Below are positions 1 through 64,000 of a DNA stretch of 64,000 bases, piece after piece (positions within the stretch are counted from its first letter, which is position 1; each line of letters begins with the position of its first letter). The stretch lies in IMG/VR virus record IMGVR_UViG_3300006143_000285. One strand, 5' to 3'. This stretch comes from a virus. Taxonomy: Duplodnaviria; Heunggongvirae; Uroviricota; Caudoviricetes. The translations under genes were made by a program, and so were the position numbers. The notes under the pieces are model-generated. The model had not been told where the DNA came from and made no database searches. It saw only the letters and a list, made by a program, of their open reading frames with translations.

Positions 1-399
1 CCAATGCTCCAAGCAGACCAAGCATGTTGTCGCCCGCTTTTTGTACCAATTTCGTCAAATCAATACCGGTAGCAGCAGTAACAGATGCGGTATCAATCAC
101 ACGAGCAAATAAATATGCCGCATTTTGCATCTGAATGTCTGTGATTTCATTCATTTTCGCTTCAATCACAGATTGTACTGGCTGCATTACTGGGATCACA
201 TTGCCATCCGGATCTGTCCAAGTCTCTCCAGTAGGCACAGAATATGGGGCCTGATTATAGTCAGGCGGCGTACCGGCATTGGCATCTTTCATACCTTGAA
301 TCAGGCTCTGAAAGATAGTATATCGTGATGGCTCATTTGCCTCCAGTTGTGCGACCTTATCAGATGTAGCAATATCTGGATGTAATTTTATCTCGGCCA

Positions 400-1425
400 T
401 TATTTCTGAATTTGTACTTTTTGTGTTAAGAAACCAGTATGGCTGGATGCAAACGCCTGTATCTTGGCCTTCAATGCAATGAAGCTACCCAACACATTTG
501 CTGGTGGCTGTGGGCCCATCATAGTCGGTGTCATCATCTGTCCGAGATAGCCAACTAAATCAGACAATATTGTAGCTAATTGCTGTCCCAGAACAGCATC
601 ATCGACACCACTTTTGCTACCAACGTAAGTCACTCCATCTTCTACCGTCACTGAAGACTTGCCCATTTCCATTTTTGCCTGCGAGTCATCAAGAATAAGG
701 CTGGATTTGTCGTGCTCCAATACAATTTCATCAGTAGTAATTGTCTGAGTTGACTTACCACCAACATCGTGTTTAATTTCGAGCCCGTCATTGGGATCAT
801 TGCCAATAACTTGTGTGACTGTGGCCTCAGCATTATCTTTTTCAGTATGAACCGTTGTCTTGACTAAATCCTTGGTGATTTCGGTCAGAGCATCAATACC
901 GGTCATCTTCAAATCGTTGATGTCATCGCCGTCTTCATCATCGTCAAATTCTTCACGCTCACGAACACCAATGGTAACTTTTTCATGGGAATCTAATTGT
1001 ATCAAATCAACATGAGAAAACATCACCACATATTCAGTTTGCGATTCAGGGTCAAGTGCAATAGTTACTTCGGAATATAGCTTGGGCACAATTAAGTACC
1101 CCTCTTTGTTCTTTTGGATAGAACTGAGGAATACACCTTCATGATAGCCATACTTCACACCATTTTCTTCTTGTAAGAAACCCTGTGTGTCAAACTCTTG
1201 AACATCGACAGTTCCAAACAACTCATCGCTCTCATCATCGTGGATAAGAGCAACGTAGCCGGTCTTCCTTGCCGAATCTCTCCAGACTCCGGTCTCGTGA
1301 TTAATATGTCCTTGAAGGGCAATTCGTTGAATCGCCTTCTTAATGAGGTCATTATTCCGATTGCTCATTGTCGCGTTGTATGCAGTATGGTAATTTGATA
1401 GTCTGACGGAAGCCATCGACTCCAA
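400..1425 (-). CDS. hypothetical virion protein (acidic; possible baseplate/tail component)
   Basis: 341-aa ORF at the distal end of the minus-strand structural operon. Acidic D/E-rich middle and hydrophobic C-terminus. No diagnostic motif recognised. Confidence 0.3.
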   Translation of the reverse strand: MESMASVRLSNYHTAYNATMSNRNNDLIKKAIQRIALQGHINHETGVWRDSARKTGYVALIHDDESDELFGTVDVQEFDTQGFLQEENGVKYGYHEGVFLSSIQKNKEGYLIVPKLYSEVTIALDPESQTEYVVMFSHVDLIQLDSHEKVTIGVREREEFDDDEDGDDINDLKMTGIDALTEITKDLVKTTVHTEKDNAEATVTQVIGNDPNDGLEIKHDVGGKSTQTITTDEIVLEHDKSSLILDDSQAKMEMGKSSVTVEDGVTYVGSKSGVDDAVLGQQLATILSDLVGYLGQMMTPTMMGPQPPANVLGSFIALKAKIQAFASSHTGFLTQKVQIQK

Positions 1426-2911
1426 AGTCAGTTTTCACTTCATCTACAAAATAATAGCCGTTCTTACCACTATGTATATCATCAATCAGACGAACTTTTA
1501 TTCCGGCGGTCAAGCACAAGTCACCAAACAAAGTCAGTGTTCCTTCGATGCCATTTGGATTATAGGTTTCAAGATATTTAATGGCTTCAGCCACCAACTC
1601 ATCGTGAGGACAATCAATCTTTTTAGACATATATGGAATGACCGTGTACTTTTTCAGGTTCACGGTATCTTTACTATCGGTTTGAACCCTTTTACCAAGT
1701 TTCAAGCCCTTCTTTGAAATCTTGATTTCATTTAGTGTTCGGAACTCTTTGGAATTTGGGTCATTCGGGTCATACTGAGGGTTACGAATGACAGTGATTT
1801 TATAAAATTTATCACGGCCCTCAGCTTGCTCCAAACACTGTGCTTCAACAGCAACAAACTTCTTATCCGTGCTCATCAACGAAAGCCCATTTTTAGCCAC
1901 ATTCCAATCAAAATAAATGACTGGCACTTCTGAATTTGACTCTCCCAATTTCAAGATAGAATCATTTTCAGTGTTTGAAAAATATGAACGTCCAACCGCT
2001 ATATATGGTGTATCACCCTCAAAACGAATAAATGAATACACTTTGCGCTTTGCCCAAATATCAAATAAGTCAGCCAATACCAAATCATCTGTCAAGTCAA
2101 TCTTACCAAGATTAATATTTGACGCTTTCGTCTTTGGATATAGCTTGATGCCAGACCCTTCCAGCAAATTCAAACACCCCGATCCTTCATCCAAAAATGT
2201 GGCAACGGTATCTGTTGACTTACCTTTTCGTTTAGGGCAAGTCACCATTTTCAATGCACTGGCAAGATTCTCACACTCAAGCTCGATGGGTGTATCAAGA
2301 CTCACTTTGGTAATGTAGCCGTTGAACATGACTTTGAGTTCTTTTTTATAATCACTGAGCAGACCTTTATCTGTATAGATTGACTTGCCATCAGGATTAT
2401 AAGCAGTCAAAGCTGCTATTTCCGGCTTTTTTGTGTAACCAAGAGATATTCGGATTCTATCTCCAATTTTGAAATCATCAATCTCAGCAAGTTTTGCACC
2501 TTCGATTTCGACCCATTCTCCGGCTTCATTCTTTATTTTAGGTGTGACGTTTTTGGTTTCTGTAATGACACCATCTTTATTTAAAACCGCAGTCGTATTC
2601 TTGTCGTAAATGTAACCATTCTGAGGTGTGAGTGTACGATGCAAGATTGTACCTCTGGGAAATTTCACAGAGGCACCACAAATCAGTTTTCTATATGTTT
2701 CTTCGATTTCAATATGCTCAACTTCAGCAAACAGCGTCGGGGAATCCGGCTCTTTCATCGGATTATCGCCTTCTTTGAAAGGCCATATTTCTATCAAGCA
2801 TATTAAAATACGATAGTCGCTTCTATCATCAACTGGAACCATTACCTTATACGTTAGTAACCATACCCTCGATGTCCAAACCCTTGCTGAGTGCGGAATT
2901 GGCCGCTCCAA
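1352..2911 (-). CDS. hypothetical structural protein (tail/baseplate candidate)
   Basis: 519-aa ORF in the same minus-strand block downstream of sheath and tube. Product unknown. Confidence 0.3.
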   Translation of the reverse strand: MERPIPHSARVWTSRVWLLTYKVMVPVDDRSDYRILICLIEIWPFKEGDNPMKEPDSPTLFAEVEHIEIEETYRKLICGASVKFPRGTILHRTLTPQNGYIYDKNTTAVLNKDGVITETKNVTPKIKNEAGEWVEIEGAKLAEIDDFKIGDRIRISLGYTKKPEIAALTAYNPDGKSIYTDKGLLSDYKKELKVMFNGYITKVSLDTPIELECENLASALKMVTCPKRKGKSTDTVATFLDEGSGCLNLLEGSGIKLYPKTKASNINLGKIDLTDDLVLADLFDIWAKRKVYSFIRFEGDTPYIAVGRSYFSNTENDSILKLGESNSEVPVIYFDWNVAKNGLSLMSTDKKFVAVEAQCLEQAEGRDKFYKITVIRNPQYDPNDPNSKEFRTLNEIKISKKGLKLGKRVQTDSKDTVNLKKYTVIPYMSKKIDCPHDELVAEAIKYLETYNPNGIEGTLTLFGDLCLTAGIKVRLIDDIHSGKNGYYFVDEVKTDFGVDGFRQTIKLPYCIQRDNEQSE

Positions 2912-3947
2912 CCGCTGCTCCGGCTGCTATTTCTGCAAGTTTGTTGTTAAGTATCAAATTATACCAAAAATTAGCAGGGCTCGCTTCAAATACCTCATTA
3001 ATACGACCGATTGTGTCATTGATCAAAGTGATTTCATCTGCCTCAATGGCAATACATGTCATAGAGTAAGGCTGGATGTTCTTATATTCTTGCTGCTGTA
3101 GAGAGAAATCTTTGATGATTACTTGCTTGACCTTAAATTGATCGAATATAAAATGATGCACTTGAACAATGCCCTTATACTGAGACATCTTAATAAGTCG
3201 TTGCACAGCCGCCGCTGGATAAACACCGGGCAAATCTGTGGCTACGCTACCATTGATTGTAAAGGTCAAATCACCATTAGAAATCAACTCTTTGCGTGAA
3301 GAATCACGACCCTGCACTGGAGTCATCACAAGGTTCTTGCTCGTGGCAAATGTTACTTGTGGAGACAAATCAATATGTATCACATCTTTACTTGTCACCT
3401 CTGTGGCATCTTCATATTCGATATTGTGTTCAATTGACCGATTTGTTTCAATCAAACTTTGAATAAGGCTCTGCTTCTTCACTTTATAGCTTTCTGATTT
3501 AATAGACTTCGGAAAACTATAAGTGACAGATGAATCGCCAGTGTAAGACATAATTAGAGCTTCGGGTACTTTTCGGCTTAGGTAATCACGCGCAGTTACG
3601 TTATCACCTTCTGCTGTCTGAATAGTACCATAATCAAATTCCGCAATCTCACCACCTTTAATAAGTTTTGCAAAGGCACTTTTATCACTAACTTTAAGAG
3701 CATCCTCACGGATTTTCTTAGCAGCCATATTTTGAAGCCGGGAAAACAGCCTGTTTAATTCGCCCTCAGCCATCTGCATAGCAATCTGTTGTGCAACACG
3801 AGCTGTCACGATCTTGCTGGCAGGCTTGCTCTTAAACTTCAAATCACCCAACGGTTGATTGCCGTTTATCCATCTGTAGCCAACTCCACCCAAAATAGAT
3901 TGGGCAGAGCCTGCTGTGGCAAATTTTAGATTAGACCAAACACTCAT
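2847..3947 (-). CDS. hypothetical structural protein
   Basis: 366-aa ORF in the structural block, overlapping its neighbour in the usual phage-operon manner. Confidence 0.3.
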   Translation of the reverse strand: MSVWSNLKFATAGSAQSILGGVGYRWINGNQPLGDLKFKSKPASKIVTARVAQQIAMQMAEGELNRLFSRLQNMAAKKIREDALKVSDKSAFAKLIKGGEIAEFDYGTIQTAEGDNVTARDYLSRKVPEALIMSYTGDSSVTYSFPKSIKSESYKVKKQSLIQSLIETNRSIEHNIEYEDATEVTSKDVIHIDLSPQVTFATSKNLVMTPVQGRDSSRKELISNGDLTFTINGSVATDLPGVYPAAAVQRLIKMSQYKGIVQVHHFIFDQFKVKQVIIKDFSLQQQEYKNIQPYSMTCIAIEADEITLINDTIGRINEVFEASPANFWYNLILNNKLAEIAAGAAVGAANSALSKGLDIEGMVTNV

Positions 3948-4205
3948 TGAAATATTGTTTTATGAAGAATAGCTACACTATAAGAATTCAGATTATAAAA
4001 ATCCCCTTGACAATTAATGATCGTCAAGGGGATTGTGTCATAGCTCCGAGAGCTTTAAGCTGATTAACCTTCAACATATGAGCATCTAACCATTCAGCTT
4101 CATTAGAGAGACTGGCAAAGTCCTCGTCGCTCAGGCTTTCTATATCGACACCCGGAAAGTAATGTCTTATGAAGATAATTTTTTGCCTGAAATACTGGTT
4201 ATCTT

Positions 4206-4601
4206 TTACTTCCGAGTCTTTGATAAATTTACCAGTCTGCCATTGCGCATTTCAATGATTCGACCGAGTTGACCCATTGTTCCAAACAAGAACAAGGAAT
4301 CGTCCTTAATCATTTCTTCATCACCGGCAAGGAAGCAATCTTTAGCAAGAGTGCGCATTGCAACAGCATTATTGCTACTGGCTGCCGAAAGATATTTAGA
4401 GAATGTTTTAAAATCAGGCTGACGGAAGTAGGCAACATAATGCTTCTTCTCATCGTAGTCCGGATTTCCTTCAATGACAATCGGGAAAATCACGCGAACT
4501 GTCGGATTATCTGCTTTAAGAGAAGCGACCTTTTTTTCAATTTCTTTTTCGAGCTCAGGGGTTAATTCTACCAGTTCCTCGATGTTGTCGATTTCGTCCA
4601 T
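4206..4601 (-). CDS. hypothetical protein (possible tail assembly chaperone by position)
   Basis: 131-aa acidic ORF immediately downstream of the tail tube gene. Assigned by position only. Confidence 0.2.
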   Translation of the reverse strand: MDEIDNIEELVELTPELEKEIEKKVASLKADNPTVRVIFPIVIEGNPDYDEKKHYVAYFRQPDFKTFSKYLSAASSNNAVAMRTLAKDCFLAGDEEMIKDDSLFLFGTMGQLGRIIEMRNGRLVNLSKTRK

Positions 4602-4729
4602 AATTGTTGCGAATTGATTTAATGTTTATTATAAATAGGGCAGTGTAGAAATAGGGGTTTGAAAAAGAGAGGAGATTTTTCATAATCTCCTCTCTTTCAA
4701 CATCAACATGTTCTAACAATTATGGAACT

Positions 4730-5185
4730 TTACTGTGAATCAATTATAATATCAAATGGATTGAGATCGAATTCTTTTGTAATGTTTGTATCATCCTGAG
4801 CGGCTTCCATACCATCCTCTGTAAACAGACAGCCTTTTAGAGTTACAGTTTCGGTAGTCCAATCTTCAGTTTCAAACTCATTAGCAAAAGAGATTACCAA
4901 ATCAAATTCCCCAAGTGCGGTAAGCGAGCCGCGTAGGCTACGAATTTGTACCTGTGTGTTGTAGTCCATTGTAATGGAAGCGGTGTACTCCCAATTGCCA
5001 AAACCTCGGTTCACAGGCTTACCACCAAGACCATAGTTGGTCTGCACATTCCACTTACGATTCCATTTAATACCTGTCACACCTTGAAGTGTGATAGAAT
5101 TAGCATTGGCAGACCCAGTAAGTGCAGGAGCAGTCAGCTCAATCATCGCCCACGAATAGGCTACATTATTTACAATCGTTGCCAT
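4730..5185 (-). CDS. tail tube protein (contractile-tail phage)
   Basis: 151 aa, directly downstream of the sheath-like gene. Size and beta-rich composition fit myovirus tube proteins. Confidence 0.4.
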   Translation of the reverse strand: MATIVNNVAYSWAMIELTAPALTGSANANSITLQGVTGIKWNRKWNVQTNYGLGGKPVNRGFGNWEYTASITMDYNTQVQIRSLRGSLTALGEFDLVISFANEFETEDWTTETVTLKGCLFTEDGMEAAQDDTNITKEFDLNPFDIIIDSQ

Positions 5186-5188
5186 TTA

Positions 5189-6520
5189 TTAGGATTGTTG
5201 AGAAAGCGCAAACCCTTCTTCCACTTCGATAATTTTCGAGTAACCCATCGGAATAATGGAATATTTGAGCTTGAGCTTATCGTTTTTCAAGATATTCTGA
5301 GCGGCAGGAATACTGATGGTACCAATGCCGCTGATTTCTTCATTGTCTGCCATTGCTTGCAGAACATCATTTACGAGATTACGGAACAATGCGATATGTG
5401 CCGCAGAGAGTTGACCAGTGGCCGGATCTACTTTAATCTTGTAGTTAACGTAGGGCAAAAGAGCCTGACGAACATTACGACGAGATTTGTTGATTACACG
5501 ATTACGAGCAATAGTGCGATAATCTCCATCAGAACAAGTTGAGTCGCCATTGAAAAATACTTGCCCCTCTCGACCGGCATATTTCATTAAAAAGATGTAA
5601 CCTAAATCATCAAGGTTATTCAACTGCTTCTGAGAAAGAGCAGAATAACGCATCGAATTGGTAAGTGCATCTCCTGTAACTGTGCAATCGCCAAAGCCAA
5701 GCTCAATGTCTGGGAAGTAATTGCCCAGATTGCAATTCATTACACAGCCGATATTGTCAGCCACATTATCACGCGCCAAAAGGCCAAGTGCAGCACCAAT
5801 ATTACCAACAGGAGTCTTACTGTCAAGAGCAATCTGCATCGCACGAACTTGCGTATCAACAGCCTGACTAAGCGCAACAGCCATATAACGGCAATCAATA
5901 ATACAAGATGGTATCTTACTGAACACAACTGTAGTCTGTGTGCCAGTTGCAGTCTTTACTTTTGCAGGATTAGCATTCAATACAAAGACTGCCTGCGCAT
6001 TGTATTCATTGGCCATAGAATTTGCAATAAGCTGAATGTCATCAACAATCTCAATTGCATACTTCTCTGCATCAGCATCGACTTCACGCCACAATGACTG
6101 CTCAGTCCACACACCAAACTGGTTGATAATGCCACCAGATGCTTGCTGCATTTCAAGAAGCGCATTCCAGTTGGTAGAGCAATCTGCAAAAGCGATAAAC
6201 AAACGACCAGTGCCGCCATTCAATTTAAAGAAATGTTCGATATGATAGTATGGAATGCCAAAGAGAAAATCTTTGCTAATACCGTCTTCGGTTTCGCCAG
6301 TGTAGGCTTTAATGCCCAGAGCTGCAACATCATCTAAGCTGTTGAGCTCAACCACAGCGTCTTTCAATTGTTCTGCCATTTCAGCAGCTGGGCCTTTTGT
6401 CCAGAAATCGGTTTGTGCCGAAATGTCAAAAAGCAAACCGCAGACCTTATCGGTAATACTTGAGTGTTCAACGCCAATATTACCATCGGTATCGGTCATA
6501 AATACGCCACCTAAAGCCAT
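5189..6520 (-). CDS. tail sheath protein
   Basis: 443 aa, adjacent to and upstream of the tube gene. Size and position match sheath proteins of Mu-like and P2-like myoviruses. Confidence 0.45.
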   Translation of the reverse strand: MALGGVFMTDTDGNIGVEHSSITDKVCGLLFDISAQTDFWTKGPAAEMAEQLKDAVVELNSLDDVAALGIKAYTGETEDGISKDFLFGIPYYHIEHFFKLNGGTGRLFIAFADCSTNWNALLEMQQASGGIINQFGVWTEQSLWREVDADAEKYAIEIVDDIQLIANSMANEYNAQAVFVLNANPAKVKTATGTQTTVVFSKIPSCIIDCRYMAVALSQAVDTQVRAMQIALDSKTPVGNIGAALGLLARDNVADNIGCVMNCNLGNYFPDIELGFGDCTVTGDALTNSMRYSALSQKQLNNLDDLGYIFLMKYAGREGQVFFNGDSTCSDGDYRTIARNRVINKSRRNVRQALLPYVNYKIKVDPATGQLSAAHIALFRNLVNDVLQAMADNEEISGIGTISIPAAQNILKNDKLKLKYSIIPMGYSKIIEVEEGFALSQQS

Positions 6521-6532
6521 TGTTTTTCAGTG

Positions 6533-6859
6533 TTAAGAGTTATAATAAGGATTTTTGTAAAGAATAGCGGCCTTTGCGACAGCAAGTTTGCATCCGGGAG
6601 AGAACACCCTTCCATCTGGAGCAATGAGCAATTCTGGTTGGTTCGAGAAGACTTTTAGAATGTCTTTTACCCTTTCGGACATCTCAATAACAGGCTCATC
6701 TTTGGCCTTACCCTTGCCAGTTTTCTTAGGCTTCTCAGCCTTATGTTCTTCTGCTACAGTCGGCTGATTTTCCTCAACGACTTCTACAGGAATTGCGACT
6801 TCTACGTCGTCTGTAACTACTGACTTTTCAATTTCTTCTGTATCTTTAATCTTAGCCAT
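6533..6859 (-). CDS. hypothetical small virion protein (head decoration or connector candidate)
   Basis: 108 aa with a Lys/Glu-rich linker, immediately downstream of the major capsid gene. Confidence 0.25.
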   Translation of the reverse strand: MAKIKDTEEIEKSVVTDDVEVAIPVEVVEENQPTVAEEHKAEKPKKTGKGKAKDEPVIEMSERVKDILKVFSNQPELLIAPDGRVFSPGCKLAVAKAAILYKNPYYNS

Positions 6860-6877
6860 AATGTGTTAGAATTAGAA

Positions 6878-6916
6878 ATGGGGAGCGGAGTTTCTTTCTC
6901 CACTCCCCATCACTGT
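6878..6916. terminator. stem-loop terminator or attenuator downstream of the major capsid gene
   Basis: GC hairpin atggggagcggag...ctccactccccat, followed by a T-run on the plus strand and an A/T-rich stretch on the minus strand. Confidence 0.5.
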
Positions 6917-6952
6917 TTTTACTTGTCGGGTAAAATTCCGCGCTCCGGTACG

Positions 6953-8011
6953 TTACGCAGTTTTCTTGTATGCGGTCCAGATGATAATTTCGGCAGGGAG
7001 CACGATATTAACATCCATCTTCATACGCATCTGGAAGAAGTAGAGCTCAGAGTTCGCCTGAAGGCGTTCAACCTTAACAGATTCTTGGTCAGTAGCATAG
7101 TCAACACCCATCCAAAGGTTTGAGTCCATACCAGAGTTGAACTTACCAAGAACGATGGTGTGTTCAGGAACACCGTTAATGACTACGATAGACTTGCCTT
7201 TGAAGCGACGCTTGTTAATGTCAGCGTTCTCAACATACTTCACTTCTTTTCTGGTCAGATACTCGTCATAGAGGTCCCAAAGATCCCAGCCCATAACGAA
7301 CTTCAGGTTCGAGTGCTTACGCAATTTCTTTGGACATGCTCGCCACATTGTGTATAGAGCGGTTTCCACTTGCTCACCAGTAGTAAGCTCAGTGTCACCG
7401 GCAAGAATTGCCTGTCCACCAGCAAGTTCATTTTTGTCGGTAGTAGTCAAGTTATCGAGGATGCGAGCGATTGCACCATCAAAATACTTCATGCTACCAG
7501 CAGCAGACTTGCCACCAAGAACGGTTGCGCCATCAGGACATGTAATCTTGGCATCTACGCCACCCTTGCGGGCACACCAGATAGAATCACCGATGTACTG
7601 ATCTTTCTTGTCAATAAGAAGATGTAGCATCTTCGACTGTACCTTTGGGTCAAGGTCGCGGAACAAGAGCTGGCCATCGGGCTGGAATGGCTTCCAGTAT
7701 TCTTCAAAGTCACGAGGATTGAATTCAAGATAAACCATGAAATCCTGTGGATCAAGATAACGTTCCGAGAAAGTGTACTGGTTAAAACCGTCTTCAGTTG
7801 CGCCACCCTCAGCAGAAGTTGGAGTAGGCTTGTTATCCTGAATAATTTCACCAAGTTCGATGTGAGGAAGCACATAACGCTTCTGAACACCGGATTTGAT
7901 GTGAATCAACCCCTCGGCAAATGTATCATTACCTTGTGCGGTATAGACCAAAAGGTCTTCCAGCACTTCGCCGGAGTAGGTATTACCGGCGTAATTAATA
8001 TTGCCTGCCAT
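6953..8011 (-). CDS. major capsid protein (HK97-fold candidate)
   Basis: 352 aa, directly downstream of the prohead protease-scaffold gene and followed by a terminator hairpin. Classical protease-scaffold-MCP order. Confidence 0.5.
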   Translation of the reverse strand: MAGNINYAGNTYSGEVLEDLLVYTAQGNDTFAEGLIHIKSGVQKRYVLPHIELGEIIQDNKPTPTSAEGGATEDGFNQYTFSERYLDPQDFMVYLEFNPRDFEEYWKPFQPDGQLLFRDLDPKVQSKMLHLLIDKKDQYIGDSIWCARKGGVDAKITCPDGATVLGGKSAAGSMKYFDGAIARILDNLTTTDKNELAGGQAILAGDTELTTGEQVETALYTMWRACPKKLRKHSNLKFVMGWDLWDLYDEYLTRKEVKYVENADINKRRFKGKSIVVINGVPEHTIVLGKFNSGMDSNLWMGVDYATDQESVKVERLQANSELYFFQMRMKMDVNIVLPAEIIIWTAYKKTA

Positions 8012-8027
8012 TATTGTGTCTTATGGA

Positions 8028-9332
8028 TTAGCTAAAAGTTTTAAATTCGATGTCGCCTACTACAGCCTTTACTTTCTCAGCAAGAGCTTCTTCGGTAGAT
8101 TTCATGGATTTTGCAGCAGCTTCCACATTTTCAGGATCTTTTGCAATTTCCTCAGTCACTTTATCACGAGGTGCGAGGCCAGCAAGAGTCTTCTCTACAA
8201 GTGGCAGATTGGCTTCTGCCATACTGATCCATTCAGCTTTATCCTCGACTTGAATTTTGCCAGCTGTCACAGCGGCCTGAACGAGTTCTTCGATGTGAGC
8301 GGCTTTCGCAGCTGCTTCTGCATCTTGATACGTTTTCAATTTGTTCTTGGCTTCAGCAAGCTCATCGGCAAGATTCTTCGCCTCCGCTTCCTTTCCCTTA
8401 AACTGAATCTTCAACTGGTCGAGCTCTGCTTTGGTATCTGTTAGACTTGTTTTGGCAGTAGCCAACTCAGCCTTGACAGTATTAAGGTCACTCTCGGCCT
8501 TTGTCAACTCAGTAATGCGAGGGGTCACGGAAGCTACCGGAGTGTCCTTAGCCAAACCAAGCTGCGCACATACAGTGTCAAAAGCCAGTTCTTTTTCGTT
8601 CATTACTTGTTGTGTTTGATTAGTTTGCTTATTTTGTTCAAGAATAGCGAGTGCTTTCTCGATAAGTTTGTTCTCCGCTTCATCGCTGACCATCGCGGCC
8701 ATGATGTCACGGATAGAGGACGCACTGCCTAATCCTTCAATTTTACTCTGTATGTCGGCACGAACTTGCTCGGAGGTACTGATGACATTGGCTTTTGGCA
8801 AAATCCCGGCTTTCACAGCTTCTTTTGCTGTCAAATATGTACCATCTGCATTTCCCTCACCATCCATGATAGCTCGAACCTCAGACTTTTTCAACCCAAA
8901 ACGTTTCTGATAAATAGTTTCCAGCTGACTTCTAAAAGCCTTCAGCATATTCTTAGTAGATTCATCCTGAGAGTCAATTGCATTGACAAATGGATTGTGA
9001 ATCATAAGAATTGAATAATCGTGCATAAAGAGCTTTGAACCAGCAGCCCAAATAACACTTCCCATCGAAGCAGCAATGCCCTCAATCACACAATGTGTTT
9101 CAATAGGACAAGACTGGATGACTGAAAAGGTACTCATGCCTGACACAACTGAGCCACCTTCAGAATTGATTAACACCAAAATTTTAGATGGCTTTACATA
9201 ATTCTGAAGCCATAGAAACTCATCATTAAAGCGAGTAGTGGTGTCTGGCGTTACTGGGCCGTAGAAACGAATGACAGCAGGCTTATTCTCAGAAGCCTCC
9301 CCCACAATGTATTTGTATTCGTTTTCGTCCAT
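8028..9332 (-). CDS. prohead protease (ClpP/S14-like) fused to a coiled-coil scaffold
   Basis: N-terminal region with the ClpP-like serine protease signature (LINSEGGSVVSGMS...IEGIAASMGSVIW). C-terminal long Ala/Lys/Glu-rich coiled coil typical of a scaffold domain. Confidence 0.65.
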   Translation of the reverse strand: MDENEYKYIVGEASENKPAVIRFYGPVTPDTTTRFNDEFLWLQNYVKPSKILVLINSEGGSVVSGMSTFSVIQSCPIETHCVIEGIAASMGSVIWAAGSKLFMHDYSILMIHNPFVNAIDSQDESTKNMLKAFRSQLETIYQKRFGLKKSEVRAIMDGEGNADGTYLTAKEAVKAGILPKANVISTSEQVRADIQSKIEGLGSASSIRDIMAAMVSDEAENKLIEKALAILEQNKQTNQTQQVMNEKELAFDTVCAQLGLAKDTPVASVTPRITELTKAESDLNTVKAELATAKTSLTDTKAELDQLKIQFKGKEAEAKNLADELAEAKNKLKTYQDAEAAAKAAHIEELVQAAVTAGKIQVEDKAEWISMAEANLPLVEKTLAGLAPRDKVTEEIAKDPENVEAAAKSMKSTEEALAEKVKAVVGDIEFKTFS

Positions 9333-9382
9333 TATCTATTTTCTGAAGAATAGCAAGTCCAAAAACGAAAGGTTGTTGCAGG

Positions 9383-10102
9383 CTATTCCTGAAAGCCTGC
9401 AACATCTTCAAATTTTGGATCATCATGGTCGTCGTGGTGATCTTGATTGTTTTCCGGCAACTGGTCAGAATGATTTGTAAAGGGAGGGATTACAATGCTG
9501 CGCTCCACATAATTACGATAACGATAAGACGTATAATTTCTAAACCATACCTCGTATGTTATCCAATATTGCTGTAGCCCATCGTCAAAATTCTCGACTT
9601 GATCAAAATACGTCAATTGACACCTTTCAGTCAAAGGCGCAAACTTGGACTTATTGGCTTCAATTGCATTATGCACACGTTGAAAAACATCATAGCCTTC
9701 AGTCTGATATTCATCATCCCCATTATTCAAACGATTCAAAACAAAGCAAATACGCAAATCTGCTCGTCCTTCGCCAATTCTGGAGGTCTGCACCAACCAT
9801 CTAATATTGATGAGGTGGATAAATACAGCAGGGAAAGCCAAACCATATTCAAGATTATGTTTATCGTTTTTAATACGAGTCAGTTGCCCTGAGTTCAGCT
9901 TAACGGTCCGAAATAACGGTGGACTCTCCGGATTATTTGGGTCAACCCGCAACTCTCGCACAATGCTTTCTACAGCTCTATATATTTCAGACAATGGATT
10001 TGCCTCATACAATTCTTGTTCTTGAGTCTTTGGCAGCTCAATGGCCTCAACCTTTTGCTGATTACTTTCTTTCTTTTGAGGCTTATTTTTATCTACAATC
10101 AT
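9383..10102 (-). CDS. hypothetical head-module protein
   Basis: 239-aa ORF between the virion-morphogenesis-like and protease genes. Confidence 0.3.
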   Translation of the reverse strand: MIVDKNKPQKKESNQQKVEAIELPKTQEQELYEANPLSEIYRAVESIVRELRVDPNNPESPPLFRTVKLNSGQLTRIKNDKHNLEYGLAFPAVFIHLINIRWLVQTSRIGEGRADLRICFVLNRLNNGDDEYQTEGYDVFQRVHNAIEANKSKFAPLTERCQLTYFDQVENFDDGLQQYWITYEVWFRNYTSYRYRNYVERSIVIPPFTNHSDQLPENNQDHHDDHDDPKFEDVAGFQE

Positions 10103-10584
10103 TTAGGTAATCCTTCAAATATGAGAACAGATAGCTTTTCAAGTTCAGCTTTCAACACAGTTGAGTGTCCGATGAATTGGCGTTCTTTTTTAGGTCCTTT
10201 CTTTGGTTTGTTGACCAATGAATTCAGGTTGTTGTGAACCCCAGCATAACAGAACCCCTTATGACGTTGTACCGAATTATTAAATTCCTTTGGGTCTGTA
10301 AAAATCGTTATTCGATGTTTTACATGAGCTGCAACTTTTATAGAATCTCTGAGTGTTCCAAACTCTTGCAATAATCCCGCCCCACCACGATAATTTCCTT
10401 GCCACGGTGCCCAAGGTCGGCTACCAGCAGTATTCATTCTTTTTTTGAGGAATGAATCTTGGAATACCTGCACCGCAGCATGACCAGCTTTCACTTCAAA
10501 ATTATGAACCCCAATTTGAAATTTGTGAGCGGCCCCAGCCCATTGAGCAGCCATCTGCTGTGGTGTAATCTTAATTACTGGCAT
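10099..10584 (-). CDS. virion morphogenesis protein (Mu G-like candidate)
   Basis: 161 aa, located between the Mu-F-like minor head protein and the protease, as in the Mu head module. Confidence 0.3.
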   Translation of the reverse strand: MPVIKITPQQMAAQWAGAAHKFQIGVHNFEVKAGHAAVQVFQDSFLKKRMNTAGSRPWAPWQGNYRGGAGLLQEFGTLRDSIKVAAHVKHRITIFTDPKEFNNSVQRHKGFCYAGVHNNLNSLVNKPKKGPKKERQFIGHSTVLKAELEKLSVLIFEGLPK

Positions 10585-11392
10585 TCAAATATTTATTCTT
10601 GATACGTTGAGCGATTAACTGAAGATTGGCATTATGCTCTATATCAACTTGGAAATATGGGTGTTCATCTGAGAATATTCTACCGCCCAAAGCTACGCTT
10701 TCTTTAAATGTGGGATTAAACCAATCTGGCATTTCAAGTTTTTGCGAGGCTGCTCTAACACTGTTTTCAATAGTGTCTTCAATCAAATAGCAACGACATT
10801 GATGTTCAATAGGAGGGATAAGCCAAGCCGGAAAACTCACTTTTGGCGCAGAAAAGCCTTCATATTGCAAATGCCAAGGTCTTACTCGCTCATCGCCTTG
10901 TGTCATATAAGTCAATATTGTTGTCGGCTTCAACGCAGCAAGACCAGCAGCTATAATCATCGCATACTCCACGTCTGAATTCTCCACACGAGCATACTGT
11001 TTATTATATCTTGCAAAAATTGCGAGAATATCATCTTCGTCCACATCATCTTCGTCAGATTCATCCAACTCATCAATTTCGGACAGCATTTGATATTCTT
11101 CCGCAACCGCAAAATCTATTAAATTTTCGACAGCAGCTACCAAGCAATCTCGTCTGGCAGATTCCAATTCAGACAAACCTTCTGTATTTTTCAGCACTTG
11201 TAGTGCTTCTTCAATTGTCAAATTAAACCCATTGCAAGCATGGCCAATAAGGTGTTCTGCTCGCAAAGCCATAAGTTCTTCGAGAATTTCAAGGCGACCA
11301 TCTTCATCTGAATCAGACTCCATAAGATGCTCGAATATAACCAATAGCGCAGCATATTCTTTTTCATCACGTTCTTTATTTTCTTCGGGCAA
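10571..11392 (-). CDS. minor head protein, Mu F-like / SPP1 gp7 family
   Basis: C-terminal HQCRC motif (IEHQCRCYLIE) characteristic of the Phage_Mu_F family. Position immediately after the portal gene. Acidic insertion. Confidence 0.5.
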   Translation of the reverse strand: MPEENKERDEKEYAALLVIFEHLMESDSDEDGRLEILEELMALRAEHLIGHACNGFNLTIEEALQVLKNTEGLSELESARRDCLVAAVENLIDFAVAEEYQMLSEIDELDESDEDDVDEDDILAIFARYNKQYARVENSDVEYAMIIAAGLAALKPTTILTYMTQGDERVRPWHLQYEGFSAPKVSFPAWLIPPIEHQCRCYLIEDTIENSVRAASQKLEMPDWFNPTFKESVALGGRIFSDEHPYFQVDIEHNANLQLIAQRIKNKYLNASN

Positions 11393-11430
11393 CCTTTGTG
11401 CTTGTACCTCGGAGAGTAAAGCGGTGCCCT

Positions 11431-12747
11431 TTACTTTCTCTCCCTCAAAAAATTTGTCACACCACGGCTGTGACCGTAACGACGATAATATTCTTCGTCA
11501 GACATGCGGCGAGGGCCTGTAACTCCGTCCTCTCCAACAGACACGCCGCCACCGCCTCCAGTTTGAAGATTGATTTGCTTACCAACGGCTACACCAAAAG
11601 TTTTTTCCACTTCCTCCGATGGTACTTCAAAACGATCAGATAGAGCGGAAAATAGCTCAATTTGCTCTTTGTTGGACATCTCCAGACGATTTGAATATTT
11701 GAATTCCAATCCCGGCTTAATATAGCCGATAGCGACCAAACGAGGAATAATTTCCTCATTCATAATATTTTCAATGTATTCACGATATACAGCAATGCGG
11801 TCACGAAATATGTCTTGGTGCGCTCGTGTTGCGCCAACATAGGATTGAGTGGCACCAGCCATTGACTCAGATCCAAGAATCAAATTCGAGACTTCAGCAT
11901 TAACGTGCTCAATAAGACCGGTGAATATATGCTCTGAGTTGGACATTGAAAAAGTCTTGATGTCCACCTCATCATTCAAGCCAGTAACAATAACCTTATT
12001 CTGAGCAGCACTGGATATTTCATCTGCCATCCTGTGTCTATCTTGAATACTTTCTCCTTCAGTTTTCCCATGAATTATAGGTTGACCGTAAGTATGGGAG
12101 AAATTAACATAGTTGGCAAATGTGAACTTCTTGGCCAAAATCAATGGTGTAGTAGAAGAAAAAAGTCCAAGTGTACCAGAATTAATCAACACATACAGCT
12201 TTTCATATTTCTTGTCTTCAAAATCCCAACCCGGTAGCCATATACCCTGTCTGCGAACAATGCGCTTTTGGTCGGGCAAAATATTCCTTCGCTCAATTAT
12301 ATTGACCTCATTCAAACGCTCGGTCCGCTCATTAATCTCAGGACAAATTTCAATGCCAGTATAACCGTAAAGTTTTGCCTCTACGATACCTCGTATGATT
12401 TTGGTAAACTGAGTGCCTTGAATTTTTTTAGTTTCTTCTATATCTTTTTCATAGCGACCTTTCTCATTTTGCTTTGCTAACATATATCGTTCACCAACAA
12501 TCTGAGATTCGAGAGTTTCAAGCACACCAGACAGATGTGCGTCCTGTTGAACACACGCTTCATAAAGGTCAATCAGCTTACTGCGGTCATCAAGCACTGT
12601 CCCATTAACAACTTGGTTTTGGACAGATTTGAATCGACAATATCGCTCAATTTCCCTAATATATTCTTGTATTGTTTTTTTGCTTGTGCGGAAAATACTT
12701 TCCAGCAAATCAACATTGAATTTATCGTTACTGGTATTCGTAGCCAT
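11431..12747 (-). CDS. portal protein (Mu gp29-like candidate)
   Basis: 438 aa, first gene of the minus-strand head operon and immediately upstream of the Mu-F-like gene. Confidence 0.45.
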   Translation of the reverse strand: MATNTSNDKFNVDLLESIFRTSKKTIQEYIREIERYCRFKSVQNQVVNGTVLDDRSKLIDLYEACVQQDAHLSGVLETLESQIVGERYMLAKQNEKGRYEKDIEETKKIQGTQFTKIIRGIVEAKLYGYTGIEICPEINERTERLNEVNIIERRNILPDQKRIVRRQGIWLPGWDFEDKKYEKLYVLINSGTLGLFSSTTPLILAKKFTFANYVNFSHTYGQPIIHGKTEGESIQDRHRMADEISSAAQNKVIVTGLNDEVDIKTFSMSNSEHIFTGLIEHVNAEVSNLILGSESMAGATQSYVGATRAHQDIFRDRIAVYREYIENIMNEEIIPRLVAIGYIKPGLEFKYSNRLEMSNKEQIELFSALSDRFEVPSEEVEKTFGVAVGKQINLQTGGGGGVSVGEDGVTGPRRMSDEEYYRRYGHSRGVTNFLRERK

Positions 12748-12919
12748 TAATCTTCGTTTTCAGAAGAATAGCCTGAAGGAACAAATTCAGTTTTTCAAAA
12801 GCCAATTCGTCAATCGACAACTGTTGTTAAGTGTTAAACTCTTAATTTTCGATTGTTATTATAATGTGCAATAATCTAATATATTATGTACTTATCAAAT
12901 GTTAAATGTATAATTTTGC

Positions 12920-12950
12920 TTTGCTGTGTCAAAAATAGATATTAACTTTG
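12920..12950 (+). promoter_or_regulatory. Bacteroidetes-type promoter (-33 TTTG, -7 TAACTTTG)
   Basis: TTTG at 12920, then TAACTTTG at 12943..12950 with about 20-bp spacing, upstream of the 12991 ORF in a divergent intergenic region. Confidence 0.5.
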
Positions 12951-12990
12951 CTCTCGATAACTTAATTGTTCAACTAAAAATCACACCGCA

Positions 12991-13521
12991 ATGAAAACAG
13001 GTTTTGATTACTATCGTATCAAAATGGCTTGGACAGCGGAGCAAGAAGACGGCTCTCTGGCCAAAGTTAAGACCGAAGACTTAGTGTACGCATCCAGCTA
13101 CACAGAGGCAGAAAAAATCGCGTATGCGATTATCGAAGACCAACAGCGTACTCGACACAGTGAGGTTTTGATTGAAATCATCAAGACAAAAATCTCTGAA
13201 ATGCTGTTCAACGACAATCTACAGCATGTTAACGAGCTCGTCGGAGGCATGGTTTACAATTTCCTTGACCCTGAAGCCGACGAAAACATCGGCATCTATG
13301 CCGTTAAGGTAATGATCATCACCATTGATGAAAAAAGTGCAAAAGAAAAACGCACTTATGAGACCATCTACACACCAGCAAGTTCCAACACCGACGCTGC
13401 CGAGCGCATTCGCAAGCACCTCAGCATGTCTGATTTCGTTATCCGAGACATCAAATTCGATAAAGCCGAATCTGTCCTTTGGCCTACTGACGAATTCCAG
13501 TCCAAGTCTGCAATTGCCTAA
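12991..13521 (+). CDS. hypothetical protein
   Basis: 176-aa ORF with its own promoter. Confidence 0.4.
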   Translation: MKTGFDYYRIKMAWTAEQEDGSLAKVKTEDLVYASSYTEAEKIAYAIIEDQQRTRHSEVLIEIIKTKISEMLFNDNLQHVNELVGGMVYNFLDPEADENIGIYAVKVMIITIDEKSAKEKRTYETIYTPASSNTDAAERIRKHLSMSDFVIRDIKFDKAESVLWPTDEFQSKSAIA

Positions 13522-13982
13522 TGCAAAACGCTACTTCCGGGAAGCGTATTGAAAACATTCTATGCACTGAGCAAGCATTTCCGGAATTTCCCCAACTGCT
13601 CATAGGGGAATCATCTGAAACTGGCATTAAATACTTTGATGCCACCGCATATCTCAATAATACCGGTCTTTCAGCATACTCCGCAGAGGACTTCCTGAAA
13701 AACTATTTCCATCCAATTAACGCACTCATCACAGCGTATGAATTGGATAAAGGCAAGGTTGCCATCCAAAACCTTGAAAGCCATCTCCTAATTGATTGTA
13801 GTTTTATCTACTTGTTTATCTCCTATACTAACCCAGACTTCTTGGCGCACCTCAACGACCGCATTGATGAATTATTCACTCGTGGTTTTTGCGTGTCTGA
13901 CGCATATCTGTTTAGAACTGCCAAGGACCGGTTAACGCCAGAGGTCTTCTTAAATGGAGATAATGGCACCCGGACAGACTAA
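13521..13982 (+). CDS. hypothetical protein
   Basis: 153-aa ORF; its start overlaps the previous stop. Confidence 0.35.
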   Translation: MQNATSGKRIENILCTEQAFPEFPQLLIGESSETGIKYFDATAYLNNTGLSAYSAEDFLKNYFHPINALITAYELDKGKVAIQNLESHLLIDCSFIYLFISYTNPDFLAHLNDRIDELFTRGFCVSDAYLFRTAKDRLTPEVFLNGDNGTRTD

Positions 13983-14361
13983 AGAAGCTCGAAGAATCCT
14001 CGTATTCAACCCACTCAAGAAATTTATTGGAGTTTTTTCATCTCAATTGCAAGCAGCGCGAATTTTAGGGGTCAGAACCCCTACTGTCAAAGCCGCCTGT
14101 GATGGCGATGCAATATCCACTTGCAGTTTATATTTGCGATGGTGGGACCCCAAAATTGAAATAGATGTGGATGAAGAATTGGGCGTTCTTACGCTCAAAG
14201 AATACGACCAGTTATGTGGCGTTCACCGCAAAGTTTACAAAAACGGACGTATGAATCGCGAGAACTGGAAGTACAACATGAAAGCAACCCCCGAAAAACT
14301 TAAAAGCAAAAAGAAAAGAGATGAAAACAATCAAAGTGAAGGTAATCAACCGATCCAATAA
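13954..14361 (+). CDS. DNA-binding protein resembling the C-terminal HTH module of homing endonucleases (no nuclease domain)
   Basis: Segment FSSQLQAARILGVRTPTVKAACDG...YLRWW matches the F-x-S...AA..LGV...I...C.G...G..W pattern seen in HNH and GIY-YIG homing endonuclease DNA-binding tails. Confidence 0.25.
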   Translation: MEIMAPGQTKEARRILVFNPLKKFIGVFSSQLQAARILGVRTPTVKAACDGDAISTCSLYLRWWDPKIEIDVDEELGVLTLKEYDQLCGVHRKVYKNGRMNRENWKYNMKATPEKLKSKKKRDENNQSEGNQPIQ

Positions 14362-14764
14362 TCCACTGCCCGAATACAGCACTCTGATGTCGGCAGGCAT
14401 GGATCTCCGCGCATTTATTGACGAGCCAGTAACAATCAAGCCCAATGAGCGCAAACTTATTCCAAGCGGACTGCACATTCAGCTCCCTGAAGGGTATGAA
14501 CTTCAGGTACGCCCCCGCAGCGGACTTGCCCTGAAACACGGCATCACTCTCACCAACACCCCCGGCACTGTTGATGCAGACTACCGTGGTGACGTTGGTG
14601 CAATAGTCCATAATCTTGGCACAGAAGATTTCGTTGTCAACAATGGAGATCGCATCTGCCAGATTGTTGCAAAGGAATTTGTTCGCATTGAATGGATTCC
14701 CACAGACAGCCTCGACGAAACAGAACGTGGAGAAGGTGGCTTTGGTCACACAAAGGTAAAATAA
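14321..14764 (+). CDS. dut: dUTP diphosphatase
   Basis: 147 aa. Trimeric dUTPase motifs SAGMDLRA, PSGLHIQLPEGYELQVRPRSGLALKHGI, GTVDADYRGDVG and C-terminal GGFGHTK. Confidence 0.85.
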   Translation: MKTIKVKVINRSNNPLPEYSTLMSAGMDLRAFIDEPVTIKPNERKLIPSGLHIQLPEGYELQVRPRSGLALKHGITLTNTPGTVDADYRGDVGAIVHNLGTEDFVVNNGDRICQIVAKEFVRIEWIPTDSLDETERGEGGFGHTKVK

Positions 14765-14771
14765 TCAATCA

Positions 14772-14802
14772 CTGGAGAGGGCCATTCACAAGCTCTCTCC
14801 AG
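14772..14802 (+). terminator. stem-loop after dut (weak terminator)
   Basis: ctggagag..ctctccag, 8-bp stem with no clear T-run. Confidence 0.3.
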
Positions 14803-14815
14803 CAAACATATTCTT

Positions 14816-15985
14816 ATGAGCACCATAATTTATAAAGAACTCGCTTATGGAAGTAAGCCGGTTAGAGTTCTAATTGACGAAGGCGGAACTATATGGCTAT
14901 GCGCATACGACATTTGTCGTGTGATGAGCCGCCCACAGTTCATGTGTACCAACCCAATCTACACCATGTGCCCATCTGCCGTCAAACTAAAATTTGATCC
15001 GAGGCGAGAGGCAATGTGGGCAATACGCAGAAAGGATGTAGCCAAATACTTCTACCTCATTAAGAACGAAAGCTCTCATACCGCAAGGACTTACAAGCAA
15101 GTGGTAGAATGGGCCGAAGGTTTAACGCCAGAGGTTATTGTCAATGCCAGCGGAGTAACCCATAAAACGGTCAAAGCTGCTCAAAACAAAACTTCCTCCT
15201 CTGAAATAACTGTATTCCAATACAATGGAACCAACATTTCCTTCTTGGCTGGAGAAGATACAACTATCAATGCCACGGAAATGGCCCAAGCATTCAATAA
15301 ATCCGTATATGATTGGACTCGACAAAAATCTACTAAAGAGTTTGTAAAAACTCTATCATCAATCAAGGGAATCCCCTGTTCGGCTCTTATTCAGGCTGTT
15401 AAAGGAGGTAATGATCGAGATAAGCAAGGAACTTGGATGCACGAAGATGTCGCTATCGAGTTCGCCCATTGGCTGTCTCCAGCGTTTGCAATATGGTGTA
15501 ATGACCGAACTAAGGAACTGTTGAGACACGGCATGACGGCAATGTCCAAAACTCTTGATGAGATGATTGACAATCCAGACCTCGTAATCGGAATGGCAAT
15601 GCGTCTCAAAGAGGAGCGAGCAGCTAAAGAACTGGCGCAACGAGAACGAGCCGAAGCTCTCCAAGAGCTGTCTGCTACATCAAACAGACTGTCAATAGCA
15701 ACGCCAAAGGCCAATTATTACGATGCAGTCATTGAAGCACGAGAGTTATATACCACACTTCAACTTGCTGGAGAACTTGGAATGTGCTATCGTACACTCC
15801 GCTGTAAACTTGCCAAACTTGGCGTAGTTACAACCGATAAAGGACCGGCCATCCTTACTTCAGGACATGAAGATTGGGGAGAAATGGTGATGACACCCGG
15901 TCCAAAAAAGTGTGAATTCCTGAAATGGAATAAATTAGGGCGTGAAAAGATTTTCGCTCTAATTAACCCCGAACTTCCAACCTAA
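14816..15985 (+). CDS. antirepressor-like protein (Bro-N N-terminus plus KilAC/ANT C-terminus)
   Basis: N-terminus VRVLIDEGGTIWLCAYDICRVM fits Bro-N. C-terminal region resembles KilAC/ANT antirepressor domains. Confidence 0.5.
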   Translation: MSTIIYKELAYGSKPVRVLIDEGGTIWLCAYDICRVMSRPQFMCTNPIYTMCPSAVKLKFDPRREAMWAIRRKDVAKYFYLIKNESSHTARTYKQVVEWAEGLTPEVIVNASGVTHKTVKAAQNKTSSSEITVFQYNGTNISFLAGEDTTINATEMAQAFNKSVYDWTRQKSTKEFVKTLSSIKGIPCSALIQAVKGGNDRDKQGTWMHEDVAIEFAHWLSPAFAIWCNDRTKELLRHGMTAMSKTLDEMIDNPDLVIGMAMRLKEERAAKELAQRERAEALQELSATSNRLSIATPKANYYDAVIEARELYTTLQLAGELGMCYRTLRCKLAKLGVVTTDKGPAILTSGHEDWGEMVMTPGPKKCEFLKWNKLGREKIFALINPELPT

Positions 15986-16013
15986 ATCACATTCTTGTCG
16001 CAAACATTGTACA

Positions 16014-17960
16014 ATGTTTGCGACAAGAAAATTTCATCAAAATATGAACAATCAGCAATATGCAGCAGAACTTGTCGAAAAACTCAAAGAGTACAATCGA
16101 CAATACAGACTGGGAAGCCCAAATATCTCAGATTTAGAATACGACCAGATAGTCGATGCTCTACGAGAGTTGGATCCGAACAATGCGTGGTTCACCCAGA
16201 TTGAGCCAGCTCCAGTTCCGGGTTCTCGTAAACGAAGGCTTCCAATTCCTATGAAATCGCTCAATAAAGTCAAAAGTTTGGCCGATGTCAAGCAATGGCT
16301 AAACTCTCTTGCCATTCCACCAACAGCGTCGATAGTCATCACTCCAAAATTTGACGGTGTATCATGGCTCCATGATGAGGCAACAGGAATGACTTACTCT
16401 CGTGGCGGTTCTGAAAATGAAGGGCAAGATTGCTCCTTACACTACAAAAATGGCATGTTCAGCGATTATGCTGAAAGTCATGGTTACATCTCGCCTAAAA
16501 TAACTTTTGGCGAATTGGTGTTCCGTTGTAAAATGTGGGATGTGAACTATGTAAAGAAAAACTCTCCGTACAAGTCACCCAGAAACACAGCGGCGGGATT
16601 CATTAACCGAGATGTAGTGCCGCCTGTGGAAATGATGACGCTTGATTTCTTCAGATACGGAGTAGGAGACGAAAGTCTGGAAGAATACGACACATACACA
16701 CAGTTGTATGATGCTTTAAGCAAGACATTTGGTCAGCCTAATCTGAAATGGACCATCCCAGTTGAGCAACTTTCGGAAGAGCTTCTTTCAAGATTATTCA
16801 TTGAATGGCGCAAAATCTACTATATTGATGGGCTTGTCATTTATCTTGATGACCTTATCTTATGGAAGGTGATCGGTAGGCAACAAAATACTGGCAATCC
16901 TCTTTACGCAATGGCCTACAAGCATCCAGATTTTACAGAGTCTTTTGAGACAACTGTGAAAGGAATTGACTGGAATGTGAGCAAAGCAGGCGCATTGAAG
17001 CCAGTAGTCAATATAGAAGCTGTTGACACCGGTGACTGTACGATGGAGAATCCCACTGGCTATAATGCTGGGTGGTGTAAAGCGAATCGTATTGCAACCG
17101 GTTCACGCATCCTTGTTACTCGTTCTGGTGGTGTTATTCCCAAGATACTGGAAACAATCTGTGGGAAAACGTTCAGCGAACCTAAAATATGTCCGGCCTG
17201 TGGTGCACCTACGCAATATGATGAAAAAGGCATTGAGCTATATTGCACCAATCCTGAATGTAAGGGACGCAAATTGGCGAAGATTGCTCACTTTTTGAAT
17301 ATTGTTGGCGTTGAAAATATTGGCGATGAAACAATTGCCAAGATGTTTAATGCTGGACATCAATCCATCAAATCCATTCTCAATATCACTTGGGACGAAC
17401 TGATGGATATTGAAGGGTTTGGGGAAGTTATCTCAAACAACATTCTCGATCAAATGAGAAAAATCAAAGAAGGCATTGATTTGGCTACTTTGATGCACGC
17501 CAGCGACTGCTTTCAGGGAATTGGAAAGATAAAGGCTCAGAAAATTCTCGATGAAATGTCGCCCACAACTTTCGATTGGTTCATTCGTGGTAAAGTCGAG
17601 CGAGTTTGGCCGTCAAATCAGGAATTGGCTACACTATCAAAAACTCAGCAGTCCTTTGTTTTAGGGATTGTGCCCTTCCACGAGTTTCTAATAGAAACAG
17701 ACATACCCTTCAAGATTGCCACTCAGGTTGTTGACAAAGACGGCAAATACAAAGGGATAACTGTTTGTTTCTCAGGAGTGCGTGATGCCGCTCTTGAAGA
17801 AGAAATTAAAGCTGGTGGTGGCACTATTGCGTCCGGAGTTTCCAAGAAAACAACCCATCTGGTTGTAAAAGATACCAACGGAACCTCCAGCAAAATTTCT
17901 AAAGCCAAGGACCTCGGAATTCAAATACTTAGTATGGAAGATTTCAAAAACAAATTCTAA
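16014..17960 (+). CDS. ligA: NAD-dependent DNA ligase
   Basis: 648 aa. Domain Ia (ISDLEYDQIVDALRELD), adenylation KxDG motif (PKFDGVSW), Cys4 zinc finger (CPACGAP...CTNPECKGR), HhH region and a C-terminal BRCT domain. Confidence 0.9.
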   Translation: MFATRKFHQNMNNQQYAAELVEKLKEYNRQYRLGSPNISDLEYDQIVDALRELDPNNAWFTQIEPAPVPGSRKRRLPIPMKSLNKVKSLADVKQWLNSLAIPPTASIVITPKFDGVSWLHDEATGMTYSRGGSENEGQDCSLHYKNGMFSDYAESHGYISPKITFGELVFRCKMWDVNYVKKNSPYKSPRNTAAGFINRDVVPPVEMMTLDFFRYGVGDESLEEYDTYTQLYDALSKTFGQPNLKWTIPVEQLSEELLSRLFIEWRKIYYIDGLVIYLDDLILWKVIGRQQNTGNPLYAMAYKHPDFTESFETTVKGIDWNVSKAGALKPVVNIEAVDTGDCTMENPTGYNAGWCKANRIATGSRILVTRSGGVIPKILETICGKTFSEPKICPACGAPTQYDEKGIELYCTNPECKGRKLAKIAHFLNIVGVENIGDETIAKMFNAGHQSIKSILNITWDELMDIEGFGEVISNNILDQMRKIKEGIDLATLMHASDCFQGIGKIKAQKILDEMSPTTFDWFIRGKVERVWPSNQELATLSKTQQSFVLGIVPFHEFLIETDIPFKIATQVVDKDGKYKGITVCFSGVRDAALEEEIKAGGGTIASGVSKKTTHLVVKDTNGTSSKISKAKDLGIQILSMEDFKNKF

Positions 17961-17993
17961 ATATGGGGAGCAGCTGCTCCCCATATTTATTTG
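17960..17993 (+). terminator. rho-independent terminator after ligA
   Basis: Perfect palindrome atatggggagcagctgctccccatat followed by TTATTT. Confidence 0.75.
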
Positions 17994-18040
17994 ACATCAT
18001 ATATATTACGATTTTTACACAAAGAAAATATACAATTTAT

Positions 18041-18071
18041 TTGTTGGTGTGAAAAATTAAACTTAACTTTG
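18041..18071 (+). promoter_or_regulatory. Bacteroidetes-type promoter (-33 TTTG, -7 TAACTTTG)
   Basis: TTTG at 18041 and TAACTTTG at 18064..18071, upstream of the recombinase gene start at 18097. Confidence 0.5.
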
Positions 18072-18096
18072 CTATCGAAACTGAAAGAGACAATCT

Positions 18097-18684
18097 ATGG
18101 CAAAGAAAAATCAACTCACAACCGCAGATCATTTGGAATACTCTGAGTATCTCAAACTGGTCGATGGGCTGCATGAAGATAAGGAATATTTTTGGGAATT
18201 GTATGCCCGATTATCATTCTGTACCGCTTGTCGTGCCTCCGATGTGCTTCAACTTCGATGGGTTGATGTTCTCGACAAAACTGAAACGGTTGTTCTGGAA
18301 AAGAAAACAGGCAAGCCTCGCAAAATTTCATTCAACAAATCAGTCCGAGATAAACTCCGTGAACTCTGGACCCTCATGGGCTGTCCCAATAAGGCTTTAT
18401 ACATCTTCCAGACAAATCGGACCGGCCAGCCAATGACCATTCAAAATGTCAACCAACAGCTAAAACTGTTCAAATATAAATATCGCCTCAATATCAATCA
18501 TTTTTCCACTCATACTTTCAGGAAAACATTCGGGCGATATGTTTATGACACAAATGGCCATAGTGCTGAAAGTCTCATTCTTTTGAACAAGATACTAAAC
18601 CATTCCAATATTCAAGTCACAAAAACCTATATTGGAATTACACAAGACGAAATCAATGACGTATTCAACTCGATACGTTTCTGA
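18097..18684 (+). CDS. small tyrosine recombinase (catalytic domain only; FimB/FimE-like size)
   Basis: 195 aa. Box I Arg (TACRASDV), HTFRKTFG (HxxR) and TKTYIGI catalytic Tyr. No N-terminal arm or core-binding domain. Confidence 0.7.
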   Translation: MAKKNQLTTADHLEYSEYLKLVDGLHEDKEYFWELYARLSFCTACRASDVLQLRWVDVLDKTETVVLEKKTGKPRKISFNKSVRDKLRELWTLMGCPNKALYIFQTNRTGQPMTIQNVNQQLKLFKYKYRLNINHFSTHTFRKTFGRYVYDTNGHSAESLILLNKILNHSNIQVTKTYIGITQDEINDVFNSIRF

Positions 18685-18782
18685 TTCCATATAGGCATTA
18701 GCCACATAAATTGACGTGCGACACAGTTTCGCACCCTTCTATCTCATCGACAAACCGGCTGACAAAGCCAAACTGAATTCGT

Positions 18783-19322
18783 ATGAAGAATCATGCAGAA
18801 GGGTGTGGTGTGCCGCATGTGTACGTTTGTGCCAAGTGTGGCAGCATAGTTCACCCTCACGAATTTCATCGTGATCCTCAAATTTACGACCGGATGCTTA
18901 ATGATTCGGTCTGCTTTGAGTGTGCGTATTGGATGAACATCATCGACCATCGTATGAACTACGATTACATTATCGAACATCAGTATTATGCTGTGCTTCC
19001 GATAATCAAGCCAAAGAAAAAAATTGCGCATATTTTGACGCATGAAGGCCACATCATTCATTCTTCAGAGCTATTCAGATATGGAGAGATACCTGAACGA
19101 TTTTGGAATGACCTTCCAAACAATGCGAATTTCATCACTCATCAGAAGGCTAAGTCTATTAGCGTCAATTCAGAATTCCATTGTGACAGAATTGGCTGCT
19201 GGGATAGAAAATACTGTTTCTGGTTTCATGGTCAGATGGACTGGAATGAGATTCCCAAGAATCACGAGGTAGGCTCTGAAAACTGTCCAATGTTTATCAA
19301 CAAATTAAATCCAAAGCAATGA
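18783..19322 (+). CDS. Cys/His-rich hypothetical protein (zinc-binding candidate)
   Basis: 179 aa with several CxxC and His clusters (CAKCGS, CFECAYW, HCDRIGCW). Confidence 0.3.
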   Translation: MKNHAEGCGVPHVYVCAKCGSIVHPHEFHRDPQIYDRMLNDSVCFECAYWMNIIDHRMNYDYIIEHQYYAVLPIIKPKKKIAHILTHEGHIIHSSELFRYGEIPERFWNDLPNNANFITHQKAKSISVNSEFHCDRIGCWDRKYCFWFHGQMDWNEIPKNHEVGSENCPMFINKLNPKQ

Positions 19323-19739
19323 TGCTTGCAATCAAAATCATCGCTGGCTTAATAGCTCTCGGTTTGGTTGGATTCTTTGTGTGGTTCATCCATATCGTAG
19401 TGATGGCTATTATATTTGACAACCGCCAATGCAAGAATTGTCCAATGAAAGAACAATGTCAAGACGCCGTAACCGCCGGTCTACCTACGCTTTGCAATAA
19501 TTCAACACCTCTATATACCCGACAATTATGGTAACAGTCAATATTATCAAATTCTACGATGACGTGATGATAGAGTTTGACGCAAACTTCAGATTAATGG
19601 TCAAATTCATCAAAAGACAAGAAATTGAATATCGAAACTGGATATTCAAGCACATCTGCCGTTACCACTCAGCAATTGCTAAACTCATAACTGGAAGCAG
19701 CGTCAAGACTGTCAGCCAACAAAATATCAGAAATCATAC

Positions 19740-19946
19740 ATGGAAAAAGAAAAAATCTATCGCACCCCTCGTGCCGGAGTTGAATATGCTCCTAATAGTG
19801 GTAATCTTCTGCTGACACGATGTCCAGAGTGCTACCGCGAAAACTATATGCTCAATGTGGCGTATGGTATCTGCACTTGGTGTGGGTATAATGCCCACAA
19901 AGATCCTCAGATAATTAACTTTCTCAAAAGACTGAACGATGAATAA
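19740..19946 (+). CDS. zinc-ribbon protein
   Basis: 68 aa with CPEC...CTWCG. Confidence 0.3.
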   Translation: MEKEKIYRTPRAGVEYAPNSGNLLLTRCPECYRENYMLNVAYGICTWCGYNAHKDPQIINFLKRLNDE

Positions 19947-20292
19947 ACAAGAATTTGAACAACTGTCAGGAATTTTCGACGAGATAGCCTTCATCGAGAA
20001 ACTGGAACAAATGGCAAAGAATAGTGGCAATGGCGGCTTGCTATTTATGGCAACACCAGCTATTCCTCGAATTCATTTTAGTAGCAACTGGGCCCTACAA
20101 TCAAGTGACAATTGCATAACTATCCCTGAAAATCTTTCAAGGCTCATTCTTGCAAACCTTGTGAGCTACAAAGACGTGGTGAAAGACATCGTTAGCAATC
20201 TCGCAGTGGTGGACAAATCAGCCATTCCTGACCCGCCTGAAGACGATGCAGATGTGGACACGCCTGAAAGCGAAGATAACTCGGAAGACTAA
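19939..20292 (+). CDS. hypothetical protein with strongly acidic C-terminal tail
   Basis: 117 aa with C-terminus PDPPEDDADVDTPESEDNSED, followed by a terminator. Confidence 0.35.
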   Translation: MNKQEFEQLSGIFDEIAFIEKLEQMAKNSGNGGLLFMATPAIPRIHFSSNWALQSSDNCITIPENLSRLILANLVSYKDVVKDIVSNLAVVDKSAIPDPPEDDADVDTPESEDNSED

Positions 20293-20297
20293 AAATC

Positions 20298-20334
20298 AGC
20301 CGGGCAGCTATTAGTATGCCCGGCTATCTTTATT
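20298..20334 (+). terminator. rho-independent terminator
   Basis: agccgggca..tgcccggct, 9-bp stem followed by ATCTTTATT. Confidence 0.7.
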
Positions 20335-20407
20335 GACGAGTAAGTATGAACGAATATAAACAATTATACTAAGTAAGACTATTCTTCCACGAAACTCCAA
20401 AGATAAA

Positions 20408-20665
20408 ATGACACAGACAGAAAACAAAAGAGTGAAAGAGTTTGCAAAATCTCTAATTGAAACATTTGGTTATACATTCCAAGTGCCGAGCCGTGAAATT
20501 GCCAAAGAATTGAAATCGGTTAGCTACATCACTGCAAACAAGTATTTGAAACTACTTTGCGATGACGGCTATATGACCCGTGAAATGACATCACGCAAAC
20601 ATGGCTGGAGATACAAGTTTAATAAAAAAATTTTTCAATTACTTTATATAGATGGCCAATTCTAA
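20408..20665 (+). CDS. winged-helix DNA-binding protein
   Basis: 85 aa. Segment EIAKELKSVSYITANKYLKLLCDDGYM has an HTH-like pattern. Confidence 0.3.
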   Translation: MTQTENKRVKEFAKSLIETFGYTFQVPSREIAKELKSVSYITANKYLKLLCDDGYMTREMTSRKHGWRYKFNKKIFQLLYIDGQF

Positions 20666-20838
20666 ACCAAAATTCAAAATGAGCTTCGACGAGATGGCTG
20701 AGTTATTTGCCCACGAGCATCCAGAACTTATTCCCAACAAATCAAACGTGGGCCGATTTGCTCGTAAGCTGGGATATAAACCAGTAAAACAAGTCATCAA
20801 CTACAAACAAATCTATTCATATTTCAACTCAGAACTCC

Positions 20839-22755
20839 GTGACAATGACTGAACAAAAACTAATCTATAGTCAACATCTGAGATGCTTGGCAAGATTGTT
20901 GAAGAACACTGCACAGACAGCTGTCTTCACCTATCTGTTTGATGAGTATCTTTTATTGTTGCGACAAGGAATTTCAAATCCGGGCTTCATTGTGTCCAAT
21001 TCGCAAATCGCTGAAAACACAGGGGTGGATCGCGGACGAGTGGAAATATATCTGCGAAAACTTGAAGAACTTGGGCTGATTGTCATATCTGGCAAGAATG
21101 TCTTTGTAAAGGCTGATTATCTGTTTGCGGTTTCGTCATTGTTGTACGAAAAGAAAACTGCAATCGAGAAAAGAGCTGTGTGTACGGCTTTTCAGAATAA
21201 TGATATTGCCACTCTGAACAAATTGGGATTAACAGAGTGCAAAGAGGCTGAACGCTTCTTTTCTAACATGCCGGGGAGCATAGAGTCGAAAAAACAGCAG
21301 AATGTAGAAAATCCCGCAACTCTGTCGAATATTCTACAAACTGATGAATATCCCGCAGAGTTGCTGGATATGCGACATATTTTTAAGGCTGTATATGATG
21401 TATTTTCGACAAAATCTGAGTTTGTTGCACGTTTTTACGACAAAAATGCTGAAAAAACTACACAAGAAACAGTCTTAAAACTCGCCGACAGCATTTATGA
21501 TGAAAATACAGCATCTTCACTCTCAGAAGTTATCAAAAGACTGATGGATTTTCTACGCTTTGGAGTGTCGAAAATCCCGCATTTTGTTGAATTTCCTACA
21601 CCAGTAATAAATATAGAGAAAGAAAATAATAAAAGAAATATCCAGAGCGAAGCTCTGGTTAAAGAAAGGGGGGAACAAAACGAAAAAGACGACAACGAAA
21701 TCGAAGATGACGGACTAACAAGAGAGGAACGTTCTCAGAAAAGAAAAAATATTTTTGAACAGTTTAGAACTGTTGAAGCTGTTGAGATGACTCAAGCTGT
21801 TTCAACAGTTAGGAACTCTTCAGAAATTTCTTCAAGAAGAAAAAGCTGGTCTTACCCTATGCTTCCAGTTGATGAAGTTGACAGAATAATCTCAGATGTT
21901 TCTTATGCAGCTTCCAGTCCTCTTAAACTTTTCATCAATACTGTTTGGTGGACTCTTTATGACAGTCTCCAGAATTCTGAAGATTTTGATGAGGATGAAG
22001 AACTCTCAGAAGATTTCGATATTGAAGGCTACGGCTATCCAATCGAGGACTTCCAGCAAAACATTCTTGAAACAGCCTACGAAGAAGTCCAAGGTAATAT
22101 GGAAAAGGGTTGTGTAGAGTTGGAAGGTGGAGAATCAATTCCAGTAACCTTTACCGAAATGTTCTCAGTTGACTTGCTGGATAAAATTTTCAAGTGGGAA
22201 CAGACAGACTTGAGCCATCAGGAATCTGTCTATAAGATTTCCAAGTCCGGCATCTTTGATGTGACAGCAGAAAGAGTAGAGCGGGCCAACCAACCTCAGA
22301 CAAGAGAAGAAAAAAGAACGGCAGTAAAGGACAGTCTGGAATATATGACCAAACTTTACCTAATTCACAACACCGGTCATGCTTATCTCAGGCTTCTCAC
22401 TCCAATCGAGAAACTGGCAGCAAACTTCATCATAGCTTACATGAAGCCGGATAAGAGAGAAGGCGATCCTATCCTACGATTCTCAGCTGATCCGGAAAAG
22501 GAAAACGTAACTTCGGAAGGAGCCATCAACAAATGGGGATGGAAACAAGTGGTTTTGAAGGTTACTGATGCCGGTTATACCACACAGGAATTCCTCAGCT
22601 GCCTTCTTAGCAACAAAGGACCTACCCAATATGAACAACTCATCATCCAGCCTTGTATGTTCTTTGCAGAGGGTATCAGGACTCTAAACAAAGTTCATGG
22701 AGACGAGAGCATCATAGACTCGATAACGATAGAATCTCTCAGAGAAGATGAATAA
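20839..22755 (+). CDS. large early protein with N-terminal wHTH-like region and acidic middle (replication initiator candidate)
   Basis: 638 aa. N-terminus IAENTGVDRGRVEIYLRKLEELGLIV has wHTH character. D/E-rich middle segment. Lies next to the iteron-bearing ORF-free region. Confidence 0.3.
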   Translation: MTMTEQKLIYSQHLRCLARLLKNTAQTAVFTYLFDEYLLLLRQGISNPGFIVSNSQIAENTGVDRGRVEIYLRKLEELGLIVISGKNVFVKADYLFAVSSLLYEKKTAIEKRAVCTAFQNNDIATLNKLGLTECKEAERFFSNMPGSIESKKQQNVENPATLSNILQTDEYPAELLDMRHIFKAVYDVFSTKSEFVARFYDKNAEKTTQETVLKLADSIYDENTASSLSEVIKRLMDFLRFGVSKIPHFVEFPTPVINIEKENNKRNIQSEALVKERGEQNEKDDNEIEDDGLTREERSQKRKNIFEQFRTVEAVEMTQAVSTVRNSSEISSRRKSWSYPMLPVDEVDRIISDVSYAASSPLKLFINTVWWTLYDSLQNSEDFDEDEELSEDFDIEGYGYPIEDFQQNILETAYEEVQGNMEKGCVELEGGESIPVTFTEMFSVDLLDKIFKWEQTDLSHQESVYKISKSGIFDVTAERVERANQPQTREEKRTAVKDSLEYMTKLYLIHNTGHAYLRLLTPIEKLAANFIIAYMKPDKREGDPILRFSADPEKENVTSEGAINKWGWKQVVLKVTDAGYTTQEFLSCLLSNKGPTQYEQLIIQPCMFFAEGIRTLNKVHGDESIIDSITIESLREDE

Positions 22756-22758
22756 CAG

Positions 22759-22800
22759 AAACGACCACTCACGAAATGTCAGTGGTCGTTTAATTTTATC
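22759..22800. terminator. bidirectional terminator between convergent genes
   Basis: aacgaccact..agtggtcgtt, 10-bp stem with flanking A/T runs, lying between the plus-strand 20839 gene and the minus-strand 22796 gene. Confidence 0.7.
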
Positions 22801-23737
22801 TTGGTTCACTTGAAAGAGTGGCGAGATAGTTTCGGATAATCTCAGTAATTTGGCCGACAACTTCCAGCCCGCTTGCATTTGATGTGAAGTAATTTCCAGC
22901 GAGAAGGCGGTTGGTTGATGTTTGATTGTTTTTTTCGATGTCTGACACCAGTTGGAACTTGTCGTTAATGTACCAGTATTTCTTGCCTTCCTCGACCCTC
23001 ATCGTTATAGGCTCAACCCTATGTCGGTTCTGGTTCCAAGTCCTACCATAACGCTCCAGTTCTCTGTTCAGTCTTCGTTGACACGATATGCCGTTCATTT
23101 TGCTTTGTCGTTTGTCTCCATTATCCATCGGCTCAAACCAGAAGTCATGGAGATTTACAATACCTTTTTCGTGCATTGAAAAACCACACGCTTTTGTTTC
23201 GTAGATGTAGTAGCAATAAAGTTCAACCTCTCCCGATAATTGATCCACAGTGCGGATTACACCCAGCCCCTTTATCCCTTTGCCATGAAAGATTACCCGG
23301 TCATTGATTTCAGGAATATGTTTGCAGATTAAGTCGTAGGTCTTCCAGCTGAATTGGAGCTTATTTCTCAGCATTACTCCACGACAGCCGTGTATTTCAT
23401 CCTCAGAGGCCGTTTTTAAGCTCTCTGTGTCGATTTTGGAGTGTTCGGTAAGGATTTTATCGTCCGAGAGCCTTCCGACGATTGTAGCGGCCTTAAAATC
23501 GCATTTTCCGATAATCACCGTGCTGTCTTCATACTTTGCGATGTCACCGCTGCCAAATCCTGTCTCATACCATTGGATGAATTCGGAAGCTGTAATGCCG
23601 CTCTCAGGATTAAATTCGGCATTGACGGTAAATTCAGCCTTGTCTTTACAAAAAGCTGAAATCATTTCCCAGTCTGTTCGGGAACGATATGAATTAGATG
23701 CCAAAAAACTTTGGATCTGTAGGTCGGTTTTAGCCAT
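22796..23737 (-). CDS. hypothetical protein
   Basis: 313-aa ORF transcribed divergently from the ORF-free region. Confidence 0.4.
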   Translation of the reverse strand: MAKTDLQIQSFLASNSYRSRTDWEMISAFCKDKAEFTVNAEFNPESGITASEFIQWYETGFGSGDIAKYEDSTVIIGKCDFKAATIVGRLSDDKILTEHSKIDTESLKTASEDEIHGCRGVMLRNKLQFSWKTYDLICKHIPEINDRVIFHGKGIKGLGVIRTVDQLSGEVELYCYYIYETKACGFSMHEKGIVNLHDFWFEPMDNGDKRQSKMNGISCQRRLNRELERYGRTWNQNRHRVEPITMRVEEGKKYWYINDKFQLVSDIEKNNQTSTNRLLAGNYFTSNASGLEVVGQITEIIRNYLATLSSEPR

Positions 23738-24473
23738 ATAGCGAGATATACTAAATCAATTTAAGCGCAAATTTACGCACATTTTCGAGAATCGTAAAAT
23801 TTGATTGGAAAAATTCCGAAATTCTCAGGAAATCAGACTTAGAAATTTGGGGGTCCGGAAAAAATCGGAAAAGCATATAGGGGAGTTTTTATATTTCGAC
23901 CAAATGATATTTTTAACACCAAATCTGAAGGGTCGAATATGGTTCGCATAATAATGTGTGAATTTGCCCATTTTTAAGCCCTCTGAGCGAGTTTTGAACC
24001 CTTGGTAATATAAATGGTCATCTGAGGTGAGAAAGGCCGCCAGACGAAAGATATGGAAGTTGTATGAATTTTGATGACTGAAAGAGCTTGACTTACCCTG
24101 AAAATGAGACTTAAAAAATCGGGGTCGGCAATATATATGGAATCCGCACCAGATGGTACACCCTCCCTTTTATTATTTTATTGATTATCAAGTAGTTAAG
24201 ACTTTCACTTACTACAAAAGTGAAAGTATATCATTGATTAACAGCTGTTTAGATGCCAATTTTAGTCAGTTAACATTTGATAAGCAAAAACCTTAATTTT
24301 TGTTAAGAATTAACTTCGCTATTGCATAGACTCCAGTCTTTTTGTATATCGTGCGTGTATGTGTGCGTGTTGCGTACCTTAATAAGCCAAAAAGAGATTT
24401 ATGCTAATTTGTTGACAATCAATAAATTACATATCTACATAATGTAATATGTTAAATTATTTAACAAATAGAC

Positions 24474-24500
24474 CTATTTGGTACAATTTCCTAAATTTGC
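24474..24500 (+). promoter_or_regulatory. Bacteroidetes-type promoter (TTTG, then TAAATTTG after 19 nt)
   Basis: Sequence ctatTTGgtacaatttccTAAATTTGc. Confidence 0.4.
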
Positions 24501-24568
24501 TATTTGCCTAATACCCAACCACTTACAAAATACAAAGTGTTAAAGAAATGTTAAACCACAGAATTTAT

Positions 24569-24599
24569 TTTGTGGGGTCAAATATTAGCCCTAACTTTG
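24569..24599 (+). promoter_or_regulatory. Bacteroidetes-type promoter (-33 TTTG, -7 TAACTTTG) firing into the ORF-free repeat region
   Basis: tatTTTGtggggtcaaatattagcccTAACTTTGc. No ORF of 60 aa or more follows for about 800 nt. Confidence 0.45.
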
Positions 24600-24698
24600 C
24601 ATTGTCAAGTTAAAACAACAACAACGACAACCACAAATTAGCAAACTGGCTACTTAGTGCAAAGTAGTATTGCGGTGCAGGGAAAGCAATCCAAAACA

Positions 24699-25347
24699 CG
24701 CCCTAACTATGCGAATTATTAACTAAATTGTGTAACAACTTTAACACCCAAATTACACCCAAACAAAAGCGCGTAAAAGCGTGAAATCGTAACACATACA
24801 TAGCAACGGAAAGCGAAAGCGAAAACCGTTCTGAATAGGTGCAGATATGTGCCTAAACAGGAAAGAAACACCCCTGACTGTAATGCTCAGTTATCAAATA
24901 TGCTCGTGCAAATCGTCGTCGGGAACAGGGGGTGCTATATGTAAGCGCAAACAAAATGTGCATATAGCGAGGTCGAAAAACGTGTCACAGCGTGTTGTGC
25001 CAATATTATGCGCCATTGGTATCTAACAACGAATTGGAAGCACTGAAACGCGAATTGTGCCAAAGGTATGCCCTGTTGCAACCTTATGATTAGAGGCGGT
25101 CAGTGAGTGGCGAAAAACTGTGCCATAACTATGCGGAAACGCTTCGATTATTGCCCTTGTGTAATAATTTTAGGAACTGTTGTATAGTGACCAAAGTCCC
25201 CTGTGGAAGTGCCGAAAGTGCGCTTAAAGCGAGAGCGAGGGAGTGCCACACCTATGCGAAACGTCTTAGGAGTAAGTAATGCCGTAATTGCCTGAAATGG
25301 CTTGGTGTGAAACTATCGCAAGTGGTTTGCCCTTTGAAACATCGCAT
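24699..25347. repeat. iteron-like direct repeats (GTGCCA-N3-4-[C]TATGCG[R]AA) with one inverted copy; candidate origin or regulator-binding array
   Basis: Copies near 24699, 24996, 25056, 25118 and 25241, with three consecutive copies about 61 bp apart. An inverted copy (cgcatagg) lies at about 25336. Also present: GCGAAA x3 at 24801..24821 and an 8-bp inverted repeat gctatatg..catatagc at 24934..24968. Confidence 0.5.
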
Positions 25348-25544
25348 AGGTAGGAAAGCGCGAAATCTGAACACGATTTTGCGGAGTGTAGAGGGTGAAA
25401 TCTGCACTCTGCAATCTTATGAACTTAGACCGTGCCATTCTCCGGAATGGTGTGGAAACTCCCTATATTGGTGAGTGTGGCAGGTTCGACTCCTGTCACG
25501 GTCACAATGCGCTATTGCAGAAAATGCCTAAAAACCGAAAAATT

Positions 25545-26084
25545 ATGGCAACTATCACTCGTTACAACAGTGTTCAATTCTCCGAAGTGTCTAACAACCA
25601 GCTTGCCGGTGTCGCTCTTGTGTACCGCTCCGTGCGCAAAGACGGAACTGTCACTGAAACGTGCATCCACCTTGGAGGCGCGGAGTTCGTGCCTGAAAAC
25701 GGAACTGCCGATGAAGTGTTCCGTGTGTGGAAAAACGCAATCAAAATCCATTGGGACGCAAAGCGTTCCGAGGCAGGGCTTAAAGTAGACAATGGCGGCA
25801 TTGCCGTTAAACTCCGTGCCAGCACTCCGGCTGAAATCATCGTGCGTAAAACCGACGGCAAAACCGTTCTCCGTTGGGACGCTGAAAGCTCAATCTTTGC
25901 TCGTGTAGGCATTATGCCGACCGCCAAGGATTTGCAGGAACTGACCCGCGACTACAAAAAGAAAATGCACAAAGCGGCTAAAGCGTCGTTTGACGCCCTC
26001 AAAATGAAATTTGAGTTTGAGGCTGCTGTGCCCTCAACCGTGGAAGTGCCTGCTGAAGCTGAAAAGTCTGAGGCTGCTGCATAA
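25545..26084 (+). CDS. hypothetical protein; start uncertain (alternative ATG at 25524)
   Basis: The ORF track starts at 25395, but that stretch overlaps the repeat region. A more likely start is MATITRY or MPKNRK. C-terminus is Ala/Glu-rich. Confidence 0.35.
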   Translation: MATITRYNSVQFSEVSNNQLAGVALVYRSVRKDGTVTETCIHLGGAEFVPENGTADEVFRVWKNAIKIHWDAKRSEAGLKVDNGGIAVKLRASTPAEIIVRKTDGKTVLRWDAESSIFARVGIMPTAKDLQELTRDYKKKMHKAAKASFDALKMKFEFEAAVPSTVEVPAEAEKSEAAA

Positions 26085-26317
26085 GGTCTGACAATCAACA
26101 TACTCAAGGCGCATTTCCGGTATTGCCGGAAGTGTGCCTTCGCTACGTCTAAACTCTTCCAGAATGTCAATGTGCGCACTGTCTGAAAACGTGTGCAAAG
26201 ATAATAAATTCTGGTGGAATGGCACAACGAAAAGCGTGAAATTCTAAGGAATTTTGCGAGGCGTGATATAGGCTCAATTTCCTAAAGTGCCAACAAAATC
26301 AATAAAATGCAACAACT

Positions 26318-26614
26318 ATGCTCTACTCAGAATTTACAGACCGTACCGGTGCCACAATTGGAGCCGAAATATACCACAAACTTGTGGAACCGCCTTACTA
26401 CGACTATCCCGGCGATAAGGATGAATATTGCCGTGACTGGCTTGTGCGACAAATGGCGTTGATGACTGAAACGCTTGTGGATTGTCAAAAACGCAGCCGA
26501 AAGCCGAATTGGACTGACAACGACCAATTACTGTGGGATGTGGCAAAGAAGCAGTTTGCTATCTATGCCGAAAAACTTACAAAGTTGAACATTAAATTAG
26601 GATATAACCAATGA
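26318..26614 (+). CDS. hypothetical protein
   Basis: 98-aa ORF in the plus-strand early cluster. Confidence 0.35.
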   Translation: MLYSEFTDRTGATIGAEIYHKLVEPPYYDYPGDKDEYCRDWLVRQMALMTETLVDCQKRSRKPNWTDNDQLLWDVAKKQFAIYAEKLTKLNIKLGYNQ

Positions 26615-26836
26615 ACGAAACAATTGAAAGCCTCAAGAAACAGCTCCACGAGGTGAACCGTGACATTATTGGAATGTTGCAGGCCGGAGCAAATACCGAG
26701 AAAGCACAAAAAGTGCTAAAAGATGCCCGTGAATACCGCGAAAGTCTTGAAGATGATTTGCGGATTGCTGTGAACAAACAAGGCAGAGCTGATGAGCCTG
26801 TAATCGTCGGAGTAATGATAATATCCTTGAATTGAA

Positions 26837-27250
26837 ATGAAACCATCAACAATTTTCTGTGCCATACTTGGGCTTGTGTTCGGTGCTCAAATACTATCAC
26901 TCCATACCAGCGCGTCAAGCCCGATGACTGAAACGCTTGCAGAAGAAGCATATCTGGAGGACAACCACGCCTCATCCGGAATGTTCTTTAGTTCTGCAAA
27001 TGTGGTGGAGGAATATGAATACGATGACGCATATTGCTTGCTCTACGATGATGCCGACGCTAATATGTTCAACGTTGAAATCTGCGTTGACCTCGAAACC
27101 TATCAATTAGTGTGTAAGGCAATAAAAGACAATCGTGAACTTGTCGGCCAACTTGTGCTGAATGACGATTACAGCTTTGATGGCGTGGAAGTGTTCACAT
27201 TTATGCCGGAGCCTGAGTTTGAGATGGCTAATGCGAGTGCTAACATTTGA
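26837..27250 (+). CDS. secreted hypothetical protein (signal peptide)
   Basis: N-terminus MKPSTIFCAILGLVFGAQILSLHTSASS reads as a signal peptide. Acidic mature region. Confidence 0.4.
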   Translation: MKPSTIFCAILGLVFGAQILSLHTSASSPMTETLAEEAYLEDNHASSGMFFSSANVVEEYEYDDAYCLLYDDADANMFNVEICVDLETYQLVCKAIKDNRELVGQLVLNDDYSFDGVEVFTFMPEPEFEMANASANI

Positions 27251-27278
27251 GAAAGGAGGTGATTTATCACAGAAAATA

Positions 27279-27310
27279 TTTTGTGGAATAAGGATAAATT
27301 GTTAACTTTG
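27279..27310 (+). promoter_or_regulatory. Bacteroidetes-type promoter (-33 TTTG, -7 TAACTTTG)
   Basis: atTTTGtggaataaggataaattgtTAACTTTGc. The position implies the downstream gene starts at the internal ATG at 27329. Confidence 0.45.
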
Positions 27311-27328
27311 CCATACAAATCCAAAAGT

Positions 27329-27616
27329 ATGGCACAATTACATTATATCCGAGAAATAATGCAACGTCAAGGCGTTAGCATTACTGAACTTGCCAATCGT
27401 CTGGGTGTCTCTCAACAATCTGCAAGTTCCCACCTTGTTCATGACCTCCGATTAAGTAAGGCAAAAAACATTGCTGATGCTCTTGGGGTGTCACTACCTG
27501 CTCTATTCGTAGAGCCTGAAATATACACCCAATCAGCACCAGAAGAAAACAAAACAGCAATTGTACGCTGCCCAAAGTGCGGATCGGAGCTTGAATTGTC
27601 CGTGAAGCACAAGTAA
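27329..27616 (+). CDS. XRE-family HTH transcriptional regulator with C-terminal zinc ribbon
   Basis: HTH segment ITELANRLGVSQQSASSHL plus a CPKCGSEL ribbon. The start was moved from 27281 because the promoter lies inside the longer ORF. Confidence 0.5.
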   Translation: MAQLHYIREIMQRQGVSITELANRLGVSQQSASSHLVHDLRLSKAKNIADALGVSLPALFVEPEIYTQSAPEENKTAIVRCPKCGSELELSVKHK

Positions 27617-27640
27617 AAATAAACAAAACAGTAAACCCAA

Positions 27641-27676
27641 CCGGGCCGACGCTTTAACGAGTGCCGGCCTTTTTTG
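27641..27676 (+). terminator. rho-independent terminator
   Basis: ccgggccgacgc...gtgccggcc hairpin followed by TTTTTT. Confidence 0.55.
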
Positions 27677-27917
27677 TGCCCAAAAATGAAAAAGACAATC
27701 AAAAATATCGTGAGATTAGCAGAGGATTTGTACTTCATATTCTCAGTTGAAATACTGAAACGCCGCTTAGGCATTGAGAACGCAGTGTATCTCGCATGGC
27801 ATAGAAAACGTGCCAAACGACTTCAAATAATGCTGGATATTGAACACGGAACGAATATCGCCAGCGCATATTAACATAGGTTAAAGTACAACAAGCGGAC
27901 AACATAGGACATAAAAC

Positions 27918-28490
27918 GTGCCTATTCTTCGCAAAACAACCACAGAAACTATGAAACAAATAATCTGGACCAGTGAAATGTTCCATGACGAGAAAGCGCG
28001 TAAGGAGCACGAAGATTTCAGACGTGAATACTTTGATGACGAAGAAAACCAGCCTGCCGAATTATCCGATGAAGATTGGTATCGAGTCGTCAATGGTTTT
28101 CTTGATGACGAGCGAATGAACCTTAACAAGCCTGTAGATGGTGTAATCATCGCCTTTGCCAATATGGGCTTATGGAATGGCAGACATCAAGGCTACAAAA
28201 TACTTGGCTCGACAATTAACGACATCTTCAGTGTGTACGAAGATGGCAACGAATGGTACGGAGATGGCTTCAACATTCGTGGTTGCCTGAGTCATCATGA
28301 TGGCACACACTATGTGTTGTACCGTGTCGCCAAAGACCGTGAAGATGCTGAAAGAATTGCCGACCTCATCTACAATCGGCAAATTGACGAGGCAGGTTTT
28401 CGTAAGCGAACCCGCTCACTTTATCCCTATGTTGCCAACATCTACGGATGGAAGGCTGGAAGATTTAACAAAACAAAAGCAGCAGTATGA
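27918..28490 (+). CDS. hypothetical protein
   Basis: 190-aa ORF. Confidence 0.35.
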   Translation: MPILRKTTTETMKQIIWTSEMFHDEKARKEHEDFRREYFDDEENQPAELSDEDWYRVVNGFLDDERMNLNKPVDGVIIAFANMGLWNGRHQGYKILGSTINDIFSVYEDGNEWYGDGFNIRGCLSHHDGTHYVLYRVAKDREDAERIADLIYNRQIDEAGFRKRTRSLYPYVANIYGWKAGRFNKTKAAV

Positions 28491-28948
28491 AACCTATAAT
28501 CAAAATGATGGCTTTTCCTCATTCGGACAAGCTGTTTACAAACCCTGATGCGGAAGCAGAGGAAGCGAGCCGCATACACCACGAAGAGTTCATTTCCGAT
28601 AGTCGTATGGCAAGTGGCTGGTACTTCCACGGACATCTCGAAGCTGACCTTGGTTACGACCTTGGTGTAATTATAAACAAGGAAGAATTACCGGTTCAAG
28701 GCCTGAGGGTTCATTACAGCGACGGAAAATCGAAAATTCTCCAGTATATTCCTGAAGGTATTTATCAAGTTCAAGTGCATGGTGTGGAAACTCCTTGCAT
28801 TGGGTATTTCTGGCCGTTTGTAAACGAAAGTAAACGTGCCCCAGAACTCAACAGCGTAGAAATGCGTGGTCTTGTTTGCTACATCAACGATGGTGATGCA
28901 AACGCCTACGCTCGTCGTCAATATAATCAAAAATCAACTTGCTTATGA
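28487..28948 (+). CDS. hypothetical protein
   Basis: 153-aa ORF, translationally coupled to the previous one. Confidence 0.35.
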   Translation: MKPIIKMMAFPHSDKLFTNPDAEAEEASRIHHEEFISDSRMASGWYFHGHLEADLGYDLGVIINKEELPVQGLRVHYSDGKSKILQYIPEGIYQVQVHGVETPCIGYFWPFVNESKRAPELNSVEMRGLVCYINDGDANAYARRQYNQKSTCL

Positions 28949-29313
28949 AAAACGCAAATGAATTTTTCTCTTCTCTTCCCGCATGGGGAATTGAAGAAAT
29001 GACCGGCTATAAGCCTTGTACCACATTCTGGCAGGACTTCAGCATTGCCGATGTGTTTGTCTTGAATGGTCAGGAGCCCGATGCGGTTCTCGACACCCAC
29101 CGACGTTCATGGTCTACGGTGAAAGAATTTGGCCTCGGTATCAAGGGCCTTACAGAGTATATAATGGTGCTGAATTGGAAAATTCACCAGCATTACCCAG
29201 AACACGAGGAACTTGCTCGACAGTATGACGCCCTTTGGAAAGAAACCGACGCTTGGGCGATGGAAAATCTGAAAGGTGACGATCTGACATATTATCTCGA
29301 CACAACGGACTGA
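28939..29313 (+). CDS. hypothetical protein
   Basis: 124-aa ORF. Confidence 0.35.
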   Translation: MLMKNANEFFSSLPAWGIEEMTGYKPCTTFWQDFSIADVFVLNGQEPDAVLDTHRRSWSTVKEFGLGIKGLTEYIMVLNWKIHQHYPEHEELARQYDALWKETDAWAMENLKGDDLTYYLDTTD

Positions 29314-29748
29314 TATGATACATTACTACTGCGCTCCGGCCACCGCTGAAGTGGTTGAATACTTACGATTTGGTGGCCGCGAGTTTTATACTCACAAGGA
29401 AGGGCCGGACAGACATCTGACAGTACGGTTCCTCGCTACAGAGGAATATGTGAAGAAGATGCGAGAACGTCCATTTCTCAAAAATGTAGAAATCACAAGA
29501 AAAGCCTGATATGGATTACGATACTCATTTCAAAGAATGTGGATGGCAATGCAAACTTGTCAAACCGTGGCGTGGCTATCATCACCGTGGATATAGGCCG
29601 TGGTGTGGCTATCATGAAGGTATAATTATAGGTAAGTCAGGCAACTTCTTCGTTGTTAAATTCTTTGGCGGAGCAACTGCAATGTTTAACGCTGATGAAA
29701 TATACTTCGATTAGAAAGAAAAGTTAAAAGCGATATTAAGGATAGTTA

Positions 29749-29794
29749 AAGAAGCGCGGGTGGCCAACTTAGGACACCCGCGCTTCTCTATTCT
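29749..29794 (+). terminator. rho-independent terminator
   Basis: agaagcgcgggt..acccgcgcttct, 12-bp stem followed by a T-rich tail. Confidence 0.65.
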
Positions 29795-30144
29795 TAGCCG
29801 TAAACCAACCAACAAAACCGCTAATGGAAACAACCTACACTGCCATAGAAGTATCGGAGCGTGGAACAGTTGCGGCAATGAAATGGATTGCCGAGAATAA
29901 CTGCCCCGACCTTGAACATGCAATCTTTAGCTGTTCCAGAAAACCCTATCTCATTGTTTCATCTCAGCCAGAGCAAGACATTTGGGCAATACTTGAACAG
30001 CATCCAGTATCAACGTGGCACGACATCAACGGAATGAAGCGCATAGCTCTCTCTCAGAACGATAATCCGTGCTGGTATTTCTGCATTAACGACCACTTCT
30101 ATTTCGCTACAATCTGGTAAACAAAACAATAAACCCAATATATT

Positions 30145-31803
30145 ATGTTATTTTATCCCTTTGAAGGTTACGAAGGTTTCAAGGAAATCTTTGAACTTCG
30201 GGAACATGGCAATGGTGTTAAGTCAAGAAGAAACCAAATTCTTCTGGCTTACTACAAATCTCCCAAGCTCCTGAAATGGGTCCGTGAGCACAACGACCCC
30301 GAACTCGCTCAAATCAAAACAATGGCACAGTTGAAAACTGTTTGCCTCAATCGTTTAACCAGCTATCGTTTCAATCCAGATGGTGGTATTCTTCGCTTAA
30401 AAGACCGCCACTGGAGAAGTCATCTCTACAAGACGGATTGTATGAACGGCAAAACTGAAGACGGAGATGTGAAATCAATTCGCTATGTCCACCTTGACTC
30501 TGGCAAGGTATATAAGATGAAGGCTGGCAAGATGTATCGTCAGCTCATCCTTGAAACTGAGTTCGGGCAGATGCTCCCCATTCAGGTGGTAACGTGGTTA
30601 TGTGAAGAATTGTCGCTGGAATGGAGTGGCTACAACACAACTTCTGAATATACACTGCATGTAGATGATGACTTCAAGACAATATATGACCGCAGCCGTC
30701 AGAAAGGTGATTTCGGAAGTTGCATGTCAAACAAAGGTCATTGGCCGTTTTACGCAGAAAGCGTGACATGTAAGGCAGCATATCTAACAGACCCTGACGA
30801 TTATATCGTGGCTCGTGCAATCGTCTTTACGGAGGTCACTGATGACGACACTGGCGATACATTCCGCCTTTGTGAGCGTCAATACTCCAGCGAGTGTGAT
30901 GACATGCTGAAACAGATACTCGTCAACAAACTCATCGAAGGTGGTTATATCGACGGCTACAAACGTGTCGGTGCAGACTGTCATAATTCCCGTGGATTCG
31001 TTGACAACAACGGCAATGACCTCAGCGAGTGCTGCTTCTCTATCGAGTGTAATCTTGATTACGACGACACACTGAGTTATCAAGACAGCTTCAAGTGGTA
31101 CAATATGGATGAGAATCGTGCATACAACTATGAGACTGGCTATGATTATAGACTTGACTCGACGGAAGATACTCTCGATGGAGACCGGAACTACGATGAA
31201 TACCACGACCGTTATACTCGCAATGACACTGTTGAAGTCTGCTATGATGGGCGATGGATGTCATGTGATGAAGATGACCTTGATGACTTCATCTGCATAG
31301 ATGATCGCTACTATCACGAAGAAATGGTAAGTTATTGCGACGAATGCGAAGAAGCATACATCGCTGAAAACAAGAACTACTATTCTGAAATCACTGATGG
31401 CGATTACTGCTGCGAAAGTTGTCGTGAAAGAGCGGAACGTGAATACTGCGAAGAAAATCCTGACGAGTATGTCTGGTTTGAAAGCGCAGCAGTCCCTCGT
31501 GATGAAGTCATCTTCTGTGCTCACTGCGGCGAAATGCGTAGAGCAAACGATTACTGTGTTTGCTATTCAGACATCACCGAAGAATACTACTGCGATGACG
31601 ACTGCCGAGAAGCAGCAGAACGCAACTACATCAAAAATAACCCCGATTGTGGTTATGCCATCTGTTCTGAATGTGACGATGTAGAAGAAATCGAAGACAT
31701 GATTCAGAACATCGACGGTTCATACACTTGCAAGGATTGTATGGAAGCTGCCGAGAAATACTCATTCCTTGCAACAAATGCACCTCAAAATGAAACTGTT
31801 TAA
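30145..31803 (+). CDS. large acidic protein with tandem Cys-rich repeats
   Basis: 552 aa. C-terminal half has 5 or more repeats of the Y-C-[DE]-x-C-x-E-A-x-E pattern (YCDECEEAY, CCESCRERAERE, YCDDDCREAAERNY, CKDCMEAAEKY), embedded in D/E/Y-rich sequence. Confidence 0.45.
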   Translation: MLFYPFEGYEGFKEIFELREHGNGVKSRRNQILLAYYKSPKLLKWVREHNDPELAQIKTMAQLKTVCLNRLTSYRFNPDGGILRLKDRHWRSHLYKTDCMNGKTEDGDVKSIRYVHLDSGKVYKMKAGKMYRQLILETEFGQMLPIQVVTWLCEELSLEWSGYNTTSEYTLHVDDDFKTIYDRSRQKGDFGSCMSNKGHWPFYAESVTCKAAYLTDPDDYIVARAIVFTEVTDDDTGDTFRLCERQYSSECDDMLKQILVNKLIEGGYIDGYKRVGADCHNSRGFVDNNGNDLSECCFSIECNLDYDDTLSYQDSFKWYNMDENRAYNYETGYDYRLDSTEDTLDGDRNYDEYHDRYTRNDTVEVCYDGRWMSCDEDDLDDFICIDDRYYHEEMVSYCDECEEAYIAENKNYYSEITDGDYCCESCRERAEREYCEENPDEYVWFESAAVPRDEVIFCAHCGEMRRANDYCVCYSDITEEYYCDDDCREAAERNYIKNNPDCGYAICSECDDVEEIEDMIQNIDGSYTCKDCMEAAEKYSFLATNAPQNETV

Positions 31804-32875
31804 GAAACTTGCAGCGGTATATTCCGGCTCACATGCGGAAGAGCCAATGCGTCAATATATCAAACGTTGGGTTCGCAGTAGTGTCCCTAATGTGACAATC
31901 GAGGAAGATGCAGTAGGCAATCTGTATCTCACGAAAGGTCAGGCTGAAACTTACCCTTGCCTCGCAGCTCACATGGATCAGGTTCAACAGCCTTATCCGA
32001 AAGATTACAAGGTGGTGGAAACTGCCGACATCGTGTTCGGTTATTCTCCATCACAGCGTAAGCAATGCGGTTTGGGTGCTGATGACAAGTGCGGTATCTG
32101 GATTGCTCTTAAAATGTTGAAGCAGCATGAAATTCTCAAAGTCGCATTTTTCATTGCGGAAGAAGTGGGCTGCAAAGGCTCATCTCAAGCAAATATGGAA
32201 TTCTTCTCAGATGTTCGCTTCGTGGTGCAGGCCGACCGTCGTGGTGCACATGACCTCATTACAGACATAGGTTTCTGTGACATTTGCTCTGAAGATTTCG
32301 TTATCGCAACTGAGGCAGAACTCTTCGGATATAAAGAAGAAACTGGAATGATGACAGACGTGGAAGCCCTGAAAGAAAATGGGCTCGGAGTGTCTTGTAT
32401 CAATCTCAGCTGTGGCTACTACGAGCCTCATACTGAGCGTGAGTATGTAGTGAAGCAAGATATGATAAACGCACTCAATTTCGTCAACCACATCATTGAG
32501 AAGTGTGTGGATGTTTATCCTCACGAATTCTCACAATACGACCGTTACGCAGATTACTACTCGTACTATGGTCGTGGTAAATGGCGAAAAAAAAACGGCG
32601 AAGAGCTCGAAGAGGCTAAACTGGAAGAATTCTATGAACAGTATGCAACAGCTCGCGACTATCTCTCTTTTGAGATAGATCAGAATCCGAATCTTTCAGC
32701 CCAAGAATTCATTACTTCATACGGCCAAACGCTGAATCTACTTCGTGTAGAAGACATTGAAGACATCATAGCTGAACTCCAAGACGAGTCGCTGTATGAC
32801 GACGGCTATGATTGGAATAATCAACTTTCATCACACTCAATTCAAACCACAAAGAACAATGGACAAATTAAATAA
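31769..32875 (+). CDS. M42/M28-family metallopeptidase-like protein
   Basis: AHMDQV and GADDKCG motifs match the co-catalytic metal ligands of M42/M28 aminopeptidases. 368 aa. Confidence 0.45.
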   Translation: MQQMHLKMKLFKKLAAVYSGSHAEEPMRQYIKRWVRSSVPNVTIEEDAVGNLYLTKGQAETYPCLAAHMDQVQQPYPKDYKVVETADIVFGYSPSQRKQCGLGADDKCGIWIALKMLKQHEILKVAFFIAEEVGCKGSSQANMEFFSDVRFVVQADRRGAHDLITDIGFCDICSEDFVIATEAELFGYKEETGMMTDVEALKENGLGVSCINLSCGYYEPHTEREYVVKQDMINALNFVNHIIEKCVDVYPHEFSQYDRYADYYSYYGRGKWRKKNGEELEEAKLEEFYEQYATARDYLSFEIDQNPNLSAQEFITSYGQTLNLLRVEDIEDIIAELQDESLYDDGYDWNNQLSSHSIQTTKNNGQIK

Positions 32876-33542
32876 TCTTCTCTCAACATCAGAGCGCATC
32901 CGACTGATGTTTTTCCGTGAATTCGGAGACAAGGCACAGGATGCTATGGACTTCGTTGCTAACAAGAAAGGGGCGTTTGCCTCTTTCAAAACTAAGGATA
33001 CTATCACAGTGTTGCCTGACAACGCTGAAGATGGCGTGTACTTTTGTCTGAATGATGGCACAGCAGTCAAGTATGACGGTCAGGAAACAATGGACAATGT
33101 GGCGCACATTGGACTTGTTCTTGGACACATCAAGTTCGGAGTTACACTTCGTGATAAGGGCCGTTTCAAGTTGTATCGCGACTATGAAAGATGTCCGAGC
33201 TCCGCAGACTATTACACCGATCAAAATGGTAAAAGTTGCCATGAAGAATATGACTTCATCGCTGCCACTGATCGGCTGAAACGTATCGGTACCGACATTC
33301 CCTTGGCAGATGGTGAATACATGCCGCTTGTCCGCCAGTTCGATGTAATGGGAATATTTAAGACCGTCCTTCAGAAAGCACTTCGTGCTGCCGGTGGAGA
33401 GCCTCTTGAGAGTGATGCGTGGTATTGGACAATATCTGAGGGCAGTCGCAACGGCGCATGGAACGTCAACTTCTCGGATGGCAGCACGTACATCAACGTC
33501 AAGTACAACAGGTACCGGGTTCGTGGAGTTGTCGCATTTTGA
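32796..33542 (+). CDS. hypothetical protein
   Basis: 248-aa ORF. Confidence 0.35.
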   Translation: MTTAMIGIINFHHTQFKPQRTMDKLNNLLSTSERIRLMFFREFGDKAQDAMDFVANKKGAFASFKTKDTITVLPDNAEDGVYFCLNDGTAVKYDGQETMDNVAHIGLVLGHIKFGVTLRDKGRFKLYRDYERCPSSADYYTDQNGKSCHEEYDFIAATDRLKRIGTDIPLADGEYMPLVRQFDVMGIFKTVLQKALRAAGGEPLESDAWYWTISEGSRNGAWNVNFSDGSTYINVKYNRYRVRGVVAF

Positions 33543-33879
33543 AATCGGTACGCCCGGCTCCTTCCAGAGCCGGGCTATAATAACCAATAGATATGATAGA
33601 AGAATTTTACAACCAAGAATTCGTATGCGGACAATCAAGTATAACCCGTGGTGAACTTGAAAGTCTTCCATGTCCATTCAACACCATTAGTACCAATGAT
33701 ATAACTATGCAGAAAATCATTGACTGTACCGAAGAATCTACTCGTCATGATCTTAGACTTTCAAAAGATGAAAGAATCAACTTTGAAGATGACAAACATA
33801 ATGAATGCTGGTGGCGAAATCTTGAATACTTCTGCAATTATTTCAAAATTCCATACTACGAAGATGAATAATATATGAT

Positions 33880-34245
33880 ATGTCACATAACATACAGAAA
33901 ACAATAACGATTAATGGTCCAGTCGCAGACTTGGCTTTTATATATCGTTGGGCGCAAAACATAGTAGATTGTTTGGTGTCTATTGAAGGTCATACCACAA
34001 TTCATCACGACCTTAGTGCTCTGGTCGACTTGCTTGGAGGCGATGCCACGCAATTAGTAGATATTCACGGATGGAGTGATATTGATGAAGTTGACTTCGA
34101 TGGTAATCAACTCTACATAGTTGTTATCACGCCTTATGGCAACCTCCGTGATTTGATGACGTGGTTCCGCAAGAGATTTTCCATGTGTGATTTCAAATGT
34201 TGGATTGACGTAAATGGCGAAACAATAGAAAACGAAACAGATTGA
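33880..34245 (+). CDS. hypothetical protein
   Basis: 121-aa ORF. Confidence 0.3.
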   Translation: MSHNIQKTITINGPVADLAFIYRWAQNIVDCLVSIEGHTTIHHDLSALVDLLGGDATQLVDIHGWSDIDEVDFDGNQLYIVVITPYGNLRDLMTWFRKRFSMCDFKCWIDVNGETIENETD

Positions 34246-34713
34246 TATGAACCTTACTGTTACCAATCGAGTCAAGGAGGAATTGACCGTAGGAGCCGTG
34301 AAAGGGGTGGATGTTGCTGGCAGCATCCTACGAGTCTTTTTCTGCAATGAACAAGACTCTTACTCCGCCTTCCAACGAATCAGAAATTTTGGCTTACGTT
34401 GCTGTCATGCAGGAATCAATGCTCCTGATGGCCCGATGGTGATGGTAAGTCATATTCATCAAACAGACTTTAATATCAAATTTCAGTAAACGAAAATGAT
34501 ATGGCAAAACAGAATAAATACCAGTATTTGCGAATTCTACAAGGGCTTTTTGAAGGTGAGTGGGCAGACATAATCGCCTGTGATAAGCACGCCTCTCCAC
34601 AAGAAAAAAGGGCATTTGTTGAAGACGTTAGAAGCTATCGAATGAATGATCCCCGACCATATCGGATCATCTCCCGCAGAATGCCTATCAACGAACAATT
34701 TCACGCATAAATT

Positions 34714-35211
34714 ATGGCAACTCAAATATATCAAACCAACTACAGGGTAGCTGTGGAATGGCTCAATAATGACATGGTGCTTTGCAATAAGCTGCCTGAA
34801 ATAGACTCATCATTATGGGCCAACATGCTACCTGCGATAGACATCACAGCCTCCTCAGAAGCACCCGACGAATGTCCAGAATGTGGGACAATGAAAATTC
34901 GCCCCTATATTGACGATGACGGAGATGAAACTGAAGAGTGGGAATGTGAAAACTGTGGCCACATCTGGAATCCCGATGAAGAGAATGACGATGATGACAT
35001 TGACGAACCTGAAATCTTCCAGTGGCTCATCACCGACTGCTCAGAATCTGATGTCAAATATCTTCGCGAGACATTCGGTCTTCAATTTACATACAGCAAC
35101 TTGCTTGACCGGTACATCCTTTGTGTAACGCATTGGGGTACTGGTTGGGACTATGTAGGTTGGACGACAACTAACCCAAATGCAGAACGTAAACTTGGAG
35201 AACGAAAATGA
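34714..35211 (+). CDS. zinc-ribbon protein with acidic tract
   Basis: CPECG...CENCG ribbon followed by a DEENDDDDIDEPE tract. Confidence 0.35.
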   Translation: MATQIYQTNYRVAVEWLNNDMVLCNKLPEIDSSLWANMLPAIDITASSEAPDECPECGTMKIRPYIDDDGDETEEWECENCGHIWNPDEENDDDDIDEPEIFQWLITDCSESDVKYLRETFGLQFTYSNLLDRYILCVTHWGTGWDYVGWTTTNPNAERKLGERK

Positions 35212-35455
35212 AGATAGCCGTACTTGATTTTAACACCAACAGCGTCGATGTCATTTCTGTGGACGACGAATGGCTGGAGAATGACCTCAGAAACGAATTG
35301 TCCGAGTGGTATGAAGATGACGAATGGGCAAAAGTTGATAAAGACGAGAAACTTTATCTCTTTCTCTTTGATTACTGCGGCTACTCCGATGGAGGCATCG
35401 AATATATGTGTAACTGCGAAAAGGTTCAATATTTAACCCATAAAGATTTTAACTA

Positions 35456-35821
35456 ATGAAGCATACAGACTTCTATCATCTCCTTGAGGCAATTAAAAAG
35501 CACGAGGAAAATGAACTTATCGCTGCCGTAATTGCTCATGGCGGTGAAATAGGATTCAGCTCTGAGGATGCTCCTGTGATATTGGCATCGACCAAACACG
35601 CAGAGTGTGCATCAGACTACAAAGTAGAGAAAGTTACGGTAGAGCGTGTAGATGGTCACGACTGGCTTACGGTATTTGGCGTAGAGAACGAGTATGGTTT
35701 TGATACTGAAATCATCTATGCAGAACCGGGCCACCTAAGCTATATCACCGGTCGCATCCCGGAAACTGTGGCAGTAAGCGATGTATCTATTCCAATCAAC
35801 TTTGGCGGATTTGTTAAATAA
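35456..35821 (+). CDS. hypothetical protein
   Basis: 121-aa ORF. Confidence 0.3.
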   Translation: MKHTDFYHLLEAIKKHEENELIAAVIAHGGEIGFSSEDAPVILASTKHAECASDYKVEKVTVERVDGHDWLTVFGVENEYGFDTEIIYAEPGHLSYITGRIPETVAVSDVSIPINFGGFVK

Positions 35822-35893
35822 CGAATGTTAAAGTCGAGTTTATGGACAACGTAGGACACCAACACCAACTATTCTTCACAAACATCAGCAACA

Positions 35894-36238
35894 ATGCCAT
35901 ATCGCAGTGACAATATACCCATCGCCGGAACAAAACACGATAAGCGAGTTAAGTTGACTCAAGATGAGCGAAATGCTATTATCATTCTCGTTCAGAAAGG
36001 TTACAGTCAACGCAAGCTTGCAGCGATGTTCAGGGTCTCAAGAAGACTCATCCAGCATATAATTAACCCTCAGCCTCGTCCGCCTGCTCCTAAAAGATCA
36101 GCTGAATACTGGGCTGAGGCAAAGAGGAAATATCGGAAACGTAAACAGGAACTATTAAAAACAGGAAAAATCCATGCCCCGAAAAAGAAAACGAGTCCGA
36201 AAGCCTATCCTCGAAAATCCCGCAGAGATAAAGATTGA
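35894..36238 (+). CDS. basic HTH DNA-binding protein upstream of the RT
   Basis: HTH-like segment YSQRKLAAMFRVSRRLIQHI, then a Lys/Arg-rich tail. Confidence 0.35.
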   Translation: MPYRSDNIPIAGTKHDKRVKLTQDERNAIIILVQKGYSQRKLAAMFRVSRRLIQHIINPQPRPPAPKRSAEYWAEAKRKYRKRKQELLKTGKIHAPKKKTSPKAYPRKSRRDKD

Positions 36239-36422
36239 GGACTTTATATCTTCTCTCCTAACATTGAGTGGGCTAAGAAAAAATAGAGACTTTAAAATAG
36301 CCGATTATCAGTTATTTATCTACAAACATCCAATTAGAGGTAAGCTTATAAGCATTTTAAAAGAACTCTACCCACAATATAATTTCTACTGGGAAACCGC
36401 AAGGCTTCTCAGATGGTTTTAA
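36174..36422 (+). CDS. small basic hypothetical protein immediately upstream of the RT
   Basis: 82-aa ORF overlapping the previous gene and ending 17 nt before the RT start. Confidence 0.25.
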   Translation: MPRKRKRVRKPILENPAEIKIEDFISSLLTLSGLRKNRDFKIADYQLFIYKHPIRGKLISILKELYPQYNFYWETARLLRWF

Positions 36423-36438
36423 CCCCGCAAACAGTAAA

Positions 36439-37695
36439 ATGGATTACATCTTAGAAAAATTCTTTGAACCTGAACGATGGATATATGCTATCGAGAAAGG
36501 TGTCGGCAAGAGCATCGCTAAGAGCGAGCTTTATCAGTTGACAAAGCCGGAAACACGAGTTCAGATGTATGAAGCAATCCGTGATGGCCGCTACGAAATA
36601 GCCCCACCGCATACAGCACAAATTCCTAAGGACAATGGAGAATATCGAACCGTGTATATCAATGAACCGGCAGATCGCATACTTCTCAGTATCACAAATG
36701 ACTTGTTGTTTGAACTGATGCCTGAGATGATACACCCACATTGCCAATCATATCAGAAAGGTATTGGCTGTGGGAAAATTGTTCAGGAAGCGTCACGCAA
36801 AATATGTGAAACCCAAGGCGATGTGATTGGCTGGAAAGCTGATTTAAGTAAATATTTTGACAGCGTTCCCCTTCGTTTCATTGATGCGGCTTTTGATTCA
36901 GTAGAAGCAAAGTATGGTCATTCTTCATTGATTGATGTGCTTAGGAAATACTATCATTCTGATTTATACTTCGACACTGATGGGCAACTTAAAAGCGCAT
37001 ATCAATCACTTAAACAGGGCTGTTCAGTCGCCTCGTGGCTTGCTGATGTCATTCTTTATGACATTGATGAAGAATTAGCTAAACTTGATGGCTACGATGT
37101 CAGATATTCAGATGACATTTTGTTCATCGGAACCGATTACGAGGTTGCAATGAATGTGTTGAAAGATAAACTGGCTGAGAAAGAAATGACGCTCAACCCC
37201 AAGAAAGTCGAATACCTTACTCATACCCGATGGTTTAAGTTTCTCGGATATTCCATCAAAGGTTCTGACATTTCATTAAGCGGGACCAGAATTAAGAAAT
37301 TCCAGAAAGAAATCGAGGCTCGCACCATCAAAGCAAAAGGTGCAACACTGAAGAAAGCCATCAACGCTGTCAATCGCTTTCTTTATAAAGGAAATGGAGA
37401 ATATAGCTGGGCCACTCAAATTCTGCCGGTATGCAACGTTAAGAAAGACATTCAGGAACTTAACAAATTTGTGATGGATTGTCTGAAAGCGGTTGCTACA
37501 GGAAAGAAGAAAGTTGGTGGTCTCGGTTATGTCGCCACTCAATCAGAAGGATGTATTTCACGAGGTATAGGACGCAACGTTAAAGCAAATCGCTCTAAGA
37601 TTGTAACAATTGATGGGTATTTAACCATCAATTGTATGCAAAACGCAATGGTTGCCAGTCGTGAAGCGTACAAAACGTTGGTTGCTACTTTATAA
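36439..37695 (+). CDS. reverse transcriptase (group-II-intron-like / retron-like class; not DGR-type by motif 4)
   Basis: RT motifs present: RT0/1 (GRYEIAPPHTAQIPKDNGEYRTVYINEPADRIL), motif 3 (KADLSKYFDSVP), motif 4 (QGCSVASWLADV), motif 5 (RYSDDILFIG, a YxDD box), motif 7 (FKFLGYSI). No maturase X or endonuclease domain. 418 aa. Confidence 0.85.
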   Translation: MDYILEKFFEPERWIYAIEKGVGKSIAKSELYQLTKPETRVQMYEAIRDGRYEIAPPHTAQIPKDNGEYRTVYINEPADRILLSITNDLLFELMPEMIHPHCQSYQKGIGCGKIVQEASRKICETQGDVIGWKADLSKYFDSVPLRFIDAAFDSVEAKYGHSSLIDVLRKYYHSDLYFDTDGQLKSAYQSLKQGCSVASWLADVILYDIDEELAKLDGYDVRYSDDILFIGTDYEVAMNVLKDKLAEKEMTLNPKKVEYLTHTRWFKFLGYSIKGSDISLSGTRIKKFQKEIEARTIKAKGATLKKAINAVNRFLYKGNGEYSWATQILPVCNVKKDIQELNKFVMDCLKAVATGKKKVGGLGYVATQSEGCISRGIGRNVKANRSKIVTIDGYLTINCMQNAMVASREAYKTLVATL

Positions 37696-37699
37696 TAAT

Positions 37700-38990
37700 T
37701 ATCTGAGTGCGCAGTGACGGTAGAATGACAAGTATTTAATAATCCCGTGAACGAACAATGGCGGGATAATATCAACAAATAAAGCAACGCACTACAAGTC
37801 TGACTATCGTCAATAACCGAGTGTACGGAGAGGATGGAAAGAAGCCACCTTCAATTATCTGTCTCTAACCAGAAGACGTCATCGAGGAGTCGTGCCGACT
37901 CCTCTCAGCCGTCTTCTGGTTAGACAGATACATATCAACAATATATAGAACTACACTATGCTTCTAACTATTCTCAAATCTGAGTATGCAGATGATAGTT
38001 GAATGGCCGAGAAATTCAGTCATCCTGAATCCTTATTTTCGAGAGGTCAGCTGGAGAGCCTCCAGCTTTCTCTCGACAACTGTATTCAGGAGTACATCGA
38101 ATAGAATACAGAAACATACAATCGGCATGACAACTATAAGCTGGATGTGCAGCGCGTGATTGGAAATCCCGGTATTTAATGAGCACGAGTATATCTCCTG
38201 TACCGGGACGACTTCTACTTCAGAAGGATTCTGATGTATCAGCGTCCCGGTACAGGATCTCACTCGTAGTCATATCAAAAACATATAGTTACACATAATC
38301 GGAAACACAATCACATCGTCGAGTATGCGATCAACCACATAATATGATGAAGATTTAATGTGATAGCTCCTCCATCATTCGTCGTCATCTCCTAACGGAT
38401 ATGACGACGAATAGTCGGTAGCTTCTCATATCAACTTTATAAAGAAACATACAACCATCATTGAGTGTGGCACTGAAGCACAGCAGATTATTGTTCAATG
38501 ATTACACTTTCAGTCGAACTGTTACATATCGCGGGGGCCCTGCCGGTTATCTGGCCCTACCGTGACATCTTCCCGGCAGGCCCGCCGCGTAATAAACAGT
38601 TCACATCAATCAGATATAGCGATGTGCAAAGTAATTGAGAACAATATAGATAGCGCAAATATGATGATCAAGACAGTAAGATTCATTGTGGGCTGCCACA
38701 CGCAAGGATCTTCTCCAGTCGAATCAACTGGAGCTGATCCTTCAGTATCAGCCCGCACATTGAAAGAGTTAAAGAAATGCGCCATGCTGATGAGATTATC
38801 ATAAAATGTAACGTAACATCGAAATGCAAGAGGTTCTGTTTCATTCATCGGGGCCGGGCACCCTCCCAAGCCCGCAGGACCATTCGGAGGAATCCTCCGA
38901 GGTCCTGCTTTCGCTTGAGGAGGCCTTCGCTTCCCTCGATGACATCATAGAAATACAGAAATACGTCAAGACTTTGAGCATTTCATTTTT
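37700..38990 (+). ncRNA. 1.3-kb ORF-free region downstream of the RT, densely packed with long, nested GC-rich stem-loops (candidate structured RNA or template region)
   Basis: At least 7 strong hairpins, for example: 37855..37928 (20-bp outer stem plus 9-bp inner stem); 38010..38100 (three nested 7-bp stems); 38196..38256; 38374..38412 (12-bp stem attcgtcgtcat/atgacgacgaat); 38530..38590 (cgcggg..cccgcg); 38688..38760 (nested); 38866..38900 (gcaggacc..ggtcctgc with inner tcggagg/cctccga). AT-rich spacers carry recurring CATATC or ATATAG motifs. Confidence 0.4.
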
Positions 38991-38999
38991 AACAACTAT

Positions 39000-39449
39000 A
39001 TGACAAACATCTACAAAGAATCAATCGAAAAGGTTGAGCAAGGCTCCCGATTCAGCGTCAATTTTATAGAACATAGCCTCAAAATTGATGGCAAATACAT
39101 TATCAAGAACGGACAATTTGACGGCTGTCTGGGCATTGAGCCTTCCGACTTTTCTCTCGCTGAGATTGAGCGACTTTATCATCGTTACAATCACAGCATC
39201 CCATCTGCTCGAAGTGATAACAAAAGACGCAATTATTTCCGAGCACTTCCAGAACACGAGCTTGACGATGAAGATATGCTTTACGGAGAGCATCGTGAAA
39301 CCGCTCAGATTGCATTGGAGCTTTATCTTCTCATTGCAATCATCAACCAATCTATCGTATGGGATGAATTTGCTAAGGACAAATGGTTCTGGCAATCTCC
39401 CAACGAACCCTCTCTCATCATTCTTAAAAAATGGATTATCAAACAGTAA
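39000..39449 (+). CDS. hypothetical protein
   Basis: 149-aa ORF. Confidence 0.35.
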   Translation: MTNIYKESIEKVEQGSRFSVNFIEHSLKIDGKYIIKNGQFDGCLGIEPSDFSLAEIERLYHRYNHSIPSARSDNKRRNYFRALPEHELDDEDMLYGEHRETAQIALELYLLIAIINQSIVWDEFAKDKWFWQSPNEPSLIILKKWIIKQ

Positions 39450-40522
39450 ACTCAATAATTATGCCAAATCAGGAAACTAAAATCGTATGCCCCGTATGTG
39501 GAGCCAACTTCGCAATTCCCGCACATCAGCACATCGCAACCGGTGTAGCAGTGGGAAAAGACAGCAATCTTGGAACTGTCGCTCTTACTCTTGACAGTGA
39601 ACAACCCCAATCTGGCAGACTCTCAGCTGACGATAAGCTGACAGCTCTCCGTAACGCTGGGGTCAATGTCGCGAACTTGTTCTCAATGCGTGGAGCGTCT
39701 GGAGAAAGCAAGATTGTTCGTATGGTCAACAATCAGGTTGTAGAAGTGCCTGACAACGACCCCATATTCGCTAAGATTATGGCAGGCGGTACAATTCCTA
39801 ATCGCCGTCTATTCCGTCGTTGGGTGATGGCTCAGGCATTCCACATGCTTGTCGCTCCCGGCGGCTTTACTGAAGCTCTCAATCGAAAGGGTTATCAGTA
39901 TTCGTGGGAAATGCTTCTCGAAGAGCTGCGTGTTCAGGCTAAACTTGAGGTAACTGATATTGAGAATTTTGTTGAACGTAATCGCTGGTTCAACAAGGCT
40001 GTAGCAATCGGAATGGCCAAAGACTATCTCGCTCAACTCAAAGTAATCGTGAAAGATCGACATGTGCGTAAATGTCAAGGTCGCAAATATATCCGCATCT
40101 GTCATCGAAACATATTCGTTGACAATGTGGAAGCTGAAGTGTGGGGGCCTCTGACGGTGTGGTACAACCACATCAATGAAGCCAACAATACCGCAGAACT
40201 ATATCTGGCTGTTAAAGGGTTTTATAAAGCGGTTAAGAATTGCTATGTCAAATCAAGCATGAGACAGGCTGGCATCTTCAAAGGTGCATACAAAGGAGCG
40301 GGTGCATTCTTCACGCTCAAAAATCTTATCCTCTTTCACGGATGTCGTATGTACGTTGAAGGCCGAGCCTTATCTCAGATTGGCTCTATCAAAAAGCTCC
40401 ACGACAAGGCCGCAGAACACCAAACTGACGGTTGGAAACTGTTCGGCTTGATGAAGAAATTCATTGAGGACAATGACATTGACATAAAAGCAAAAATGGC
40501 CGGATGGCGCAAAAGAAAATGA
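39431..40522 (+). CDS. hypothetical protein (N-terminal CxxC)
   Basis: 363-aa ORF. Confidence 0.4.
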   Translation: MDYQTVNSIIMPNQETKIVCPVCGANFAIPAHQHIATGVAVGKDSNLGTVALTLDSEQPQSGRLSADDKLTALRNAGVNVANLFSMRGASGESKIVRMVNNQVVEVPDNDPIFAKIMAGGTIPNRRLFRRWVMAQAFHMLVAPGGFTEALNRKGYQYSWEMLLEELRVQAKLEVTDIENFVERNRWFNKAVAIGMAKDYLAQLKVIVKDRHVRKCQGRKYIRICHRNIFVDNVEAEVWGPLTVWYNHINEANNTAELYLAVKGFYKAVKNCYVKSSMRQAGIFKGAYKGAGAFFTLKNLILFHGCRMYVEGRALSQIGSIKKLHDKAAEHQTDGWKLFGLMKKFIEDNDIDIKAKMAGWRKRK

Positions 40523-40523
40523 C

Positions 40524-41111
40524 ATGCCGCACAAAGAATATCTCAAGATAGGCGAAATCAAAAATATCAACGGAGAGATGTTTGTCAAACGTGGTCTATA
40601 TGATGATGGGCTCACGTTTGGCAGCATCTTCAAAGATGAAGAAGCCTACGAAAAAGACTGGGATGCTGTTTGCTATATTCCAGAAGCATGTTTTGCCGAC
40701 ATTGAACCTGATAAAGATGGGTTCTATCAAATTGATGGCGGATATACCCACAACGATTTGCTGTGTTTGTGCAACTACAACCGAGAATTATGCGATGATT
40801 TTTTCAATGGTTGCAAATGGGCTTGTCCTGAAACATACTGGCTTGAATGGGACGAAGCTGAAGATATTGCATATTATTATCGCTTTATCAAACCCGGAGC
40901 AAAGGTGTGGTGGCATGACCCAGCTGGTGAAACATCTGGAATTTACGAAGTGTTTGGCGTTCCCTTTGAATTTGACGAGCGCGGTCATCTAATCGACTCG
41001 GAAAGTTTTGCATTAGACGCAATCATTCTCATTGGTACAGAAGACTCTGAAGCCGAGGTGACACCCAATGAATTAACTCCAATATATCCCGACTTAATAA
41101 TTAACAAATAA
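40524..41111 (+). CDS. hypothetical protein
   Basis: 195-aa ORF. Confidence 0.4.
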   Translation: MPHKEYLKIGEIKNINGEMFVKRGLYDDGLTFGSIFKDEEAYEKDWDAVCYIPEACFADIEPDKDGFYQIDGGYTHNDLLCLCNYNRELCDDFFNGCKWACPETYWLEWDEAEDIAYYYRFIKPGAKVWWHDPAGETSGIYEVFGVPFEFDERGHLIDSESFALDAIILIGTEDSEAEVTPNELTPIYPDLIINK

Positions 41112-41542
41112 ACTAAAATGCCAAGAAAGAAAAATCAAACCACAGAGTCAACGACTCGTCCGGCTGCTTATCAGCCCCAACAAGGCAGCAAGGCTACTCT
41201 CAGCCTTGCAGACTTTACCGATGACAACATATTTGCAGAACTTCGCCGTCGAGGTTACAATGGGGAACTGCGTAGAACTGACATCAAGGTTGTATGACAG
41301 TAGGAATCATTGAGGATTATGGGTGCAAACACATGTGCCCATACCTCACCTCCGGCATCCGATGCACAAGGGAAAACAAAGCAGAATGTAACTACAGGAA
41401 GCTGTTTTCTCGTCTCAATTCCACAAGAGCTCAAGAAGATTTGGGGTCACTGCTCACAGAAGACGCCCTAATTGCAGCGTTGAGAGCCAAAGGATATTCC
41501 GGTGAATTAAAGAAAACTCAAGTAGTTAGAATATAATTAAAT

Positions 41543-41815
41543 ATGCCTCAAAAAGTTTATATTCCCCACGTCTCTGGAGAGATGGACGGTGAAAAATTTG
41601 ACTCCATACTTGGTGTATATACCGATAAGGAGAAAGCAAAAGAAATCCTTCAAGATGATATTGCAGATGTCAAACGTAGTTGGACCAATATTGATTTTGA
41701 TGACCCTAAAGATTGGGAAGAATATAAGTCAGATGACGGAATGTCCTACGAAGGCTTCACACCTTGCGATGACTACAGCTATGACGGCTGTGTTGAAGAA
41801 CACGAAATACAATAA
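41543..41815 (+). CDS. small acidic hypothetical protein
   Basis: 90-aa ORF. Confidence 0.3.
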   Translation: MPQKVYIPHVSGEMDGEKFDSILGVYTDKEKAKEILQDDIADVKRSWTNIDFDDPKDWEEYKSDDGMSYEGFTPCDDYSYDGCVEEHEIQ

Positions 41816-41860
41816 TTCACTAACACAATAAACCAATAATCGCGTATGAAATGAAGTAGT

Positions 41861-43091
41861 CAAGACTTAATCTGACAATTACGGATAAAAACATTACCTT
41901 TGTAAAAAGAAAAGATTAAGCCATGACCACATCAGAAAAAGTCATCAAGAACAAACTGGGACTGTTGGAACTGTCCCAGCAACTGGGCAACGTGTCGCGC
42001 GCCTGCAAGATAATGGGCTACAGCCGCGACAGCTTCTACCGCTTCAAGGAACTATACGAGCAGGGCGGAGAACTCGCGTTGCAGGAGATATCGCGCCGCA
42101 AGCCGGTGATAAAGAACCGAGTTGAGGAGCGCATAGAGAACGCCGTCGTGCAGATGGCCTTCGAGAACCCGGCACTCGGACAGGTGCGCGTGTCCAACGA
42201 ACTGCGCAAGAGGGGCATAATGGTCTCGCAGGGAGGGGTGCGCTCCATATGGCTGCGCCACGATCTGGAGACTTTTCAGAAACGCCTGAAAGCACTGTCG
42301 GCCAAAGTCGAGCAGGAAGGGATAATCCTTGACGAAACGCAGGTGGCGGCTCTGGAGAAGGCAAAGGCCGAGAAACAGGCACACGGCGAGATCGAGACGT
42401 TCCACCCCGGCTTCCTTGTGGCCCAGGACACATATTATGTGGGTCATATCAAGGGCGTGGGACACATCTACCAGCAGACCGTGATAGACACATATTCCAA
42501 AATCGGCTTCGCCAAACTGTACGACCGTAAGAATGCCCTTGTCGCCGCCGACATGCTCAACGACCGCGTCGTGCCTTTCTTTGAGCAGCACGACCTCAAG
42601 GTGATGAGGATGCTCACCGACCGGGGAACGGAGTACTGCGGCAACCGTGAGACCCACGAGTTCGAGCTGTACCTCGCAATCGAGGACATAGACCACTCAA
42701 GGATAAAGGCCAAAAGCCCGCAGACCAACGGCATCTGCGAGAGGTTCAACAGAACCGTACAGAACGAGTTCTACGCCATTGCGTTCCGCAAGAAGATATA
42801 CACATCCATCGATCAGCTTCAGGCTGACCTCGACGCGTGGATGAGCCACTACAACACCGAGAGAACCCACTCCGGAAAATACTGCTTTGGCAAAACCCCT
42901 ATGCAGACTTTCATCGAGGGTATCGCCGTGGCAAGGAGGTACGACATACAGCACCAGGGGCTACACTCGCAAGAGGGGGAGACTCAAAATATCTCCACCT
43001 CTTGCGCAACTGAACCCAAATCACTAAATTTGTCAACACAATCTGACAATTTTTTCTCGGTGAAATAATTTATTTGTCAGATGAAGTCTTG
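41861..43091 (+). mobile_element. IS481-family-like insertion sequence with imperfect terminal inverted repeats
   Basis: Left end caagacttaatctgacaa (41861..41878). Right end tttgtcagatgaagtcttg (43073..43091), which is the reverse complement caagacttcatctgacaa, a 17/18 match. Internal GC is clearly higher than the flanking phage DNA. Confidence 0.75.
41923..43068 (+). CDS. DDE transposase (IS481-family-like; rve integrase-core)
   Basis: 381 aa. N-terminal HTH, then DDE core containing LTDRGTEYCG and ICERFNRTVQNEFY motifs typical of IS481 and IS3 rve-domain transposases. Confidence 0.8.
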   Translation: MTTSEKVIKNKLGLLELSQQLGNVSRACKIMGYSRDSFYRFKELYEQGGELALQEISRRKPVIKNRVEERIENAVVQMAFENPALGQVRVSNELRKRGIMVSQGGVRSIWLRHDLETFQKRLKALSAKVEQEGIILDETQVAALEKAKAEKQAHGEIETFHPGFLVAQDTYYVGHIKGVGHIYQQTVIDTYSKIGFAKLYDRKNALVAADMLNDRVVPFFEQHDLKVMRMLTDRGTEYCGNRETHEFELYLAIEDIDHSRIKAKSPQTNGICERFNRTVQNEFYAIAFRKKIYTSIDQLQADLDAWMSHYNTERTHSGKYCFGKTPMQTFIEGIAVARRYDIQHQGLHSQEGETQNISTSCATEPKSLNLSTQSDNFFSVK

Positions 43092-43699
43092 TCTATTACA
43101 AAATTAGCAACTCAGACGACATCCTACACTATGACTTGTGCATCTTCCCTCTTTGGAAATCTGGGTTATGGTGTGTCAAATACAACGGTCATTCTGGTGA
43201 TTTGAAAACCATGAGTGCGAAAGATCTGATGAAATGTGCATTTGAAATGCTGAAATGGGTTCTTGTGAATCATCCAGACAAAATTAAATTATGCAATGGA
43301 AGCGAATGATAACAAATCAAAACGTTCTAAACATGTGATAATAGACAGAGAAGACTATGAACAGCTCTGTAAATATAGACGGTACATTACTCATTGGTGC
43401 AATAGCCCTATGCCATGTAAAACATGTGGTGAACTCAACCCTCAAGGTTATGTGTGTATTTCATGTGGAGACACCTCGCCAACTTCATATCATTAAATAA
43501 TGAAAGATACAAAAAGAATAAATCTCAAAGGCACTACCTGCATAGTGGCAGCCAAATGGAGCGTCTTCTATGGGAAAGAAGTAGAAGTTATCTCATCAGC
43601 AGATCTTATCATAGATGGTCAGCCACAATGGAACTGTATCTGTAAAGATGGAAGCGGTGGAGGTATATTGCCACAAAACGCATTAAAACCAGTATAATT

Positions 43700-44077
43700 A
43701 TGAAATACCATTTTGCAAAAGTCGCAATGAAGCATGATGACCCTGCGGAGGGTTGTTGGTACTTTGTGGCCCGAAATGAGCAACAACTCCGCGAACATTG
43801 GGAGAAGTATGCTGGTGCTGACATCAGAGCAGGCGTTCAGCAACTTGCTGAAGGATTGTCTGGCAGCTTTCGTGGCCATTGGACAAGCAATTTCGCAAGT
43901 CTTGTAGCGATGAAATGTGAGATACAGAATCAACCGTATTTCATTCAAGCTGTGTTGCTGGAGAACGAACTGTTTCAAAATCGACTTCGCGATCTTAAAA
44001 AGTATGGAGAAGTTTGGCTTGCACACAATCTCACGGTGTTTGGTTATACCCCACAATTTCATAAGATTGTTGAATAA
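43700..44077 (+). CDS. hypothetical protein
   Basis: 125-aa ORF. Confidence 0.3.
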   Translation: MKYHFAKVAMKHDDPAEGCWYFVARNEQQLREHWEKYAGADIRAGVQQLAEGLSGSFRGHWTSNFASLVAMKCEIQNQPYFIQAVLLENELFQNRLRDLKKYGEVWLAHNLTVFGYTPQFHKIVE

Positions 44078-44283
44078 GAGGATTCAGACAATCTGATTTA
44101 CCCAGATGAGAAGCGACCAACAATAGCTGATGTTCGTTTCTTGCGGTGGGGAGGTGGCGAGCACTGGTATGCCAAAATCGGTATCATTGACATTGTTGAT
44201 GAAAATGGTAATCAGAAATGGAATACCTACGGAGAGGCCAAACAAGCCTCTCTTGATTACATTAACCGTAATTATCCAAAGAA

Positions 44284-44628
44284 ATGAAAGCTAAAATAAA
44301 AGCAACTGGAGAGGTTGTTGAAGTTGAACAGTTAACCCGAACAACCGCAGTATGTCTTGCAAATGGTAAAATATACAATAAACAGCAGCTTGACATCAAC
44401 ATCGACAGCCCTCAACCCACTGCGACCATAGAGGGCTGGGTGGCGAGAGATGGAGATAACCTTCTATATTTCTATTACACCCCTTGCCGCGCGCGAGGGA
44501 AAAGTTCACATTGGACATCAATGGCAGTGGGTTCTCCGTTCCAACTCCCTTCCAATATCTTCCCCGACCTCACATGGCAAGATGAACCTATCGAAGTTGA
44601 AATCACAATCAAACCGAAAGAAAGATGA
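44284..44628 (+). CDS. hypothetical protein
   Basis: 114-aa ORF. Confidence 0.3.
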   Translation: MKAKIKATGEVVEVEQLTRTTAVCLANGKIYNKQQLDINIDSPQPTATIEGWVARDGDNLLYFYYTPCRARGKSSHWTSMAVGSPFQLPSNIFPDLTWQDEPIEVEITIKPKER

Positions 44629-44862
44629 AGTTAGCTAAATACACGCTATTTATAGAACTTCTACATCCAGAAGATCTGAATGTCGAAGAACTTGAAGATA
44701 TGATTAACGAGCAATTACTTGATCAATGTGCTGTTAGCGGGCACTGTCAATTGATTGAGGATAAGTCAGTAGTCGTATCAGATGAGGATATTGAAAATGA
44801 GTATGGTGTTTTTGATGCTCGTCCTCTCAATCGCATAATCACATCCCCTGAAATGTGGGAAA

Positions 44863-45210
44863 ATGAAATCAATAAATGGCTGGATAATGGATAACAATCT
44901 TGATAAACTTCGTCATGAACTGGATGAGGCAGCACAACACAAGATTCTAACATCTGCGTCAGATTCATTAGAACAATTCACTGACCAAGAGCTCCGCGAT
45001 GAACTAAAACGTCGCGCTATGGCACGAAAAGCTGCCAATGTCGTTCTTCGCTGTCGTGATTGCCGATACTGCGGTGAAGGCTGCTGTAATAAAAGTAGCC
45101 GGTACAAGACCTCAGTGTGTTTTCTGAAACCTAAACCACAAGTAGGTCCTGACCGCTACTATGCGACTCTCCATTCAAGAAAGGTTTGTGATAAATTTGA
45201 ACCGAAATGA
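44863..45210 (+). CDS. Cys-rich hypothetical protein
   Basis: CRDCRYCGEGCCNK cluster. Confidence 0.3.
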   Translation: MKSINGWIMDNNLDKLRHELDEAAQHKILTSASDSLEQFTDQELRDELKRRAMARKAANVVLRCRDCRYCGEGCCNKSSRYKTSVCFLKPKPQVGPDRYYATLHSRKVCDKFEPK

Positions 45211-45629
45211 GATACAAAATTGTCATTACAATAGATTCTCGTGGAGAAGGACAGTATCGCATTTATAAACGATTCTTGCGGTTCTTTTGGATTCCGTTCT
45301 ATGAGCCAATTCTGCGCACACTTTCTTATTTGGAAGGTGGTGGAAGTAAAGTCGTGCGTACACATAAAGCCTACTGTTCAATGCGCGAAGCTGAAGATGC
45401 TCTTAAAAAATACCCTTTATCCACACAAGAATACAAAGGCATTATTTTGTATGATGCAAATATGTGTGATGTATGTGGAAGACCTTGGTGGTATGCAAAA
45501 AGATGGACAAATGATGTCGGAAATTATTGCGTGTATGGGACATTGGGCGACTGCAAACGTGAAATTGAGGCTCGCCTACGTCAAAAACGTTGGGCCAAAT
45601 TTAAAGAATCAAAAATAATAGATATATGA
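45207..45629 (+). CDS. hypothetical protein
   Basis: 140-aa ORF containing a CDVCGRPWWYAKRW motif. Confidence 0.35.
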   Translation: MRYKIVITIDSRGEGQYRIYKRFLRFFWIPFYEPILRTLSYLEGGGSKVVRTHKAYCSMREAEDALKKYPLSTQEYKGIILYDANMCDVCGRPWWYAKRWTNDVGNYCVYGTLGDCKREIEARLRQKRWAKFKESKIIDI

Positions 45630-45856
45630 ATAAACAACGAAGACAAGATTTGTTGGATGTTTCAGCTCTACTGAGTGAAGCATCTGACCGGCTTAATGAA
45701 ATCCGAGAAGAAGAACAAGAAGCGTTTGACAATATGCCTGAAGGTCTCCAGTGTTCCAGCCGTGGAGAAACCATGCAAGAGGCGATTGACACGATGGATG
45801 AGTGGAATTCAGACATCGAGGACATCAAAAGCCGGATTGAGGAATTTGCTCAGTAG
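45626..45856 (+). CDS. small acidic hypothetical protein
   Basis: 76-aa ORF. Confidence 0.3.
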   Translation: MNKQRRQDLLDVSALLSEASDRLNEIREEEQEAFDNMPEGLQCSSRGETMQEAIDTMDEWNSDIEDIKSRIEEFAQ

Positions 45857-45883
45857 ATTAGTGGTAAAACCGTCAAAATTGGT

Positions 45884-45891
45884 TAACTTTG
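45884..45891 (+). promoter_or_regulatory. -7 TAACTTTG promoter element upstream of the membrane-protein moron
   Basis: ggtTAACTTTGcaattg, about 42 nt upstream of the ATG at 45933. Confidence 0.35.
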
Positions 45892-45932
45892 CAATTGTAT
45901 CATTGAATATTATAGATGCAAAACTCAATAAA

Positions 45933-46598
45933 ATGAAATGGAATAATAGAACATATAAACGGCTTCGGTTCATCATATATTGGCTTTTACAGTTAGCCTC
46001 TATGTGTTGGGCTGCGCCTATCATATTTGAATATCACCCATTATTGGGACCCATTGGCGTTCTGATGGCTTCAGTAATATCTACGGTGATAGTATCTACT
46101 TCAGCACAGAGAGTGCTTAATAGTCACAATCCTGATAAATATGATGTATTTCCGCTTATTGGGATTGGCTTATTGGGATTAGTTATAGTGCCTATTACTA
46201 TGTACTTTTCTGGTTTTAGTTCATCAATAGAAGACATCTTTAGAAAACATAATTTTACAATATGCGATTTGAAGTTAATGCTTCCATTAGTTGTGTGTTT
46301 ATCTGAATTAGCTTTTGAAATACGTTACAATATCAATTTTTGTTATAGTTCAGACGATTATGAATTAATAGTACCGTCATATAGAATTATAGTATTGACT
46401 GTGTGGCTATTCTTTGTGCCATACTGGCTATTAAAATGGATATTTTATAGCAGTGGAACAAATGACTTTTTTGTAACTATGCTTCGATTTGTAGGCATGA
46501 TTGCATGTCCAATCTTAATACTTTTATTGGCAGTGTTGTATTATTTAATGCCACCATTATATATTTTAAAAAAGTATTATAGAAAGCACAATGATTAA
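45933..46598 (+). CDS. polytopic membrane protein, very AT-rich (moron-like; superinfection-exclusion or Abi-like candidate)
   Basis: About 221 aa from the internal Met (MKWNNRTYK...). At least 5 predicted TM helices. GC is markedly lower than the neighbours, and the gene has its own -7 element. Confidence 0.45.
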   Translation: MKWNNRTYKRLRFIIYWLLQLASMCWAAPIIFEYHPLLGPIGVLMASVISTVIVSTSAQRVLNSHNPDKYDVFPLIGIGLLGLVIVPITMYFSGFSSSIEDIFRKHNFTICDLKLMLPLVVCLSELAFEIRYNINFCYSSDDYELIVPSYRIIVLTVWLFFVPYWLLKWIFYSSGTNDFFVTMLRFVGMIACPILILLLAVLYYLMPPLYILKKYYRKHND

Positions 46599-46947
46599 AC
46601 TCCAAGAACAAGAAATACAGAAGCTCTCGTCCATCACAGAACTTTCACCGATGCAGATTCAAAAACTGCTGGCGATGGGCCTGATTGACGAGAGTCGAGC
46701 TCTGGATGCCTTGATATTGTATGACTTTAAGAGAATCAAGCGACGCAAGCAATATAAGGTTGGGCAGATTATAGAGGCAGTTATGGAGAAATACAAAGTG
46801 CCTCGATCCAGAGTTGAACGTATAATTTATAACAAAAAGCGCAAGCGTTATTATTGTGATAAATGCGCTAAAGAAATCACGAACAGAGAAAAAAAGCGAG
46901 GTAATGGAAAATGTGATCATTGCGTCGCTTTAGAAATAGATGTTTAA
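46591..46947 (+). CDS. DNA-binding protein with C-terminal zinc ribbon
   Basis: CDKC...CDHC ribbon and a basic region. Confidence 0.35.
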   Translation: MIKLQEQEIQKLSSITELSPMQIQKLLAMGLIDESRALDALILYDFKRIKRRKQYKVGQIIEAVMEKYKVPRSRVERIIYNKKRKRYYCDKCAKEITNREKKRGNGKCDHCVALEIDV

Positions 46948-46954
46948 CTAATAA

Positions 46955-47284
46955 TTGCACAGTATGACAAGCCGCATTATTTCTGCCGGAGCGTACTTTC
47001 ATAAGAAGTACCCCGGCTCCTTAATTTTCTATCGTTTGGGAAATTCGTATGTAGCTTTTCAGGAGGATGCTGAACGAGCTGCAAAGATACTGCAAATGGT
47101 AATCACACCAACTCGTGAAGGAATTTCAAGTCTTTCCATTGTGCGCTCTCAGTTTCTTGACACAATGGAGTTGATTACAATGTGCGGTATAATGTTTCGT
47201 TGCATCACTTATCGTAATGACGATGGAGTATTTGCTATCCCAGATGTTAAAAGACTCCAAGAAGAGGAAGAAATGGATTATTAA
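46955..47284 (+). CDS. hypothetical protein
   Basis: 109-aa ORF. Confidence 0.3.
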   Translation: MHSMTSRIISAGAYFHKKYPGSLIFYRLGNSYVAFQEDAERAAKILQMVITPTREGISSLSIVRSQFLDTMELITMCGIMFRCITYRNDDGVFAIPDVKRLQEEEEMDY

Positions 47285-47436
47285 TGTCATTTTTTCAACC
47301 CTCAATTTTTGAGGATTGGATGAGTGATTGCATAAAGGTGTCCGACAGTAAGTTGGGCACCTTTTTCGTGTTATTTTATACTATATATTTATCCCTTATT
47401 AACAAATTTTTAGCCGAACAATTTCTGTTAAATATA

Positions 47437-47468
47437 CTTTGAGGACAAGTGTATAAACGCTAACTTTG
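47437..47468 (+). promoter_or_regulatory. Bacteroidetes-type promoter (-33 TTTG, -7 TAACTTTG)
   Basis: tacTTTGaggacaagtgtataaacgcTAACTTTGc, upstream of the 47531 gene. Confidence 0.45.
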
Positions 47469-47530
47469 CATCACCGGACAACCAACAAAGTCTGGCATTT
47501 AAGTGAAAATAATAAAAATCTTATATAAAC

Positions 47531-48124
47531 ATGGAACAGTTGAACAGGCCACAACCTAATGGCCCTGACAAGAAGATTATCATCGGCCCTGATGGTAAAA
47601 AGAAGTACCCTGAAGGCACTATCTTCACCAGACTCAAGTTCAAGAAGTCTGAAGTGAGCGGTATGCTAATCGGATTCGTTTCTCAGAATCCCAAAACCGG
47701 ACGTGTAAAAGGTGTCTGTGAAGATTCTGAGTTTCCTAAGCAAGTATGTATCGTTGACCAAACCATTGCTCCTGAGATTATCCTCGGTGCTTTGTATCAG
47801 GTCGCAATCGTGCCGATGTATAAAAAGAAGGGCTTTATAGTAATTGAGGCTACGCCATATCAATTCAAGGCAGACATCTCAACGTGCTATGTGCCCAAAG
47901 CCTGCTATATAGTTGAAGTCAAGTTTGGCAACAAGACCATTGTCTTCGATCCCAAGGATGGTCGCAAGGCATCGACTCGCACAATCGCCGGAGTGAAAGC
48001 ACTTCTTGAAAAGCGCATTGACGTTCAGAATATCACTCAGGTAGTTGAAGATTTTGTTGAAGCGGCAACTGACTTGCTGAAAAAATATGAGCGCGATGGG
48101 TTCTATGTTAGCAAAGGTGCCTAA
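47531..48124 (+). CDS. hypothetical protein
   Basis: 197-aa ORF with its own promoter. Confidence 0.4.
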   Translation: MEQLNRPQPNGPDKKIIIGPDGKKKYPEGTIFTRLKFKKSEVSGMLIGFVSQNPKTGRVKGVCEDSEFPKQVCIVDQTIAPEIILGALYQVAIVPMYKKKGFIVIEATPYQFKADISTCYVPKACYIVEVKFGNKTIVFDPKDGRKASTRTIAGVKALLEKRIDVQNITQVVEDFVEAATDLLKKYERDGFYVSKGA

Positions 48125-48337
48125 AGCCAAACTGCCGAGGAAGCGTAAGAAAAGAGCAATCAAAGCGCAAGGCCGGAAGTGGTACTACGACACGATTCTC
48201 TTTCATTACATCTGTCAGCGAGACCCTGTACTTGCAGAACGTAAGTGTAAGTTTTGGGATAATTCCAGTATTAAGCCACATGTTCGCTTGGTAAAAGGAA
48301 TTCCCATAATGGTTAACGAAGCTACCAGATTTTTCTG

Positions 48338-48733
48338 ATGAGTCACCCAACAGACGGCATCGCAACAGATGCAGCCCACTCAACAAAGCGAGGCGTTACA
48401 GAGTATCAAGGTATAGACCTTACAACCGGTGAGCGCATTTTCTACCGAAATCTCGGAAATCAAACCGTGAACATTGGTGAATTCTTGGCGGTAGTTGAAG
48501 CTGCAAAATATATCATCGAGAATGATTACGAGCCACGAGTGATATACACTGACAGTATGACTGCCTTGACGTGGTTCAAAAACAAGTCAACTGCTTCCAA
48601 TAAGAAAAATAGGGAACTTCAGAAAGCTGAAATATTCCTCAAAGCACTCTCGGCTGATATAGACACAATCGAAGTCAGGCATTGGGACAACAAACGCTGG
48701 GGTGAAACTCCTGCGGACTTTGGAAACAAGTAA
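48338..48733 (+). CDS. ribonuclease H-like protein
   Basis: 131 aa. GIATDAA...IGEFLAVVEAAKY...VIYTDSMTALTW...ADFGNK matches the RNase HI D-E-D-D layout. Confidence 0.5.
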   Translation: MSHPTDGIATDAAHSTKRGVTEYQGIDLTTGERIFYRNLGNQTVNIGEFLAVVEAAKYIIENDYEPRVIYTDSMTALTWFKNKSTASNKKNRELQKAEIFLKALSADIDTIEVRHWDNKRWGETPADFGNK

Positions 48734-49038
48734 CCTCCAGCAAGAGAACTGGAGGGTATAAGATATACGAAATCAAACTGCCGGAGGTCTTTACCTACCT
48801 TTGACAGCTCGGATAATGTTGGCGATGGCTTTCAAACATTTGGCTACGTCGAAGTCCACTCTTATTCGCAAGCATTTTCCAATTACAAGAGCTGACAACA
48901 CAACGATGAGTTGCATATCCACCTACAAAGTTAGGTAAAATCCTCCAAATTCGATGAAATTTTTACGATTTCATCAACCCAACAGCTTCAAAAGAGACTA
49001 TTCTCTTATGTAGCTTCTGATGAAGCTGTTTCTTATAT

Positions 49039-49110
49039 TGCGGGATAGAGCAGTGGTAGCTTGCTGGGCTCATTACCCAGAGGTCGTAGGTTCGAGTCCT
49101 ACTCCCGCTA
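49039..49110 (+). tRNA. tRNA-Met(CAT), initiator-like
   Basis: Cloverleaf with anticodon loop CTCATTA. GGG/CCC in the anticodon stem and a 1:72 mismatch, both initiator features. Confidence 0.7.
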
Positions 49111-49168
49111 CAAAGGCACTCACCAATATAGGGAGCCAGCTGAGAGGTTCACCACTCTCAGCAAAATC

Positions 49169-49252
49169 GGGCTACTGGCGAAATGGTAGACGCGCTGGTC
49201 TTAGGAACCAGTATCGAAAGGTGTGCAGGTTCGAGTCCTGCGTGGCCCACCA
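49169..49252 (+). tRNA. tRNA-Leu(TAG)
   Basis: Long variable arm, anticodon loop CTTAGGA. CCA is encoded. Confidence 0.7.
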
Positions 49253-49268
49253 ACAAATTCTAAAAGAT

Positions 49269-49481
49269 ATGGACACAGTATTCAACAACCGTCGTGATTC
49301 AGTGATTAGATCACTGCAAGACAATCAATCTGAAATCGCATTGCTTAATGCCGATATTGACAACAAAATTGCTGCACATAAGGCTGAGATAGCGATGCTA
49401 AAGCTCCAAAAGAAGGAGTTGAAACAGACTAAAGTACGTCACGGTTGGCTGCTGTCCATGTTAATTCGGTGGCTTAAATAA
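49269..49481 (+). CDS. small coiled-coil protein between tRNA genes
   Basis: 70-aa in-frame tail (MDTVFNNRRDSV...) of the 49020 track ORF. Its upstream part overlaps two tRNAs and is discarded. Confidence 0.3.
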   Translation: MDTVFNNRRDSVIRSLQDNQSEIALLNADIDNKIAAHKAEIAMLKLQKKELKQTKVRHGWLLSMLIRWLK

Positions 49482-49489
49482 ACTTCTAA

Positions 49490-49573
49490 GCTCCGGTGGC
49501 GGAATGGTAGACGCGAGGGACTTAAAATCCCTTGGTCATAGTGACCGTCTGGGTTCGACTCCCAGTCGGAGCA
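49490..49573 (+). tRNA. tRNA-Leu(TAA)
   Basis: Long variable arm, anticodon loop CTTAAAA. Confidence 0.7.
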
Positions 49574-49578
49574 CATAA

Positions 49579-56661: not shown

Positions 56662-59600
56662 ATGCAGGAATATCAGGTTCAATATCACATAGAGGTTTTC
56701 TCTTCTCCTGCAATTGAAGCGATTAACAAATTTAAGACTGCTTTAACGAGTTTGTCTGGTGCTGGAAAACATTTGACAGAATTGCAGCGTCAAGTCAAAA
56801 GCGTTAATGACACACTTGCAGGTCTTCGTAAGCAACAATTGCAACTTAATACAGCCCACGCTAAAGAGCAATTAAATGAATTGCTTGTTATAGCGCGTGA
56901 GCTAAAGGCTACTTTGGCTGGTACTACAATGGGGCCAGTACGAGGTGGTCGTGGCAGTCGTACTACAACATCTGGACAACAGACTACGGCTCCAATGGCT
57001 GCTGGCTATGTAGGCAAAACTGAACATTCCCCACTCACGCCTCATGGGATGCGTAAAATGTCTATGGCCGCACTCGATGAACGTTATCCATACGGATGGA
57101 GCCCACGAGCTAAACAAGCATGGGCATCACACCATTACCCTAATAGTACGCCATCGGCCAGAGAATTGAAAAGAATAGATGCTCAGGCCCGACTTGAAAA
57201 CCAAGAGCGTTATCGACAGCAAAAACTTGAACGTGCCGCATACAATGAACGTCTTAGGGCATATCGTGCGGAAGACATTCAACGTAGGTGGGATGCGAGA
57301 CGTGCCGCCAGAACTCCTGAAGCTCTTGCTGAGAAAGCTGCCCGTCAAGCACGACGTTTGGAATATCTACGAAGCAATCGTGATGCCATATTAGCACGTC
57401 ATGGAATCACTCCAGAAATGCGAAATGCTCCAATTGCATCGACTCCTGATGGCAAATACATTCCGCCAACCCAATCAACTGCTCGATGGAGACCGTCTGG
57501 TGCTCGAAATGCTTATGGGTCACGCACATCCTATACTCCACGTCAATTTTGGAGTGCAAAGCCAAATAATCTAACATATAAATTGTTAGGCCCAACACCT
57601 CTGCCTAATAATGGCGGAATGGCGATAGATATGCTCAAAGGCATGGGAATTGCCTATGGAATTGCTGGCATTGGTTCGATGTTTTCAAATATTGTCACTC
57701 AGTCTGCTGAATACGACAATACCATGAAAACAGTTGAGAACATCCTAAAATCTCATGATCAACAGGGCAATTTCAGTGGTCGATTCGCTGGGATGACAAA
57801 CACAATCCGCAATGTGGGCATGGAAACCAAGTACACTATTACGGAAGTGGCTGACGCGGCAAAATTCCTTGCAATGGCCGGTCTAAAAGTAGATGCTATT
57901 AATCAAGCTATTAGACCGATTGCGGATATAGCATTGGTGGGTGACACCGATTTAGGGGAAACAGCAGACTTGGTAACAAACATTATGACAGCGTACAACA
58001 TCCATCCGTCCCAGATGAGGCGTACTGCTGACATAATGACCAATACATTCACTATGTCCAATACAACATTGACTGAAATTGCTGAAGCCTATAAATATTC
58101 AGCAGCCCTTTTGTCTGCTGGTGGCGTTGATTTTAAAGAATCTGCGGCGGCAATTGGTGTTTTGGGAGATGCGGGTATAAAAGGTTCTCAGGCAGGTACT
58201 ACTATGCGTACTTTGTTGGCAAATATATTGAACCCAACCAAAAAGCAAAGAGCGGCTTGGGATGAAGTTGGTATCAAAACTGAAGGCAAATCATTGGTTC
58301 AAATATTTCAACAGCTACACGATAACAATGTGTCTGTGGATCAATTCTACCGATTGTTCCATAAGACTGCTGCACAAGGAGCAGTGGCACTTGCTGACCA
58401 TGTAACCAAATGGAACGAAGTTATTATTGAAAACTTCTTATCTGATGGCATGTCATCTAAACTTGCTGATGAAAAGAAAAACACTTTACAAGGTCTATGG
58501 GCACAATTGACTTCAGTGTTTACTGACGATGGTGTTAAAGCCTTTAGTGGCATACAAGGAACTATCCGTGAGTTTTTAAAATCAACCATCAATTTTTTAA
58601 AGACACAACGAGCACAAGAAATGTTCCAAGAAATGTTCAAAACATTTGTGGAATTTGGTAAAATTATAGTAGGTGTGTCTAAAAAATTCTATGGAATGTG
58701 GGAGCTCTTTAAGCCATTAATTATGGCTTGGGCTAAATTCTCATTGATGATATGGCCGGTGGTAAAGGGTCTCGCTGCGTTTAAGACTATCATATTAAGT
58801 TTACAAGCAATTAAAGGTGTTGCGGCGGGTATCACATCTTTATCAGCTGCTATGTGGAAACTTAATGGTGCTATGACCGGTGGCGCGGCTGTTGGTTCTG
58901 TTGCAAATGGAGGCAAGGCTTTATATGGTGGGCCTTTGGGCTTCCTCGGAGGTGTTACACATGCCCAAAAAGCCAAGGCTATGCGAGGATTGGAATTGCG
59001 CAGACCACATCTGATGTATGCCGATATGGGCTCTCCTTTAGAAGCTGAGGCTAACGCATGGAATGCAGCAGCAGTTGCCCAATACAAGAAACATCGTAAA
59101 ATATACAACCGTAGATTAGCCCGTGCGCAGGCATGGAATGCAACCAAATCTGTTGGAGGAAGTCTTATTGGCGGTCTTGGCATTAGTGCTGGAATTGCTC
59201 AAATTACTCGTGAAGATGCAACTACCGAAGATCAAATATCTGGTGGGCTATATGGGGCCGCTGGTGTTGCAGCAATGGTTGGTGGGCCTTGGGGATGGGG
59301 CGCAGCAGCGGTTTTGGGTATAGCCGGTGGTATCATGCAATATTTAGGACATCTGGAAAGAGTCAAACAAGTTGTAGATGGATTCAAAAATTTCGCAGAA
59401 AGTAACAAAATAGCTAACGGTGTCATCACGAATTCCTCAGACACCACCATGCGTTATCTGAACCTTATATATAATAAACAAGATGACATTAACGGATTAA
59501 TTCAAGGCCGTCTTGATATGTATAGGGAGTTACTTGGTTTGAAAGCCCAAGAATCTATAAATAGTGCAAGTGGAGCGTTCAAAGAGAAGCGAGACAGTAT

Positions 59601-61206
59601 TCTTGATATGGGAGGGAGAGATAAACATGATAGTCTTATTTCCATGTTCTCTCAATGGGGGTCTAAAAATCGACTTGGGCTTGAACATATCACTCATGGT
59701 AATTATCAATATCGTATAGGGTCTGGTGATAATAGTATAATATATAATTATCGCAATCCATTTGGTCATGTAGATAAGGCATTAGCTAATGATGCTGCTG
59801 CAACATTTGAGTTAATAAACGGTGATTTTTATACTCAAAGAGTGGCTGACATAACTGCTGGTGTCAAGAGAAGGCTATTGCTCGGACAAACAAAATCAGA
59901 ATGGAATTCTTTTTGGGACTTTTATCGTTCTGAAAATGACCCCAGCAAACTAAAAGGACTCATTCGTCCCGATCAGTTTAATGAAAATGAATATCAGCTG
60001 AACAACTGGTCGTATGACCGTATGCTCAACTCATATGTCGCTCGAACTGAAGTGTGGGAACAGCTTGAACAAGTGGTGCAACCAATGAAAACCGCTATAA
60101 ATAATTTCCTCGATGCAAAAGAAGGCAATTATTTAACAGAAGGCCACATTGTTGATTTGTTGAAAAACGGATTGGTTAATGGTTCTGGCGCATCTATCTC
60201 AAACTATGATCCAACCAATATTGGTGACTGGTATCATTCGTTTGGCTTCTGGGATAACACTTTCCATGAATATAGGGGGGCCGATGCTCAATCAAATGCT
60301 CAGACAGCCTTGAAAGCTATGCAAGATATTCAAGAAGCACTTCGCCTTTTGAAACTTGATAGCAGTCCAGCAGCAGAATCTTTAATGACATTTACCAATG
60401 CCTTGATTGGACAAGCTCAGGCGTTCTTAGGAACTGGCGAAGACATAGTTGGGGAATTTGATAACCAGATTAAACAATTTGGCAATCTTACCCTTCAGTG
60501 GGACGCTTCTAAGGGTGTTTGGAATCAAATAGTGAATGATAATGTACTGTATGTCTCGACATTGTCCAGCAATTTTGGTTCCTTAAATAACTCTATTTGG
60601 AATTTAGGTGCAACTATAGGAGGCTACAATTGGACTAGTATGTGGAATAGTATGCTGCCACGTTTCAATACAACTTCATTTAGTGGATTTTCGTTCACCC
60701 CGGGATTGAATTATAATGGAAGTACATTAAGTAACAGCATTTCTATAGGAAGCAGCAACTTCGGATCAACCGGTTTATTTAATTCGCCTTGGTCTGTTCC
60801 AACTTTGAATTTTGGCTCTGGCTTAAATACTGGCTTCAATTTATTTAATAGAAGCAATGGATTGGGGTGGAAGACCAATAAAGCATTTTCCACATTATCG
60901 TATACACCAAGTCAAGTTGGTGCATTGATTGGCAATAAAGGTGCTGGTGACTATACCAATATTGATGGAGGTGCTAATGACTTAAGGAAAGGTCAACATG
61001 ACTATAATAATGATTATAAATCAAATTATAAGAATAATTCAGCTGCCCCTAAACAAGTAATTGTGAATATTGAAAATCTAATGAATGTTGACAAGGTAGA
61101 TTTATCTAATGCCGATAATCAAGCTGTAGTTACACAGCTAAAAGAACAAATGGCACAAGCATTAATTGATGTCGTACATGATTTTGATGAAACTTGGCAT
61201 GGTTAA
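56662..61206 (+). CDS. tail tape measure protein
   Basis: 1514 aa. N-terminal coiled coils. TMP core signature (...ADAAKFLAMAGLKVDAI...TEIAEAYKYSAALLSAGGVDFKESAAAIGVLGDAGIKGSQAGTTMRTLLANI). Gly/Ser/Asn-rich C-terminal region. Confidence 0.7.
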   Translation: MQEYQVQYHIEVFSSPAIEAINKFKTALTSLSGAGKHLTELQRQVKSVNDTLAGLRKQQLQLNTAHAKEQLNELLVIARELKATLAGTTMGPVRGGRGSRTTTSGQQTTAPMAAGYVGKTEHSPLTPHGMRKMSMAALDERYPYGWSPRAKQAWASHHYPNSTPSARELKRIDAQARLENQERYRQQKLERAAYNERLRAYRAEDIQRRWDARRAARTPEALAEKAARQARRLEYLRSNRDAILARHGITPEMRNAPIASTPDGKYIPPTQSTARWRPSGARNAYGSRTSYTPRQFWSAKPNNLTYKLLGPTPLPNNGGMAIDMLKGMGIAYGIAGIGSMFSNIVTQSAEYDNTMKTVENILKSHDQQGNFSGRFAGMTNTIRNVGMETKYTITEVADAAKFLAMAGLKVDAINQAIRPIADIALVGDTDLGETADLVTNIMTAYNIHPSQMRRTADIMTNTFTMSNTTLTEIAEAYKYSAALLSAGGVDFKESAAAIGVLGDAGIKGSQAGTTMRTLLANILNPTKKQRAAWDEVGIKTEGKSLVQIFQQLHDNNVSVDQFYRLFHKTAAQGAVALADHVTKWNEVIIENFLSDGMSSKLADEKKNTLQGLWAQLTSVFTDDGVKAFSGIQGTIREFLKSTINFLKTQRAQEMFQEMFKTFVEFGKIIVGVSKKFYGMWELFKPLIMAWAKFSLMIWPVVKGLAAFKTIILSLQAIKGVAAGITSLSAAMWKLNGAMTGGAAVGSVANGGKALYGGPLGFLGGVTHAQKAKAMRGLELRRPHLMYADMGSPLEAEANAWNAAAVAQYKKHRKIYNRRLARAQAWNATKSVGGSLIGGLGISAGIAQITREDATTEDQISGGLYGAAGVAAMVGGPWGWGAAAVLGIAGGIMQYLGHLERVKQVVDGFKNFAESNKIANGVITNSSDTTMRYLNLIYNKQDDINGLIQGRLDMYRELLGLKAQESINSASGAFKEKRDSILDMGGRDKHDSLISMFSQWGSKNRLGLEHITHGNYQYRIGSGDNSIIYNYRNPFGHVDKALANDAAATFELINGDFYTQRVADITAGVKRRLLLGQTKSEWNSFWDFYRSENDPSKLKGLIRPDQFNENEYQLNNWSYDRMLNSYVARTEVWEQLEQVVQPMKTAINNFLDAKEGNYLTEGHIVDLLKNGLVNGSGASISNYDPTNIGDWYHSFGFWDNTFHEYRGADAQSNAQTALKAMQDIQEALRLLKLDSSPAAESLMTFTNALIGQAQAFLGTGEDIVGEFDNQIKQFGNLTLQWDASKGVWNQIVNDNVLYVSTLSSNFGSLNNSIWNLGATIGGYNWTSMWNSMLPRFNTTSFSGFSFTPGLNYNGSTLSNSISIGSSNFGSTGLFNSPWSVPTLNFGSGLNTGFNLFNRSNGLGWKTNKAFSTLSYTPSQVGALIGNKGAGDYTNIDGGANDLRKGQHDYNNDYKSNYKNNSAAPKQVIVNIENLMNVDKVDLSNADNQAVVTQLKEQMAQALIDVVHDFDETWHG

Positions 61207-61228
61207 AAACTAATCAATAAGCAATATA

Positions 61229-61266
61229 AAAGGCAGTTCGATGAATTTGAGCTGCCTTTTATCTTA
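61229..61266 (+). terminator. rho-independent terminator after the tape measure gene
   Basis: aaaaggcagttcg..gagctgcctttt hairpin followed by TTTTATCTT. Confidence 0.65.
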
Positions 61267-61303
61267 TATATAATCCAACAGCTATTCTTCATAAACGAAG
61301 ATA

Positions 61304-62884
61304 ATGGCAAATGGATTAAAAGCACCAAAACAACTGACGATTCAATTTAAGCCATCTCCGAAACAATATGAATTGTGGAAACTGCTCCAGCCAGACTTTT
61401 GTCCTCATTGTGGCGGACATATAATTCAAGTTCAAATCGGATATGACTATAAAGGCAACCCTCAGTATAAGCCACAATGTAATAAATGTGGTTCTCAAAA
61501 TCTCCCGCAGCTAATTTTGGGAGGTGGAGCCGCTGGTGGTGGCAAATCATACATTGGCAGTTGTTGGATTATAAGTAGTTGTATGCGGTTCCCTGATTTG
61601 AGAGCCGTAATCGCTCGTAAGACTATTAAGTCTTTGAAGGAGTCAACTTTCAATACCATTAAGACTGTGATGAAGCAATGGGGGTTGAAAGAAGGTGAAA
61701 ACTATAAGATCAATAACCTTGAAGGTATTGTAACATTCTGGAATGGCTCGACAATTCTATTGAAAGAACTTGAAGATTTGCCTTCAGATAGCAATTTTGA
61801 ACGACTGGGTTCATCAGAGTGGACCATCGGTTTTGTGGATGAGGTTTCTGAAATTTCTGAACGAGCAATTGAAGTATTGTTTTCACGTCTTCGTTGGAAG
61901 ACTCACGAAACATTCAAGGTTCCTCGGCTATTGATGACAACCAACCCTTGTATAACTTGGGTTCGTTCAAGATTTGTTCAAGATGATGAAGGTAATGCAA
62001 TCGTATGTAAAGAGGGTGAGGCGTATGTTCCATTTTCAGTATTTGATAATCCGGACATTGCTTTCCGACAAATATATGAAGCATCGCTAAATAAAATTAC
62101 AGACCCGGCTGTAAAGGCTCGCCTATTATATGGCAACTGGGATTATGTTGATTCAAATGACGCAGCTGCTTACTACAACTTTAACGGTGAAAAGCATCTG
62201 GTTGATGGGCTTCGTGAAAAAGTATATGATCCACTGAAGCCACTGATTATTAGCTGGGACTTCAACGTTGCGCCTTTCATGTCGTCATTGGCTATTCAGG
62301 TTGATTATGACAACAAGAAATTGTATGTACTGGAGGAAATCTTGGGGAAGCCTGAAGATAAGGAGAATAACACTCCAAAGCTCGCTGACAAGTTGAGTCA
62401 AAAGTATCTAACCGAAAGACACATGGGTGGTCTATTAGTAACTGGAGACCCTGCTGGTCTTGCGCGTTCCACTCAGACCGAGGAAGGGGTTAACAATTAT
62501 ACAATAATCTTATCTCATTTGAATCCGGCATTAAGAGCACAAAAGAAATTGCTGTCTAAACAACCCTCTCAGGTTGCTCGACTGGATTTTATAAATAAGC
62601 TCCTGACTGGCTATGAGGGGTGGGAAATACAAATTGATATGAGATGCAGACGCTTGACTGAAGACTTAATTTATCAGAAGAAAAATGAAGATGGCACTAA
62701 AAATAAGTCAAAAGTAACTGATCCAAAACTGGGTATCAAATATGAAAAGTACGGACACCTTTCAGATGCTCTGGATTATGCGATTTGTTTGTTGCTTTCT
62801 CAGGCATGGAATAAATTCCAGCGTCATGGAACTTATGGTATATCTACTGTTCACACACCTATATATGGCGATTTTGGGTATTAA
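61304..62884 (+). CDS. terL: terminase large subunit
   Basis: 526 aa. Walker A GGGAAGGGKSYIG, a Zn-ribbon-like N-terminus (CPHCGG...CNKCGS), and a C-terminal nuclease-like region with conserved acidic residues. Confidence 0.8.
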   Translation: MANGLKAPKQLTIQFKPSPKQYELWKLLQPDFCPHCGGHIIQVQIGYDYKGNPQYKPQCNKCGSQNLPQLILGGGAAGGGKSYIGSCWIISSCMRFPDLRAVIARKTIKSLKESTFNTIKTVMKQWGLKEGENYKINNLEGIVTFWNGSTILLKELEDLPSDSNFERLGSSEWTIGFVDEVSEISERAIEVLFSRLRWKTHETFKVPRLLMTTNPCITWVRSRFVQDDEGNAIVCKEGEAYVPFSVFDNPDIAFRQIYEASLNKITDPAVKARLLYGNWDYVDSNDAAAYYNFNGEKHLVDGLREKVYDPLKPLIISWDFNVAPFMSSLAIQVDYDNKKLYVLEEILGKPEDKENNTPKLADKLSQKYLTERHMGGLLVTGDPAGLARSTQTEEGVNNYTIILSHLNPALRAQKKLLSKQPSQVARLDFINKLLTGYEGWEIQIDMRCRRLTEDLIYQKKNEDGTKNKSKVTDPKLGIKYEKYGHLSDALDYAICLLLSQAWNKFQRHGTYGISTVHTPIYGDFGY

Positions 62885-62886
62885 TA

Positions 62887-63909
62887 ATGTATAAACGATT
62901 TTTAAATAACGCAGACTATTTGGGCATTGTCACCGAAGAAGCACTTGGCCAGCTAATTCGTGACAAGGAGATACGTCTGGCACAGGCGGAAGAAGCCGCT
63001 GAAGAATCCATATTGGAATATTTGACTGAGAATTATATGGTCGAAGAAGCCTTGGATGTTGGTAAAAATCTTGCTGAATACAATCGACAGATTACTTATC
63101 CTGTGGGAGCCCATTTCTATCACGATGGTAAAATTTACAAGACTATTCGGACTATCAATGGTTACAAAGCCCCAGCCAATTTGGAATACTGGATGGAATT
63201 CAACGGACTCATTCAAGATGAAGAAGCTGTACCATTTTATACTCAGCGTGGTAGTTATATGCCGGGGGACATTGTGCGATTTGCCAATACATTTTTCCAG
63301 TGCATAGAATATAACGGCATTGACTATGATAATGTGAGAGCACCGGGTGTTAACGGTTGGGAAAAAGTTGAAGCAGCTCCTTGGATTGTAAATATGACAT
63401 ATATGCCGTGGGAAGTGGTAAGCTACAACGGCCTGTTTTACGCCCTCATAAGCCAAGAAAATACAGATTGGAATACAAACCCTCACGACAATGACAACTG
63501 GGGCTTAATCGGCTCGTATGACCCTTCTATTAACACCTATGAATTGTCCTCTACCGAATATGTGGAATATAATGGTGAAGTCTTCTATCCCGTCATTAAT
63601 CCTAATGCAGACGAATTGAAAGAGAATTTCAATATCATCCTACATGATCCTCGTAATGGCAATTTGAAGAAACACATTCTCAGGATAGCAGTGTACGAGC
63701 TGCATAAGCTGATTTCGCCTAATAATGTAAGCCAAGCTCGTATCACTGACTATGAAACTTCGATTCTTTGGTTGAGGGATGCTTCTCGCCTAAAAATCAA
63801 TCCTCAGATTCCACGAAAATTGGGGCCAGACAAGAAGCCGGTTTCAGATATAGTAGTGTCTACATTCATGCGGAGTTATGACCCCAATCAGAATCCTTGG
63901 CAAATATAA
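62887..63909 (+). CDS. hypothetical protein following terL
   Basis: 340-aa, aromatic-rich (W/Y/N) ORF. Function unknown. Confidence 0.3.
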   Translation: MYKRFLNNADYLGIVTEEALGQLIRDKEIRLAQAEEAAEESILEYLTENYMVEEALDVGKNLAEYNRQITYPVGAHFYHDGKIYKTIRTINGYKAPANLEYWMEFNGLIQDEEAVPFYTQRGSYMPGDIVRFANTFFQCIEYNGIDYDNVRAPGVNGWEKVEAAPWIVNMTYMPWEVVSYNGLFYALISQENTDWNTNPHDNDNWGLIGSYDPSINTYELSSTEYVEYNGEVFYPVINPNADELKENFNIILHDPRNGNLKKHILRIAVYELHKLISPNNVSQARITDYETSILWLRDASRLKINPQIPRKLGPDKKPVSDIVVSTFMRSYDPNQNPWQI

Positions 63910-64000
63910 GATATATGTATTGTTGTTGTTCTCGCGTAGTTAATCGAGTAGGAGGTAAACACTAATCGCAGGTGTTTAGCTCCTGCTTTCGTGTTTACCG

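Follow-up and report, generated by a model that had tools for sequence, protein, structure and literature searches.

What resides in the long ORF-free gap of this stretch of tailed-phage DNA, in which direct repeats recur at nearly regular distances: a replication origin, an operator array or an RNA gene? The window (by which we mean the whole 64,000-nt stretch analysed) contains no ORF between positions 23738 and 25544 (1.8 kb), and the gap is flanked by genes at 22796-23737 (-) and 25545-26084 (+). An ORF-free region between divergent genes had thus been recognized correctly in an earlier, sequence-only reading, with a length of 1.6 kb. The same reading regarded the repeats as initiator-binding iterons next to an unwinding element, or as operators, and offered a long 5' leader or ncRNA as a fallback. 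It was the fallback that proved right, as the repeats lie within a transcribed, covarying RNA structure. The segment ~24604-25504 (+) is a conserved RNA gene, located behind a Bacteroidetes promoter, with abundant compensatory changes and a tRNA-like end. As the best explanation, held with considerable confidence, we propose a structured Bacteroidales tailed-phage ncRNA of ~0.9 kb which carries this tRNA-like end, is processed and acts in trans. The locus is composed of the following features:

24095..24235 (+), non-coding element, conserved and separate from the RNA; it comprises a conserved block, a TTGATTATCAA palindrome and the palindrome GACTTTCACTT-N7-AAGTGAAAGT
24569..24599 (+), Bacteroidetes sigma-A type promoter read from the sequence: -33 TTTG at 24569-24572, 19-nt spacer, -7 TAACTTTG at 24592-24599
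24604..24715 (+), variable 5' transcript segment, C/A-rich and G-poor; relatives carry other sequence here (TTATCCTACATATAACGCTCAAT)
24716..24761 (+), conserved A/U/C-rich block, mostly unpaired, with AAACAAAAG at its end (from alignments)
24762..25427 (+), multi-domain structured RNA core, including a nested GAAA-loop hairpin (24806-24829) and a variable covarying hairpin (24934-24968)
25380..25413 (+), 13-bp GNRA hairpin with a conserved GGGUGAAA loop, directly 5' of the tRNA-like element (covariation in 43 sequences)
25428..25504 (+), tRNA-like element
25508..25544 (+), small covarying hairpin UGCG-CUAU-UGCA, GAAAA and A-rich leader to the ATG (pair counts)
25545..26084 (+), gene for a conserved 179-aa protein, which always follows the RNA

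The promoter had been called at this very position before, and its place is kept among relatives. A regular-expression scan detected TTTG-N17-22-TAnnTTTG in 11 of the 15 non-canonical loci, 770-980 nt before the ATG, and in all 14 aligned loci the promoter was visible by eye, the -7 box being weaker in the canonical clade; the aligned block TAnCTTTGCAnnGTCAAG is conserved. Transcription would start from it at ~24604-24607. A second promoter proposed earlier (24476/24492) has a spacer of only 12 nt and is not conserved. Downstream of the variable segment, 40 nt of the block at 24716-24761 are invariant among the window and two related loci (L001 and L002), and AAACAAAAG occurs also at the end of the region modelled in Rfam as Bacteroidales-2, when read on the window's + strand.

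In the five-sequence alignment of the window clade, RNAalifold predicted 226 pairs, 58 of them with changes on both sides (23.8±3.3 in shuffled alignments, 0/500; 6-18 in slid controls), and 91.6% were paired compared with 84.7% after shuffling; shared ancestry can inflate covariation among five sequences. For the central domain, eleven sequences in a model-fitted alignment gave double changes at 45/76 pairs (vs 25.7±2.9). Across 43 sequences from all clades, aligned without fitting to a structure, 91.4% vs 64.2% were paired and 126 double-change cells were counted vs 39.2±6.6. In the same set (43 distinct sequences, MAFFT), all six counted pairs of the 13-bp hairpin at 25380-25413 changed on both sides. 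Single-sequence folding gave z = -3.25.

As for the repeats themselves, perfect copies of GTGCCANNNNTATGCG are located at 24997, 25120 and 25243, and one with a single mismatch at 25057, always on the + strand. GTGCCA-N4-TATGCG is thus present three times exactly and once nearly so within 262 nt of one strand, downstream of the promoter. By arithmetic, 64 kb should contain a 12-base pattern ~0.008 times; with up to two mismatches allowed, the whole window contained 8 matches vs 3.85±1.98 in shuffles. The spacings of 60, 63 and 123 nt are near whole helical turns; ~61 bp had been given earlier for three consecutive copies. At least five direct copies had been claimed, of which these four stood; the fifth, "copy A" at 24698-24716, is degenerate, specific to the window's phage and situated in the segment that relatives replace. 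Other elements were described accurately, namely the inverted copy (CGCATAGG at 25343-25350), the threefold GCGAAA tract (GGAAAGCGAAAGCGAAAA at 24808-24825) and the 8-bp inverted repeat (GCTATATG/CATATAGC at 24934-24941 / 24961-24968, with a 19-nt loop). In the RNA, the four copies take part in pairing as follows:

24997..25012 (+), copy B: a hairpin has GUUGUGCCAA as 5' strand and UUGGU...CAAC (to ~25032) as its partner, with UAUGCGCC in the loop
25057..25072 (+), copy C: GCCA is an internal loop, and AAGGU forms a helix with ACCUU (25081-25085) that closes off AUGCCCUGUUGCA as a loop
25120..25135 (+), copy D: UGCCAU is a 3' strand with GUGGCG (25106-25111), and ACUAUGC a 5' strand with GUAUAGU (~25178-25186)
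25243..25258 (+), copy E: CUAUGCGA and the "inverted copy" UCGCAUAG (25342-25350) form a helix

The pairs change in a compensatory manner. The helices of copy B change from CCAAU/AUUGG to CCGG/CCGG and CCAC/GUGG (helices 16/17 of the five-sequence and 2/3 of the 11-sequence alignment). That of copy C (helices 20 and 7, respectively) shows the pair states AU:6 GC:5 and GC:5 UA:3 CG:1; its hairpin corresponds to positions 214-256 of a covariance model of the + strand version of the Rfam region (CM R1, matching at 25053-25095), and was matched by another model, CM R2, in the canonical locus L035 (2523-2563). With copy D, double changes were present at 5/6 pairs of helix 8 and 4/7 pairs of helix 9 in the 11-sequence alignment, and with copy E (helix 29, inverted repeat I11/I12) GC:3 AU:2 and a change of G-C to G·U were found in the five-sequence alignment. 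Copies D and E form a duplicated module in which UAUGCG pairs with a downstream YGCAUAG. The GUGCCA-N4-UAUGCG "iterons" are therefore strands of helices and helix junctions in RNA. Since changes in their variable spacers and flanks are matched by changes in complementary partners far away, selection acts on RNA pairing and not on a protein-binding DNA word; spacers and half-sites alike covary with distal partners (helices 16-21 and 29; helices 2-9), and as conserved protein-binding words the repeats thus fail. Absence from related phages had been named as a sign against the earlier reading; the repeats are conserved there, but as RNA.

The 3' end of the RNA is built from the following parts:

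25428..25504 (+), acceptor stem of the tRNA-like element: GACC(GUG) at 25428-25434 pairs with (CAC)GGUC at 25497-25503
25435-25450 (+), variable hairpin arm
25458-25476 (+), second arm, with the conserved loop CUAUAUUGGU
25477-25499 (+), T stem and loop, the 7-nt loop being UUCGACU
25504 (+), discriminator A25504, followed by CAAU, not CCA

The element thus possesses a 7-nt T loop, a 12-bp coaxial stack of acceptor and T stems and a terminal discriminator base. Its T arm is 99.5% paired in the 43 sequences, with GC/CG/AU/UA swaps, and the distance from T loop to discriminator is 12 nt in 25 of the 36 parsed representatives and 9-11 nt in the other 11. There is no anticodon arm, tag-peptide reading frame or 3' CCA, the internal arms being the variable hairpin and a hairpin with a YUAYUUUGGU loop. 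ARAGORN reported no tRNA or tmRNA at 25.4-25.5 kb; the tRNA-Sec covariance model gave 22.7 bits (E 0.16, threshold 47), and with the Rfam tRNA, tmRNA and YrlA models the element stayed under every threshold. The acceptor 5' strand and both internal arms were aligned inconsistently in the MAFFT alignments (A8 and A9), and the statistics were for this reason restricted to the T arm, the GNRA hairpin and the simple 12-nt parse. RNAalifold predicted just the T arm and the post-element hairpin on A8, and the 5' acceptor partner could not be located reliably by automatic search. An attP site, i.e. a fragment of a host tRNA, was rejected, as the full element including its 5' strand is present and covaries across clades. 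Gene callers wrongly stretch an ORF over such an element.

The RNA is followed after ~40 nt by the 179-aa gene, with no intrinsic terminator between them, and no terminator-like site was found on either strand of 23700-25700. No family or fold match was obtained for the protein; some of its homologs contain a C-terminal DnaJ domain. The primary transcript would read through into this gene. Host RNase P could cut 5' of the tRNA-like domain, at ~25427/25428, and an RNase Z-type activity could trim after A25504; both cuts would set the 3' end of the large RNA and free a translatable mRNA. The mature RNA is probably processed in this way, with its 3' end set by tRNA-processing enzymes, and probably trans-acting; it may serve as a scaffold, or form a complex with the protein encoded next to it, in an early phase of infection or induction.

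The same genomic slot is occupied in other phages by Bacteroidales-2 RNA (RF02943), a family of Weinberg et al. 2017 (PMC5737381) with no function assigned; a literature search on Bacteroidales-2 brought up no paper dealing with that RNA. RF02943 matched with 246-439 bits in the same gap of 18 loci, Bacteroides and Alistipes prophages among them, upstream of homologs of the 179-aa protein (40-49% identity). It gave no match in window positions 23700-25650 even at E<=10, indicating that the central domain has strongly diverged, and its gathering threshold (204.3 bits) was not reached anywhere in the window. Rfam as a whole, at gathering and E-value thresholds, returned only tRNAs and chance matches for the window. 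A DNA search of INPHARED with the region yielded no match, and a scan of IMG/VR with a 17-nt pattern for the most part chance matches.

The two forms are nevertheless joined by intermediates. Metagenomes yielded 278 loci in all. An HMM of the canonical clade matches the 3' ~310 nt of the window's RNA collinearly (E 1e-8), an HMM of the window clade covers the intermediates L033, L123 and L128 end to end, and CM R2 recovers L076, L078, L073 and L030 at full length. Matches of CM R1 were motif-level only (E 0.18-10 in the window clade, ~2 in the window) and, like those of CM R2 at this level, collinear and on the + strand only; being so weak, they could not demonstrate membership of the central domain at the level of covariance models. 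Both forms lie in Bacteroidales phage or prophage DNA and have in common the UGCCA-N4-UAUGC motifs, the CCNGUU hairpin and the AAACAAAAG boundary, and the 3' flank and tRNA-like end are homologous. The Rfam model comprises only the central ~390 of ~850-950 nt, leaving out the stretch next to the promoter as well as the 3' domain and tRNA-like element. The window RNA corresponds by synteny and transitive homology to the prophage RNA modelled in part as Bacteroidales-2 and is, judged from sequence, a divergent and much longer relative of it.

The Rfam model was moreover built on the strand opposite to the one favoured here. In the 43 sequences, G·U prevailed over A·C, at 50:8 for the GNRA hairpin and 14:0 for the T arm, which fixes the + strand at the 3' domain. 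Consensus energy was -340.9 (+) vs -290.5 (-) and single-sequence MFE -271.7 (+) vs -237.6 (-), and the promoter is on the + strand. Rfam's own helices showed wobble-type departures of 28:7 for the + strand, two invariant terminal G·U pairs being set aside. In the central domain, repeats included, strand asymmetry was weak (G·U:A·C 2:1 in pairs predicted on both strands), and RNAalifold energies of the canonical Rfam region were nearly equal (E+ -156.7, E- -156.8). For the Rfam orientation, a hairpin followed by UUUUGUUU (window ~24753-24790) is weakly terminator-like, and was judged weak since the terminator scan found none; a minus-strand promoter TTTG-N20-TTTCTTTG was also judged weak, its -33 element not being conserved and its -7 box lacking TA. 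Bacteroidales-2 may well be annotated on the wrong strand in Rfam.

Could the repeats still be bound as double-stranded DNA, either by an initiator, for example the 638-aa winged-helix protein of 20839-22755, which would then open the AT-rich DNA to the left, or by an early regulator of early transcription? Their arrangement on one strand near whole helical turns would fit, as would the AT-rich tract just upstream (GC 0.27-0.32), the weak wHTH and "replication initiation O-like" match of the 638-aa protein (E 2.5e-5) and a broad minimum of cumulative GC skew at ~14-24 kb. However, the N4 spacers and flanks covary with distant segments, unlike protein-binding words, the pairing context differs for each copy, and the spacing is 84-85 nt in L030 and canonical relatives. 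Furthermore, the region exceeds its flanks in GC content and is preceded by a conserved promoter, its homologous prophage region is a curated structured-RNA family, and the skew, proposed earlier as a check, shows no inflection centred at the repeats and is non-diagnostic for an origin. We therefore consider the iteron or operator reading very improbable. A better operator or origin candidate might be the element at 24095-24235 in the AT-rich left half (23.8-24.6 kb). It is part of the module but outside the described RNA, occurs once in the window, and gave nhmmer matches in all clades at the same relative position. Even less credence can be given to the RNA being a replication pre-primer or origin transcript, akin to RNA II of ColE1 or to the mitochondrial primer RNAs that RNases of tRNA type cleave, with an origin at or just past the tRNA-like element. 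A promoter-driven structured RNA does adjoin the O-like gene and AT-rich DNA, and DnaJ/DnaK remodel initiation complexes in lambda, which the J domain of some homologs of the downstream protein recalls. No skew inflection is centred here, though, and the same RNA-protein module is present in differing phage backbones, including Mu-F type prophages, without the O-like gene.

The whole structure might instead be a cis-acting 5' leader of the 179-aa gene, sensing the state of tRNA processing, a protein or a metabolite and controlling translation or stability of the mRNA, with no separate trans product. In each of the ~45 distinct loci the RNA keeps a fixed distance and orientation relative to the ATG, no terminator precedes the gene, and conservation runs on through the small hairpin and A-rich leader. 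With 0.9 kb and ~40 helices, the structure would however far exceed the bacterial leaders known so far; it is driven by a strong promoter of its own and includes a tRNA-like module of processing type, and its canonical form is filed by Rfam as an sRNA gene. A purely cis-acting leader thus appears unlikely to us, while a dual role as cis leader and trans RNA may apply and is compatible with these objections. Going beyond the processed, trans-acting RNA that we prefer, it can be speculated that Bacteroidales gut phages possess a new class-level "ornate" RNA of ~0.9 kb, that Bacteroidales-2 is its inverted central fragment, and that either of two further roles applies. The tRNA-like domain, more than a processing signal, might be CCA-tailed or charged, or act as a decoy or recruiter of tRNA-handling enzymes, the ribosome or tRNA-targeting defences; alternatively, the RNA might assemble with the fold-orphan, sometimes J-domain-containing 179-aa protein into a new phage ribonucleoprotein. 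Taken jointly, these suppositions are rather doubtful.

Large, intricately folded RNAs of bacteria and phages are rare, and GOLLD, ROOL and OLE have recently proved structurally extraordinary and functionally opaque. Here, a gut-Bacteroidales phage RNA family turns out to be about twice as long as its database model and to carry an integral tRNA-like 3' domain and a fixed partner protein gene, with a divergent subfamily in large tRNA-rich phages that escapes current models. It also follows that repeated RNA modules can mimic iterons. Ends, strand and domains now define concrete constructs, and culturable lysogens with the canonical form exist for testing, namely Alistipes putredinis DSM 17216 (NZ_DS499577.1, ~992-997 kb), Bacteroides graminisolvens DSM 19988, Bacteroides neonati MS4 and Butyricimonas muris; a further locus is that of LUJS01000050.1 (142-148 kb).

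Iteron origins such as lambda ori and those of plasmids share with the window clustered one-strand direct repeats, AT-rich DNA and an adjoining winged-helix "O-like" gene. The likeness is formal only (at least three direct, phased copies adjoining AT-rich DNA); the window repeats are subject to selection for RNA pairing and form part of a structured RNA that is transcribed. The tRNA-like element resembles those of MALAT1-mascRNA, tmRNA and YrlA in its 12-bp acceptor/T-stem stack, 7-nt UUCRANY T loop and discriminator, and in terminating a long RNA on its 3' side, so that ends could be set there by RNase P or RNase Z. It differs from them in the lack of an encoded CCA, anticodon arm, G3·U70 and tag reading frame, and its processing is putative. 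GOLLD and ROOL (RF01998, RF03087) are multi-domain bacterial and phage RNAs of ~580-800 nt, often found in prophages and beside tRNAs (PMC5737381), for which oligomeric cages have been reported (bioRxiv 10.1101/2024.12.08.627333). With their covariance models, the window remained without a match at E<=10, as did 10 related loci at E<=1, and they differ from the window RNA in phylum and architecture. The window RNA is likewise a large phage RNA, of ~0.9 kb, and has a tRNA-like module attached to it; this module belongs to the RNA itself as a covarying 3' domain and is not a tRNA gene next to it.

The direct repeat GTGCCANNNNTATGCG is real: it has three perfect copies, at 24997, 25120 and 25243, and a single-mismatch copy at 25057, always on the + strand, at spacings of 60, 63 and 123 nt. 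The inverted copy (25343-25350), the GCGAAA tract (24808-24825), the 8-bp inverted repeat (24934-24968) and the promoter (TTTG at 24569-24572, 19-nt spacer, TAACTTTG at 24592-24599) were likewise found where the sequence-only reading had placed them, and no ORF longer than 59 codons interrupts the gap between the genes 22796-23737 (-) and 25545-26084 (+), the latter encoding a 179-aa protein. A proposed fifth copy (24698) proved to be degenerate and lies within a segment replaced in relatives; the second proposed promoter lacks conservation, and its spacer is 12 nt long.

Through homologs of the 179-aa protein (n = 44, 99-45% identity), about 125 loci were collected from IMG/VR, Logan, ENA, JGI, GTDB genomes and metagenomes, yielding 45 RNA sequences after clustering at 95% identity. 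A gene-poor gap of 1.6-2.7 kb lies 5' of the homolog in all loci, and its conserved part is the final ~0.85-0.95 kb, from a promoter-like TTTG/TAnnTTTG to a tRNA-like element. Outside the canonical clade (loci matching Rfam RF02943), the promoter consensus was present in 11 of 15 loci by regular expression and in 14 of 14 aligned loci by eye; in the canonical clade the -7 box is weaker. Contig LUJS01000050.1 (MAG 'Bacteroidales bacterium M8') is at least 95% identical to the window across the RNA region, its 179-aa protein sharing 99% identity. A search of INPHARED (deposited phage genomes) returned no similar sequence.

The window is part of a tailed phage and carries genes for a portal, a tape-measure protein, an NAD ligase, a reverse transcriptase and 20 tRNAs. 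The tRNA array (49039-52822, 20 genes) includes two tRNA-Phe (anticodons aaa and gaa) and two tRNA-Met, and a NAMPT gene lies at 53241-54755. The reverse-transcriptase gene, possibly part of a diversity-generating retroelement, and an IS200/605-type transposase (36439-37695 and 41923-43068) are not linked to the RNA. A 638-aa protein (20839-22755) has a winged helix at its N terminus and weakly matches PHROG 'replication initiation O-like'; its gene is syntenic in window-type phages and missing from Mu-F-type prophages with the same RNA module.

The non-coding RNA that had been offered as an alternative is supported by a covarying structure downstream of the promoter. Among five close relatives (82-63% identity), the RNAalifold consensus comprised 226 pairs, with 91.6% of cells paired (84.7% in shuffles) and both-side changes at 58 pairs, compared to 23.8±3.3 in shuffled alignments (0/500) and 6-18 with partners slid. 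With a covariance model (R2) built on the central domain, which bears the repeats, four further distant members were retrieved at full length; in the resulting 11-row alignment, which is biased towards structure because it was fitted to the model, 45 of 76 pairs had both-side changes (against 25.7±2.9). Across all clades, 43 distinct sequences were also aligned with plain MAFFT; in this alignment the GGGUGAAA-capped hairpin and the T arm of the tRNA-like element were 91.4% paired (against 64.2±1.6) and had 126 double-change cells (against 39.2±6.6). According to the five-relative consensus and the R2 alignment, the repeat copies pair as follows.

24997, + strand: copy B, GUUGUGCCAA, 5' strand of a hairpin; relatives have CCGG/CCGG or CCAC/GUGG in place of CCAAU/AUUGG
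25057, + strand: copy C, spacer AAGGU paired with ACCUU (AUGUU/AACAU in window-clade locus L002), closing the conserved loop AUGCCCNGUUGCA
25120, + strand: copy D, UGCCAU paired with upstream GUGGCG, and ACUAUGC with downstream GUAUAGU (4 of 7 pairs double-changed)
25243, + strand: copy E, CUAUGCGA paired with the inverted copy UCGCAUAG; A-U to G-C exchange

Each repeat half-site is thus a strand of a helix, and the 8-bp inverted repeat is a covarying hairpin, variable in sequence. Copies D and E, nearly identical across 23 nt in window-clade locus L001, look like a duplicated junction module. Since the half-sites are covarying helix strands, selection acts on complementarity and not on a DNA word, so that the reading of the repeats as an origin or operator array is unsupported. 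True iterons would account for the phased direct copies, but the spacing of 60-63 nt corresponds to the length of one RNA module, and equivalent motifs lie 84-85 nt apart in the more distant locus L030 and the canonical clade; we regard iterons as very improbable. Any operator or origin of this locus is more likely to reside in the left half (23.8-24.6 kb), whose counterpart is non-coding in every locus and which contains the following features.

24095-24235: conserved element, 350-450 nt upstream of the RNA promoter, with a AAAAYGAGACTTRAAAAAT..GGGG..ATATATGGAATCCGCACC..ACCCTCCC block and T run and two palindromes, TTGATTATCAA and the perfect TTTCACTT-N7-AAGTGAAA
24350-24378: alternating purine-pyrimidine (GT/GC)n tract, GTGCGTGTATGTGTGCGTGTTGCGTAC
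24450-24466: palindrome TGTTAAAT-T-ATTTAACA, ~130 nt 5' of the -7 box, conserved among window-clade loci (L001, L017, L002)

The element at 24095-24235 is conserved across all clades, including Bacteroides and Alistipes prophages, at equal relative position, and the loop of its perfect palindrome is inverted between relatives. It occurs once in the window, with a degenerate copy at 23829-23885, had no match in Rfam, and may be an operator, origin or packaging site. The GC-skew curve has a broad, non-diagnostic minimum at 14-24 kb. In most related loci, tracts resembling (GT/GC)n precede the RNA promoter; they caused spurious mir-297 matches. The palindrome at 24450-24466 is likely a regulator-binding site.

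As for the strand, G·U exceeded A·C by 50:8 in the 3' hairpin and by 14:0 in the T arm. Consensus folding of the window clade gave -340.9 for + versus -290.5 for -, and single-sequence folding of the window RNA -271.7 versus -237.6. For the Rfam region alone, RNAalifold energies were equal on both strands; in its helices, across 17 canonical sequences, wobble-type departures favoured + by 28:7 when two invariant terminal G·U 'pairs' were left out and stood at 28:35 with them. A + transcript must cross the central domain, as there is no internal promoter or terminator; scanning both strands revealed no terminator-like site. The 3' domain is almost certainly on the + strand, and the central domain probably so.

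The RNA ends in a structure resembling tRNA.

25428-25504, + strand: tRNA-like element with acceptor stem, variable hairpin, second arm and T arm

Its second arm has the conserved loop YUAYUUUGGU and its T arm a 7-nt loop, UUCGACU. The loop-to-discriminator distance is 12 nt in 25 of 36 parsed representatives (9-11 nt in the other 11), and the 12-nt distance matches the 5+7 arrangement of tRNA; unlike tRNA, the element has NCAAU instead of a 3' CCA, and it scored under all tRNA/tmRNA thresholds tried. Between the element and the ATG lie a small covarying hairpin and an A-rich leader; across loci, the T loop is 60-84 nt from the ATG. The ORF list and public gene calls (P0001 and P0007; 229 and 223 aa) stretch the 179-aa gene 50 codons upstream over the tRNA-like element (25395-25544); the family alignment shows that these calls are wrong and that the start is ATG 25545. 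The protein has a confident structure model (pLDDT 81), no family or fold match was found for it, and in some lineages a J domain is fused to its homolog. Further tRNA-like or tRNA matches (24.8 and 32.4 bits) directly follow the homolog in two loci (L018 3568-3615, L027 3596-3665).

We propose that transcription from the -7 box at 24592 would produce a single precursor including the 179-aa mRNA, and that the tRNA-like domain would recruit RNase P and RNase Z-type enzymes, whose cuts would fix the 3' end of the large RNA and release the mRNA. The large RNA might then act in trans, possibly with the 179-aa protein. Besides true iterons, the competing readings are a purely cis-acting leader of the 179-aa gene and an RNA pre-primer.

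In an unrelated phage (IMGVR_UViG_2811995127_000001; L006 2640-2975 / L007 5525-5860), a 335-nt ORF-free region upstream of a non-homologous protein terminates in the same T arm, 3' acceptor strand and CAAT (34 nt, 94% identity to the window). Non-coding RNAs with tRNA-like ends may occur more widely.

The corresponding gap in Bacteroides, Alistipes, Dysgonomonas and Butyricimonas genomes matches RF02943 (Bacteroidales-2) with 246-439 bits. The RF02943 model spans only ~390 central nt and is on the strand opposite to protein, promoter and tRNA-like element; on the + strand its consensus holds the repeat motif (UUGCCAAUGUUAUGCC, AUGCCAUAAGUCUGCC) and GAAA loops. The window did not match RF02943 at E<=10, and our + strand model of the Rfam region (R1) gave motif-level matches only (e.g. 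25053-25095, E ~2). A collinear profile match covers the window's 3' ~310 nt (E 1e-8), and the window-clade profile covers intermediate loci end to end. Synteny, the 3' match, these intermediates and the shared promoter and tRNA-like end indicate homology. We treat the window RNA as a diverged variant of Bacteroidales-2, not a member by the Rfam criterion; for this known family the extent is corrected, and probably the strand too.

Follow-up and report, generated by a model that had tools for sequence, protein, structure and literature searches.

The question raised by this locus is what kind of element is formed by a phage reverse transcriptase (RT) gene and the 1.3 kb of hairpin-rich DNA behind it, and whether the two act together. 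The window (the whole stretch of DNA analysed, 64 kb in length) contains 20 tRNA genes and, besides them, mostly small ORFs. An earlier note on this DNA had described the layout as unlike any known and possibly novel; that part of its reading does not hold, as the organisation equals that of the UG27 system of Mestre et al. (2022; PMC9226505). The finding is real but is not a new kind of element: it is a gut-phage copy of the described UG27 system. Judged from sequence, the system at 36439-40522 is almost certainly UG27, and its parts, together with the ORF just upstream, are:

36174-36422, plus strand: small upstream ORF, 82 aa (56% by tblastn in L001/L002)
36439-37695, plus strand: UG27-family RT, YSDD active site, 418 aa (PADLOC, Pfam, NCBIfam, substitution bias)
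37696-38999 (1304 nt), plus strand: non-coding tandem array, eight units of ~165 nt each (periodic motifs, substitution/indel pattern, homologous arrays)
39000-39449, plus strand: accessory protein 1, 149 aa (conserved, without known domains)
39461-40522, plus strand: accessory protein 2, 353 aa from the ATG at 39461 (conserved, without known domains)

The top PADLOC profile for the RT was RT_UG27 (E 1.4e-224, 743.7 bits), with residues 1-418 aligned to positions 2-420 of the 420-position profile; the runner-up was UG26 at 118 bits, and the characterised Class 2 UG RTs scored 33-83 bits, the nearest being UG17 (83 bits) and Drt9/UG28 (78 bits). RVT_1 was the sole Pfam match, covering the whole model (1-205 of 205, E 4.5e-22), and no maturase or endonuclease domain was found in the RT by the Pfam search, as the earlier note had proposed. 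The RT motifs that it had quoted are likewise present, the translation holding both LKQGCSVASWLADVILY and VRYSDDILFIG. NCBIfam models for group II, retron, Drt2 and Drt3a RTs all scored far under their cut-offs. The profile scores thus place the RT among the clades that had been left open, in UG27 and not with diversity-generating retroelement (DGR), retron or group II intron enzymes, and of the options once offered the DRT-like one proved apt in that the RT is a phage-carried UG/Abi enzyme and a full-length UG27 member. Substitutions in the RT ORF, in the same pairs as used for the array comparison below, were distributed 49/26/189 over the three codon positions with in-frame indels only, and this third-position bias indicates purifying selection. 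In short, the RT gene is intact, is under purifying selection, and encodes an enzyme of UG27 (UG/Abi Class 2).

UG27 RTs were described from 1447 dereplicated gut-phage genomes, the carriers being phages of Bacteroidetes or Firmicutes, with associated proteins (clusters 336, 337, and 346) and, 3′ of the RT, a putative ncRNA that is structured, "with three long stem-loops" (Mestre et al., 2022; PMC9226505). The window shares with that description the full-length profile match, a large Bacteroidales phage as carrier, conserved proteins without known domains, and a structured stem-loop region that separates the RT from the conserved gene behind it, outside a defence island; it differs in that the single ncRNA with three stem-loops is replaced by five to eight tandem units (eight in the window), in each of which a linker and a small module are conserved. 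The UG27 covariance model of Mestre et al. is absent from Rfam, and the stem-loop region was judged by its hairpins, covariation, and non-coding evolution. The 149-aa protein is probably one of the UG27-associated clusters. A 2026 preprint (10.64898/2026.09.22.753630), consulted through its term counts and used as a lead only, contains "UG27" 74 times, "ncRNA array" 10 times, "cDNA" 24 times, and "cDNA hairpin" twice, and from these counts appears to apply the term "ncRNA array" to UG27.

The order RT, array of five to eight units, 149-aa protein, and 353-aa protein is shared by about 160 loci from phages, metagenomes, and Bacteroidales genomes; of the first 161 loci retrieved, 143 have it, the gap measuring 276-1466 nt. 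These relatives include IMG/VR viral contigs of 40-120 kb, assemblies of Bacteroides, Alistipes, and Butyricimonas, and the cultured Bacteroides phage BS-TP1, whose layout equals that of the window. The BS-TP1 RT is annotated as "tail protein", a mislabelling. An 82-aa gene was called just 5′ of the RT in L162, L164, and L168; the window's copy has no Pfam or PHROG match, and, kept directly 5′ of the RT in the window's own clade only, it may be an accessory gene. In the 353-aa protein, a zinc-ribbon-like stretch with CxxC lies at the N-terminus and a helical bundle at the C-terminus; no functional clue was obtained for either this or the 149-aa protein.

The region between the RT and the 149-aa gene evolves as non-coding DNA. 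Its longest start-to-stop ORFs are 87 aa (minus strand) and 80 aa (plus strand), in agreement with the original observation of 1.3 kb without a meaningful ORF. Substitutions between the window and relatives are even over codon positions (e.g., 105/106/117 for L162), just 27 of 205 indels relative to relatives are multiples of 3, and translated matches of stop-free stretches to relatives switch frame and strand. A hidden ORF was considered, as many arrays hold long plus-strand stop-free stretches, of up to 330 codons, but it was rejected because substitutions there show no 3-periodicity, indels disrupt the frame, and the frames are not conserved. GC content is 0.41-0.45 throughout, like the rest, so that the supposed contrast of GC-rich hairpins in an AT-rich background holds for the stems, which are locally enriched, but not for the region as a whole. 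The array begins 7 nt past the RT stop codon with no terminator in between, and is most likely transcribed as a 3′ extension of the RT mRNA.

Within the array, the repeating unit is a position-specific long hairpin (70-100 nt), followed by a fixed-length linker, ATC-N7-TAAAG-N2-AYRYRY, and then by a small conserved structured module. A relaxed form of the linker motif, AT[CT]-N6-8-TA[ACT]AG-N2-3-[AC]YRYRY, has eight plus-strand matches in the window, all in the gap and spaced 154-185 nt apart, and one match elsewhere in the 64 kb, on the opposite strand; the strict motif has four matches against 0.03 expected. The repeated CATATC and ATATAG spacers seen at first reading are part of this pattern. 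Likewise, at least seven long stem-loops had been noted, and seven were found (z scores of -5 to -9, from 200 dinucleotide shuffles, none of which was as good for any of the seven), plus one stub. The units are:

37696-37741, plus strand: 5′ half-module, small hairpin CTG-AGTGCG-CAG at 37703-37714 (from sequence; in all relatives the array begins with this half-module, its small hairpin having a loop of AGCACA type)
37742-37767, plus strand: hairpin 1, a 26-nt stub in the window phage (z -3.1)
37768-37855, plus strand: module 1, ATC-AACAAA-TAAAG-CA-ACGCAC, then small hairpin CCG-AGTGTA-CGG (motif at 37771; alignment)
37856-37930, plus strand: hairpin 2 (-45.8 kcal/mol, z -9.0; inverted repeat I1)
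37931-38022, plus strand: module 2, CATATC-AACAATA-TATAG..., small hairpin CTG-AGTATG-CAG (motif at 37934; alignment)
38023-38091, plus strand: hairpin 3, outer stem TCCTGAAT/ATTCAGGA, inner stem TCGAGAGG...CTCTCGA (from sequence; outer pairing kept in L162)
38092-38178, plus strand: module 3, ACATC-GAATAGAA-TACAG-AA-ACATAC, small hairpin GCTG-GATGTG-CAGC (motif at 38096; alignment)
38179-38273, plus strand: hairpin 4 (-51.7 kcal/mol, z -8.1; inverted repeat I4, 15/15 complementary)
38274-38357, plus strand: module 4, ATC-AAAAACA-TATAG-TT-ACACAT, small hairpin TCG-AGTATG-CGA (strict motif at 38274)
38358-38431, plus strand: hairpin 5 (z -6.4; inverted repeat I5)
38430-38512, plus strand: module 5, ATC-AACTTTA-TAAAG-AA-ACATAC (strict motif at 38430)
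38513-38604, plus strand: hairpin 6 (z -5.0; inverted repeat I6)
38605-38681, plus strand: module 6, ATC-AATCAGA-TATAG-CG-ATGTGC (strict motif at 38605)
38682-38764, plus strand: hairpin 7 (z -7.3; compensatory changes relative to L168, L001, and L081)
38759-38844, plus strand: module 7, ATT-GAAAGAGT-TAAAG-AA-ATGCGC (relaxed motif at 38759)
38845-38942, plus strand: hairpin 8 (-57.8 kcal/mol, z -5.7)
38943-38999, plus strand: 3′ half-module, ATC-ATAGAAA-TACAG-AA-ATACGT...TTTGAGCA, up to the next gene's start codon (strict motif at 38944)

Hairpin 3 lies in a domain (38006-38126) with a z score of -6.1, and in place of the hairpin 1 stub L164, whose RT is 97% identical, has a hairpin of ~70 nt. 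Relatives' arrays close with an equivalent terminal half-module (..ATGCGTC..TTCGAGTGC) and carry five, six, or seven motif matches per locus, 150-190 nt apart, compared to eight in the window. The window's clade is divergent, with ATATAG/ACAYAC in the linker in place of TAAAG/ATGTGCC; module 6 is the copy nearest the main-clade consensus (E 9e-4 by nhmmer with the main-clade motif profile).

Comparison with relatives supplied the covariation analysis that the earlier note had called for, and the helices do covary. In the small hairpin, compensatory changes occur at all four pairs (14 double-sided cells compared to 4.4 in shuffles, with 0 of 500 as high), and 94% of cells are paired, versus 44-61% in slid controls. 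Of the 20 predicted pairs of hairpin 2, five show compensatory changes, its apical pair occurring as CG in 16 cases, UA in seven, AU in five, and GC in one. The 6-nt loop of the small hairpin is complementary to the AYRYRY element, and pairing of the loop to AUGUG was predicted by RNAalifold independently on two alignments; a pseudoknot in the module is therefore proposed from conserved complementarity, without double-sided covariation. The loop partner does recur in the clade to which the window belongs, with matches of 4-6 bp that are no better than in shuffles. A helix (P1) enclosing the small hairpin was plausible by eye, but had no single register on the MAFFT alignment and was left uncounted.

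As for the long hairpins, relatives swap them for unrelated sequences that still pair, and each array position retains its own hairpin sequence across distant phages. The hairpin 4 core, CCGGGACG/CGTCCCGG, is retained in L164, L162, L168, and L169, and the corresponding window-clade pattern has no exact match in IMG/VR. The invariant main-clade hairpin 2 core was found in 14 bacterial genomes (Bacteroides, Alistipes, Butyricimonas, and others), in all 14 inside an RT-array-accessory locus; mimicry of host sequence by this core was rejected on that ground, its bacterial matches being confined to UG27 loci. The inner 42 nt of hairpin 2 are inverted between the window and L164, but inversion as a general mode of hairpin evolution was also rejected, with this one case and none among 6398 main-clade ortholog pairs.

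As to the strand on which the structure acts, G/T mismatches within stacked helices outnumber A/C mismatches (35 versus 17, p 0.018), which modestly favours a plus-strand RNA. Other measures are opposite in sign to this in-helix test, namely overall G-U counts, the count of every aligned juxtaposition (155 A/C, 83 G/T), and whole-array folding in the window (-483.9 kcal/mol for the minus strand and -460.8 for the plus strand); the in-helix count was taken as the basis. G-U pairs make up 5.7% of pairs in the long hairpins versus 10.2% in other helices. Few G-U pairs would be expected in the long hairpins if their complementary DNA also had to fold, although this serves as a lead only.

The array is tied to the RT both physically and in evolution, as the earlier note had supposed. 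When IMG/VR was scanned for the linker motif, every periodic array lay 3′ of a UG27 RT, at all 66 testable loci; the 11 matches without an RT were solitary and at chance level, and one RT locus (L047, 276 nt) has a much reduced array. The array is likely the RNA partner of the RT. Taken as a whole, the locus is probably the UG27 RT module of a ~110-kb Bacteroidales gut phage, with the RT copying its array RNA into cDNA. RT and array would be made as a single plus-strand transcript, and RT molecules would recognise the module and linker of every unit, which fits with these being the only parts conserved between units. Each RT would then copy the adjacent RNA into DNA, most likely starting in the linker and running through the upstream long hairpin, such that one transcript would yield a fixed set of five to eight different hairpin-forming single-stranded cDNAs, acting during infection alone or with the two accessory proteins. 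That the hairpin is the template is held tentatively, at somewhat less than an even chance, and against it stands the fact that the nearest characterised relatives copy a short single-stranded template and not a long hairpin.

Those relatives, DRT2, DRT3, DRT9, and DRT10, use a cis-encoded structured ncRNA as template, framed by stem-loops, with a Class 2 rule that a short single-stranded template lies between two anchored stem-loops whose geometry sets its length (10.64898/2026.06.29.735271). DRT9 (UG28), DRT10, DRT2 (UG2), and DRT3a resemble the window in RT class, in an adjacent structured ncRNA, in the lack of endonuclease and maturase domains, and in a fixed-length single-stranded stretch between two helices; their ncRNA is single-copy, and upstream in DRT2 and DRT9, whereas here it is downstream and repeated five to eight times across loci. 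DRT systems make tandem-repeat or homopolymer DNA and protect bacteria, often with SLATT or nitrilase effectors, whereas the window system is phage-borne with two different partners. By this analogy the template might be the 25-nt linker, recopied into tandem-repeat DNA as in DRT9, DRT10, and DRT3, with the long hairpin (5′) and small module (3′) anchoring the RT and the array gathering several RTs. Of 219 modules, 212 have a linker of exactly 25 nt, the central 7 nt of which are free to vary, perfect direct repeats make up some linkers (e.g., ATC-AAAGCAAT-AAAGCAAT-GTG), such repeats are slightly over-represented relative to controls, both shuffled (z 3.0) and swapped (z 2.5), and the Class 2 rule and the proximity of UG27 to the UG17 and Drt9/UG28 profiles point the same way. 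However, A-B-A′ microhomology in the linkers is weak and without a constant register, offsets of 4-12 nt all being present; copying of the linker would leave unexplained both the position-specific hairpin sequences across distant phages and the avoidance of G-U pairs; and the term counts for the UG27 preprint include "cDNA hairpin" but neither "protein-primed" nor "template region". A linker template is on these grounds considered unlikely. It is improbable, furthermore, that the array acts as RNA only, as decoy or regulatory hairpins (e.g., RNase III substrates, or sponges for RNA-binding proteins of host defence) beside an RT that is merely co-transcribed or uses the RNA as scaffold or activator without copying it. 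Selection on structure at the RNA level, conserved position-specific cores suggestive of sequence-specific readers, and the anti-defence or addiction role suggested for UG27 by Mestre et al. (PMC9226505) would suit such a role, but no periodic array occurs without a UG27 RT, just the one RT locus has a much reduced array, the RT has an intact catalytic site and is under purifying selection, and copying of the ncRNA is common to every characterised relative of this RT class.

An element of DNA or transcription unrelated to the RT, such as a cruciform-bearing origin of replication or packaging site, or successive terminators or attenuators separating two operons, is highly improbable: in its favour are dense intergenic inverted repeats and a minus strand that folds as well as the plus strand, but all eight motifs lie on one strand, the conserved modules are non-palindromic with a covarying small hairpin, in-helix mismatches favour G/T over A/C, and, in prophages and unrelated phage families alike, a single RT family is what the array is strictly tied to. 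The array of terminators once offered as an alternative fares no better, as no hairpin in 37696-38999 is followed by a T-run and the sole terminator-like site in 35800-39600 lies outside the array, compared to 2.8 expected for the whole region. The chance of a classical retroelement (a DGR with its TR/VR elsewhere, a retron, or a degenerate group II intron) is negligible. The RT motifs are generic, group-II-like RTs are its best PDB matches (E 3e-12), and TIGR04416 (group II) scores 94 bits, but against a cut-off of 300, while retron_St85_RT scores 37.4 bits against 235 and the best PADLOC retron RT profile 34 bits, far from the 744 bits of UG27. An Rfam search of 35.5-39.8 kb at E up to 1 found no group II intron or retron RNA, with two chance-level matches only (mir-552 and leuA). 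The RT resembles those of DGRs in being phage-encoded without maturase or endonuclease domains, but it belongs to another family and has no accessory Avd gene; the search for a TR/VR pair that the earlier note had suggested found none in the 64-kb window, where direct repeats of at least 40 nt are tRNA genes only and the array has no match over 14 nt to the remainder. Retrons offer a possible working likeness, a structured recognition element beside a long hairpin that could be copied into hairpin single-stranded DNA; they differ in RT clade, in having a single upstream msr-msd where the RNA here is downstream and multi-copy, and in their a1/a2 flanking duplex and effector gene, neither of which was seen here.

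Copying of the array RNA by the UG27 RT thus remains the preferred reading, and counter-defence or host takeover is the best guess for its purpose, because UG27 is phage-carried and not enriched in defence islands; any specific biological role is nevertheless doubtful, and no pointer to a host target was found within the window, where the hairpins match nothing else. A multiplexed template set, or phage "multi-retron", in which the RT would work in cis on its own mRNA tail to give five to eight hairpin ssDNAs, with position-specific cores read by different partners (host defence sensors or accessory proteins) for counter-defence or takeover, is an unlikely extension. Details that may still prove to be new are the repeated recognition module with its putative pseudoknot, the linker length of exactly 25 nt, and the hairpin cores specific to each position.

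The value of the result is that the element is real, correctly delimited, and now correctly named. Among the large UG/Abi RT families, UG27 alone resides in phages instead of bacterial defence islands; DRT2, DRT3, DRT9, and DRT10, its relatives in bacteria, each showed unexpected DNA synthesis from a small RNA. If true, the coupling of a phage RT to five to eight conserved hairpin units, all distinct, would be the first case of that theme with several templates, and the array system could serve counter-defence in Bacteroidales phages that are very abundant in the human gut; since the cultured relative BS-TP1 exists, on Bacteroides salyersiae, the question is directly testable.

The 418-aa product of the ORF at 36439-37695 (+ strand) contains the reverse transcriptase (RT) motifs quoted in an earlier note on this DNA, including QGCSVASWLADV and YSDD, and, as was claimed there, carries no maturase or endonuclease domain, Pfam returning a complete RVT_1 and no other domain. 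Among the PADLOC profiles, RT_UG27 matched across the entire length of the RT (E 1.4e-224, 744 bits), whereas the runner-up families UG26, UG17, and Drt9/UG28 reached 118, 83, and 78 bits, respectively, and the retron profiles about 34 bits; because the match is full-length and the other families score far lower, the RT is assigned by sequence profile to UG27, in the Class 2 UG/Abi group. It fell far below the NCBIfam cut-offs for group II intron RT/maturase, retron St85, Drt2, Drt3a, and Drt4, and its nearest solved structures by sequence were group-II-like RTs (E about 1e-12) and DRT9 (5e-4). Retron, DGR, and group II intron identities were each tested and rejected; the profile scores, together with the absence of a TR/VR pair from the 64-kb window and of intron or retron RNA from 35.5-39.8 kb, bear out the original view that the RT belongs to none of the three.

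The 1304 nt between the RT and the ATG at 39000 contain, as first described, no ORF of meaningful length (those present lie in mixed frames and do not exceed 87 aa) and at least seven long stem-loops, seven segments having folding z-scores of -5.0 to -9.0 (200 dinucleotide shuffles per segment). The elements of the locus are:

36439-37695, + strand: UG27 RT ORF
37696-38999, + strand: non-coding array
37742-37767, + strand: eighth, short hairpin found by folding, a 26-nt stub
39000-39449: gene for a 149-aa accessory protein
39461-40522, + strand: gene for a 353-aa accessory protein, most likely starting at the ATG at 39461 rather than at 39431 (39431-40522)

The start at 39461 is preferred because it is shared by an identical public protein (P0001) and all homologues. 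The spacer motif, too, is real: a relaxed form, AT[CT]-N6-8-TA[ACT]AG-N2-3-[AC]YRYRY, matched eight times on the + strand, all in the gap between the RT and 39000 at 154-185-nt intervals, and once elsewhere in the 64 kb, and a strict form gave four matches against 0.03 expected. Two other points in the earlier note did not hold: the region is compositionally like its neighbours (GC 0.41-0.45) rather than set off from AT-rich surroundings, and the alternative of a terminator array is contradicted by a scan of all hairpins, none of which is followed by a T-run.

Comparison with relatives showed that the hairpins of the non-coding region are not loosely clustered but arranged as a tandem array. 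Loci of the large main clade, with RTs 64-70% identical to that of the window, carry five, six, or seven copies of a linker motif spaced 150-190 nt apart. Each unit there consists of a long hairpin of 70-100 nt, a single-stranded linker (nAYAUC-N7-UAAAG-N2-AUGUG) that measures exactly 25 nt in 212 of the 219 non-identical modules, and a ~60-nt module with UGAGAA, a short hairpin (AGCACA-type hexaloop), and GUUCAAGGAAU. Half-modules bound the array: a 3′ half immediately behind the RT stop codon, and a 5′ half that runs up to the next gene's start codon; from these half-modules, the functional unit is probably small hairpin, long hairpin, linker. RNAalifold predictions from two independent alignments pair the AUGUG(C) element with the small-hairpin loop, an interaction that would create a pseudoknot. 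The window falls in a divergent clade with phage BS-TP1 and the homologous loci L162, L164, L168, L169, and L001/L082/L083, in which the elements are CAUAUC, AUAUAG/AUACAG, ACAYAC, and the loop GAGUAUGC, and in which order, spacing, and half-modules are the same as in the main clade. In seven-unit arrays of the L004 type (~1450 nt), about 300 nt separate the terminal half-module from the 149-aa gene; this stretch (gap positions ~1140-1447) lacks the repeat pattern, contains ATGAACGTAAAAGAC, and may hold an extra small gene.

The window array comprises eight units, with the 26-nt stub as hairpin 1, and locus L164, whose RT is 97% identical, has a ~70-nt hairpin at that position; given this stub beside a full hairpin in a near-identical relative, units can evidently be lost or shortened quickly. 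Between the same two loci, the inner 42 nt of the hairpin at 37856-37930 are reverse-complemented relative to L164 2360-2437 (alignment score 33 in reverse orientation versus 19 forward), and no such flip was found among 6398 ortholog pairs of the main clade. Recombination between the arms, or replacement by a cDNA copy, could have produced it.

Substitutions in the array between relatives fall evenly on the codon positions, and the length of 178 of 205 indels is not divisible by three, versus an about 4-fold third-position excess and exclusively in-frame indels in the neighbouring RT ORF. The covariation check proposed in the earlier note found compensatory changes in related phage loci, both in the small hairpin and in hairpin 2. 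All four pairs of the small hairpin covary (UA to CG), with both sides changed in 14 cells versus 4.4 in shuffles (a count reached by 0 of 500) and 94% of cells paired versus 44-61% in slid controls. Main-clade hairpin 2 has compensatory changes at 5 of 20 predicted pairs, including an apical closing pair that is CG in 16, UA in 7, AU in 5, and GC in 1, and its middle stem alternates among CCAGCUC/GAGCUGG, CGUCUUC/GAAGACG, and UCCAUCU/AGAUGGA; in the window's clade, entire hairpins are swapped for unrelated, still-pairing sequences. These patterns argue for the array being a selected, non-coding, structured RNA. Reading from the + strand is modestly favoured because G/T mismatches exceed A/C mismatches in stacked helices (35 versus 17, p 0.018; 18 versus 2 in a stricter, smaller sample); the signal reversed when all juxtapositions, including internal loops, were counted, and overall the minus strand folds slightly better than the +.

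The order RT, array, 149-aa protein, 353-aa protein was present in 143 of the 161 viral and metagenomic loci first fetched, and in further relatives reached through the 149-aa protein. It also occurs in Bacteroides phage BS-TP1 (PQ571274.1, 4989-7600), where the RT is annotated as a "tail protein" (gp79), a database error worth correcting, and the 1.35-kb array behind it is unannotated; as a cultured phage, BS-TP1 provides a ready experimental system for UG27. A linker-motif search of IMG/VR returned 120 stretches; all 66 periodic arrays with enough upstream sequence had an RT upstream in the same orientation, and the 11 RT-less stretches were each a single chance match. Fourteen bacterial genome assemblies contain the invariant core of hairpin 2, some of them complete or large chromosomes of Bacteroides and Alistipes, and the core always lies within an RT-array-accessory locus:

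L290-L303: complete UG27 loci (RT, array, both accessory genes) in Bacteroides, Alistipes, and Butyricimonas chromosome assemblies
NZ_AP031424.1: example from this set, Alistipes sp. chromosome
NZ_DS499577.1: example from this set, Alistipes putredinis DSM 17216

Complete loci inside bacterial chromosome assemblies indicate that some UG27 carriers are integrated prophages. The possibility that the hairpin is a copy of host sequence was excluded, the core occurring in bacterial genomes only inside UG27 loci.

Several neighbouring genes were also observed. An IS481-like transposase gene (rve/rve_3 core and HTH_29) at 41923-43068 (+) lies within a 1-kb island of GC 0.56, against a background of 0.41-0.45, and seems to mark the entry of an insertion sequence into the phage genome, 0.8 kb downstream of the UG27 module; the close relatives L162 and L164 lack it at the corresponding site, and on another contig a fragment of the 149-aa protein is fused to an rve_3 domain (P0230). 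At 48338-48733 (+), 9.3 kb downstream of the RT, lies a gene for a 131-aa RNase H (NCBIfam RNaseH_Halikb E 4e-23, Pfam RNase_H 24 bits), which may act in replication or in processing RNA-DNA hybrids that the RT produces. Twenty tRNA genes, including tRNA-Phe(AAA) and three tRNA-Leu, are clustered at 49039-52822 (+); such clusters are typical of large virulent-style phages, and this one possibly counters tRNA-targeting host defences. Downstream of the module, at a distance of a few kb, relatives have an RNA ligase gene (PF09414), and a Tad2-like (anti-Thoeris) gene is present in one of them; these RNA ligase/Tad2-like genes hint that the module sits in an anti-defence or repair region:

L168, 6349-7056
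L162, 7471-8268
L164, 6965-7450
L169, 5959-6738

For a model of function, it is established that the RT is intact and conserved, that a structured + strand array starts 7 nt behind its stop codon and no terminator intervenes, that linker and small module are common to all units, that hairpins are position-specific, and that RT and array co-occur obligately. In all characterised Class 2 UG RTs (DRT2, DRT3, DRT9, and DRT10), a cis-encoded structured ncRNA is the template for cDNA, with stem-loops framing the template (10.64898/2026.06.29.735271). We infer that the array would be the RNA partner of the UG27 RT, with the shared linker and module as the site of recognition and initiation from which reverse transcription would start. 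The main rival for the template is the linker itself, fixed at 25 nt, which might act as a telomerase-like short template. The favoured model has the upstream long hairpin copied into a hairpin cDNA, because even distant phages keep a specific hairpin sequence at each array position, as in the invariant GAGUCUUGAAGG/CCUUCAGACUC core; because the G-U content of the long hairpins is about half that of other helices, as expected if the complementary DNA must fold too; and because a 2026 preprint discussing UG27 (10.64898/2026.09.22.753630) is indexed with the phrases "ncRNA array" and "cDNA hairpin".

The window locus is, by its sequence, a member of the UG27 system defined by Mestre et al. (2022; PMC9226505), who found UG27 in 1447 dereplicated gut-phage genomes alongside protein clusters of unknown function. 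Their prediction for the intergenic region was a conserved ncRNA "with three long stem-loops", and they observed that CRISPR spacers target this region. That account does not include the tandem-unit architecture, which the preprint's "ncRNA array" nevertheless seems to cover. The feature picked out in the earlier note is real and correctly located. Carriage by phages and the lack of association with defence islands (Mestre et al., PMC9226505) point to a biological role in counter-defence, takeover, or inter-phage competition.
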